In this document: positions 1 to 64,000 of the stretch, piece by piece
How positions within the stretch are numbered: position 1 is the first letter of the stretch
How the letters are laid out: each line of letters starts with the position of its first letter
Source of the DNA: Anaeramoeba ignava BMAN
Taxonomy: Eukaryota > Protista > Anaeramoebae
Assembly (NCBI GenBank): GCA_028826165.1
Contig: JAPDFW010000069.1
Coordinates: 124,001 to 188,000, forward strand
Reading direction: 5' to 3'
Length of the DNA: 64,000 nucleotides
Notes under the pieces: generated by a model
What the model was told of the DNA's origin: nothing
Seen by the model: only the letters and a program-made list of their open reading frames with translations
Database searches by the model: none
Made by a program: the position numbers and the translations under genes

Positions 1-271
1 TTTTTTCATCAAAATTCATTTATAAATTAAATTCAAAATCAATTTATCAAAATTAATTTATAAAATCAAAATTAATTTATAAAATCAAAATTAAAATCAA
101 AATTAAAATCCATTTATAAAATTCAAATTTAATTTATAAAATCAAAATCAAAATTAAAATCAAAATCAAATTCAAATTAAAATCAAAATTAATTTATAAA
201 ATTGAAATCAAAATTAATTTATAAAATCAAAATTAATTTATAAAATCAAAATATTCTTTTTTTTTTTTTAG

Positions 272-3200
272 TATGGAACGAATTCTATCAAGAAAAAGAA
301 AAAATTTCTTCATTAATCACTATTCAATCAATTTGCAAAACTCTCATATCAAAAAATAAATTAAAAACAATAACTCAAACATTCCAATCACAAAAAAATC
401 AAGAATCAATCAAGAATATTCAAAAATTCTTCAAACAATACAACTCCCAAAAAAAACTCAATGAAAAAATTCAATTCCTCAACAAAAACGAAGAAAATAT
501 CTCAAAAATTCAACAATATTCAAAAGGATTCATTGAACAAAAACAATTAAACGAGAAAATGGAATTTTTGCAAAATAAAGAACAAGAAATCACAAAAATT
601 CAACAATTTATGAAAGCATTTCTTGAAAAAAAGAAATTGAGAGAAAAAATGGAAATGCTCAAAAAAAATCAAGAAGAAATCATCGCAAATGAAATAATTG
701 AGGAAAAAGAACAAGAAGAACACAAAAACGAAAAGCAAAGTAAGAAACAAAGCAAAAAGAAAAAACCACAAGGAATAACAAAAACAGCAGCAATCATTAT
801 TCAAAAAAACATACGAAGAAAACTTATACAAAGAGAATCACGAAGGAAAAGAAGATATTATCGTTCACAAAAAAATCAAATCACAAAAATCCAAAAATTC
901 TATAATCAAAAAATAGAACAGAACGAATTCATGAAAAAAAGAGAAGCAGCAATCACGATCCAAAAAATGTACCGAGGATATGCACCCAGAAAAATCAAAA
1001 GAACATTAACAAGCCCTGCAGAAATGACGCTTGAAGACTTGGGAAATGTTCTTCGGATGTTCCGAGTCAGAGCGTCGAAAATTTATGATAATGAAAAAAT
1101 TCGAACGAATGAAAAAATCAAGATGAGCCAAGAAGAGGATCTAACAGAACTTCGGGAAGCTTGGGTCAAGGAAATCCGACAAACACATGATCTCCAAAGC
1201 GATGTACAAAAATTGGATCGAAAAATTTCTTTACTTGTTAAAAATAGATTATCAATCGAGGAAATTGACAGCCAATCCTCGAAACAAAATAAACATGAGA
1301 AAACAAGCAAGGCTTTGATTCCCCCGCAATATCTTATCCATTATCAATACCTGTTCTATCTTCTCCAGACAGAACCCAAATATCTTGCAAGAACTCTTTT
1401 TTATATTCGACCGAATGAACTTGAAGGATTTGTTCAAACCATGATTTTGACTTTATATGGATATGCCTTCTCTCCGCGTGAAGAATACCTGCTCTTGCGC
1501 CTCTTCACGCTTTCAATTCGCGAGCAGATTTTCAAACAAAAAAAAGCGTCGGAATTCACAAAAGATGATCCAATTATCACAAAGATGTTTGTGTTCTATT
1601 TCCGCAGAGTTCAATATCAAACTTTCCTAAAGGAACTTTTGGAGCCGGTCATAATTAGTGTTCTCAAACAGGAAAGCCTTGTACTTGAATTAAACACATC
1701 GAAAATGTACCGCGCAATGATCAACAGCGAAGAGACAAGGACAGGAGAGAAGACCAAATTGGCCCAGACTGCGACTCACAACGAGGCGTTAAAGCACCAA
1801 GCAATCTCGGAAATTTACAACAAAAATCTGCGCGAATTGACGGATATTTGCCGCCAGTTCGTGACGCAGATCAGCAAGTCAATTCACACAATCCCGTATG
1901 GAATCCGTTTTATTTGCAAAGCTGTGAAACAGACAATTTTCGAAAAATTTCCTGACACAAAAGAAGAAGAGATTTCCAAAATCATTGGATACATAATTTA
2001 CTATCGGTACTTAATCCCTGCTATTATTCAGCCTGACTCCTTTGATGTTGTGTCTCCAGATTCGCATATTTCTATCACCGCAAGACAGAATTTGGCGCTG
2101 ATTTCAAAAGTGATTCAAAGCATTTCAACACGCAAACTCTTCGAAAAAAATGAGGAATACATGATGCCGCTCAATGATTTCATTTCCGAGCTTTCGCAGA
2201 TATCGTTTGATTACTTCAATGAGATTCCAAATGTTTTGGATCTTGAAGAGCAACTCCAAATCGATTCTGATTACGAACTAACTCAGCAGAAAGTTCCTTC
2301 CATTTTCATCTCAACAAAGGAAATCTTCTTCACGCATCAGATCCTCAAGAAGTTCACCAGCAAAATCGCTCCCGATAAAGGCGATCCAATTCATCTTATT
2401 TTGGATGATTTGAAAGATGTCAAAATTCCCGATAATCCAAGTGAATATGAAATTGAGCTTGTTCTTCTCAACAAATTCAAAACAGACGCAATCAAAGACA
2501 CAGAGTCTCAGAATGTTTATGATGATACAAAGAAGTTTATCAAGGACTTGCTTGCTGCAGCGCCTCCTCATCTTTTAAAACAGAGTCCGAACCTTTTTGA
2601 TTTGATTTTCAATGAAGATTTGACTCAAAATATATTGCAAGATATCTTGGTTCCTTTACGTAAAAATATTAGTTTTCTTGAAGAAAAGGGTGTTTTGAAT
2701 AAGGCAGACCATTTTAAGAATTTAATCAAGGAAATAGTCCAAGAGATCCGAAATGCTTCAAAGATTTATCATCAAAATCAAGTGGAAATTGCTCGTTTGA
2801 AAAAAAATCTTTCTATTGTTAGACAATCTGCTCAGTATCTTCAAGACCAAATGAACCAATATAACGATTATTTGGATTCTGTTCGTAAAAAACAATATGA
2901 GATAGCAGAAGAGAAGAGTAAGAAAAATCTTAAGAAGAAGAAGAGTGAATATATTTGTGGACCAGTTACGAAGAAATATAAAGTATTATTTAAAGCAAAT
3001 ATTATATCTTCATCTGATATACCCAAAGCAGCGTAAATCATTTACAAATTATTTGAATCAAATTTATTTCAATTTATTTCAATTAATTTATTTGAAATTA
3101 TTTATTTCAATTTATTTCAATTAATTTATTTCAATTTATTTATTCCAATTTATTTATTCCAATTTATTTCAATTTATTAATTTGAATTAATTTCAATTTA

Positions 3201-4335
3201 TTAATTTGAATTAATTTATTTCAATTTATTTATTTCAATTTATTTATTCCAATTTATTTATTTCAATTAATTTATTTCAATTTATTTATTTCAATTTAAT
3301 TTTATTTGAATTTATTTATTTGAATTAATTTATTCAATTTATTTATTTCAATTTATTTGAATTAATTTATTTCAATTTATTTATTTCAATTTATTTCAAT
3401 TTATTCGAATTTATTTATTCCAATTTTAATTTATTCCAATTTTATTTATTTCAATTTATTTTTATTTATTCAAATTTATTTATTTTTCAATTAATTTATT
3501 TCAATTTATTTATTTCAATTTATTTATTTCAATTTATTTCCAATTTTATTTAATTTCAATTTAATTTATTTATTTTCAATTTATTTATTTGAATTAAATT
3601 ATTTCAATTTATTTATTTCAATTTAATTTTTTTCAATTTATTTATTCCGAATTAATTTGAATTTAATTTATTTTAATTTATTTTATTTGAATTTTATTTA
3701 TTTGAATTTATTTATTTCAATTTATTTAGATTCCAATTTATTTATTCCAATTTATTTCAATTTATTAATTTGAATTAATTTCAATTTATTAATTTGAATT
3801 AATTTCAATTTATTTCAATTAATTTATTTCAATTAATTTGAATTAATTTATTTCAATTAATTTATTTCAATTTATTTCAATTTATTTATTCCAATTAATT
3901 TATTTCAATTTATTTATTTCAATTTATTTCAATTAATTTATTTCAATTTATTTATTTCAATTTATTTCAATTTATTAATTTGAATTGATTTCAATTTATT
4001 TATTTCAATTTATTTATTATAATTTATTTATTCAAATTTATTTATTTCAATTAATTTATTTCAATTTATTTATTCCAATTTATTTATTCCAATTTATTTA
4101 TTTCAATTTATTCCAAAAAAGTTGGCGTGCAACTTCTTTTGTTTTCACTTCTAAAAAAACTGGAATTTTCGAAATTGAAGCTAGATTTGCTGGAACTTCT
4201 TTTGAAAAAATTAAACTTGATGTTGAAGAATTATTGGAATTACAATCTTCTGGAAAATCAGAATTAAATCTTGATAGGATTACTTTAAATATCAATTTAT
4301 TAATTCATTTTCTCAATAAAATGATGCTAAAATAA
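272..4335 (+). CDS. IQGAP-like protein (IQ repeats, RasGAP-related domain, RasGAP_C); 5' exons lie upstream of the window
   Basis: Frame is open from the acceptor TTTAG at 271 through ORF 559-3036. IQ motifs (AAIIIQKNIRR, AAITIQKMYRGY) and GRD motifs (YLFYLLQTEPKYLA, IPYGIRFICK, YYRYLIPAIIQPD). Intron 3033-4121 (GC|GTAAAT...AAAAG|TTGG) joins in frame to the last exon 4122-4335 (WRATSF...LNINLLIHFLNK). Confidence 0.9.
3050..4115. repeat. Intronic degenerate minisatellite (TTTATTTCAA-like)
   Basis: About 1 kb of AATTTATTT(ATTT)CAA variants fills the IQGAP intron. Confidence 0.9.
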
Positions 4336-4369
4336 AAAAGAATAAAACAAAAAGTTAAAAGAAAAAAAG

Positions 4370-4400
<31 letters not shown>

Positions 4401-4466
4401 AAATCAGAAAATCTTGATAGGATTACTTTTTTAAATATCAATTTATTAAAAGCTAAAAACAAAAAG

Positions 4467-4497
<31 letters not shown>

Positions 4498-4639
4498 ATA
4501 AAAGTTTTTGCTTTGATTTTTGCTTTGATTTTTTTTTTGATTTTTGTTTTGATTTTTGTTTTGATTTTTGTTTTGATTTTTTCTTTGATTTTTGTTTTGA
4601 TTAAGAAAAAAAATCCATTTAGTAAAAAAAAAGAAAAAA

Positions 4640-7600
4640 TTATATAATTTGTTGTCTTGTTGCAGATCTTGGTTCTCTTTCTAAAGAGATTTTGTAAAGT
4701 TCTTTTTCAGTTTTTGCACTAGTTTCTTGATCAAACAAAACAGCAATTTGGTGAATGAAAAAGAAATTAAAAGGTTTCATTTGGAAATTTTGCATATCCT
4801 TAATAGTCAAATACAATAATTTTCTCTTTGCAAAATTAATAAGTCCATCAATCTCATTTGGAGAGCCATCAGAAATAAAAGTGATATCAGTTAAATACAC
4901 ACCCAAATAGGGAATGCAAGAAGTGGAAATTTCCTTTAAAGTATCTCTATATTTTTTATATCCATTTTCAGAAGATAAAAGTTGTCTCATTTCATCAAGA
5001 GATTTAATGTAATTTTTTGGAACTTCCTCCTTTGTAAACTTCAACCGACTGACCGATGATGTTGATAGCGCAGCAATAATTGCCATGAGACCATCGAAAT
5101 TATGCATTTTGAGAAGATATTCTCCGATCCGAATAAATCGGACAATTTTTTTAACTCGATGTCGAATTGTTTTTGTCATCACAATTTCTGAAGAAACATA
5201 TCCCACAACGGAATTGAACCGCGCAATCATTGCGGTTACATTTGGCGCCTTATGTTTTTGATTTTCCTTGCTCCAAGCCTTTGTGACTAGTTCACTTGGT
5301 TGGATTTTTGAGAATGTTTGGAATATTACTAATGTTAATTGTCTTGCAAACTCCTCTTCATCAATATCAGAAAGGCTCAAGTTGCCTTTGAAGATGTTTC
5401 GGGGCAATTTGGGCTCCTCTAATTTCCCCGTCATTAAAAGCTCCTTTTCTTTATTCTCCTTCTTCTTTGAAATCATTGTGTTCACTTTTTGTACTATTGC
5501 CGGGTGATCTTGTGATATTATTTTGCTGATCATATTCTCGACATTAAGAAGCAATTTCGCATCGAAATCCTCAAAGTATTTGTCAAGCCATGTTTGAATT
5601 ACTGCTATCACTTTTAATTGTACATATTTCTTCTTTTCTTCATATTCTTGTTCTCCTTGATCCATTTTTCGTACTGGTACACTGTATCTTTGCTTTAATT
5701 TAAATAAGAAATGTTCTGGTCGCATAAATGATTGGTATGTCATTAAAAATGCTTGTAAAAATTTTGTGTCTTTAATATTTTGCAATTAAATTAAATTAAA
5801 TTAAATTAAATTAAATTAAATTAAATTAAATTAAAATAAATATTTTGATTTGTTTTGTTTAAACCTGTTTCTTCTGTTAATTTTTCAATTAATTTATTGA
5901 TGTTTGCTGCTACAAGTTTATCAAGGAAAGATGTTTGATGTTCTTTTAAATTTTGAGGATTTTCAAATAATATATTTGAACTATTATCTGAAGGTTCATC
6001 CCAAATTGAAATATCATTTTTCACTAATTTTTACAAATATTTTTTTAAATTAAATATTAAGTTGAATATTATATTGAATTGAATTGAATTGAATTAAATA
6101 TTGAATTGAATTGAATTAAATTGAATTGAATTGAATTAAATATTGAATTAAATATTAAATTAAATATTAAATTAAATATTAAATTAAATATTAAATATTG
6201 AATATTGAATTAAATATTAAATTAAATATTGAATTGAATTAAATATTAAATATTAAATTAAATATTAAATATTAAATTAAATATTGAATTAAATATTGAA
6301 TTAAATATTTAATTGAATTGAATTGAATTGAATTAAATATTATATTGTATTAAATATTAAATTAAATATTGAATTAAATATTGAATTAAATATTGAATTA
6401 AATTAAATATTATATTGAATTGAATTGAATTGAATTGAATTGAATATTAAAAAATTGAATTGAATTGAATTGAATTAAATTGAATTAAATATTGAATTGA
6501 ATTGAATTGAATTGAATTGAATTGAAGAATATTAAATTAAATATTATATTGAATATTATATTGAATTGAATTGAATTGAATTGAATTAAATATTATATTG
6601 TATTAAATATTATATTGTATTAAATATTGTATTAAATATTGTATTAAATATTGAATTAAATATTGAATTGAATTGAATTGAATTGAATTAAATATTGAAT
6701 TAAATATTGAATTAAATATTATATTGAATTAAATATTAAATTAAATATTAAATATTGAATTAAATATTGAATTAAATTGAATATTGAATTAAATATTAAA
6801 TATTGTATTGTATTAAATATTAAATTGAATTGAATTGAATATTGAATTAAATATTAAATATTGAATTAAATATTGAATTAAATTAAATATTGAATTAAAT
6901 ATTGAATTAAATATTATATTGAATTGAATATTGAATTAAATATTGAATTGAATTAAATTGAATTAAATTGAATTGAATATTTACTGAGAAATTCTAATCC
7001 CATTGAAGATGCATGTTCTTCAATCATAATTATTCTTTCTTTAAGTTGTTCTTCATTCTCTACAGGTTCCATTGATAATTCCCAAATTGTTTCTGTATTC
7101 CGAAGACAATCTTTAAGAAGAGTAAATAATCTACTATCTTCAATTTGATGTTCAGTATCTAAAATCAATCAAATCCAAATAAAAATCAATATCAAAATTA
7201 AAATCAATTAAAATCAATATATTTTTTTTACAAGGAGTTTTTGTATTCTCTTCAATAAATTGTTGAATTTCTTGTCTTCCTTCATGATCAAAATGTTGCA
7301 TAATTAATTGTATTGTAATATCTCGAGTAATTTGACTTCTCACTTCTGATTTTACTCCAGAATAATTTCGAGCAAATGAAATGGCTCGATATAATGGTTT
7401 TAAACGTTCAATTAAATCAATAATTTCGGGATGTCTTTTCATTACAGTAGATGTCCATCCAGTTCTTGAAATATCATCCTCAGGTGAAATTACTAATTAA
7501 TTTTTAATTTTTAATTTTTAATTTAATTTTTAATTTAATTTTTAATTTGATTTTTAATTTAATTTTTATTTTATTTTAATTCTTCAAACTAACTCTTTTC

Positions 7601-8932
7601 CATATAAATTTCATGTTTAGTTTTGTTCATCTCAAATTGAAGTGCAACTTTTCTTGATTTTTGAAGTTCTTCTTCATATCTTTCAATTTTATCTTCAAGT
7701 TTTTTTAATTCTTCTTCTGAAGTTTCTTCATCAATTTCACTGTATTTTGATAATAATTGATTACGTGATTGTTCAATTTTATAAATTTCTTCAATACGCA
7801 TTTTCAATTTTTGATTTAATTCAGCTAAAATAAAAAAAAATATATATATATAAAAAGCAAATACTCAAAATAAATATTATGATATTTTTGGAAATAGCTT
7901 TAAAATATATCACTGGTTTCTTTGTGAATTTGTTCATTAATATCTTGAATTTCTTCTTGTATTTTTTTCTTTTGTTTTTCTAAATCTTCTTGTTTCTTTT
8001 TTTCTTCTTCATTCAATTTCTTCATTTCTTTTAATTTATTTGTTAAACGTCGAATTTTTGATTTAAAAGATGTAACATTTCTTTGTTCAATTTCTTTACT
8101 AAGAGTCTTTATATTTTAAATATTTTTTATTTTAAATATTTTTTATATTTTATAAATATTTTTTATACAGAAATTTCCTCTCGAAGTTTTTGATTCTCTT
8201 TCATAATTCCTGATAATTCTTCTTTTGATTGATTGATTTTTTCTTCAAATCCCTTTTTTTTATTGTTATCAAAAATATTCTCATCAAATTTATTATTGTT
8301 TATTGTTTTTTGTAAATTTTCTGCATAATTTTGATAACAAATTCTTTCATAATTAATTTGTTCAAACTTGAAAACATGATTTCTAAGTTTCTCTCTAATT
8401 TCTTTGTTTCTTATTTCTGAAAAAAAAATTAAAAATTAAGAACAAAAAAAAAAATTTCGAAAAATAAATGTAAAATTAAAGATAAAAAAATATAGTTTCT
8501 TTACTAAAGAAAAAAGGGGATCTAACAAGCTCTTTTTTGGATTTGCTTATTCTACTTTTGAGTTGTTCAGGGTTTTGTGATTTTTTCAGTTTTTTTTGAC
8601 GAGAAATTGTGAAGTGATTTTGTTTCACAAAAAGTCCATGTTTTGGAGGACAAGTAAAATATCGAATTCCATTAATAGTTCCATCAGTTTTGCCAACTAA
8701 AAAACACATTATATGTTTATTTCATATTGTTTTATTTTTTTTATTTTCAGATCGGTTTTTTTTTAATTTCTATTTTTGCAAGAGAAAGAAATTGATGAGA
8801 AAAAAATTTACCGTTTTCAGAAAATTCGATTCCAAGCCAAACTCCTTCTCCAAGTTGAGTTTCTCCAATGTACCTAATAATTGCTCGTTTATTATTCGCA
8901 ATAATCTTATGTCCTATTTGTAACGAATCCAT
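4640..8932 (-). CDS. RasGEF (REM + CDC25 domain) with N-terminal CAP-Gly domain and coiled coil; 9 exons
   Basis: Exons 8932-8812, 8696-8505, 8416-8169, 8106-7914, 7824-7594, 7492-7232, 7158-6985, 6023-5865, 5769-4640, all joined by GT-AG introns in phase. CAP-Gly: IRYIGET..GVWLGIE..GKTDGTINGIRYF.C..KHGLFVK. RasGEF: FLMTYQSF, EFARQLTL, NFDGLMAI, CIPYLGVYLTDITFI..G.PN...GLINFAKR. Confidence 0.88.
6060..6980. repeat. Intronic minisatellite (TTGAA/TTAAATA mix)
   Basis: Fills RasGEF intron 6024-6984. Confidence 0.9.
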
Positions 8933-9033
8933 TAATAAATTGAAAAAAAAAATGAAAAATGAAAAATGAAAAATGAAAAATGAAAAAAATTTAAAATTTT
9001 TTTTTTCATTTTTCTTTTAAAATTATAATTAAA
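8933..9033. promoter_or_regulatory. Bidirectional promoter with TTTCATTTT initiator-like motifs on both strands
   Basis: 101 nt between divergent ATGs; (AAAATG)n faces the RasGEF gene and TTTTTCATTTTT faces SEC23. Confidence 0.6.
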
Positions 9034-11746
9034 ATGAATGAAATTGATAATCAAAATAAAGATATTTTTTCTTGGAAAACACCAAATTTATCTCCAAAAT
9101 TATTTACAAATATTCCTTTTAGTTGTTTATTTACACCTCTTAATAATAAAACTTCAATTCAAAAAGTAAAAAAAATTTAAAAAATAAAAATTTAAAATTA
9201 AAATTAAAAATAAAAATAAAAAAATAAAGTTAAAATCAAATCCAATTTATTGCAAACAATGTGGATCAGTTTTGAATAGATTTTCTTCAATAGATAAACA
9301 AACAAATACTTGGATTTGCGATTTTTGTTTTTCACGAAATGAAATAGAGAAAGGAAATATGGAAAAAACAGAAGAAATTACAAATTCCACAATTGAATAT
9401 GAATTACAAAAAACAGAAAAAAATTCACCCATTTTTATATTTGTAATTGATACAGCAATTTCTCAATCAGAACTCAAATCATTGAAAAATTCAGTTCTAG
9501 AATTTATAAAAACATTACCCAATAATTGTCTAGTTGGACTTATTACTTTTGGAAAGTTTATTAATATTTATAGTTTAATTGATTCAAATCAAGAAAAATC
9601 ATATGTTTTTCAAGCAACTAAAACATACACAGAAGAACAAATACAGCAATTTATGATGACAAACAAAACCAATCAAGACAAGCAATCAAGAGAATCGAAT
9701 GTGATTCAACCGCTTCATAATTGCAGGAAAATAATCTCAGTTCTAGTTGAGGATATTGAACAGGATAGTTTCTATTCAGATGATCAAAATCGTCCACTTC
9801 GTTGTTCAGGAACAGCTCTTTTATTCGCAAGCACAATTATACCAAACCCTGAAGGATCCGGGAGAATACTTCTTTTTCTCGGAGGATCTTGCACAATCGG
9901 TCAAGGTTCTATTGCAGAATTCAACAAGAAACAACCCCTTAGGTTCTATCATGATATCGTCAACAAAACAGAAAATGCTAAACTTTCTGAGAATGCTGCC
10001 CTGTATTATCAAGGCATTGCAAATTCACTACTTCAGAAAAATGTGGCTGTGGATATTTTCTCATGTTCATTGGACCAAACTGGGATTTTTGAAATGAAAG
10101 AATGCTCAAGAAAAACTGGTGGTATTCTTGTTTCAACAACTAAATTTGACAGTAATGAATTCCGCAATTCTCTTGAAAACCTTATATTTCCACAAGAAGA
10201 CAAAGAAACAGATTCATTTGACGAAATTTCTCTTACTAATCAAAAAAGTCTTCTTGGATTTAATTCTTCAATCCAAATTTTCACTTCTCGACAATTGAAA
10301 ATAAAAGGTATAATTGGTAATTGTGAATCTCTCAATACTACATCTTCATTTGTGTCTGAGAATGTTGTCGGGATTGGTGGTACAAGCAAATGGAAGATGT
10401 GTGGAATAGATCCGCTTGCAACATTTAGTATTTACTTCGACGTTATTGCACAACAACTAAATGATCCAAAAAATGTTCAGTGTCTTGTTCAAATTTTGAC
10501 AACTTATAATTCAATTGATAATAAGAATTTCATAAGATCAACCACTTTTTCTTTTCCTTCAATAAAGGATCAAAAAATCAATGAAAAAGAAATTATAGAA
10601 ATGTTAAATATCCAAACAGCTGCAATTTTGGTTGCAAAACAATTTGTATTCAAAAGAGAATATGAACAACAAGACGAAAAACAGTTTCTTCAATTAATTG
10701 ATAACCAAACATTTAATTTTCTTCATCAAGTTATTTCAGTTCCACAAAACAAAAAATTAAAAACAACCCCAAATTGGATTCCTAGTAAAATTATTGAATA
10801 TTGTGAATTGATATATGAATTAAAGCGAAGTAATTTGGTTCGAGTTTTTAATGTTTCTCCAGATGAATCTGCTTTTTTAAGATCCATTTTTTTCAGAGAA
10901 AATTTAACTAATTCATTATTGATGATTCGGCCTCAATTATTTTCATATTCTTTATCCACTCCGACACAAACTCTTGTGGATTTATCATTTTCTAGTATAA
11001 AATCAAATGTTATTCTTATTATGGATTCATTTTTTCTGATTTTAGTTTTTTTTGGAAAAGAAATTGCTCAATTACAAAGCAATTTAAATGAAAATCAAAA
11101 TTTAAATGAAAATCAAAATTTAAATCAAAATCAAAATTTAAATGAAAATCAAAATCAAAATCAAAATGAAAATCAAAATTTAAATCAAAATCAAAATTTA
11201 AATGAAAATCAAAATTTAAATGAAAATCAAAATTTAAATGAAAATCAAAATTTAAATGAAAATCAAAATTTAAATGAAAATCAAAATCAAAATCAAAATG
11301 AAAATCAAAATGAAAATCAAATTTTAAATGAAAATCAAAATTTAAATCAAAATCAAAATCAAAATCAAAATCAAATTCAAATTTTAAATGAAAATCAAAA
11401 TCAAATTCAAAATCAAATTCAAAATCAAAATCAAATTCAAAATCAAATTCAAAATCAAAATCAAAATTTAAATCAAAATCAAAATCAAAATCAAATTCAA
11501 ACTTTAATTAATAATGCTTCAAAAGATGCTCAAATAATTCTCAAATCAAGATTCCCAACTCCAAGATTTATTGAATGTGAACAAGGTAAAAGTCAAGCGA
11601 GATACCTTCTTTCTAAATGTAAACCAGAAAAACTTTCAAATCAAATTAAAAATAAATCTCAATCAATTTTAACAGAAGAACAAAATTTTGAAGATTATTT
11701 AAACTTTATTAATTTAGAACTAATAAAATCAAAATCCAAAAAATAA
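9034..11746 (+). CDS. SEC23: Sec23 family COPII coat protein (divergent paralogue) with N/Q-rich insertion
   Basis: Exon 9034-9165, intron 9166-9229, exon 9230-11746. Zn finger C..C...LN....WICDFC; trunk FIFVIDT, VGLITFG, RPLRCSGTAL, DIFSCSLDQTG; GIGGTSKWK; FNVSPDESAF; RFPTPRFIECEQGKSQARYLL. Confidence 0.9.
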
Positions 11747-11898
11747 ATTTAAAATTAAAAAATTTAAAATTAAAAAAATTAAAATTTATTTTAAAATAAA
11801 AAAAAAAGCAAAAAATTTTTTTTTTAATTGGAAAATTTTTTTTTTCATTTTTTTTCATTTTCTTTTGTTTTTTTTAATCAATTTTATTAATAAAAAAA

Positions 11899-12696
11899 AT
11901 GTCTCTTCAAGAAGAATTAGAAGAAAAACAAGAAGACCTTGAACTTTTACAACAAAATTTACAAAGAATCAAAAATGAACCAAATGAAAGAATAAAAGAG
12001 TTGAATCAAGAAATTGAAAGAATAAAAAAAGAAAACCAAAAATTAAAACAAACAACAAGGAATAACTCACGTTCAAATGAAGCAAAAGAAGGAGAAATAC
12101 GACGAAAAATTGAACAATTAAAACAAGAAAACAATCGTTTAAGAAATCAAAAACCGAAAACAAGAAAAATAATTGATCGAAGTGAAGAAGAAAGAATTGA
12201 GCAAGAAATCCAGGATCTTGAATCAAAAATAAATGCGAAACGAAGACAGAAATCAAGTCAACCAACTGTTCGAAAATCACCATCACCAACTCAAACAACA
12301 TCAAGATTATCAAAAAGTTCCCCCTTATCAAATCCTAAAAGAAATCCCCCTTTACAAACTTCTAACAGAAGCCCTCCTCCTCCTATGGGCGGTCCTCCTC
12401 CTCCTACCGGTGGTCCTCCTCCTCCTATGGGTGGTCCTCCTCCTCCTACGGGCGGAAATCCCCCTCCTTTAACAGATCAGCCAAAAATGAATAATGCTCT
12501 TTTAAGTTCTATTAATTCTTTTTCAAAAAATAAACTTAAAAAAGCTAAAACTAATGATAGAAGTTCCCCTTTGATTTCCTCAAACTCAAATTCTGATTCT
12601 GGTGGTAAAAGTTCTAGATCAATTCCTGCTAATCCTCTTCTTGCTGAAATGGCAAAAAAACGTGGTGGTTTAAGTCCTAGAAGAGGAAGGAAATAA
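11899..12696 (+). CDS. Coiled-coil, proline-rich, WH2-domain actin-binding protein (verprolin/WIP-like)
   Basis: Single-exon 265-aa ORF with GGPPPP repeats followed by a WH2-type motif NALLSSINSFSKNKLKKAKTNDRS. Confidence 0.75.
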   Translation: MSLQEELEEKQEDLELLQQNLQRIKNEPNERIKELNQEIERIKKENQKLKQTTRNNSRSNEAKEGEIRRKIEQLKQENNRLRNQKPKTRKIIDRSEEERIEQEIQDLESKINAKRRQKSSQPTVRKSPSPTQTTSRLSKSSPLSNPKRNPPLQTSNRSPPPPMGGPPPPTGGPPPPMGGPPPPTGGNPPPLTDQPKMNNALLSSINSFSKNKLKKAKTNDRSSPLISSNSNSDSGGKSSRSIPANPLLAEMAKKRGGLSPRRGRK

Positions 12697-12857
12697 ATTT
12701 ATCCGAAATTTTGTTTTTTTGTTTTTTTCTTTTTCTTTTTTTTTCTTCTTTACTTTTTTTTTTTGGAAATTTGAAATTTGAAAAGGGAACTAAAACAAAA
12801 ATTCAAAAAGTTAAAAAAGATTCAATTAATTTTCATTTCAAAAAACAAAAACAAAAC

Positions 12858-13700
12858 CATTTATTTAATTTGATTTGGATAATTTGGATTAAATTAAATT
12901 GATTTAAATCAAAATAACCATTTAATTTATTCCCATTTGATTTGATTTAATTAATTTGGATTAAATTAAATTGATTTAAAGCAAAATAACCATTTAATTT
13001 ATTCCTATTTAATTTGAATTGATTTAAATCAAAATAACCATTTAATTTGATTTGATTTGATTTGATTTGATTTGATTTGATTAATTTGGATTAAATTAAA
13101 TTGATTTAAATCAAAATAATTATTTAATTTATTCCTATTTACTTTGATTTGATTTGATTTGATTTGATTTGATTTGGATTAAATTAAATTGATTTAAAGC
13201 AAAATAATTATTTAATTTATTCCCATTTACTTTGATCTAATTAATTTGGATTAAATTGATTTAAAGCAAAATAACCATTTAATTTATTCCCATTTACTTT
13301 GATCTAATTAATTTGAATTGAATTAAATCAAAATAATTATTTAATTTATTCTGATTTGATTTGATTTGATTTGATTAATTTGGATTGAATTAAATTGATT
13401 TAAAGCAAAATAATTATTTAATTTATTCTGATTTACTTTGATCTAATTAATTTGAATTAAATTGATTTAAATCAAAATAATTATTTAATTTATTCCTATT
13501 TGATTTGATTTGATTTGATTTGATTTGGATTAAATTAAATTGATTTAAATCAAAATAACCATTTAATTTATTCCTATTTAATTTGATTTGATTTGATTTA
13601 ATTAATTTAGATTAAATTAAATTGATTTAAAGCAAAATAATTATTTAATTTATTCCCATTTACTTTGATCTAATTAATTTGAATTAAATTGATCTAATTC
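12858..13700. repeat. Intergenic tandem repeat, about 55-70-nt unit with variable (GATTT)n
   Basis: Recurrent GGATTAAATTAAATTGATTTAAA(G/T)CAAAATAA(CC/TT)ATTTAATTTATTCC, roughly a dozen copies. Confidence 0.85.
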
Positions 13701-13954
13701 AAAATATGTGGTAAATTCACCTCCTAATTAAAAGAAAAGAAAAGAAAATGGAAAAGAAAAGGAAAGATCAAAATGTTTGTTTTTTTTTTTGTTTAATTTT
13801 TTGTTTTCTTTTGCTTTATTTTTATTTATCTTTTTACCATTTTTTTTTTCTTTTTTTTTGAATTTTTTTTTAAATCATTTTTTTCTTTCATTTATTTTTT
13901 TTATTTTTTTATTTTTTTATTCATTTTGAATTTACTTTTTAATTTAATTCAATT

Positions 13955-16900
13955 ATGAACAGAAATCTTCCACGTTTAATTTTATCAACTGCATTTTCTG
14001 AACTTGATAAAGTAATGCAAGAAATTCTTGAACAGTCAATTCCACAAGTAAGATCAAATAAATAAACAAATAAAATTTTTGAATTGTGTTTTTCTCTTCT
14101 TTCTTTTTCTTTTTAAAAGAAAATTAGCAAAGAAAGGAATTTCTGTTTTTGTTTTTCTTTTTTATTTTTTTAGTTATAATTTATTATAATAATTAAACTT
14201 AATTTGATTTTTATTTGGATTTTTATTTAATTATTGAACTGTTAAAAGATTCAAAATTTAACTTTTCTTTGTTCTTCACTTGAATCAAATGCTAAGCTTC
14301 AAACAGTAATAACAACAATAGCATCTATTTCACAACATTATCTTTCAGCTGTTATAAATGGACTTATTGATTGGCGTCAAAAATTGCATAAAACTAAGCA
14401 AAATGAAATTGGAATTGAACCAAAAAGAGATACACTTAAAAATCAAAAATCCAAACTGTAAAAATATAATTCACTGAATAAAATAATTATTATAATATTT
14501 AATTTAATATTTTAAATATTTAGTTCCAAAAAAAAAACACTCAAATTGGAAGCTCAAGAAATTGAAAGAATCAAAAAAGAAATTTATGTAAGCTATTCAA
14601 GTTTTAATATTGGTTTTAATTTTATAAATGAATTTTAATTTAAATTTATTGTTAAAGATTGTAAAAGAAACAGTTTTCGCGTTCGTTTGTCTTAAAACCT
14701 TGCAATTAAATCCACCAACAGAAAAAAATCAGATTTTCACTGATTTTGCAAGTTTAGTGATCGAAATACTCAAAAAATTGGATGCCGAAATAGTATCAAA
14801 TCAACAAATTCCAACAGCAGAAATTCAAAACACAATTTTTGCAAGAGATAAACTGGCCGAATTAATTGGAATTGTGTCATATTCAAACTTAGAAAATGTT
14901 TCACAATTATTTCTTCAAAATTGGGATTCCAAAAAAGAAAATCCAGAGCTTTCAATCAAGATGATGAGATTTCTTCGGCTTAGCTTGATATCTCCTTATG
15001 CAATGAAGTTGTCTAACAATTTCATTTTGGAAATCAAGAACGCACTTCGCAAAAAAAAGCGGAATCTTAAGCATCAAATTTGCGATTCACTTTCGTTTAT
15101 TCTGAGCAATTTAGTTGATGAATATCACCAACTTCAATCTGAATTTTTTGCAGAATGGAACAAAACAACGAACGAATTTTTTGTGATGCTCAAAGGAATG
15201 CTGAAAAAAAGCAAAAATCAAGCGCAAACATTGAGTTTAATGACTTCATTATTATGCTGTTCTGATCCCAAATTTTTCAATAGTAATTACGAAGATTTAC
15301 TGACTCAACTCCACAAATTGCTGAAGGCCAAAAACGCGAAGCATTCCGCAATCAGTTCTTTATCGCTATTACTGAAAGTCTTAGTCAAATTGAAAGGAGA
15401 TGACTCGTTCACAAATGTGAAGAAGGTTCTTTCTCAAGTATTTGTTTTTGAGAAGAAAAGTAACTATTTTTCTCAAGATAATATTTGGGATTCACTTTGC
15501 GGTATTGTGAATATTATTCGTGACTGGGATACCCCTTTTATCATGGATAACCTTGTTATTGATGTTCTTAAATCTGATTCTCTTGAACAAATTCTTGTTG
15601 GAACTCGCGCTTTTGTTTCTGTTCTTGCTAAATATGAATCTCCTTCTGATTTGTCTATTGATATTTCAAAAGAATCTGATGAACTTGCTGAACGTTTGAA
15701 TGCAACAACAAAGATTTATGAGAAAATTTACAATTCATTTGATTCTCAATTGGGGAATTTTTTGCGGTTTAATCAAACAAAAAGTTTAGTTGGTAAGATT
15801 TAATTTTTAATTTTTAATTTTAAATTTTAAATAATTTTTAAATTTTGAATTGAATTTTTTTTTAGAACTTGTCCAAAAAGAAAAATTAAAAGGAATCGAA
15901 ATTTTAAGACAATGTTCAAGATTAATCCCACATATTCTCCCACTTCCAGATAAGATTATTCCAATTTTAAGTGGTTATGTATTCCATTTAGATCCTGAAC
16001 TTTCTCAAATCTCATTTATTGCTCTGAAAAAAATCATTGTTAACATTCCAGCATTAAGAAATCAATTATTTCAAGAATTCATTAATGTTTCTTTCAAGAT
16101 TCCTGACAAGAATTCAGAATTGATTGTTTTTTCATTGGATAAATTTAATGAACTTCTTTATCTTTGGATTCAAACGGAAAGAAAAGAGCAGCTCATCAAA
16201 CGAACTAAATCAACTGATTTCACTTCTGATGAAATGAATAAAGTCGGATTTGAGAAAATGGAAAGTATTCTTCTTTCTTATCTATGCAGTACAAAAGTTG
16301 GAATCCGAAAAATGGCTCTTTTGGCTCTTCGTAATATAAGGAATATTGATAGTATCATCAGTAAACAATTTGAAATTGATGAAAATAATGATCAAGAACA
16401 AGGTTAGTTTGTTTTACTCAAGAAAAAAAAAATTCATTTTAACCAAAAAAAAAAAATATAAAAGATTTAGATTCTTTCATCACAGAACAAAGAGCTATTG
16501 ATGTTTTCGAAGAAGCATGGAATGAAATTCTACAATCCACTTTGGTTGATACTCTTGCTATTCTTCCTTTTAAAACTGTAGCTTTATAAATCAATATTAA
16601 TATTAATTAAATTCATTTCTTTTATTTTCTTGTTTATTTTTATTTTTATTTTTATTTTCACTCATTTTAAAAGTCAACTCAAGAAAAAGAATTAATCGAA
16701 AAAACTTTAACTTTGGATAATGTTATTGCACAAAAAAATCAGAGTAAATCTTTATGGAATAACTTTTTATGCAGATTTGCAAAATTATTCTGTCATATTT
16801 CTCCAAGAATCACTTCAAGAGCATTCCAAAAAGTAAAATAAAATAAAAAACAACAATTTTTTTTCAAATATTTTTATTATTAAAAACAAACAACATAAAA

Positions 16901-18442
16901 ATTTAATAAATAGGTTTCTCAAAAAATGTCTCAATTAAACATTGAAGTTTTAACAAAAGTTCATAAAATTAAAAACAGAAAAGAATTTCATCAATCTTTA
17001 AATCAATGGAAAAATTATGCAATGTTTGCAACATCAATTTCAGGAACAAAAGATAGTTTGTGTTCTTTTTTAATTTTATTATTATTTTTTTGATTCTGAT
17101 AAAAAAATATATTCCTTTTGAAATGAAATGAAAAAAAATAGTTGAACCAAATTCAACAAAACAATTATTTGATACTATTCTTCCTTTTTTGAGAAGTAAA
17201 TCAGAAGAACAAAAAAATGCAGCTGTTATGGTTAGTTTAATTATATTTGAAAATTTAAAAAAATTAAAATTAAAATTAAAATTAAAATTAAAAAAATTAT
17301 CAAAAAAAATAGGCATTGTTTCATACAAATGAATCTGCTTCTTCCTATTTACTTCAAGGAATTGAACCACTATTTAAAACAATAATGACAGAAAATGAAA
17401 AGAGTAAAGGAAAAAAACAAAGAGATTCCGCTTTAATTAAGATTGTTGGTAAATATATATTTTTTTAATTATTTGGATTAAATTTAAATTTTTGGATTAA
17501 ATTTAAATCTTTGAATAAAAATAAAGATGTTCTTCGTTTATTTACAAATTCATTGCAACCAGAAACATTCGAAAAAAACACAACTTTAAAGGATGAAATT
17601 TACAAATTTATCCAAGAAACCTCAAAATATATAGTTCATCCACTTAATTTTGACAACCCACATTTATCAGAACTAAGATACAGCTTTGCATTATTTGTGG
17701 ATAAATTTGCCATTTTAGTAAACAATGCAAAACTTCAATTATCAAAAGCTGATCGACAATATCTTTTTGATCTTCTCAGTCGTTATTCTGGATTTGGAGA
17801 GAATCCAGCTAATAAACAAATTATGGTTAAAATGGAAAGTTTTATCAAAGAAAAAGTCAAAGAACCAGAAAAAAAACAAGAATATAAAACTGCATTTGAA
17901 GAACAAGAAAAATCGGTTGAATTTGTTTGTTCAAAAGCAATGGCAACTTTACTTATTGGTGAATTTTTCAATGAAAAGGATCTTTTGATAACAGGAAAAA
18001 TTTTCCAATGGATCTTCCAACTTTTGAGTTCGGGAGATGCACATATTATTGACATTGGAATCTCTGCAATCCAAAACTTTTTAACTCACAACTCAAAACA
18101 ACTCAAAGCAATTTATATTGAACAAGCTTTTTGCAGTTATAATGAAGAATACTCTTCTGCGTTTACAATCGCATTGTCTTCTGTTCTCATTCAAGAAGAT
18201 ATCGACATTTCTTTGCCTGTTGCTATCAATTTGTTTCTTTATAATCTTGGTTCATCAAGTCAAGTTGTTCGTAAACATGCTGCTGATTTATTCTTTTTAT
18301 TTGCTCCGAAATTGTTTCCAAATGATAATAATCTTCCAACTTTGAATCAATCATCTTGTTCAGTTCGGGAATCTTATTTACAATCTAGAGTAATATTAAA
18401 ATCAAATTCAAACATAAATAAATTCAAATTTTAAAAAAAAAA

Positions 18443-18477
<35 letters not shown>

Positions 18478-21400
18478 GATTAAATTGAGTGAATTCATTG
18501 CTTTAAAAAGACCAGATCTTGCTTTACAAGTTTTTAAAGAAATTCTTTATCGATATGATATTTTTCAACAAGAAATGAAAAAAAAGCCAATATTTTCACA
18601 AAAGATTCAAGTATAAAAATCAAAATCAAAATCAAAATCAAATTAAAAATAAATAAAATTCAAAATAAAAATCAAAAATCAATATCAAATTCAAAATCAA
18701 AATCAAAATGAAAATCAAAAATCAAAATCAAAATCAAAATCAAAATCAAAATCAAATTCAAAATTCAAAATCAATATCAAAATCAAAATCAAAATCAAAT
18801 TCAATATCAAAATCAAAATAAAAATCAAATTCAATATCAAAATTAAAATCAAAATTAAAATCAAAATCAAAATCAAAATCAAAATCAAATTAAAAATCAA
18901 ATTAAAATTCAAATTCAATTTCAAATTCAAAATTAAAAATCAATATCAAATTCAAAATCAAAAATATTAGGAAACAAAACAAGATATGCTTCTTTATCTA
19001 ATTCCTTGGTTGAAATTAATTTCATTTCAAGATGATGTTTGGTCAATTGAAAAATTCATTTTCCTTTTAGAATCATTATTTATGATCACTCATGAAGATT
19101 GTAAAAAAAGTTCTTTTGTTTTTGAACAAATTTGGGGATCCATTTCAATTAAATCAGGAAATGCACAAGCTGTTATTGAATTTTTAATTTCTCTTTGTAT
19201 TTCATATGTAAAATATTTTGATTTATTATTTTTTAAATATTTTAATTTTTAATTTTAATTTTAATTTTTATTTAGCCTCAATCTAAATTCATTGAAACAG
19301 CTAAAACAATTGCTATTTATTTACTTAAAGCGATTGGAAAGGAAATTCCAGAACAAATTTTACAAAGAATTCAAGGAATTACTCAAGAAAACAAATTTCC
19401 ACTTTTTTCATATCTTAGGTAATTAAATTAAATTAAATTAAATTAAATTAAATTAAATTAAATTAAATTAAATTAAATTAATAAAAATATTTATTTATTT
19501 ATTGATTTATTTCTTACAGAGAAAACAAAATCAAATTAAAACAAACAGATGAAGAAATTGAACAAAATGAAAGTCTTAAGAGTATTTGTGGAAGAGAAGC
19601 ATCTATAATATTACTTAGTGAAATGATAGATCAAGAAAAGGAGATTTTTCTCAATAAATTACCTCTTCTTATTCATATTTCAATTACTGGAATTGAAAGC
19701 TTAAATCAAATTGTTTCTGATAATTCTAAATTGTTATTGATAAATCTTGTTCTTGCATTAGTTATAAATAAAAGTGAAAATTTAGAAGAGCAGAAAATGA
19801 TTTCAGCAAGAAATCTTATTGATCAAATTTCAGTTTGGAGATCTAATAAAAATACTGAAATTGAAGATGAGAATTTGGATGAAATTGAATCAATTACCAA
19901 AAACGAAAATGAATTTATTATCAAAATTGAACAAATTATTGAAATATTCGAACCTGTTTATCCTAAAATCAGAAGTGATTGGCCACAAGAAGCTTTCAAA
20001 TGGGCATGTCGTCTTGATACAAATGGAAAAGTTACAAATTCTGCTGTTGATTTATGCACTCGATCAAATCAAATTTTCCGTTATTTACCTCAACAGATTT
20101 CGGTTGGACAAATCAATAAATTAATCAATTTCTTTTCACTTATTCTTACTTCTTCAATTCATCAAGAACAAATCTTCTGGTTTGCACTTGAAATTTTGAA
20201 AACTTTGGATGTTATTGCATCAAAAATTGAATCTATTTTGCCAGTTCCAAATTTCTTTTGGGTTTCAATTGCTTTATTACAATCTGATAATCCTTCTCTT
20301 CATCAATTTGCATTATCTTTACTTGGAAAATTTGTGAATTTGGATTTTGCTAAATCAGAAGTTATAATAAATCTTTTAAGCAAAGCACCTCAACAATGGT
20401 AATACTTTTTTTATAATATTTTTTTTATAATATTTTTTTATAATATTTTTTTATAATATTTTTTTATAATATTTTTTTATAATATTTTTTTTTATTTAGG
20501 AATCCTCCATTTCAAGGAATACAACCTTTAGTAATGAGATCTCTTGCTGTTACTACTAATGAACTTCCCGCTTTTAAAATTTTATCTAAATTCACTTTAA
20601 TTGATTCTGACTTAATGATTGAAAACAAACAAAGAAAAATTGTCTCTAATATTCTTGGTCTTCTTCCTTGGCTTTGTAGATTTACAAATGATTCAGATAA
20701 TAATGATACAATTACAACAGCAAGAAATATCTCTTTGTTCGCAAAACAACAAGGATTTGAAGGTTTATCACGGATATTTTCTCAATATTCAACCTTACAA
20801 ATGAAAACTCAAGAAGAATTTTTAACAGAATTTTCCAAAGAATTTTCCCAAATTTTCTTCCCTAAATTTTTGGACTATTCAATATCATTTTTACTTAAAA
20901 CAGCAATTGATTCAGAAAATTATCGTTTTGAATTTTTGAAGATTCTTGAATACCTCCTTCCATTTGTTTCAATTAAATCAGAAACAAAGTCAATAGATAA
21001 CATGGATCCAACTATTTTTGATAAACTTTTAAAGCTAAATTCAACAATTTATGCAACAGAAGTTACTAAAATTTTGAAGCTTTTAATTGAAAGAACAAAA
21101 ACAAAAGAATTTTCTTTAGATATTGGTACTCAAACACTTAAAAAAGAAAGATATCAAAAAGAACAAGAAAATTTATTAGAATTTTCATCAAAAACAATTG
21201 CTGAAATTTCATCTCAAACTGGAGAAGAATCTGATCAACAATTATTATCTCAAAGTAATGTTCCATCAATAAAACCTCAACCACTTATTTCAGAATTCAG
21301 TTTTTCTCAAGTTGAATACAAAAATCGTGTCCAAAGTATCAAAAATTCTAATAAACAAAAATTCAATATGAATGCTCAAGAATCAAAATCAAAATCAAAA

Positions 21401-23013
21401 TCAAAATCAAAATCAAAATCAAAATCAAAATCAAAATCAAAATCAAAATCCAAAATCAAAATCTGAATCCGAATCCGAATCCGAATCTGAATCTGAATCT
21501 GAATCTGAATCAGATGATCAAATACCAATAAAGGAGAATAAAAAGGAATTAGAAGTAAATGAGAATATAAATAAATCACAATTTAATCAAAAAATTCCAG
21601 TTGCTGAAAAAATTCCAGTTGCTGAAAAAATTCCAGTTGCATTAGTACAACCTAACAAACAATCTGAGTTTATTTATTCTGAAAAACAAAATGATACAGA
21701 AATTAATGATCCAGCACCACCTAGTTATTTTTCACATAATCAAAATCAAAATCAAAATCAAAATCAAAATCAAAATCAAAATGCACCACCTAGTTATTTT
21801 TCACTTAATTTTGATCCAAAATCAAAATCAAAATAAAATTCAAATTCAAAATCAAAATCAAAATCAAAATTTACCACCTAGTTATTTTTCACGTAATTTT
21901 GATCAAAATCAAAATCAAAATCAAAATGATGATAATGATGATGATGCTAGTGATGATGAAAATGATGAAAATGATGATAATGATGATGATGCTAGTGATG
22001 ATGAAAATGATGAAAATGATGATAATGATGATAATGATGATAATGATGATAATGATGATAATGATGCTAGTGATGATGATGAAAATGATGATAATGATGA
22101 TAATGATGATAATGATGATAATGATGCTAGTGATGATGATGAAAATGATAATGAAAATGATAATGAAAATCAAAATCAAAATCAAAATCAAAATCAAAAT
22201 CAAAATCAAAATCAAAATCAAAATCAAAATCAAAATCAATTTCAAAATCAAAATCAAAATCAAGATCAAAATCAAGCAATATCAAAAGAACAATTATTTC
22301 AGCAACAAAATGAAAAACAAGCATTAATTTCAGAACTTTCTGATAATTGGAGTGATATTTCAAGTGAACCTTTTATTGAATCAAAACAAATTGTGGATAC
22401 AGTTGAACAATCTAAAATATTGATGAAATCATTAATAGAACAATATTCAATAACAACTCAACAAATTAAAAACTTCAAATTCACAGAAGAAATACTTCAA
22501 TCAACAATCTCACAACATGAAATTCTTCCAAATTTCCTTCAATGTTCAATAATTTGCAATTTAATTATAGAAAATCAAGAACCATTCGAAAAAACAAATC
22601 AAGATTTAATTGATTTAGCAGAAACTACAATGCAAGTTTTCGATGATTCTCGTTTAATTTATATGGATATGATTACATCAACTCAATATCATTTGACAGA
22701 AATTTCTTCTGCAAATCCAACAGAATTGAAAAAGATTGAAAAACAAATCTTTATATCATTTTTAAAACAACAAGACCAATTCATGGTTGTTATTCAGAAT
22801 TACCTTAACTTTTTGATTAATATTTCTAAGATTTATGATTTAAAGGTTTGTTTTATTTTTATTTTTATTTTTATTTTTATTTTTATTTTTATTAATTTTA
22901 TTTTTAATTTTGTTTTTTAAATTTAGGATGAAGATCAATTCCAAAAAATTCTTATTCAAATTCCAAAACTTCAAGAAAAAATTCAACAAATTCAACAAAA
23001 AAATTCAAATTAA
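13955..23013 (+). CDS. Furry/Tao3/Mor2 family cell morphogenesis HEAT-repeat scaffold, multi-exon
   Basis: ATG at 13955. Many GT-AG introns link ORFs 14628, 15850, 17511, 18986, 19623, 20534 and 21691. Family-like segments: TIASISQHYLSAVINGLIDWR, LLYLIPWL, FFWVSIALLQSD....HQFALSLL, PPFQGIQPLVMRSL. Last exon 22927-23013. Apparent frameshifts in the 21380-21900 repeats; not every junction was checked. Confidence 0.78.
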
Positions 23014-23129
23014 AAAAATCAATTAATTTTCTTTTTCTTTTTCTTTTTCTTTTGAATTTGATTTTATTTTCTCTTTCGTTAATTCATTCAAGAAAACTTT
23101 TCCAAAAAGAAAACAAATTTTTTATTTGA

Positions 23130-24824
23130 TTAATTAGTATTTTTTCCATTTTTAAAAAGTTTAATTTTTGTAACTAAATTGGGTTCATTTTCATTTAATT
23201 GGAAATAATCCATTGCTTTTGTTAAATCTTCAATAATTGAATCATTAACTTTACTGTTTTCAGGAATTTTGTTTGTATAAAGATAAAAAATAAGAATTTG
23301 AAGAGAATCAAAAGAAATTCCAGAATAATCAGGAGCCTGATTCGAAGAGTCTTGAGTAAAAGAAAACATTTGACCAAATAATTGACTGCGAGCCCAAAGT
23401 AAAGTTTTATGAATTTTGACAGTTTTTTCATTTGATGTCAAAATGAAGTCTTTTGATTCCTCATCATGATATAATTTTTCCAATCCAGAAAAAAATTTGT
23501 GGTTATGAAGAATTGGAAGAAGAAAATTGGGAATTTTGCTTTTTTGAGGAATTTTTGCATTTATATCACCATAAATAACTCTGAAAATACTTTTTGATTC
23601 TTCAAGATCCTTTTTTTGAAGAAAATTAGCGAAATCCTCAAGATTATTTTCGCCAATTCTCATGTTGATAATCAATTTATGAGCAGAAATTGAACCACCG
23701 ATTGTGTGGAAAGAAATATCGCAACCTTGTTGATTTTCAAAAAGAGAAACAAAATCTTGAATTAAAGGAGAATTCACTTTTGAGTAGAAAAAGGAATTGA
23801 AAGCTCCTGCGGAAATTGTGTAATTCTGGAGAGAATCGGGAAGGGATTTAATTTGGATTTCATAAGGATCTGGGCTGTATTGCGATGTATCAACACCAAA
23901 ACAGCCGTATGCATTTTCTCCAAATACAAATAATTTTCCACTTTTTGTGAGTACTATTGAGTGAGAAGATCCAACAGCAATTTCTTTAATATCTTCATTT
24001 TTATTAATGAAAAATGGGATTTTCTCGAATTTTTGTTGGGCTGAACCAAAACCAGATATTTTTTCTGCTCCACTTCCATAAATATTATTGATTCCGTTTT
24101 CTTTGATAATAATTATTGAGTGATAAAATCCTGCCATCACATTTTTCACAATCCCATCACTAGGAAGATCAGGCACTTGTTTCAACTTTGGTATTCTGAT
24201 ATCATCTGATGCAATTCCGAGTTGGTTTGATATGTTTCTTCCGCAAGCAAACAAAGTGTTATCTTTTTTAAGAAGAAAAGTTGAGTTTGAATAGTTCCCG
24301 GCAAATATTTTCTTGACATTTGAATCCAAAAGAGTGAGAGGGACTTCTTCACTAATTGTGCCGAGTTGTCCATATGAACTATTACCGACTCCATATGCAT
24401 CGCCTGATTCTGTGAGGATTAAAAGAAAAGATGATCCACAAGCAATATCGATGATTTCTTCTTTTATGATTGAAGTGTCAAGTTTTATAAATTCTTCAGA
24501 TTTTGGTTTCCCAAAAATAGTCAAGTTACTTAAATAAATTTCACCGTCGCAAGTCAAACATGCATAAAATCCAAATCCAGATGATACTTTTCTTATGTTG
24601 TTAATATTTGGCTCTCTTTTTATTGGTAATTCTGATAAATATTCAATAATATTTCCAGTTTGTGTTAAAATGACTGTTTCTGAAAATCCTGGTGATATTT
24701 GTTTAATTGGTACATTGTATAATTCTGTTACTTCAGTTGGTTCATGTTTGTGAATGTTTGGTGATTGGAGGAAAAGTAAAGAAAAACCAAAATTAGAACC
24801 CCAAGAATAAATATTTTGAGACAT
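23130..24824 (-). CDS. RCC1-repeat protein with C-terminal BTB/POZ domains
   Basis: Probable start MSQNIYSWGSN at 24824. RCC1 repeats (DIACGSSF...GNSSYGQLG, IAVGSSHS...FVFGEN). BTB segments CDISF...ISAHKLII and KDFIL....VKIHKTLLWARSQLF. Intronless. Confidence 0.88.
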   Translation of the reverse strand: MSQNIYSWGSNFGFSLLFLQSPNIHKHEPTEVTELYNVPIKQISPGFSETVILTQTGNIIEYLSELPIKREPNINNIRKVSSGFGFYACLTCDGEIYLSNLTIFGKPKSEEFIKLDTSIIKEEIIDIACGSSFLLILTESGDAYGVGNSSYGQLGTISEEVPLTLLDSNVKKIFAGNYSNSTFLLKKDNTLFACGRNISNQLGIASDDIRIPKLKQVPDLPSDGIVKNVMAGFYHSIIIIKENGINNIYGSGAEKISGFGSAQQKFEKIPFFINKNEDIKEIAVGSSHSIVLTKSGKLFVFGENAYGCFGVDTSQYSPDPYEIQIKSLPDSLQNYTISAGAFNSFFYSKVNSPLIQDFVSLFENQQGCDISFHTIGGSISAHKLIINMRIGENNLEDFANFLQKKDLEESKSIFRVIYGDINAKIPQKSKIPNFLLPILHNHKFFSGLEKLYHDEESKDFILTSNEKTVKIHKTLLWARSQLFGQMFSFTQDSSNQAPDYSGISFDSLQILIFYLYTNKIPENSKVNDSIIEDLTKAMDYFQLNENEPNLVTKIKLFKNGKNTN

Positions 24825-24990
24825 TTTTTTCTTCTTTTTAAAATTTTTAAATAAAAAAAAGGGAAAAAAAAAATGAAAAAGCAAAAAATCAAAAAAAAAA
24901 TAAAATCATTTTTTTTCTTTTTTATTTGCTTTCTTTCCTTTTATAACAAAAAAAATTTTTTTCAATTAATTTTTTCAATTATTTTTTATT

Positions 24991-27900
24991 ATGGAAAATA
25001 TTTTACAAGAAATCAAAAATTTACCAATTTCTGTTGAAAATATTAATGAAAAAGAAAAAAGATATTTTCAATTTTCAGAAAAAGAAGGTGAAGAACATCA
25101 TGGAAGTGCAGTTGTTTTTAATGAAAGAGATAAACCTAAATCAGTAGAATTTTGGTATAAAAGTTGGCGAATAGGTAAAATCAAAATCAAAATCAAAATC
25201 AATTTAAAAATCAAAATCAAAATCAATTTAAAAATCAAATTCAAAATAAAAATCAAAATCAAAATCAATTTAAAAATCAAAATCAATTTAAAAATCAAAA
25301 TCAATTTAAAAATCAATTTAAAAATCAAAATCAATTTAAAAATCAAAATCAATTTAAAAATCAAAATTTAATAAAAATCAAAATCAAAATCAAAATCAAA
25401 ATCAATTTAAAAATCAATTTAAAAATCAAAATCAATTTAAAAATCAAAATCAATTTAAAAATCAAAATTAATTTAAAAATCAAAATCAAAATCAAAATCA
25501 AAATCAAATTCAATTTAAAAATCAAAATTAATTTAAAAATCAAAATCAAAATAAAAATCAAAATCAATTTAAAAATTAAAATCAAATTCAATTTAAAAAT
25601 CAAAATCAAATTCAAAATCAATTTAAAAATCAAAATTAAAATCAAAATTAAAATCAATATCAAAATCAATTTAAAAATCAAAATCAATTTAAAAATCAAA
25701 ATCAAAATAAAAATCAATTTAAAAATCAAAATCAAAATCAATTTAAAAATCAAAATCAAAATCAATTTAAAAATCAAAATTAAAATCAAAATCAATTTAA
25801 AAATTAAAAATCAAAATCAAAATCAAAATCAATTTAAAAATCAAAATCAAAATTAAAATTAAAATCAATTTAAAATCAAAATCAAAATCAAAATCAAAAT
25901 CAAAATCAAAATCAAAATCAAAATCAAAATTAAAATCAAAAATTCAAAATTAAAATCAAAATCAAAATCAATTTAAAAATCAAAATTAAAATCAAAATCA
26001 AAATCAATTTAAAAATCAAAATCAAAATCAATTTAAAAATCAAAATCAAAATAAAAATCAATTTAAAAATCAAAATCAAAATCAATTTAAAAATCAAAAT
26101 CAAAATCAATTTAAAAATCAAAATTAAAATCAAAATCAATTTAAAAATCAAAATCAAAATCAATTTAAAAATCAAAATCAAAATCAATTTAAAAATCAAA
26201 ATTAAAATCAAAATCAATTTAAAAATTAAAATCAAAATCAATTTAAAAATTAAAATCAAAATCAATTTAAAAATTAAAATCAATTTAAAAATCAAAATCA
26301 ATTTAAAAATCAAAATCAATTTAAAAATCAAAATCAATTTAAAATCAAAATTAAAATCAATTTCAAAATCAATTTAAAAATTAAAATCAAAAAAATTCTA
26401 AATAAATTCTTTATAAATTCTAAATAAATTCTTTATAGCACACATTCCAATCAATTACTCCCATATTGTCCCAACTGTAAAATCTACTTCCTTTATTCGA
26501 ATGGAAGGAACAATCACCAAAGAAGGAAACAAAAGAAAATCAAAGAAAAAAAGATGGTTCAAATTAAACGAACACGAATTTTCATATTATAAAACAGAAT
26601 CAACAAAAAAACCTATTGATGTAGTATCAATGGGAGTAGTTCAAAGAATTTCAAAAGCAAATATGCCAAATGTTTTCCATTTATTCTCAGCAAATCGAGT
26701 GTATGTTTTCCAACTTGAAGATGAAATCACATTTAACTCATGGTATGAAATATTTCGAGCAATGATTAAATTGAGAAAAATGATACGCGCAAATTCAGTA
26801 ATAATTGATGAATTTTTATCTCGTCCTAAATCATTAGTTGGACTTTTGAATAAGAAAAATTACCAAATTCTTGAGAGTATCACTGGAAGAGGTCCATTTC
26901 TATATTTTATTTCTCGAAATAATATTAATGAAATTGAGGAAATGATGAGCAAATCTCAATTCATTTCGGATCACGACTTGAATCAATTATCTCGAGTCAC
27001 AAATAATATCAAAAATTGGGATAGTTTTGATCTCCAAGTTTCAATGATGAAATTATGTAGAAAACGTTCCATTGAACTTGATTTCGCAATTGTGACTCAA
27101 TGGCTCGAAAATATTCATAAATCTTCTGAAAAAGATCAAAAAAAGCAAACTTTGTCTTTTGATTTCCAAAAAGGTAAATTGGATTTTTTAATTTATGAAA
27201 AAGAAAAAAATTAATTTTAATATTATTTTTAATATTAATTTTAATATTAGATTTGCAAGACCTCCTCTTAATTAATAACCCCAATAACGATAAACAAGAA
27301 ATAATCGACCAATTCATTTTACAAGACTCAAGACTTCAAGAGGTTTTAATTGATGAAGTTAAAAATCTTAAATTGCAAACCATTGAATTAACAGAAAAAA
27401 TGCATATTATTTCAAGTAAAATGCAAGAAATCCAAAAGAAAAAAGAAGAAGTTGAGAATCTTTTAAGAAAAGAACTTGAGTCTAAAAAAAAAGAGATTGA
27501 ATCCAAAGAAGAACTGACAAAAAAACTCAAAGAAACACAAGAAAACTTGCAAACAAAAGCAAATGAATTCGAGGAAAGAAACAAAAAAAACGAAGAGAAA
27601 AGCAATAAAGAAAAAGAAAAATCTAAATTAGAAATTAGCGAACTTCAAAAAAGTTTAGAAAAATCAAAAAAGAACTTCAAAGAATTAGAAAAAAAATACG
27701 AGAAGTCTCAGCAAGAATTGGAAAATAAAACAAAAGAACTCAACAAAACCAATGAAAGAAAATCCGATTTGCAGAAAAAATTTGATGATTCGCAAAAAAA
27801 ACTTACAAAAACAAAACAAGAATTGGAAAACTCACAATTATCATCACAAACATACAAACAACGCAATTCGGAAATTGAACAAGAAAAGTCAAAGCTTGAA

Positions 27901-29304
27901 GAGAAAATTTACAATCTTGAAAGCGATTTAAACGAGACAAAAAAGAAAAATCAACAACTCAATAACACAATTTCTGAAAATTCAGCTACTATTTCCCAAT
28001 TACAATCACAAATGCAAAAAATTTCAACTGATTTCGAGAAAAAAAAAACAAATGAAGCACAAAAAAATGAGGAAATTGAAAAGAAAAATATAGAAATTAT
28101 GGATCTGAAGGAAAAAATTAATGATTATTTGAAAACTATTGAAGAAGAAAAAGCCAAATTGAAAATCTTCCAGTCTTCTGATGATGATGAATCCAAAAAC
28201 CATCTGTTGAAAATCACTGAAGAACAGCAAGAAGAAAGGAAAAAACTCCTTGATTTGAAGGTCAAGCTTGAATCTCAAAATCTACAACAATCAAACATGA
28301 TCGAACAGCTTAAAAACAACCAAATGGATAAAGAAAAAATAATTTCTGAAAAGGAAGAAGAAATCAAAAAACTAACACTTAAAAATGAAAAACTCAAACA
28401 AGAAATACAAGAATCAGAAGGTGTCTCCAAGAAAAGAGCTGAGGAAATGAATCAACTCCACTCGAAAAAATATGAACTATTATCTTTAGAAAACAACCAA
28501 TTAAAAATTCAAAACCAAAATTTTCAGTCTCAAATTTCTCAGTTAATTTCAATGCATCATCAAAACCAACAAAATAATATTAAAGAACAAACAATACAAA
28601 CACCAATAAAAGAAGAAAATCCTCAAATTATTAATCCTTCAGAATCAAAAATTCCAAATCAAGAAGATAATCCTCCAAAACAAAATCCTGATAAAAATGA
28701 ACAAGTTACACTTTCTAAAGATGAAACTCAATTTATTGAAGATTTGAAAAAAACTGTTTCTCAATTCAAAGAGCATTTCGAAGTCAAATACAAAGATTCT
28801 CCAGAAGCTGGAAATGAAAAAAAAAACTCAGACTTGCATTCATTAGTTCAGGAAACATTGTGGAAAAACATTGAATCCTTGATCCTAAAAGGATTCCGCA
28901 AAATCAAAAAAATGGGATTTGGATCAAATTCGATTTGGAATATTTTGGAAAGTTGCGCCAAGAAGAATTCTCTTCCTAATAAAACTAAGAATATTCCGAA
29001 TTTGGAAAATGATTTTAAGCTTTTTCAACAAGCTATTAAATTTATCAATTCATATGAAAAATTCTCAAAGAAAGATGTTGAAATTAAATTTCGTGCTTTT
29101 TTGAGATGGAGTTTGAATGAAAAGAAAATGAGTTCTTGGTTTTTGGTTCTTTCTGTTTTTAATGAACTTCTTCATAAATTTTATGAGAATTCTTGGCATT
29201 CAACTTTACAGAAAAGATTAGAATCTATTTCTGAAATTGTTCAACCTTTAGCAAATTATTCATTTAAATGTTTTATTAATTTAGAAGTTCAAAAAAGGAA
29301 ATGA
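24991..29304 (+). CDS. PH domain + long coiled coil + C-terminal RUN domain protein
   Basis: Exons 24991-25174, 26439-27173, 27251-29304 in phase. PH: MEGTITKEG....KKRWFKL....FSYYK...SWYE. RUN-like: IESLILKGF, SIWNILE, KFRAFLRWSLNEK, KFYE, LANYSF. Confidence 0.82.
25177..26395. repeat. Intronic microsatellite mosaic (AAAATC / AATTTA)
   Basis: Fills intron 25175-26438. Confidence 0.9.
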
Positions 29305-29419
29305 TGATTTTTTTCATTATTATAATTTTTCTTTTATTTTTCTTTTGTTTTATTTTCCAATAATTTTTTTTTTTAATAAAGAATAAAAGAAAAAAAGTAA
29401 TTTCTTAATAAATTGTTTT

Positions 29420-32027
29420 TCAGAAAAGATTCTTTGCTTTTTGAATCAAATTTTCCAAATTAATTGAAGAGTTTTTTTTCAACCATTTTCTTGCTTTTTC
29501 AACAACTAAAAACCATTCATCTTGAACAGAAGAGTGTTTTGTTTCCAAATAAAAAACAACAATAGCAGTGATCCAAACATTTTCAGAAATATTTTCAGGA
29601 ATTTCTTTACGAATTTTTTCAGTTGATAAAGAAATTTGGGAAGATAATTCTTCAGTTAAATCCCATGAACCATTTGCCTTTTGGAGATAAATAATTGATT
29701 CAACAACAGAAAGATTTTTAGGAGGAAGAATGGATTTTTCAGAATCTGTAACTATAATAATTGGGCTTTGGTTTGTGCTCTTATTTTGGTTTATGTGCTT
29801 AATTACTGGTTCTGGAGAAACTGATTTTTCTCGAATAGGGGGTGAACCATCTGATTTTAAGAGAGAAAGTCGATATTCAAGATTATCCATTTCATCCTCT
29901 TTTTCTTCTGCTTTGGATAAAGAATTGATGGGAGTTAATGCGTTGAGACTCAATCCTACTTCGCTATAAATTTCCTCCAAAACTTGATTAACCTCATCTT
30001 CAATATCTTCATCATCTTCATCGAAAATGGCATCATCCATAGTATCTTGTATCATATGAGAAGGTGAAGGTTTTCGAAGAGAATAAGACAAAGAAAACGA
30101 TTTGGGAGAATATTGACGAGCTGATTGAACAGGTTTTTCAACAGGTTTTTGAACAGGAATTTTGCGAACCACAATTTCTTCGATATTTTCAGATTCGTCT
30201 TCATTCTCAACAGTTGCAACAAAACTTGTTTTTGAAGACACAATTTGATAAGTTGTTCCTAAACGTATGATTTCCTTATCAATAAATTCCTGAGTGATTC
30301 CTTGAAGAAGAGAGCCTTGATCATTGTGAAACTTGCTTGTTTTTTCTGTCATCTCTCTGATCATCCATTTAGCAGCAAGAGGATGAAGAGCATTAGGCTG
30401 GCGGATACTCTCATCAAAAGAAAGAGGCAATTCCCATGAGAATTCCTTATTGCCTGACAACGCGCTCAGAATCAAAGTTGGTGATTTTGCTTGATTTTGA
30501 TTTCTTTGTTCCTCAACTTCCTTTTTATCAAAAAACATAAATATCAAGAATCGCGAGAGAGAGAAAATTGGGGGAAGTCTCCATGGAGTAACAAGTTCAG
30601 GAGCCTTGATATCCTTCCATTCAATCTTTGTGTTTGACAAACAGGGCTGAAGCGCAAGACGAAGTTGCCTCAAAACCTTTGATTTGATTTCCTCATTTTC
30701 AACAATAAACTCAGCTTGTCCACCTCCAGCACGCGCAATTCCTTCCACAAGCTCTTTGGATGCGCCGTGGCCAATTCCAAAAGTAAATACTCTAGTTGAA
30801 CCACGATTTCTCTTCACAATATCAAGACAATTTTGAGTATCCCAAACCTCCCCATCTGTCAACAAGAAAACTTGACGAGAAAACCCCTTGCGAGCGCTGG
30901 ATCTAAATATTTCCCTCAAAACTCCAATAAGTTCAGTGCCACCAAGATCTGCCTTTAAATCAAGTGCATGCGCTTTCGCTTGTGAGAGTGAATTGTCATC
31001 GTACATCACACTTTCGGGAAAAAGTTTTTCGAAAGTTGATCCGAATCCGTAGATGTTGAAAAAACATGATTCTGGAAGCGAATGAAGAAAAATCTCAAGT
31101 GTTTTTTTAACTGAATTAATTGGTGATCCACTCATGCTCCCACTTCGATCCAATAAAAATATCATTTCTGAGTTGACATCAAGCTCGCTCAGATCAGGAA
31201 AAAGAGTTGCCATCGCTACTACTTCTCCTTCCTTGTCTTCGCGTGTCACTACTCTTGGCTCGTGTGGGTATTCCTCTTGTACTAGAACCACAATATCCTT
31301 GCCGACTTCCTTTTCACTTGGCTGTAAAGAAACTGTGCAGTATTTGCTGTTTAATATGGGATTGATTTCGTGTGTTGGCGAAGTAACGTTTGTAATTTTG
31401 GATTGCATTTCCATGCTGATGTTTATGGTATATCCATAGGGAACTTTTTGCGAATATTCAACATTTGCCAAGTCAGTTTGTTGTGATTCTTCAATATGCT
31501 CAACTGGAACATAACGCGGTGCAATTGTTGTTGGCAAAAAAAACCTGTATCGTCCGTCTGGTTCTTCAGATAAGATTGTTACATATCTTATTGTCACAAC
31601 ACATTGTTTCTTTGCTCCTAAATTCCCAACATTTGTTACAAAAACATCTGGTTTTTCTTCTTCCATTTTTGCTCTATTTTTTTATTTTAAATGAGAATTT
31701 TATCTTTTTTAAAAAATTTTTTTTCTATTTTAATTACGCTGTTTTTCCTTGTGCAATCGCATCATCATAAATTTCTCTTGCTTTTTGTTTTTCTTTCACT
31801 TTCCCAATTATATGTTTTCCTTCCAAAAATACTTCAAATCCGCAAACTGCTGATTCTGAATCTAAAGGAAACACAAAAACTGTTTCTATAGGATTATTTT
31901 CTTCATTTTCATATCTTTGGTTTAATGTAACAGAAGCTGTAAATCCAAAAATTTCACAATTTACTGAAATTCCTTTAAGAGGAACTGTATTTGAAGTTTT
32001 ATTATTTACTAATCCAATTCTAACCAT
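29420..32027 (-). CDS. VIT + vWA domain protein (VWA5A-like)
   Basis: Exons 32027-31738 and 31673-29420. VIT: PLKGISV...QRYEN....PIETVFVFPL...AVCGFE, NVGNL. MIDAS: FLLDRSGSM, DLGGTEL, LLTDGEV, FTFGIG. C-terminal LQKANGSW. Confidence 0.9.
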
Positions 32028-32084
32028 TTTAAAAAGAAAAAAAAAATGAAAAAAAAATTTTTTTGCTTTTTTATTTATTATTTA

Positions 32085-35000
32085 ATTTTATTAACAATTT
32101 CAAATTAATTTATTATTTAATATTATTTAATTTTATAGATATTTTTTTATTCAAATATTTTAATAAATTTATTTCAATAATTAATTAATAAATTATTTAT
32201 TATTTATTTATAATTTATTTCAAAATATAATTTTATTAACAATTTCAAATTAATTTATTATTAAATATTATTTAATTTTATAGATATTTTTTGATTCAAG
32301 TATTTTAATAAATTTATTTCAACATTTAATTAATAAATTATTTAATATTTATTTATAATTTATTCAAAAAAATATAATTTTTTATTAACAATTTCAAATT
32401 AATTTATTATTAAATATTATTCAATTTTATAGATATATTTTAATTCAAGTATTTTAATAAATTTATTTCAATAATTAATTAATAAATTATTTATTATTTA
32501 TTTATAATTTATTTCAAAATATAATTTTATTAATATTTTCAAATTAATTTATTATTAAAATATTATTAAGATTAAACATTTATTTTTGATTAAAATATTT
32601 TTAATAAATTTATTTCAATAATTAAATTAAATAATTTATTATTTATTTATAATTTATTTCAAAATATAGTTTTTTAAAAATTTAATTTTTATTAATTTAT
32701 TTTAAATATTATTAATTTTATTTTTAATTCAAATATTTTAATAAATTTATTTCAACAATTAATTATAAATTATTTATTTTATTCAAATTTATTTGAAATA
32801 TAATTTTTATTAACAATTTCAAATTAATTTATTATTTAATATTAATTATTTTTTATTTATTTTAATTTATTTCAACAATTAATTAATAAATTATTTATTT
32901 TTAATTTATTTATAATTTTATTAACAATTTCAATTTTATTATTTAATATTATTTAATTTTTAGATATTATTCAAATATTTTTATAGATATATTTTTAATT
33001 CAAATATTTTTTAATAAATTTATTTAAAAAAATATTTTATTAAATTTATAAATTATTTATTATTTATAATTTTTATAATTTATTTTTATATTATTTTTTT
33101 AATTTTATTAACAATTTTTCAAATTAATTTATTATTAAATATTATTCAATTTTTTAGATATATATTTTTTTATTCAAATATTTTTAATAAATTTATTTCA
33201 ATAATTAATTAATAAATTATTTATTATTATTTATTTATAATTTATTTCAAAATATAATTTTATTAACATTTTCAAATTAATTTATTATTAAATATTATTC
33301 AATTTTTAGAGATATTTTTATTCAAATATTTTAATAAATTTATTTCAATAATAATTAATTATTATTTAAATTATTTATAATTTTTATTATTTATTTATAA
33401 TTTATTTTTAAAAATAAAATATTTTTATTTCAAATTAATTTTATTTAATATTATTTAAAAAATTAATATTATTTTATTTATTTTTATTCAAAATTTTATT
33501 TTAATTAAATTATTTTTATTTTCAAATATTTTAATAAATTTTTTTTTATTTATTTCAAATTAATTTTAATTATTTATTATTTAATTTATTTTTAAATATA
33601 ATTTTTATTAATTTTAAATTAATCAAATTTATTAAATATTATTCAATTTTATAGATATTTTTGATTCAAATTTATTTTAAAATAAATTTTTATTTCAACA
33701 TTTAATTAATTTCAACATTTATTATTTATTTATTATTTATTTATAATTTATTTTTAAAATAATTTTTATAATTTCAAATTAATTTATTATTAAATATTAT
33801 TCAATTTTATTTCATTTTAATTTATTATTAAATATTATTCAATTATTTTTATTTATTTTATTTATATTTTTTTATTCAAATATTTTTAATAATTTTATTA
33901 GATATATTTTTATTTATTTTAATAAATTTCAATTTATTATTTATTTATTTATAATTTATTTATAATAAATTTAAAATTTAATTTTATTAACATTTTCAAA
34001 TTAATTTATTATTAAATATTATTCAATTTTATAGATATATTTTTATTCAAATATTTTAATAAATTTATTTCAATATTAATTAATAAATTATTTATTATTT
34101 ATTTATAATTTATTTCAAAATAATTTAATTAACAAATTAATTTATTATTTAAAATATTATTAATTTTTAGATTTATTTTTATTCAAATATTTTAATAAAT
34201 TTATTTCAATATTTAGTCTAATAAATTATTTATTATTTTTATAATTTATTTCAAAAAATATAATTTTATTAACAATTTCAAATTAATTTATTATTAAATA
34301 TTATTCAATTTTATAGATATTTTAATTTAAAATTTATTTTTAATAAATTTCAAAAATAATTTTTTAATTTTAAAATTATTATTAAAATATAATTTATTTT
34401 AAAATATTAATTTTATAAATTTATTTTTTTAATAATTAAATTTATTTTTAAAAAATATTTTTTTATTTTTAAATATTTCAAAATTTATATTTTATTATTA
34501 ATTTTTAATATTTATTCAATTTTTTATAAAATATTTTTTTAAATTTATTTTAAAAAAAAAATTTTATTAACATTTTTAATTTATTATTAAATATTATTCA
34601 ATTTTTATAGATATATTTTTTTATTCAAGTATTTTAATAAATTTATTTCAATAATTAATTAATAAATTATTTATTATTTATTTATAATTTATTTCAAAAT
34701 ATAATTTTATTAACATTTTCAAATTAATTTATTATTAAATATTATTCAATTTTATAGATATATTTTAATTCAAATATTTTAACAAATTTATTTCAATATT
34801 TAATTAATAAATTAATTTATTATTTATTTATTTATAATTTATTTTAAAATATAATTTTATTAACAATTTCAAATTAATTTATTATTAAATATTATTAAAA
34901 ATATTTTATTTTTGATTCAAAATATTTTAAAAATTTATTTTAATAATTAATTAATAAATTTTTATTATTTATTTTAATTTATTTTAAATTTCAAATTAAT

Positions 35001-35720
35001 TTATTATTAAATAATTCAATTTTATAGATTTAATTAAAAATATTTTAATAAATTTATTTTATTAATTAATAAATTATTTATTATTTATTTATAATTTATT
35101 TCAAAATATAATTTTATTAATATTTCAAAAATTAATTTATTATTAAATATTATTCAATTTTATAGATATTTTTGATTCAAGTATTTTAATAAATTTATTT
35201 CAACATTTAATTAATAAATTTATTTATTATTTATTTATAATTTATTTTTAAAATATAATTTTAATTTTATTAACAATTTCAAATTAATTTATTTTAAATA
35301 TTATTAAAATTTTATTTCAACATTTAATTAATATATTTTAATTCAAAAATATTTTAATAAATTTATTTCATTAATTTAATTAATAAATTATTTATTTTTT
35401 TTTTATAATTTTTATTAATTAATTATTTAATTTTATTATTTATTTCAATTTAATAAAATTATTAAATATTATTCAATTTTATAAATATATTTTAATTCAA
35501 ATATTTTAATAAATTTATTTCAATAATTAATTAATAAATTATTTAATATTTATTTATAATTTATTTCAAAATATAATTTTTAACAATTTCAAATTTTTAT
35601 GTTAAAAATATTAATTTACGTTTTAGATTTTTTAAATATTTTTATTTTTAATAAATTATTTATTATTATTTATTTATAATTTATAAATATAAAAATTAAA
35701 TTATTATTAATTTAATTTAA
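32085..35720. repeat. Degenerate AT-rich tandem repeat, about 145-150-nt unit
   Basis: Recurrent AACAATTTCAAATTAATTTATTATTAAATATTATTCAATTTTATAGATA...TTCAAATATTTTAATAAATTTATTTCAA; first copies near 32093, 32238 and 32388; no ORFs. Confidence 0.85.
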
Positions 35721-36394
35721 TATTTTATTTATAAATTAATTTAAAATATAATTTTATTAATTTCATTATTAAAATAATAATTTTTATTTTTATTTTAGGG
35801 TTAAATATTTAATTTATTTAAATATTTAATTTATTTCAAAAAAAATATAAAAATGAAAATAAATTTTATAGATTTAATATTTAATTTTTAAAATTAATTT
35901 CAAAAATATAATTTAATATTTAATTTTATGTTTAAAATATTAATTTATTGTTTTAATTTATTTTATGTTTAAAATATTTTGAAAATTGATTTTTGAAATT
36001 AAAATTTTATCTTTTTTTGAATTAAATTGAATTAATAATTTAATGTTTTAGATTTAAATATTTTATTTTTAAAATTTAAATTTATTAATAATTTTTAAAT
36101 TCAATTTAAAAAATTAAATGTTTAAAAAAATAAATTAAAATTTAAATTTTCCTTTTTAAAAATAAAAATTAAAAAAATAATAATAATTTTATTAATAATT
36201 TTAAATTCAAAAAAATAAATTAAAATAAAAAAATAAAAATTAATTATTAATTTAAATTTATTCTTATTTTTTATATTTTTATTTATTTTCAAAATCCACT
36301 TTTTTTATTCATTTTTTTTTAAATTTTTTTTTTTCATTTTTTTCCTTTTTTTTTAAAACAAAAACAAAAACATAAAAACAAAAACAAAAACAAA

Positions 36395-39300
36395 ATGGAT
36401 AATAATAATAATAACCAAATTGAAAATCAAAATCAAAATGAAAATGAAAATGAAATGAAAAATTTAGAAAAAAAAGTAACAAAAAATTTAATTAAAGATT
36501 ATTCAAACCTTTTAAATGGAAATTCATTTAAAGATTTTTCAATTTTTGTTGAGAATAAATCAAATCCTTTTGAAATTAAAGTTCATAAATCAATTTTATC
36601 TTCAAGATCTCCTTTTTAATGAATTTTTAAAGGAGAAAACGATATTGATAGTTTTTTAAATCAATTTAATAAAAAGAAATGGAATCAATTTTAAGTTATA
36701 TTTATTATGGAAATATTTCTTTTGAGAATCAAGAAAATCTTCTCCAATTATTGGAAATTTCAATTTATTTCAAATTAAATTTATTGAAAGAAATTATTCA
36801 AAAAAAAATTTCAAATTCAATTAATTATTCAAATTTTTTCCAATTTTTATTCCAAAATCGAAATTTAAATTCAAATGAAATTGAAATAAAATGTTTTGAA
36901 TTAATAAATCAAAATTTTTCCCAAATTCAAAATAATGAGAATTTATTCAATTTAACTAAAGAAGAAATTATCAAATTTATTCAATTTAAACAAGAAAAAA
37001 AAGAAATTTTTCAATTTGATTTTTTTCAATTTTTAAATAATTGGATTAAAAAAAGAGTTAAAAGATTAAAATTAAGGAAATATAAACACAAAATGAATGC
37101 AAAGAAAAGATTATTTCATTCTTTTTTTTCATTATTTGATAAAGATTCAATTTCAAAACAAGATTTCGATAAATTAAAACAATTTGATATTTTTCTTCCA
37201 AATTCTTTTTAATTCATTTGGAAAGAACTATTTTGAAAAAGAAAAAGAAAAATCAAAGAAAATGAAAAGAAAATCAAAGAAAAAAAAAGGAAAATCAAAA
37301 ATCTAAAAAGAAAAACAAAAAATGGAAAAAAAAAATCAGAAAAGACAAACAAAAAGAAAAAGAAAATGGAAGAAAAAGAAGAGATAATAAAATAAAAGAA
37401 AAGATCAAATCATTTCAAATCTGAAAATCAAAAGAAAAGAAAAAAAAAGGAAAATCAAAAAATCCAAGAAAAAGAAAAGGAAAATCAAAAATTGAAATCT
37501 GAAAATGAGAAAAAGGAAAAAGAAAATAAGAATAAAGATAAGATTCTCAAACAAAAAGATGAAGAAATCCAAAATCTTAAATTATCATTTGAAAAAGAAA
37601 AACAAAAAATAAAAGAAATTCAAAAAGAAGAATCAAATCAAAATCAAAATAAATTATTGAAGATTTTACCTCAATTTTCAAATTCAGAAATTATTAAAGA
37701 TATTGAATATGTTAAGAAATTACAAGAATGGATAAATGATAATGATTTTTTTTATAAAATGAAAAAAGGATTTTCAGCAAAAAGAGATGGATTTGATTGT
37801 GAAAATTGGCATAAAGCAGTTGATGGGAAAGGAAAAACATTAGTTATTATCAAAACAAAAGATAATTTTATTTTTGGAGGTTTTACTAAAGTTGGATGGA
37901 CAAAAGATAAATCAAAATGGAGAGAAGAAGATAGAAATAGAAATAGAAATAATGATTATGGATATATTATTGATTCAAATGCATTTATTTTTTCATTAAG
38001 AAATTATAAAGGAGATAGAAAACCAGAAAAGTTTACAATTAAAAAAGGAAAAGAAGAATATGCAATTTATTATGATTTAAATTCTGGTCCATTTTTTGGA
38101 TGTAAATATAAATAATTTATATTTAATAAATAATTATTATTATAATTAAAATTAAATTAATAAATAATCCAAAATATTAATATAATAAATAATATTATTA
38201 TTTCAATTTAAAATAAAATTAATTTTAAATTAAATTATTATTAATTATTATTAAAATTAATTATTTATATTTATTAAAATAGATTGTAAATAATTTATAT
38301 TTAATAAATATTTATTAATATAATTAAAATTAAATTAATAAATAATCCAAAATATAAATATAATAAAAATATTATTATTTCAATTTAAAATAAAATTAAT
38401 TTTAAATTAAATTATTATTAATTATTATTATTAAAATTAATTATTTATATTTATTAAAATAGTTTGTAAATAATTTTTATTTAATAAATATTTATTATTA
38501 TTATTAAAATTAAATTAATAAATAATCTAAAATATTAATATAATAAATAATATTATTATTTAAATTTAAAATAAAATTAATTTTAAATTAAATTATTATT
38601 AATTATTATTAAAATTAATTATTTATATTTATTAAAAATAGCTTGTAAATAATTTATATTTAATAAATATTTATTATTATAATTAAAATTAAATTAATAA
38701 ATAATCTAAAATATTAATATAATAAATAATATTATTATTTAAATTTAAAATAAAATTAATTTTAAATTAAATTATTATTAATTATTATTAAAATTAATTA
38801 TTTATATTTATTAAAATAGGGAGTAAATAATTTATATTTAATAAATAATTTATTATTATAATTAAAATTAAATTAATAAATAATCTAAAATATTAATATA
38901 ATAAATAATATTATTATTTAAATTTAAAATAAAATTAATTTTTAAATTAAATTATTATTAATTATTATTAAAATTAATTATTTATATTTATTAAAATAGG
39001 GAGTAAATAATTTATATTTAATAAATATTTATTATTATAATTAAAATTAAATTAATAAATAATCCAAAATATTAATATAATAAAATAATATTATTATTTA
39101 AATTTAAAATAAAAATTAATTTTAAATTAAATTATTATTAATTATTATTAAAATTAATTATTTATCTTTATTAAAATAGAAGGTAAAAATAATTTATATT
39201 TAATAAATATTTATTATTATAATTAAAATTAAATTAATAAATAATCTAAAATATTAATATAATAAATAATATTATTATTTCAATTTAAAATAAAATTAAT

Positions 39301-40075
39301 TTTAAATTAAATTATTATTAATTATTATTAAAATTAATTATTTATCTTTATTAAAATAGATCGTAAATAATTTATTTATATTTAATAAATATTTATTATT
39401 ATAATTTAAAATTAAATTAATAAATAATCCAAAAATATTAATATAATAAATAATATTATTATTTCAAATTTAAAATAAAATTAATTTTAAATTAAATTAA
39501 TTATTAATTATTATTAAAATTAATTATTTATCTTTATTTTTAAAATAGTTTGTAAATAATTTTTATTTAATAAATATTTATTATTATAATTAAAATTAAA
39601 TTAATAAATAATCTAAAAAAAATATTAATATAATAAATAATATTATTATTTAAATTTAAAATAAAATTAATTTTAAATTAAATTATTATTAATTATTATT
39701 AAAATTAATTATTTATATTTAATAAAATAGATTGTAAATAATTTATATTTAATAAATATTTATTATTATAATTAAAATTAAATTAATAAATAATCCAAAA
39801 TATTAATATAATAAATAATATTATTATTTCAATTTAAAATAAAATTAATTTTAAATTAAATTATTATTAATTATTATTAAAATTAATTATTTATATTTAT
39901 TAAAATATTTATAGGTGATATTGAGTTAAATTCGAATTTACAAAATGGTTATTCAAATTTTGGTAAAAGTTATAATCTACCTAATGGAATTGAATATAGA
40001 ACAAATGAAGCTCAAAGTTATTTAGCTGGTTCTTTTAGATGGGTTGTTGATGAACTTGAAACTTATTTCATTTAA
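36395..40075 (+). CDS. BTB/POZ + coiled coil + TLDc domain protein; frameshifted in this sequence; TLDc interrupted by a tandem intron/microexon array
   Basis: BTB: FKDFSIFV...IKVHKSILSSRSPF, MESILSYIYYG. TLDc: GFSAKRDGF....WHKAVDGKGKTLVIIKT...IFGGFT..GW, DSNAFIFSL, GPFFG. Final exon 39915-40075 reads DIELNSNLQNGYSNFGKSY...YLAGSFRWVVDELETYFI*. Frame breaks fall in homopolymer runs near 36615-36680 and 37205-37490. Confidence 0.85.
38102..39914 (+). repeat. Tandem array of 10 near-identical GT-AG intron units (175-186 nt) separated by nine variable 3-nt putative microexons
   Basis: Each unit starts GTAAA and ends ATAG. 3-nt slots: 38283-85 ATT, 38463-65 TTT, 38642-44 CTT, 38820-22 GGA, 39000-02 GGA, 39180-82 AAG, 39360-62 ATC, 39549-51 TTT, 39731-33 ATT. 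Confidence 0.92.
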
Positions 40076-40414
40076 AAACTTTTTTTTTCATTTTTTTTTC
40101 AAAATTCAATTTTATTTTCATTTACTTTCAATCAAATTAAATTCTTTAAATCAATAAATAAGAAACAAATCTAATTTTAAACAATTTAATTTTAATTTAA
40201 AAATATTGATTAAAAAGAAGATTAAATTGAAAAAAAGAAAAATGAAAAAATATAAAAAAATTGAAAATAGAAATTAATTATTAATTGTAAAATGTTTTAT
40301 AAAATATAAAATAAGAAACAAAACCAATTATAATTTATTATTAATTATTATTTATTTCAAATTATAATTTCATTAATAATTTCAAATTCAATTTAAATTT
40401 TTATTTAAATTTTT

Positions 40415-43400
40415 TTATTTAATTTTTGGAATAACAAAATTTCCAAAATTTGAAGAAAGAATTTGGAAAGGATTTGATTTTGATTTTAATTTTGAATTTA
40501 ATTTTGAATTAATTTGATCTTTTGTTTTAGATAATTTTGAACGTAATTTTTTTGAATTTTGATTAATTTCTTTATCATTTTCTTTATCATTTTCTTTTAA
40601 ATTTTCTTTATCATTTTCTTTATCATTTTCTTTTAAATTTTCTTTTAAATTTTCTTTTAAATTTTCTTTTGAATTTTCTTTTAAATTTAAATTAGAATTA
40701 TTTGGAATTTTTCTTTTTTTGTTTTGTTTTTTAATTCCACTTTTTGGTTGAGAAATATTTTGAATAATATTATTTGTTTTTGAATCTTGAAAAGGAATTA
40801 TTTTTTTATTTTGTTGAATTTCTTCACTTAAAGAATCATAATCATAATCATAATCACTTTGATATTCTTGTTCAATTTCTTCTTTATTACTTTCTTGACT
40901 TGATAATTGATTAAAAGAATCAGGAATATCTTTTTTTCTTTTAGTTCTTGAAACTTTTTTTTGATTTTGTTTTTTTTTATCATCTTCTTTTTTCGAAGAA
41001 TTTTTATTTTTATTTTTATTCTTGTTTTTATTTTTGTTTTTGTTTTTGTTTTTGTTTTTATGTTTATGTTTATGTTTATGTTTATGTTCTTTTTCTTGTT
41101 TTTGTTTTTCTTGTTTTTGATCTGAACTTAAATTTGAACTAATATTTTCAGATTCCTGTTTTGGTTTTATTTTTCTTTTTGAATTTTTGTAAGCTTTTCT
41201 ATTTTTTGGAGATTTTTTAGATCTTAAATTTCTTTTTGATTTTTTTTTGTTGTTCTTTTTTTTCTGTTCTTCTTTTTTTATTTCTTCTTCTTTTTTCTGT
41301 TCTTCTTTTTTCTGTTCTTCTTTTTTTATTTCTTCTTCTTTTTTCTGTTCTTCTTTTTTCTGTTCTTCTTTTTTCTGTTCTTCTTCTTTTATTTCTTCTT
41401 TTTTTATTTCTTCTTCTTTTATTTGTTCTTCTTTTTTGATTTCTGTTGTAATTGGCAAATTGGAAATCTTCATATTTAAATCTTCAATTTCTTTTTTTGC
41501 TTTTTCTTTTGATAATTTATGTTTATTTCTTAATAAATTATATTGATTTTGAAGTTTAGAAAATTTTTCTTCGAAATTTTGTTGAGATTGAAATTCTTGT
41601 TTTAATGTTATGTCTCCTTTCATTTGACTCAATTGATTTTCAAGTTCGATGATTTTGGAAGCATGTTTTTCTTCATTCTTTTTTAATTTCTCAAGAAGTT
41701 CAATGTTTTGTCTTTCTAATTCTTCATAACGTTTTTGCATTTCTTGTTCTTTTTGTTCTTCTTTTTGTTCTTCTTTTTGTTCTTCTTCTTGAGAAGTTAA
41801 ATTTGAATAATTTGATGAATTAATCAAATCTTGAGCAGAATTGTAATTTTCTTGTTGAATATCGAATTGTTTTTCAAGATGTAATTTTGTAATGTTAAAG
41901 GAATCCAATTTGTGTTGATTAATCTCAATTTTATGATCAAAAAGCATTTTTTGCTTTTCCATTTCTGCTTGGTCGAGTTTGCATAACAAACAAAATTTCA
42001 AAAATTCAAGAGTAGTGTTTTCTTTGGAAGTGATAGTGAACTTCTCTTCCATTTCTTTGTATTTCTCCTCGTGCTTTGCAAGTAGTTTCTTTTGTGATTT
42101 AATTTCATCTTCAAGTTTTTGGATTTGGGATTGATATTTTTGCTCTTCATTCAATTTGGCTTGAGAATTTTCATTTTTTAATCTTTCTAGTTCTTGGGAA
42201 TGAGTTTTTTTAAGAGTTTCAATTTCTGTAGCACGTTCATCGACAAGTTTCTGGAGGATTTCAAATTGATTTTTTTGAGCAAGAAGTGATTCTGATGTGA
42301 TTTGAGGTTGATCGAAATCAAGATTGATTGATGTATAATTTTTGATAGCTTTTGCTTTATGGGCGTATTGGAGAGAAGACAACGTAGTAGAATAGTTATC
42401 AGCATGCTGATTCAAAGTTGTGATCATAACTGTTTTTGAGTTTCCGCCAAGGGAATCCTTCAAAAGCATTGTGAGTCGGGAATCGCGATAAGGAACAATG
42501 AAGTTGGTTTTGTTTTTGCATTTTTTGTAGAGAATCAAAAGAACATTTGTCAATGCAGTCAAAGAAGAGTTGATTTTGCATGTTTCCACAAGAGTATCGC
42601 CCTCAGTTTTGGCAGCAGTTAGTCTCTCGCTTCCTGCAAGATCAACGATATTAAGCTTACTGATCTTTGTTTTGACATCGTTTTCCTTTTTGCTGTGGAT
42701 TGTTAGTGTGAGTATTGAATGTGATCTTGAACTTGAAAAATTTGATTTTGTTTCTGAAACGGCTCGCACTCGCTGTCCGATTTCAATGAATTCGAGTGCT
42801 TCTTTGCGTGTTGTGATCGGGAGATTGAGAGTAGGCGATCCTGTGAGTACCATTTCTCCTGTGTCGGGTCTTTCGTGCAATTCAATTTTGGGGAGAAATT
42901 TGATGAGCTGCCATCTTTCCATTTTTTTCAAGCTTCTTTCGGATGTGCGAGGATTAAGAAGATCATAAATATAATTGTTATAAAGCTCAACATATGAAAT
43001 TGAGATTGTGTAGTTGATTTCAGGATTTTGTTCACAAGTTGAAAAAAGATAATCCACTATTTTTGGGATTAGACCTGGTTTTTTTTTTGTTCCTGAAATT
43101 GTATAAGTTTTTCCACTTCCAGTTTCACTATTTAATTGAAAATTTTTTTTCTTTTTTAAAATTTGTTTTTTTTTATTATAATTTATTTAATCAATTTACC
43201 CATAAGCTAAGATCGTTGAATTATATCCATCAAGTGCAAAATCAACAAAAGGTTTGATATTTGAGAAAATTTCATCTTGAGAAGACTGAGCTGGAAAAAC
43301 TCGATCAAATGTATAACTTTTGCTATTTGAACTTCTTTTTGAAGGAGTTCTTGAAATTTTTGAAAGAGGTGTTCCAGAAATGTTATGGAATGAAAAATCT

Positions 43401-43627
43401 TGAGAATGTTTTTCGGATATTTTTTGAGGAGTTTTGTTTGTTTTTTCATTTAGATTTGGTGCGAATGGAGGTAAACTTTGTCTTCTTTTTCTTCTTGGTG
43501 TTGTTTGAGGAATTGGATCAGGTTTAGTTATCATAATCATTTTTTCTGATGAACGAATACAACTTTTATGAATATTTTCAGTTTCGATTGGTTTTATTCT
43601 AACATAAACAGAAATTGGTTCTTCCAT
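40415..43627 (-). CDS. Kinesin with N-terminal motor domain, coiled coil and low-complexity basic tail
   Basis: Exons 43627-43200 and 43127-40415. VYVRIKP, YTFDRVF, spliced P-loop AYGETGSGKTYT, SYVELYN, SSRSH, IVDLAGSER, VPYRDSRLTMLLKDSLGGNSKT. Confidence 0.95.
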
Positions 43628-43775
43628 TTTAAATAAGAAAAAATAAAAAATTTAATTTAATTTAATTTCGTTAAAAAAAAAAATGAATAAATAAAAATAA
43701 AAATAAAAAATAAAAATAAATTTTTAACGATTAAATTCAAAATTTCAATTAAAAAAATTAATAAATATTCGTTAA

Positions 43776-46700
43776 AAATTCAAATTAAATTTATTTAAAA
43801 AATTCAAATTTATTTAAAAAAAATGGAATTAAATTTATTTAAAAAATGTGGAATTAAATTTATTTAAAAAATTGGAATTAAATTTATTTAAAAAATTGAA
43901 ATTAAATTTATTTAAAAATGAAATTAAATTTATTTAAAAAAATGGAATTAAATTTATTTAAAAAATTGTGGAATTAAATTTATTTAAAAAATTCAAATTA
44001 AATTTATTTAAAAAATTGGAATTAAATTTATTTAAAAATGTGGAATTAAATTTATTTAAAAAATTAGAATTAAATTTATTTAAAAAATTAGAATTAAATT
44101 TATTTAAAAAAGTGGAATTAAATTTATTTAAAAAATTAGGAATTAAATTTATTTAAAAATTGGAATTAAATTTATTTAAAAATTGGAATTAAATTTATTT
44201 AAAAATAGGAATTAAATTTATTTAAAAAATTAGAATTAAATTTATTTAAAAAGTGGAATTAAATTTATTTAAAAAATTGGAATTAAATTTATTTAAAAAA
44301 TTCAAATTAAATTTATTTAAAAAATAGAATTAAATTTATTTAAAAAAGTGGAATTAAATTTATTTAAAAAAATGGAATCTAATTTATTTAAAAAAATAGA
44401 ATTAAATTTATTTAAAAAATGGAATTAAATTTATTTAAAAAAATAGAATTAAATTTATTTAAAAAATGGAATTAAATTTATTTAAAAAATGGAATTAAAT
44501 TTATTTAAAAAATGGAATTAAATTTATTTAAAAAATGGAATTAAATTTATTTAAAAAATTGGAATTAAATTTATTTAAAGTGGAATAACATTAAAAAGTG
44601 GAATTAAATTTATTTAAAAATTCAAATTAAATTTATTTAAAAAAATTCAAATTAAATTTATTTAAAAAATTAGAATTAAATTTATTTAAAAAAATGGAAT
44701 TAAATTTATTTAAAAAAGTGGAATTAAATTTATTTAAAAAATAGGAATTAAATTTATCTAAAAAAATGGAATTAAATTTATTTAAAAAAATAGAATTAAA
44801 TTTATTTAAAAAATTCAAATTAAATTTATTTAAAAAAATGGAATTAAATTTATTTAAAAATTCGAATTAAATTTATTTAAAAATTGAATTAAATTTATTT
44901 AAAAAATTAGAATTAAATTTATTTAAAAAAATTCAAATTAAATTTATTTAAAAAATTAGAATTAAATTTATTTAAAAAATTCAAATTAAATTTATTTAAA
45001 AAAATAGAATTAAATTTATTTAAAAAGTTAGAATTAAATTTATTTAAAAATGTGGAATTAAATTTATTTAAAAAATTGGAATTAAATTTATTTCAAAAAA
45101 TAGGAATTAAATTTATTTAAAAAAAGTGGAATTAAATTTATTTAGAAAATTGGAAATTAAATTTATTAAAAAAATGGAATTAAATTTATTTAAAAGAATT
45201 GGAATTAAATTTATTTCAAAAAATAGGAATTAAATTTATTTAAAAAAAGTGGAATTAAATTTATTTAAAAAAATTCAAATTAAATTTATTTAAAAAATTC
45301 AATTTAAATTTATTTAAAAAATGGAAATTAAATTTATTAAAAAAAAATTGAAATTAAATTTATTTAAAAAATTGGAATTAAATTTATTTAAAAAATTAGA
45401 ATTAAATTTATTTAAAAAAATGGAATTAAATTTATTTAAAAATGGAATTAAATTTATTTAAAAATGGAATTAAATTTATTTAAAAATATGGAATTAAATT
45501 TATTTAAAAAAAGTGGAATTAAATTTATTTAAAAATGGAATTAAATTTATTTAAAAAGTGGAATTAAATTTATTTAAAAAAATGGAATTAAATTTATTTA
45601 AAAAAATGGAATTAAATTTATTTAAAAAATTCAAATTAAATTTATTTAAAAAAATAGAATTAAATTTATTTAAAAAAATAGAATTAAATTTATTTAAAAA
45701 AATAGAATTAAATTTATTTAAAAAAATGGAATTAAATTATTTAAAAAAAATAGAATTAAATTTATTTAAAAAAAATGGGATTAAATTTATTTAAAAAATT
45801 CTAATTAAATTTATTTAAAAAATTAGAATTAAATTTATTTAAAAAATTCAAATTAAATTTATTTAAAAAATATGGAATTAAATTTATTTAAAAAATATGG
45901 AATTAAATTTATTTAAAAAAATAGAATTAAATTTATTTAAAAAAAATGGAATTAAATTTATTTAAAAAAATAGAATTAAATTTATTTAAAAATTAGAATT
46001 AAATTTATTTAAAAAAATGGAATTAAATTTATTTAAAAATGTGGAATTAAATTTATTTAAAGAATTCTAATTAAATTTATTTAAAATAATTCTAATTAAA
46101 TTTATTTAAAAATATGGAATTAAATTTATTTAAAAAAAATTAAATTTATTTAAAAATAGAATTAAATTTATTTAAAAAATGTGGAATTAAATTTATTTAA
46201 AAAATGGAATTAAATTTATTTAAAAAATTGGAATTAAATTTATTTAAAAAATTAAATTAAATTTATTTAAAAATTCAAATTAAATTTATTTAAAAAGTGG
46301 AATTAAATTTATTTAAAAAATTCAAAAAAAAATTGGAATTAAATTTATTTAAAAATTGGAATTAAATTTATTTAAAAATGTGGAATTAAATTTATTTAAA
46401 AATAGAATTAAATTTATTTAAAAATAGAATTAAATTTATTTAAAAATAGAATTAAATTTATTTAAAAAAATGGAATTAAATTTATTTAAAAAATTCTAAT
46501 TAAATTTATTTAAAAAGTGGAATTAAATTTATTTAAAAAATTCGAATTAAATTTATTTAAAAAAATAGGAATTAAATTTATTTAAAAATTCGAATTAAAT
46601 TTATTTAAAAAATTAGAATTAAATTTATTTAAAAATTCGAATTAAATTTATTTAAAAAGTTGGAATTAAATTTATTTAAAAAAATGGAATTAAATTTATT

Positions 46701-46955
46701 TAAAAAATGGAATTAAATTTATTTAAAAAATGGAATTAAATTTATTTAAAAAGTTGGAATTAAATTTATTTAAAAATGTGGAATTAAATTTATTTAAAAA
46801 GTGGAATTAAATTTATTTAAAAATTCAAATTAAATTTATTTAAAAAATGTGGAATTAAATTTATTTAAAAAATTAGAATTAAATTTATTTAAAAAAGTGG
46901 AATCTAATTTATTTTATCTAAATTTATTTCAAAAAATAAAAAGTGGAATTAAATT
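43776..46955. repeat. Intergenic minisatellite, about 22-25-nt unit (xxGAATTAAATTTATTTAAAAA)
   Basis: About 3.2 kb. Constant core AATTAAATTTATTTAAAA with a short variable linker (TGG, GTGG, TTAG, TTCA, TTCG, TAGG, TTCT). Confidence 0.95.
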
Positions 46956-49088
46956 TTAAAAGATAAAATTTCATGATCATCAGAACAAGAAAAAATTTGA
47001 TTATCTTTTGCATTGAAAGCTAAATCTAAAATCATTGAATGATGTCCATAAAATGTTCTAACATTTTCCGCATTTCTTGTATCCCAAACACGAACTGTTT
47101 GATCAATAGAACCTGAAATTATTAAAGGATCAGTTGGATGCCAAAGAATTTTTGTTACTCCTTCCTAATTTCCAAAATTAAAAATTAAAAATTAAAATTA
47201 TATTTGGAAAGAAAGAAAAAAAAAGTAATAAATACATCATGAACCATTTTGTTTCTTAATCTTAAAGTTCCTAAATCCCAAATACGAACATCACCTGTTA
47301 ATGAACCAGTTGCGAATAAAGGCATTCTTTTAAATTTTATTATAAATTTGATTATAAATTTGATTATAAATTTGATTATAAATATAATTATAAATTTGAT
47401 TATAAATATAATTATAAATTTAATTATAAATTTGATTATAAATATAATTATAAATTTAATTATATATTTGATTATAAATTTAATTATAAATTTTGATTAT
47501 AAATTTAATTATAAATTTAATTATAAATTTGATTATAAATATAATTATAAATTTGTTTATAAATTTGATTATAAATTTGATTATAAATTTGATTATAAAT
47601 TTAATTATAAATTTGATTATAAATTTAATTATAAATTTGATTATAAATATAATTATAAATTTAATTATAAATTTTAATTACGTTGGAGAAAATCCAACAG
47701 ATTCAACTGAACCAAGAAATTTTTGCGGTTTTTCATCATTTTCATCATTTTCATCATTTTCATCTTCATCTTCATCTTCATCTTCATCATTCTTTTCTAA
47801 TTTTTGAAGTTTTTTTGGAATAAAATTACTTTTTGCTTGTCCACCATCAAAAGTACCTAAAACTTTTAATCTTTCAATATGACATAAAATAGCTGTTCCA
47901 TCTTTTGAGCCTAATAAAAATAAATAAAAATATAAATATAAATATAAATATAAATATAAATATAAATATAAATATAAATATAAATATAAATATAAATATA
48001 AATATAAATATAAATATAAATATAAATATAAATATAAATATAAATATAAATATAAATATAAATATAAATATAAATATAAATATAAATATAAATATAAATA
48101 TAAATGAAATAAATATTTCTTCTTTCATTTATATACCTGAAAGAAGTAAAGAATTATTAGAATCAATTTCTAAAGAAGTTAAACCAGCTTTATGAAATCT
48201 TAAACCAGAAAATTCTTGAGTAGTTGTAGCAAGTTTTGGATCCCAAATTCTTGCAGTACCATCTTCACTTCCAGTAACAACTCTCTTTCCATTTGGAGAA
48301 AAACCTCCACAAGTAATTGATCCTTTATGACCTGCAAACATATTAAGAAAATTTCCTTTTGCATTAAACATCCAACAAGTACCATCAGCACATCCAACCA
48401 AAAAAACTAAACCAATAGGATGCCATTTAACCCATTCAATGGATTCTGTTGGCCCTTCTGCTGTGACTTGCTTTCCTGTTGATAACTTAGTAATTTTCAC
48501 AGTTCCATCCATACATCCCATTGCAAGAAATTCTCCATTTGCACTGAAATCTAAACAAGAAACTGTCTCTTGAAAATCTCGATATTCTTGATCTGGTAAA
48601 ACTTTTTTGTTTGTAATTGTGGAAAGTTCTGGGTTTTTCCAAATCATACAAGTTTCATCTCCTCCTCCACTTGCAAGAATATTTTTTGTTGAACAATAAG
48701 AAAGACAATAAACAGAATCTTTTCATTTTAAATTTTTATATAATTATATTCAATTAAAAAAGAAATTTCAATATTTTAAATATAATATATATGTAAAAAC
48801 AAAAAACTACCATTATGCCCAATAAATTGAAGAATAGAATCATTTTGAGGAGGTTCAAATTTATTATTTTGTTCATCATCTTCATCTGAAAAAGAATTAT
48901 CATTATCATCTTCAATAATTTCAATTTCATTTTCAATTTCATTTTCATTTTCATTTTCATTTTCATTTTCATTTTCATTTTCATTTTCATTTTCATTTTC
49001 ATTTTCATTTTCATTTTCATTTTCATTTTCATTTTCATCTTTATTTTCTTTAATTTCTTTATTTTCTTTAATTTTCTTTTTTTTCCAT
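46949..49088 (-). CDS. WD40-repeat protein, SQT1/AAMP-like (uL16 chaperone family)
   Basis: Acidic N-terminus, then F.GH.DSVY, LASGGGDET..IW, LAMGCMDG, IEWVKWHPIG.VFLVGCADG..WM, FAGHKGSITCGGFSPNGKRVVTGSEDGT.RIWDPK, SCSDDH. Stop at 46949. The ATG at 49088 needs a 1-nt correction in an A run to join the frame. Confidence 0.82.
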
Positions 49089-49164
49089 TTTGTTTTTTAA
49101 AAAAGAGAGAAAAAAAATGAAAAAATTTTTTTCATTTTTTTCTTTTTCATTTTTTTTTTTGATT
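49089..49164. promoter_or_regulatory. Bidirectional promoter (WD40 / TAP42) with initiator-like motifs
   Basis: 76 nt containing AAAAATGAAAAA and two TTTCATTTTT copies in opposite orientation. Confidence 0.6.
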
Positions 49165-50661
49165 ATGCAAAAGATAAATTCACTTCCTTCTTTATTTTTT
49201 TCAGCAGAAAAGATGGCTCAAGAAATAATTGATGGACCAAATGATCAAAAAAAAGTATAGTTTATTAATTTATTTGAAATCCAAAAAATAAAAAAATTTT
49301 TTATTTATTTTTATAATTTTAATCTATTAATTTAATTTATTAATAAGTCATTTGAATGTATAAAATTATTTGAAGAAATTTCTGTAAGAATTCGAAGAGA
49401 AAGTCTTTTCAGTCCAAATGAAACTGTTGATGATGTGCAAACTGGATATTTGAAGTATCTATTAACACCTTATTATCTTGCTCAATTAAAACAACAAATT
49501 ATGGCAAATAGATATCAAATGTGCAAAGAAGCAAAAGTACAATTTAAAAATAATTTCTTTTTAATTTAAAAAATAATTTCTTTTTCATTTAAAAAACATT
49601 TCTTTTTCATTTAAAAAATAATTTCTTTTTCATTTAAAAATAATTTCTTTTTCATTTAAAAAATAATTTCTTAGATTTTAAATCAATCTTTTATTGAAAA
49701 ATGTATTGAACTTGATATTATTGATGATGAGGTTTGATAAAAATAATTAATTAATTAATTTTTGTTCCACTTTTTCTTTATATTAAAAACAAATAATTCA
49801 AACAAAAGGATAAAAAACTTTTTCACAAGAAAAAATTAACCGAAACTCAAAAAAGAGAAACAAAAATTGCAATATTTAAGAAAAAGAAAGCATTAGAAGG
49901 CCAACTTAAACAACTTGAATCACATATTAATTTGACAAATATTCAAAGCAATGATAATTCTGAGAAAAAAAACTACATCTCAAACAGTGAAACACAAAAT
50001 ATTGATGAAATTGATTTGGATAAAGATGTTGAAGATATTCAAAGACGTTACTATATTTTAAAAATCAAGTTTTTATTCCAAAAAGCAATAGAAGACATTT
50101 CATTAATTGAACAAGAGATTCAAATGTTAGAATTTATGCAAAAAAATTCTGAAAAAATTGAAAAGGAAAAAGAATCCAAAAATTATGATCCAAAAAATTC
50201 AATGTCAAATGATCCACAAAAAAAGCCTTTTATTTTACACATTCCTAATGTAAAACAAAAACAAAAACAAAAACAAAAACAAAAACAATTTGACATTAAT
50301 TATTATTATTCTTCTTTTTTTTTTGATTTTATTTTAATTAGGAAAATCGAGCAAAAGAAATTCAAAGAGATATGTTTAAGCCATATGTTAAAATGGGAAG
50401 ACCAATGACAGAAAAAGAATTTCAAGAAGAATTAATTCAAGATGGTGTTTATGCACAAAAGTAAAATTTATTCATTTTTGATCAATTTTATTTTTTTTTT
50501 TGATCAAATTTTTATTTTTTTTTAGACAAGAAAAACCAACTCCAAAACTTGATGCTGATGATGAAAAAGAAGCAGATGAAGCTCTTTATCAAGCTAGAGA
50601 ATGGGATGATTTTAAAGATGCTAATCCAACTGGATGGGGAAATAGAATGACTCGTTTTTAA
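49165..50661 (+). CDS. TAP42: TAP42/alpha4 (IGBP1) PP2A regulatory protein, multi-exon
   Basis: LFSPNETVDDVQTGYLKYLLTPYYLAQL, KRETKI..FK, IEQEIQML and the terminal AREWDDFKDANPTGWGNRM motif; GT-AG introns. Confidence 0.88.
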
Positions 50662-51033
50662 TAAATTTGTTAAAGTCAAAAAAACAAGACAAAAAAAAAT
50701 TTTTTTTCATTTTTCGTTCCACTTTTTTTTTTGATCATTCTTTTTCTTTTCAAATTCAAATTCAAATTCAAATTCTTTTTCTTTTTCTTTGAACCACAGA
50801 TTTGATTGTTTTGTGTGTTTCTCTGCAAATTTTGAATTCAATTCCCACAAAAACAAATCATTTACTTTGATTTTCATTTTGTTTTAATACAAAAGAATTA
50901 AAAGAAAAAGAATTAAAAAGAAAAAAAATTAAAAGAAAAAGAATTGAAAAGAAATTGATAAAAGAATTAAAAGAAATTGATAAAATAAAATTTTTCATTT
51001 TTTTTCATTTTTTGTTTTTTGTTGGATTTGTTA

Positions 51034-54000
51034 ATGAATAAAGAAAGAATTCAACAAATTGAGAATCAAAAAAATACAATAAAACAATTAAAATCAACTT
51101 CATTTGAAAAGTTGAGTAGGAGACTTTCTCCTCAATTTAATAGTAAAGAATTTATAAATGATTATAAAAAAAAAATGAAAATGATTCGAGATTTAGAAAA
51201 AACAATTCCTCAAGAAATGCTTCAATGGGAAATTCAATTCCAATCAAAGTAAAATCAACCAAAATTACTTTTTCTTTGATTTGGATTGAATTGATTTGAT
51301 TTTTTTCAAATAAAAAGTTTAGAATCATTATCTCCAATGACTGAATTTGATTATGTTGAAGCTGCTTTACAAAAAGAATTGGTATTATTTCCGATAATTT
51401 TTATTTGATATTCACTTTAATTGGAAAAAGAATTAAAACTTGTTTTTTTATTTAAACAAAAATATTTGGAAATAAGGATGAATTGAAAAAAACTGATATT
51501 ACTAATTTAACGAAAAAGGATAGAATACAAAAAATTCAAGAATTAATAGCGAAAGATATGCCTCATCTATCATCATTAAAAAATCAGGATAATTCCCTAA
51601 CATTTCCAATGAGGTAGAAGGAGTGTAGATATAATAATAATATCTATATTTAAATTATTAGAAAAGTTAATTAGGAAAATTTTATATTGTTTTTTATTTT
51701 TATTAAAGGGAAGAAGAAAATACAAACCAAGAAATAATTATTTCTGAAAATAGTGAAAAAAATGAGATTAATGAAAACCAACAAATAGAAGATACTGATG
51801 AATTAGATGATCCAATTACAATTTTTACAGTGGATGTTTATGATATTGATCATAGAAACGAATTAGATCTTACACAAACTATAGAATTACTTGGAAATCA
51901 ATATTTGACAACTTTAAAGGATTTTATTGAATGTGCAACTGAACATATTATTGAGGATTTAGAGAAAGAAAAAGTTGAAATTATGCCAAATATTCCAATC
52001 AACAAAGAAAATTTCAAATCAGGATATTTTTTTATAAATAATACATTTTATAATGATCTTCGAGAGGAAGTTAATATAGATTATTCAAGGTAATATAAAA
52101 TTAAAATTAAATCAAATTTAAATTAAAATTAAATCAAAATTAAATTAAAATTAAATTAAAATTAAATCAAAATTAAATCAAAATTAAATTAAAATTAAAT
52201 CAAAATTAAATCAAAATTAAATCAAAATTAAATCAAAATTAAATCAAAATTAAATCAAAATTAAATCAAAATTAAATCAAAATTAAATCAAAATTAAATC
52301 AAAATTAAATCAAAATTAAATCAAAAATTAAATCAAAATTAAATCAAAATTAAATCAAAATTAAATCAAAATTAAATCAAAATTAAATCAAAATTAAATC
52401 AAAATTAAATCAAAATTAAATCAAAATTAAATCAAAATTAAATCAAAATTAAATCAAAATTAAATCAAAATTAAATCAAAAATTAAATCAAAATTAAATC
52501 AAAATTAAATCAAAATTAAATCAAAAATTAAATCAAAATTAAATCAAAATTAAATCAAAATTAAAATTAAAATTAAATCAAAATCAAAAATTAAAATTAA
52601 ATCAAAAATTAAATCAAAATTAAATCAAAATTAAATTAAATCAAAATTAAATCAAAATTAAATCAAAATTAAATCAAAATTAAATCAAAATTAAATCAAA
52701 ATTAAATTAAAATTAAATCAAAATTAAATTAAAATTAAATCAAAATTAAATCAAAATTAAATCAAAATTAAATCAAAATTAAATTAAAATTAAATTAAAA
52801 TTAAATCAAAATTAAATCAAAATTAAATCAAAATTAAATTAAAATTAAATCAAAATTAAATCAAAATTAAATTAAAATTAAATCAAAATTAAATTAAAAT
52901 TAAATTAAAATTAAATCAAAATTAAATCAAAATTAAATCAAAATCAAAATTAAAATCAAAATTAAATTAAAATTAAATCAAAATTAAATCAAAATTAAAT
53001 TAAAATTAAATTAAAATTAAATTAAAATTAAATCAAAATTAAATCAAAATTAAATCAAAATTAAATCAAAATTAAATCAAAATTAAATCAAAATTAAATC
53101 AAAATTAAATCAAAATTAAATCTAAAATTAAATCAAAATTAAATCAAAATTAAATCAAAATTAAATCAAAAATTAAATTAAAATTAAATCAAAATTAAAT
53201 TAAAATTAAATCAAAATTAAATCAAAATTAAATCAAAATTAAATCAAAATTAAATCAAAATTAAATCAAAATTAAATCAAAATTAAATCAAAATTAAATC
53301 AAAATTAAATTAAAATTAAATCAAAATTAAATTAAAATTAAATCAAAATTAAATCAAAATTAAATCAAAATTAAATCAAAATTAAATTAAAATTAAATCA
53401 AAATTAAATCAAAATTAAATCAAAATTAAAATCAAAATTAAATTAAATTAAATCAAAATTAAATCAAAATTAAATTAAAATTAAATTAAAATTAAATTAA
53501 AATTAAATTAAAATTAAATTAAAATTAAATTAAAATTAAATCAAAATTAAATCAAAATTAAATCAAAATTAAATCAAAATTAAATCAATATTAAATTAAA
53601 ATTAAATCAAAATTAAATCAAAATCAAAATTAAATCAAAATCAAAATTAAATCAAAATTAAATCAATACTAAATCAAATTTAAATCAAAATTAAATCAAA
53701 ATTAAATCAAAATTAAATCAAAATCAAAATCAAAATTAAATTAATATTAAATAAAAATTAGACAAATTATTGAATGGTCTAAACAAAATAAAAGATTTCT
53801 TGAAAGAGATTTTTATAATTTTGATTCGAAAAAAATGGAAGAAACAAAATTTAATGATTTAGTTTTTCGAATAAATGAACCTTATATATTTACTCATTAT
53901 GGAGATTGTACTCATGTAATTGTGTTTACTTTAGTTAGAATAAAACATGAAAATGATCCACCAAATGAAAATTTTCCTCTTAAAACTTATCCAATTAAAA

Positions 54001-54179
54001 AAAAGAAAAATTGTGTTTTTTGTAAAAAAAGATTAGCAACAAAAATTGTTGTTAATGATCAATTATGTCCAAGTAATCAAGCATTATTTTGTGATGATTG
54101 TTTTGAAAAATTACATTATTCAGAAAATGGAGATCTTTTATATTCAGATTTTGAAGTTTATCCATATTATCAAATATGA
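51034..54179 (+). CDS. SNAPC3: snRNA-activating protein complex subunit 3 (SNAP50), multi-exon
   Basis: SGYFFINNTFYNDLR...DYS|RQIIEW, MEETKFNDL.FRINEPY.FTHYGDC.H and C-terminal zinc finger C..C...FCDDCFEKLHY...DFEVYPY. Intron 52090-53761 in phase. Confidence 0.88.
52100..53745. repeat. Intronic 11-mer satellite (AAATTAAATCA)n
   Basis: Fills the 1672-nt SNAPC3 intron. Confidence 0.95.
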
Positions 54180-54268
54180 AGATTTGATTAATAAAAAAAA
54201 TTTTTTTTTTCAATTTTCAATTTTCATTTTTTTCAATTTTCAATTTTTTTAAAAGAAAATAAAACAAA

Positions 54269-54723
54269 ATGGTAAATAAAATTTTAATCCAAAAAAAAAG
54301 AAATTTAAAATTAAAATTAAAATTGTTTTAATTTATTTTAAAAAAATTTAGTTAAGTTTATTCAAAAAAACACCAACAAAAAAATATCCTTTAGCACAAT
54401 TATTTTCAACTAACAAAACTGATCTTATCAAAGCATTTGAGCCATTATTTGATCGAGTTCTTGTTAAAAGAGAAACAGCAGAACAACGGACAAAATCAGG
54501 ATTATATGTACCAGATTCAATGGTAAAGAAAAGTAATCAAGGAGAAGTAATTGCAACAGGAACAGGAAGAATAACTCATGATGGAAAAGTGATTCCAATG
54601 AGTGTAAAGAAAGGTGATAAAGTTTTACTTCCTGAATATGGTGGAATTGAAATTAAAAATTTTGGTGATGATTATCTTTTATATGCTGAAGCTGAATTAC
54701 TTGCTAAATTTAAAGTTAAATAA
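54269..54723 (+). CDS. CPN10: Chaperonin 10 (cpn10/Hsp10) with N-terminal organellar presequence
   Basis: ATG 54269-71, intron 54272-54351, exon 54352-54723: MLSLFKKTPTKKYPLAQLFSTNKTDLIKAFEPLFDRVLVKR....RTKSGLYVP...GEVIATGTG....VKKGDKVLLPEYGG. Confidence 0.92.
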
Positions 54724-55008
54724 TCTTCTTTTCCTTTTAGAACATAAACTTCTTAAAAATTTAAATCTCTTCTTCTTTCTTTCTTCTTTCTTCTTTTTTT
54801 TTCTTTTTCTCAAGTTTTAATTAGTTTAATCATTTAAAAGAAATGAAGTGAAAAAAAAAGAAAAGAAAAGAAAATTTGATAAGAATCAAAATAATCTTCA
54901 TTTTGATTAAAGAAATTTTGGTTTAAATTCTTTCTAAAAAAAAATAAATTTTTTCCATTTTTTTCTTTTTCATTTTTTTTCATTTATTTCCATTTATTTT
55001 TTTTAAAA

Positions 55009-55593
55009 ATGAAACAAATTATTTCTTTTATTATAATTATTTTAATTTTTTCATTATTAACTTTTGCATTACCAAGAAAAGAAAAAGAAGAAAATTTAAT
55101 AAAAACTGAAAATGGAAATAAAAAGGAAACAACAACAATTATAACAACAATAATGGCTAATATGATTTATATAATTTCAACAACAATAATAATAATAATT
55201 TTTCAATGTACAAAAGCAGATGAATCAACATCAAGTTTATTAGGAAATGATCAATTAATTGAAAAAGGAGAATATCAAGAAAAGCCAAAAACAAATGCAA
55301 TCAATTTACGTTATGGGAATATTGATCAAGAAACAGGATTTGTTCCACATTTTCCTCATGAACCAACTGTGAGTCATGCTGTTCATTCTACTTTCCAAAC
55401 TGCTTATGTTCAACCTTCTGCTCCTCCTGATGATAATGATAATGATAATAATAATCTTAATCATATTAATAATAATGATAATGATAATAATCCTCAGTTT
55501 TATTCTCCTCATTTAACTCATCCTCAATCTAGTTATCGTCAAATTCAACCTGCTTTTCCTCCAACATTACAACAAAATTATGAAAATAATTAA
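55009..55593 (+). CDS. Small predicted single-pass membrane protein of unknown function
   Basis: Hydrophobic signal-like N-terminus, a second hydrophobic stretch and a Pro-rich tail with PSAPP; initiator-like motif upstream. Confidence 0.6.
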   Translation: MKQIISFIIIILIFSLLTFALPRKEKEENLIKTENGNKKETTTIITTIMANMIYIISTTIIIIIFQCTKADESTSSLLGNDQLIEKGEYQEKPKTNAINLRYGNIDQETGFVPHFPHEPTVSHAVHSTFQTAYVQPSAPPDDNDNDNNNLNHINNNDNDNNPQFYSPHLTHPQSSYRQIQPAFPPTLQQNYENN

Positions 55594-55950
55594 TTTTTCT
55601 TTTTTTTCTTTTTTTATTAAATTTTTTTTTTTCCGATTTCCATTTTTTTTTGATTAAAATTTGGAATAAAAAAAAATTGAAATTGATTTTAATTTTAATT
55701 TTAATTTTGATTTTAATTTTGATTTTGATTTTGATTTTGATTTTGATTTTAATTTTGATTTTAATTTTGATTTTAATTTTGATTTTAATTTTGATTTTAA
55801 TTTTGATTTTTGATTTTGATTTTGATTTTTAATTTTGATTTTAATTTTATAAATTGATTTTCATTTTAATTTTAATTTTGATTTTGGTTTTGATTTTAAT
55901 TTTGATTTTGATTTTGATTTTGATTTTGATTTAGATTTTGATTTTCATTT

Positions 55951-58900
55951 TCATTTCTTGATTGACATAATATAATAATAAGTTTCAACAGAATGCTTTA
56001 ATAAAATTGAATCAGGAAAATGAGTGTCAAGAGAATTAATCACTTCTTCTTCTTTTTCATTATCTGCTTCAACATAAGACAGAAACTCTTTAAGTGAATA
56101 ATTAACATCAGATGTATCATTTAACTGCATTAATCCCTTTTTGAAAAATGAAAGAAGAATTGGAATATTAAAATGCTTCTCAATTCCATCCAATTCTATT
56201 TTTTTTTGTTGATCAATATCTCCTTTGAATTGGGGAGAAACTTTTTCCCTTGGATCAAAGAAATACCCTTCAATATTATCATATAAATCAATTAAATGCT
56301 TCAATTTGGCAATATTCAAAAATGTTAGAGATCCATTTTTGATGATAATAACATCATTACTTTGTACTAACTGGAGTTTATTTTCAGCAAATTCAATAAC
56401 ACTGAAATCAGGAATATTGTTTAAATGAACAGAATCTAAATCCATATTTGAGCAAGCAAAAATCAATATTTTCACTAAATCTCGACATTTATCAATTGAA
56501 TTGGATGTTTCCATTTCTTTGACTATTGTTTTCCATATTTCTTTTGGAATCTTTTCTTGTCTCCATCTGATATCTTCCAAAACTTTTTTTCTGACTCCAA
56601 TATCATCGTTAAAAACAAATTTATTGATATCTGATTTAACCATTAATGACTTGGAGTGGATGTTCAATTTTTCAGTCAAATACTGTTCTAGCATTGGAAG
56701 TGATTTCTGGTCAATTTCGTGATCATTAATAAAATCAATCACATCGTCAATATTAGCGAAAATAAATTTTGAAGGATCAAAATCAACTTGAAGAGGGAAC
56801 TTCAAAACATGTGTTTCTTGGATAATTTCAATATCATCTTCATTTTCATTTTCATTTTCATTTTCAATTTCAATTTCAATTTGATTTTCATTTTGTTGTT
56901 GTTTTTCTTTTTGTTCTTCTGTGTATTCTTCGAATGATTTCATTAAGAAAATTGATTTTGTTGCGGGATTGCGCATTAATTCGTTATGAACTGAAATCAT
57001 GTGATTTATCAAATTTGGAACACAGAAATATAAATCCTCATCTCCAACTAAACAATATGCAATTGCTAAAGTTCTGTTCATTTTAACTTTCTGGAGATAC
57101 TCAGGTGTGTCATGACAAACCAATATATCCTTCACATCCTTCCAAACCGAGTTCCATAAATTTTCAAACTCTATATACCATTTCTCAATCAATTGTTTTT
57201 TGTTCGGATTTTTTTCGTTTTCAATAAATTCTCCGATTGTGATGTTGTTTGATTCACTTGTGGAAATTTTTCCATTTAATTTATCCATAACAAAAGAAGT
57301 AAACCGAAGCGCTCCAGGAAATAATTCAAGTGCAGCTAATTTGGCTCTGTTTTCATAAACAAAATTTGTCATTGGATAATTTTGGGTGTTAGTAGGTTCT
57401 CCAAGAAACGATCCAAAAAATTGATCATAAGTTTGTCTTCGATATGGGGAAAAAGGCCAAGGTAAATTCTTATTTTCTAGATCAACAATAACTTTTCTTC
57501 CATCAACACTCTGATTTTCGTTTTGGATTTGATTTAAAATTCTTTGTTGTTGTGTTGAAACTAATACGTTGAATTCATTTTCAATTTGGTTTCTTTTGTT
57601 TGGATTTTCAAATTCATTGAGATTGGATTTGAATTTGTTTATATAATTGTCACCTATCATTTTGCTCAACACATGATGGAAGTATTTATATGAATCTTCC
57701 TTTGAAACCTTGAGAATATCCTTTAGCAAATCAAAACTTTTTTTGATATTCTGTTTCAAAAATTCAACAAGTTCTTTGGGAGTTGGTTTCTCAACAGAAG
57801 AAGAAATGCATTCAATAAAATTTATTGTGTAATTATCATTAATAGAAGATAAACAAAGAGCAACTGAGTTTGTTAAAATTCTGATCATCAAATATGAAGC
57901 TGGAGATAAATTTCGAAGAGGTCTTTGGTCAGCCTCCTTTATATAATGAGCATATCCAACAAAATCTTTGAAATCCTCTCTTGTTGCTCTTACTGTTCCT
58001 TGAATTGGTTTGTGATCATGTCCTCCAATTTGAACACCACATTCTCGACATTGTAAAACTTCCATTGGCCAAGTGCAATTATTAATATAAAATGGATGTC
58101 CATTCGGACATTTCCACCAATTGTTTGGTGATTCTTCAAAGGCAACAGCAAAAGGATGTGGTGGCATTCCAGGCCAATAGGTTTTTCCACTTAGAATAGC
58201 TTTTAATGCTTTAGTTTGATCGTTTGTTCGATGGTTCATCATTTCTCGAGAAGTTAATGCTCTCAATGGTTCAAATTCAACCTCATTGACAAATTCTAAT
58301 GAATGAAATATTATTCTAATCACCTCAATATCTCCAATTTTCTTTCGAATTTCTTCTTTGAAATCATAAGTTGTTTGTAAAGCCAATATTGGATTTTTAT
58401 ACTGAGGAACTGGGATTTGTTGGATTTCATCTTGGAATTGTTCAAGCAGACTCTTTTTATTATCTTTCCGAAATTTTTCATTGAAATTAAACGAATTTGG
58501 GTTTAATTGCTCAATATCTTTCAAAAATTTAATTTCATTTGATATGTTATGGAAGTTTTTGCTCACCATTTCACAAAGTTTGACTTGTCCCTCTTTGTAA
58601 TAAATCATCCTGCATATAAACGTAATCCAATCTTGGTTTTCTGGTTTTTTGAAAAAATCTAGGTTTTTTTGAATCAATTCTCGATAATTCTGTATGAAGA
58701 ATAATCTGAAATTCACTAAATCAGAAATTTTCTTGAAAGAAAATGGTTTTTGGAATGTATCATCTAGTTGAAATTGGGCTATATCATAATTATTGTTGTT
58801 ATTGTTGTTATTGTTATTGTTATTTTCTAAATCTTCAATTTGTAAGAAATTTTCATTTTGGAGTTCTTTTTCCTTTTCATCAATTAAAATTTTCAAGCAT

Positions 58901-61900
58901 GAGATAGCAATACTATTATAAGGATTGTTTTGAAAATCAACTTCTTTCAAAAAATCATTAATAATGTTGATAAATAAATTTTCGAGTTCTTTATATTTCC
59001 TGGAGGAGTAAATTAACTGACGAATCAAAGTATTCAGTAATAATCTTGATAATTCAAACCCCTTAATTTCAAACCCTTCAATCTGAACCGCTTTTTCTTT
59101 TCCAATAATAATATCGAAAAATTTTATAAGGTTTTCTTTTGTCCGATTTTTTCCTAAATAAAATTCGATGATAATTTGTTCGATTAACAATCTGCCGAAA
59201 TTCTCAAAGAAAAGCGAACAATAGTTGCTAAGTTTAGTTACTGAAATGTGATGTATTTTAAGTAATTCTTTTGTTGCTTTAATATAATGATCATTGGCAT
59301 TTGTATATTTAGTTTGACAGCAATAACACACATCTCCTTGTTGTTTTATTTCCTCTTCTAAAATTGGACGATTGTTTGTTTTGCAAAAATAGAAATTCTT
59401 CAAAGCTTCATCCTCTGTATAATCCAGTATAGTAGCAAACTGAGTTGGTGTTTGGTGGTCTGCAAGTAATTGATTTTGTAATTGGAACCAAATTGTGTGG
59501 AAAGTTTGAATAACATAGTTTTCTGAATCAATTTTTTTTGCAAAATCAAGTTGTGTTAAAAATGTTGCAATTCCTCCTATATTTTGGAAATCTGCCTCAA
59601 ATGGGATGAAGAAGCAAATATAAAGGTTTCTTAGTATCAGGATTTTGTTCCATCTGTTATTCAATTGGAATATCTTGGCATTTCTTTCTTGATTATCTTT
59701 TTTTGAGTCTGGATCTTTGATCAGGCTTAAGATCAAATTGTGGAAGATTGGGATTGATTGAGAAATTAATGTGCATACGAGTTGTTTTAGTACCATTTTT
59801 TCATTACTTAACAGTGTATTCTCCAAGGATTTAAAGTAAGATTCAAGAAGTGAAAAGGTGGAGAATTTGTTTTCTTTTAATTTTTTGTATCTTTGCATAG
59901 CATCTTTATTCTGTTCAGCAAGAATGTTGAAATAATTTTCAATAGAAAAGATATTGTTTAGAACTGGTTTGATCTTTTCAAAGAATAAGGAATGAATTTG
60001 TGTTAAAGAGAAATTAATAATTTTTTTGTGTTCAAACATTTGAATAAGGCCTATTATATCAAGGTTAAGTTGTTGAAATTTTCGGTGTTCTAATTCTCCT
60101 AATGCAAATCTTAAGAAGTCTTTCAAATATCTATAAAGAATATTATGAGCATTTCCATGTTTTTCAATCTGGATAATTTCATTTTCATTTTCATTTTCAT
60201 TATTATTATTGTTATTATTATCATTTTCATTTTCATTTTCATTTAATTCATTAAATTGCTTGATTTGACTGAATGGCGTATTAATAATTTCATTCAAAAA
60301 CTTTTGTTGTTCTGAAATTATTCCAACATCATTGAGTAAAGAATAAATGAAAAAGGAAAAAGGAAAGTGAGCATCTTTGAACTGGTCTTTAATAAAAATA
60401 TCATAACATGGAACTTTATACTCTTGGAAAATTGCAAACCAGATATCATGTATAACTCCTTTTTCTTTTGTAAGTCTCAAATTCCCGTTTCTGTTTAAGT
60501 TATTGATTAAAAGAGAAAGAATTCTGGTTATTTTGCTAGTAAAAATATCAAAACAATAAGTGGCAATTGAAATACCGCCTCTGTGTTGAGAGAAAATTTT
60601 TTTCAAATTCCAATCATATAATGGAAGCTCGTTTTTGTTTCCTTCAATAATCATGGATTCAAGATTCTTGAAGAGAAGCTCACGAATCTCTTCGTTTTCC
60701 AAAAGATAATAAACTTGATCAAACTCCTTTTGGTAATGAGGATTAAGTGGGTCTTTAAATTGTGATATTGCAACTGGCAAGATTTCACGGATAAAATCCT
60801 CGAATTTCGGTTTGAAGTCAATGAAAATATCTCTGAGTTTTAAGTTTTTCTTTTTAATTTGGGTTAAATCGAAATGGAATTTCTGTTCTAATTCATCCAA
60901 ATAATATAACTCCCAGTTGTCTTCAAAACAATAAGAAAAAGGATTGATGTCTTGGTTCGATGCCAAATGAAGAACAAAAACAACATAACATTTATGGTTT
61001 TTCATTGAGTAGTTTTTGCGTTCATTCTCTTCCTTGTCTTGGAGTTCGACCGCCCTTCCACTAGAGGTGAAATAGTCTGCAATAAAAGTCTCAACCATAT
61101 ATTTAGTTTGGTAAAATAATTCCAAAGAACTTCTTTCAGAAAGACTCAGATGGATGGCAAAAACAAACATTTCGTTGTCGATTTGTTTGTAGAATTTCTT
61201 TTTCATATCCTTTTTCATCTCTGAATCGGTTTCGTAATTGGATATATCAAATGAAGCAACTTTATATTCTTCAGGAAGCTTTAGTTTGGATGTTGTTATT
61301 GATGAGTAAGTTAAAACAACACTATTCTTGATATCTTTTTGAGAAATTTCGCGGATAAACAACTCTGAAAAATTATAATGATACAACTTTTGGTAGGCAA
61401 TCCAAAGATTTTTCAAGAAAATATGATCTGGTGGATCTAATGTTCCGCTTGCAATTAAGTCGAAAATTTCAATCATTTTCTCAGTCTTACAAATTCTGAG
61501 CCAAAACTTCTTTCCTTCAAGACGAAGCAATTTCTTCTTTTCAATATCATTCAAATTGGTGAGCTTGTTTTGCAGTTTAATTCCAAGAGAAGGCAACAAA
61601 TCGAAGTGGTAATTAACAATTAAGTCTTCCTTTGCGATTTTCTGGTTCGTGATGCTCTGTATTTTCTTTAATGTTGTGAACTGTTCATTTACAAACTGAA
61701 CAATATCATTTGATGAGATGAAATCCTGAGGAAGAACCAGCTGCTTTTCGAATCGATTGAGGATAGCTGGAGATTCAATCTCATAAGCTCTTGTTCTATC
61801 AGTTATTACGACAACTCTAAAATTTTGATTTACACAAATATTCTGTGTAATATGACCAAATGATATTCTGGCGAATAAACTCTCTCCTTCTTGTATATAG

Positions 61901-64000
61901 TTTTGATTCAAAAGATCATACAAAGGTTCATAGAGTTGTTCGTTATTGCACAAAACAATGGTCTGTCCTGATGTAACTCCGATTTCCACTTTCTTCAGGT
62001 TTTGGATGATTCGAAGAGGTTTTTTATCTTCTGCAAAAGAGGAACCAAACAAAACAAAATATTTTCGCTTGATTTGAGAGAGAATTAGTGGCAGAATGGA
62101 GAGTTTGTTTGTCAATATCATTAAATGTCTCGAGAATTTTTGTGGACTATTCAGGACATTATCAGGAAGTTTTGCATTTGGGAAGAATCTCTGATCAACA
62201 ATGGAAAGCGTGAGATTTTGCTGTATTAGAGATGAAACGCTTATTGCTCTCGGAGGTTTGATTTTGAGGATATCCATAATTTTGGAGTGGAAAATATTGA
62301 TAAATTGAGGTTTTGATCCGAAGTTCCGATAAATTACGTTCCAGATCATGTCGGAATTGTTATAAGATATTCTATTTTTGGAGAAATTAAAACCGATCAT
62401 TTTGAGATAGTAATAGAAGTCACGAAGACCAAAGTAATTTCTTGCGTGTTGTTCATTTTGTTCGTCTCTTTCTTCAACATTTTCTTGTCCGACTTCGCGG
62501 ATTTGCTCTTCGTAGATTAAATTGTAGACTTTAGCAAGTTTATCAGCAAATCTTCTTGGGAAACTCTTGTTGAATGAACGGAGAATCTGCTGTGCAGTTG
62601 AAGTCAATTCAGTAGAGTTTGGATCAACTCTTCTCAATAAGATTCCTCTGTTTGTTTGACTTGGATCCAATTTCCAATTTGAGACCGAGAGAACAGATAC
62701 TGAGGGTTCATCTTGGTTGTGGATCATGAGCTTGTTTTGTTTCATGAGCTTCTTATCAGCTTTTTCCAATTCGTAATGAAGAACTTTTAATGGGAGATCA
62801 GGACTCAATTCAGCAAGTGCAACTTCATCCAATATAACAACACTGAGAACATCTGTGGGATTAAAATGAGACGCATAGCTTCGTGCTCTTTCAAATGTTT
62901 TTGTGATCCCTGCTGCTGTTGTTACTGGGGAGCATTGGATGTAAAAGGGTTTCAAGGCAGGAAGTTTCCATTTTGCCAGAAATGTGTTTGCTTTTTGAGG
63001 AGGTTTTAATGTTTGCATTAGGATCTCAACTGAAATGGATTTTGATGAACCTGGTTTACCAACTAGAAACAACGGGATCTGAGTATATGAGCAAAAGAAT
63101 AATAGAAATATGTTTTCTCTCAATGATTGATTCAATGCAACGGTCCAATAGTTATAATCAATTTTCAATCCATTAACCAAAAGACTTTGTGATTCCTCAA
63201 TGATTTTGTATATTACTTCTCCGTTAAAACTCTTTTGGTTTTCTTGTTTTTGTGGGTTTGTGAAGGCGAAAAATTCCTTCTCTATTAATTGAAAGTATTG
63301 AATTCTTAAATCCATGTTAAATCTGCATCCGAAACAAACAAACAAAGATAAGAAAAAAGCATTGATGGTCTTTTCTTGCTCGCTTTGACTATTTATGGGG
63401 ATGAGCAGATCTCCAGCCTTTTCTGTAAGCAACCAATAGAAAACTCTGAGAGCTTTTGATGTGTCTCTTAAGGAAACTGCGCTAAGCTCGTCATTAGAGT
63501 TTTTGCGCAAAAATTCATGCGAACCAAATAGAAGTTTAGAAAAGAATTCCCCCATTTTATTTGGATTTGTAATGATGTCTTTTTGGCGGATCGAGTTGAT
63601 TTCAGTAATTGAATTTTGTACCATTTTGGAGATGTAAGATTTTTCCGAATTTGTGGATAATCTTCCGTACTCAAAAATATCATCAAAAAATGAGTCTGGG
63701 ATCTGATGAACACGATAAACCGCTTGTCTCAATCTCTTCATTTCCTGCTGTCTTTCACCGTAGTCAAACAGTAGTCCTTCATCAGTAAGGAAATCGTCAC
63801 CTTTTTTCCCTTTGCGCAAACGATAAGGATTTGCTGCGCCAACTATATTAATTTCTTCAGAAATGAATCTTCCGTTGATCATTCTGTCTGCAAACAAACC
63901 CTTGAAAATCATTATGCATTTTTTGGGTGCTGTGTTGAATTCATCGAAGAAGATTGTTAAATTTTGGTTTGTTTCTTCTGCAATTTTCTCAGCATCTTCA
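55951..64000 (-). CDS. RNF213/mysterin-like giant AAA+ ATPase with RZ-type zinc finger (5' part outside window)
   Basis: Open frame continues to the window edge (IFFDEFNT Walker B; GAANPYRLR; VYRVHQIP). LFLVGKPGSSKS Walker A; VVILDEVALAELSPDLPLKVLH; SNWKLDP; YFGLRDFYY; LFGSSFAED; LYDLLNQNY; AILNRFEKQ. RZ finger WKCPNGHPFYINNCTWPMEVLQCRECGVQIGGHDH. Confidence 0.88.
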   Translation of the reverse strand, partial: EDAEKIAEETNQNLTIFFDEFNTAPKKCIMIFKGLFADRMINGRFISEEINIVGAANPYRLRKGKKGDDFLTDEGLLFDYGERQQEMKRLRQAVYRVHQIPDSFFDDIFEYGRLSTNSEKSYISKMVQNSITEINSIRQKDIITNPNKMGEFFSKLLFGSHEFLRKNSNDELSAVSLRDTSKALRVFYWLLTEKAGDLLIPINSQSEQEKTINAFFLSLFVCFGCRFNMDLRIQYFQLIEKEFFAFTNPQKQENQKSFNGEVIYKIIEESQSLLVNGLKIDYNYWTVALNQSLRENIFLLFFCSYTQIPLFLVGKPGSSKSISVEILMQTLKPPQKANTFLAKWKLPALKPFYIQCSPVTTAAGITKTFERARSYASHFNPTDVLSVVILDEVALAELSPDLPLKVLHYELEKADKKLMKQNKLMIHNQDEPSVSVLSVSNWKLDPSQTNRGILLRRVDPNSTELTSTAQQILRSFNKSFPRRFADKLAKVYNLIYEEQIREVGQENVEERDEQNEQHARNYFGLRDFYYYLKMIGFNFSKNRISYNNSDMIWNVIYRNFGSKPQFINIFHSKIMDILKIKPPRAISVSSLIQQNLTLSIVDQRFFPNAKLPDNVLNSPQKFSRHLMILTNKLSILPLILSQIKRKYFVLFGSSFAEDKKPLRIIQNLKKVEIGVTSGQTIVLCNNEQLYEPLYDLLNQNYIQEGESLFARISFGHITQNICVNQNFRVVVITDRTRAYEIESPAILNRFEKQLVLPQDFISSNDIVQFVNEQFTTLKKIQSITNQKIAKEDLIVNYHFDLLPSLGIKLQNKLTNLNDIEKKKLLRLEGKKFWLRICKTEKMIEIFDLIASGTLDPPDHIFLKNLWIAYQKLYHYNFSELFIREISQKDIKNSVVLTYSSITTSKLKLPEEYKVASFDISNYETDSEMKKDMKKKFYKQIDNEMFVFAIHLSLSERSSLELFYQTKYMVETFIADYFTSSGRAVELQDKEENERKNYSMKNHKCYVVFVLHLASNQDINPFSYCFEDNWELYYLDELEQKFHFDLTQIKKKNLKLRDIFIDFKPKFEDFIREILPVAISQFKDPLNPHYQKEFDQVYYLLENEEIRELLFKNLESMIIEGNKNELPLYDWNLKKIFSQHRGGISIATYCFDIFTSKITRILSLLINNLNRNGNLRLTKEKGVIHDIWFAIFQEYKVPCYDIFIKDQFKDAHFPFSFFIYSLLNDVGIISEQQKFLNEIINTPFSQIKQFNELNENENENDNNNNNNNENENENEIIQIEKHGNAHNILYRYLKDFLRFALGELEHRKFQQLNLDIIGLIQMFEHKKIINFSLTQIHSLFFEKIKPVLNNIFSIENYFNILAEQNKDAMQRYKKLKENKFSTFSLLESYFKSLENTLLSNEKMVLKQLVCTLISQSIPIFHNLILSLIKDPDSKKDNQERNAKIFQLNNRWNKILILRNLYICFFIPFEADFQNIGGIATFLTQLDFAKKIDSENYVIQTFHTIWFQLQNQLLADHQTPTQFATILDYTEDEALKNFYFCKTNNRPILEEEIKQQGDVCYCCQTKYTNANDHYIKATKELLKIHHISVTKLSNYCSLFFENFGRLLIEQIIIEFYLGKNRTKENLIKFFDIIIGKEKAVQIEGFEIKGFELSRLLLNTLIRQLIYSSRKYKELENLFINIINDFLKEVDFQNNPYNSIAISCLKILIDEKEKELQNENFLQIEDLENNNNNNNNNNNNYDIAQFQLDDTFQKPFSFKKISDLVNFRLFFIQNYRELIQKNLDFFKKPENQDWITFICRMIYYKEGQVKLCEMVSKNFHNISNEIKFLKDIEQLNPNSFNFNEKFRKDNKKSLLEQFQDEIQQIPVPQYKNPILALQTTYDFKEEIRKKIGDIEVIRIIFHSLEFVNEVEFEPLRALTSREMMNHRTNDQTKALKAILSGKTYWPGMPPHPFAVAFEESPNNWWKCPNGHPFYINNCTWPMEVLQCRECGVQIGGHDHKPIQGTVRATREDFKDFVGYAHYIKEADQRPLRNLSPASYLMIRILTNSVALCLSSINDNYTINFIECISSSVEKPTPKELVEFLKQNIKKSFDLLKDILKVSKEDSYKYFHHVLSKMIGDNYINKFKSNLNEFENPNKRNQIENEFNVLVSTQQQRILNQIQNENQSVDGRKVIVDLENKNLPWPFSPYRRQTYDQFFGSFLGEPTNTQNYPMTNFVYENRAKLAALELFPGALRFTSFVMDKLNGKISTSESNNITIGEFIENEKNPNKKQLIEKWYIEFENLWNSVWKDVKDILVCHDTPEYLQKVKMNRTLAIAYCLVGDEDLYFCVPNLINHMISVHNELMRNPATKSIFLMKSFEEYTEEQKEKQQQNENQIEIEIENENENENEDDIEIIQETHVLKFPLQVDFDPSKFIFANIDDVIDFINDHEIDQKSLPMLEQYLTEKLNIHSKSLMVKSDINKFVFNDDIGVRKKVLEDIRWRQEKIPKEIWKTIVKEMETSNSIDKCRDLVKILIFACSNMDLDSVHLNNIPDFSVIEFAENKLQLVQSNDVIIIKNGSLTFLNIAKLKHLIDLYDNIEGYFFDPREKVSPQFKGDIDQQKKIELDGIEKHFNIPILLSFFKKGLMQLNDTSDVNYSLKEFLSYVEADNEKEEEVINSLDTHFPDSILLKHSVETYYYIMSIKK

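Follow-up and report, generated by a model that had tools for sequence, protein, structure and literature searches.

Near-identical introns and three-nucleotide slots arrayed within a TLDc loop of Anaeramoeba ignava

A TLDc-domain gene of the anaerobic amoeba Anaeramoeba ignava is interrupted, at 38102-39914, by ten GT...AG units (175-186 nt in length) with nine slots of exactly three nucleotides lying between them. This arrangement raises two questions: whether the slots are coding microexons that reach the message, or instead the scars of an intron that was amplified in place; and, if they are coding, whether the resulting protein loop is varied among transcripts or in the DNA itself. The array lies within a window of 64,000 nucleotides (that is, the whole stretch of DNA that was analyzed, from contig JAPDFW010000069.1), for which a first-pass annotation had proposed that a constant repeat and a variable slot together form a cassette that builds a variable loop, one codon at a time.

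Anatomy of the array and its host gene

Analysis of the locus bore out the ten near-identical units, the nine slots and the triplets originally read in them (Table 1), as well as both of the translations that had been given for the region, which are GPFFG-YFSWRKDLYC-DIEL with all nine slots and GPFFG-C-DIEL with none. TRF describes the array as a repeat with a period of 180, 10.0 copies and 94% matches, and every one of the 25 G residues found in its 1813 nt is located in a donor, an acceptor or a slot. The site of the array is in phase 1, and each slot therefore completes a codon with its first two bases and opens the following codon with its third. The original description of a slot as a single codon is refined accordingly, since the three bases are divided between two codons. 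Slots that end in AG, as does slot 6, number only 2 among the slots counted.

Table 1. Positions in the window of the exons, intron units and slots of the interrupted BTB-TLDc gene
Feature	Position	Strand	Remarks
Exon 1, BTB-TLDc gene	36395..38101	+	BTB region, coiled coil and first two-thirds of TLDc; ends with GPFFG plus one base (phase 1)
Intron unit 1	38102..38282	+	First-donor variant, 6 nt longer than internal donors; long donor in 19/20 arrays
Slot 1, ATT	38283..38285	+	
Slot 2, TTT	38463..38465	+	
Slot 3, CTT	38642..38644	+	
Slot 4, GGA	38820..38822	+	
Slot 5, GGA	39000..39002	+	
Slot 6, AAG	39180..39182	+	Ends in AG; possible competing acceptor immediately 5' of donor
Slot 7, ATC	39360..39362	+	
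Slot 8, TTT	39549..39551	+	
Slot 9, ATT	39731..39733	+	
Internal intron units 2-9	38286..39730	+	175-186 nt each, GT...AG, alternating with slots 2-8
Intron units 2-5, singly	38286-38462, 38466-38641, 38645-38819, 38823-38999	+	
Intron units 6-9, singly	39003-39179, 39183-39359, 39363-39548, 39552-39730	+	
Intron unit 10	39734..39914	+	Last-acceptor variant, 6 nt longer than internal acceptors; long acceptor in 17/20 arrays
Exon 2	39915..40075	+	C-terminal third of TLDc: 2 nt, followed by 52 codons (DIEL...ETYFI) and a stop codon

The first exon matches the Pfam TLD family (PF07534) at 37492-38100, with an E-value of 4.8e-13 and a score of 49.8 bits (curated cut-off 24.5), and displays 88% DNA identity over approximately 1190 nt with an intact paralogue (annotated protein P0049, which has BTB and TLD domains). 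The BTB-TLDc protein begins with an N/Q-rich stretch that is followed by the BTB domain; a Pfam search of the window copy's own frameshifted pieces detected no BTB domain. The frame of exon 1 is broken at several A/T homopolymers (at about 36618, 36631, 36652, 36675, 37206 and 37235), with several deletions located in A/T runs, and these breaks may be either long-read errors or real lesions; the assembly was generated from Nanopore reads and polished with short reads. Homologue searches, with the exons taken separately, returned, among the matches listed, only A. ignava proteins at NCBI, and none that derived from transcript contigs.

A predicted structure of the skip-all form of a paralogue's domain (that is, the form lacking every slot), with a pLDDT of 96, places the array site in the turn between strands 108-109 and 114-116, and the best Foldseek matches to that model are all TLDc structures (probability 1.0, TM up to 0.70). 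Judged by motif and position, as distinct from a residue-level alignment, the insertion site is most probably equivalent to a bend, rich in glycine, that has been described between two strands of Ncoa7 (PMC8608904). Annotated paralogues contain from 1 to 13 residues at the loop site, and nine extra residues are thus within the natural range, with 28 lying beyond it; a run of more than four Y, N, D or H residues at that site was found in no annotated paralogue.

Elsewhere in the window, the minus strand carries a gene apparently of the VIT-vWA type (vault/inter-alpha-trypsin inhibitor-like, judged by its motifs, and split in two frames) at 29420-32027, and a kinesin-like gene (identified by motor motifs, with a low-complexity tail) at 40415-43627, beyond which 132 copies of a 24-nt satellite occupy 43774-46914. 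The intergenic region between the vWA-type gene and the BTB-TLDc gene holds approximately 24 degenerate copies of a 145-nt A/T satellite (32083-35595). A relationship between that satellite and the intron unit was considered and rejected, their identity of 67% falling below that of a shuffled control.

Distribution of the arrays and variation of their slots

Comparison of the intron unit with the A. ignava genome yielded 652 matches, and comparison of exon 2 yielded 513 candidate loci. Within the best 150 of those 513, 33 display an open frame of only 62-66 codons, which indicates that an intron lies directly upstream, and most of the others are found in long frames, which indicates that they are intronless at that point; by this reckoning, at least 33 paralogues are interrupted at the array site. 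As the first-pass annotation had anticipated, such arrays were indeed recovered from paralogues: 19 others were parsed completely and, together with the window copy, make up the 20 arrays used for all array statistics. Every one of the 20 occupies the identical phase-1 site after GPxFG(G), and each contains 2-28 slots; this recurrence speaks against both chance and a local fault of the assembly. The slot length is 3 nt in 219 of 232 cases, the other 13 comprising ten one-base homopolymer variants, two tandem acceptors that leave 3 nt, and one doubtful donor, and GT...AG ends are present in 231 of 232 normal-length units (the exception being a parsing case). The intron units are approximately 97% alike, with a mean of 4.7 substitutions per 175 columns within arrays versus 5.4 between arrays.

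Additional features of these loci are informative with respect to how the arrays change in length. At two further loci the exons are separated by 190 and 368 nt, which are the exact one-intron form (one intron with both long ends) and the exact two-intron form (two introns plus one slot), and which correspond to what unequal crossing-over inside intron bodies predicts. The outer splice ends are kept across arrays (the long first donor in 19 of 20, the long last acceptor in 17 of 20), an observation that was also counted toward recombination. The end of exon 1 in the window (37981-38100) is 98% identical to a segment of another contig (G000:C60:1035065-1035184, array L030), and the slot series of the two arrays are entirely different.

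Four arrays (L025, L037, L039 and L040) end with an internal-type acceptor, and in these exon 2 begins one codon earlier (with xYDF or xFDF, and not xDI), as if the last slot had been fused to exon 2 through exact loss of the last intron or, alternatively, as if the array had moved into another type of paralogue. A 168-nt satellite without splice sites, 84-85% identical to the intron unit, is present in 6-18 copies downstream of L025, L039 and L040, and three of its junctions lie inside the L037 array; it may be either the source or a derivative of the intron.

The suspicion that the slots vary more than the units around them was substantiated across the family, with diversity values of 0.61, 0.34 and 0.69 for the three slot positions against an intron column mean of 0.031. 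Two intron columns, located 14 and 79 bases before the acceptor, also reach a diversity of 0.6 (with A, C and T present, and with the two columns mutually unlinked), and therefore high diversity alone is not unique to the slots; the column at -14 could affect acceptor strength. The slots had also been noted to be richer in G and C, and their G+C content is 26%, versus 2.8% in the units. Among between-array pairs with identical introns, the slot differs in 97%.

Such differences might in principle reflect Nanopore errors or mis-assembly, which could likewise distort the lengths of the arrays. The assembly is derived from Nanopore data and homopolymer indels in it are evident, but 23 different triplets recur over the 20 loci and multi-base substitutions are confined to the slot; furthermore, loose ends in a DNA sequencing run (X1) show an internal-type acceptor joined to donor context. 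Errors of this type account for the few slots of 2 and 4 nt rather than for the overall pattern, and an artefactual origin of the variation is very improbable.

In several of their properties, the slots behave like coding sequence. The middle base (which is the wobble position in phase 1) is T in 176 of 219 slots and is the least variable of the three, and both of the amino-acid-changing positions vary freely; most of the loop residues so encoded belong to the set D, Y, N, F, I, S and G. Stop codons at the joins of adjacent slots were observed 4 times, versus expectations of 9.3 after a global shuffle (P=0.017) and 7.1 after shuffling within arrays (P=0.09), and stops over all order-preserving slot pairs were observed 57 times, versus 81 (global, P=0.022) and 71 (within arrays, P=0.039). 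After correction of one-base slot errors, 17 of 20 arrays can be read through without a stop when every slot is included; the others (L024, L036 and L040, all long arrays) then contain stops, in L040 already at the first slot, and these three are either pseudogenes or in need of skipping.

No clear linkage was found between the slots and intron polymorphisms located 9 to 79 bases away (P 0.05-0.92), which points to either very fine-scale exchange or recurrent change. Block duplication of the slot series was considered as well and was rejected, there being no excess of repeated pairs or triples. The flanking exons are themselves diversified, with up to ten residues at single sites and piN/piS values of 1.6 and 2.1, ratios that are only suggestive because a strong codon bias depresses piS.

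These observations bear upon a simpler account, in which one intron was amplified head to tail, the array is removed as a whole, the slots are non-coding junction scars and the protein is the skip-all form. It is in keeping with the presence of A/T satellites everywhere in the window, with the intergenic arrays formed by the splice-site-free 168-nt relative of the unit, with public gene models, which either adopt the skip-all form or break off within the first intron, and with the predicted fold of the skip-all protein, which is good. Extra conservation of the splice dinucleotides was discarded as evidence, since no measurable difference in conservation separates them from the remaining intron columns (approximately 12 of 244 junctions are lost), and this too was counted in favor of the satellite account. 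However, that account leaves unexplained a slot diversity that is 10-20 times the intron mean, the G+C content and fixed 3-nt length of the slots, their wobble pattern and the deficit of stops, and it is further weakened by RNA.

Inclusion of the slots in RNA

Four sequencing runs were placed on the end of exon 1 (37655-38140) in the form of contigs (Logan), which drop rare variants. Two of these, X4 (listed as 'DNA?') and X5 (listed as '?'), contain none of the listed one-base indels and have no depth past 38113, versus a depth of approximately 12,000 in DNA run X1; across the first 39 nt of intron unit 1, at the level of the family and of contigs, neither X4 nor X5 has any depth, again versus approximately 12,000 in X1. 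Runs X4 and X5 behave as RNA-seq of A. ignava and are usable for questions of splicing.

Eleven X4 contigs depart from the exon at 38100 and continue without branching, the median extension being 98 bases. The consensus of these extensions reads as one Gly codon followed by nine xAT codons, with an agreement of 0.55 (compared with approximately 0.60 in simulations). Of the 40 genomic sites most similar to the end of exon 1, no fewer than 33 belong to array or intron genes. Nine xAT codons out of nine were produced in 0 of 20,000 simulations of skip-all transcripts, nor were they produced from skip-all transcripts mixed with those of intronless genes; they arose at a frequency of 0.0001 from back-translated loops of intronless (non-array) paralogues, and at frequencies of 0.016-0.24 if half or more of the slots were included. 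The latter range was obtained after correction of one-base slot errors, full inclusion of uncorrected slots having yielded 0 of 20,000. The failure of skip-all transcripts to generate the consensus, in addition to the slot properties described above, makes removal of the array as a non-coding satellite unlikely.

A single contig (depth 584, with ten differences and 98 loose bases) matches a 22-slot gene in L023, and is alone of four candidates in having no 31-mer shared with other fetched paralogues inside its span. For this gene, the number of loose bases allowed is at most 46 if all slots are skipped and 97-113 if all are included, and the contig fits 18-22 of the 22 slots; the assignment is not unique, with about four further genes showing a similar mismatch count. 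The consensus and the lengths of the contigs, rather than slot-by-slot letters, favor strongly but indirectly the conclusion that slots enter the message in sister genes of the window copy, no contig having been tied to the window copy itself.

The same data bear on the possibility of combinatorial splicing, in which each transcript would take a different ordered subset of slots and one gene would give rise to many loops, with shuffling at the DNA level occurring as well. Any subset would remain in frame, given the 3-nt length of the slots and the uniform phase 1 of the introns; skipping would be needed for L024, L036 and L040 to yield a functional product; the reduction in stops extends to all order-preserving pairs; the fit of the RNA consensus is about equally good at 50% and at 100% inclusion; and a precedent is provided by truffle NACHT-ankyrin genes, for which such splicing is reported (PMC4986451, citing Iotti et al. 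2012). Against it stand the absence of branching over the length of the contigs (although Logan contigs drop rare variants), the one contig that fits nearly all of its slots, and the consideration that identical short introns should favor splicing between nearest pairs. Subset choice of this kind is plausible but, on the present evidence, less probable than inclusion of all or most slots. A Dscam-type choice of one cassette per transcript is argued against by the nine consecutive slot-like codons, and inclusion of 25% of the slots fits the consensus worse than does high inclusion.

The cassette proposed in the first-pass annotation is upheld in part, with respect to its cloned introns, its hypervariable, coding-like slots, the presence of such arrays in paralogues, and RNA contigs of sister genes that fit the inclusion of many slots. 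None of the outcomes named there as refuting was observed, the transcript evidence being that of sister genes. The variation that can be demonstrated, however, resides in the DNA, between genes and between units, rather than in a choice made for each transcript.

A proposed mechanism, related systems and implications

The explanation that we favor, at a probability of roughly 0.55, is that the slots act as coding microexons, as a rule with none left out, and that the loop diversifies in the DNA by recombination between cloned introns together with selection. The introns would be removed one after another, such that all or most slots reach the mRNA, and each slot would lengthen the turn of the TLDc beta-hairpin by one residue (9 in the window copy, 2-28 in parsed arrays). 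A 3-base exon cannot recombine by itself, but near-identical introns of 180 nt would serve as its homology arms; through unequal crossing-over and gene conversion, slots would be gained, lost and rearranged, both inside one paralogue and from one paralogue to another, with the frame unshifted, and selection would maintain the diversity of the slots. Bearing against this explanation is the fact that no annotated paralogue has a loop longer than about 13 residues. Binding to cullin-3 is common among BTB domains, and a role as a substrate adaptor with a variable TLDc surface may reasonably be envisioned; the outcome would be a DNA-level diversifier of a binding loop on BTB proteins that resemble cullin-3 substrate adaptors.

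Several elements of this arrangement are already known from other systems. Codon-sized microexons in an expanded, receptor-like family, with alternative splicing reported, are found in the NACHT-ankyrin genes of Tuber melanosporum (Iotti et al. 2012, PMID 22289772, via PMC4986451 and PMC13449251). The likeness is that candidate intracellular receptors form an expanded family in which the presumed binding region contains tens of codon-sized exons; the difference is that the truffle exons encode ankyrin repeats in an NLR, whereas those of A. ignava lie in one TLDc loop of a BTB-TLDc protein in a metamonad, between introns that are approximately 97% identical clones shared by different genes. In Ectocarpus, the ROCO-LRR and NB-ARC-TPR genes undergo shuffling of exon cassettes in the DNA under diversifying selection (PMC3341825), as is paralleled here by the flank piN/piS values and by the absence of clear slot-intron linkage; their rapid gene birth and death and proposed role in recognition were also counted as likenesses. 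Each of those cassettes corresponds to a whole repeat per exon, in contrast to the one residue (a 3-nt exon) inserted here in a single loop of a globular domain. The micro-exon genes (MEG) of Schistosoma, which encode mostly secreted proteins and in which micro-exons account for as much as 75% of the coding sequence and are subject to skipping (PMC4015677), similarly contain runs of very short exons able to vary a protein by skipping; unlike them, the slots of the window copy account for 27 nt of approximately 1.9 kb of coding sequence, are all 3 nt in length, and lie between cloned introns in a BTB-TLDc protein. Finally, NCOA7, OXR1, TBC1D24 and mEAK-7 share the TLDc fold, but are few, conserved V-ATPase binders, in contrast to the more than 500 candidate loci, BTB fusion and probable diversifying selection found in A. 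ignava.

In exon size the array comes nearest to the truffle system, and in its DNA dynamics to Ectocarpus, but it is a member of none of the truffle, Ectocarpus or MEG systems. Literature searches for cloned-intron arrays found nothing comparable, and the A. ignava genome paper, in its preprint text and part of its journal supplements, does not mention microexons or TLDc arrays. What was nowhere found described in the literature searched is the combination of a repeat made of near-identical whole introns, a cargo of one residue, and a target that is a single loop in a globular domain.

If the favored explanation is true, the slots would provide a fast-evolving, antibody-like binding loop in an anaerobic amoeba, and would show how a genome is able to alter a protein loop by single residues without ever losing the frame. 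The public gene models seen miss the slots, and dozens of proteins are therefore probably mis-predicted. These genes, in which as many as 28 exons of 3 nt would follow one another between identical introns, also offer a natural test of the lower limit of the spliceosome. A further and rather speculative extension, which we consider improbable as it stands, envisions a repertoire comparable to antibody CDR3 displayed on ubiquitin-ligase adaptors, in which each gene would give many loop variants per cell (through either combinatorial splicing or ongoing intron recombination) for the recognition of foreign proteins of symbionts, prey or viruses. A repertoire generated by splicing, if true, would make this symbiont-bearing protist a candidate for having a diversified system of recognition.
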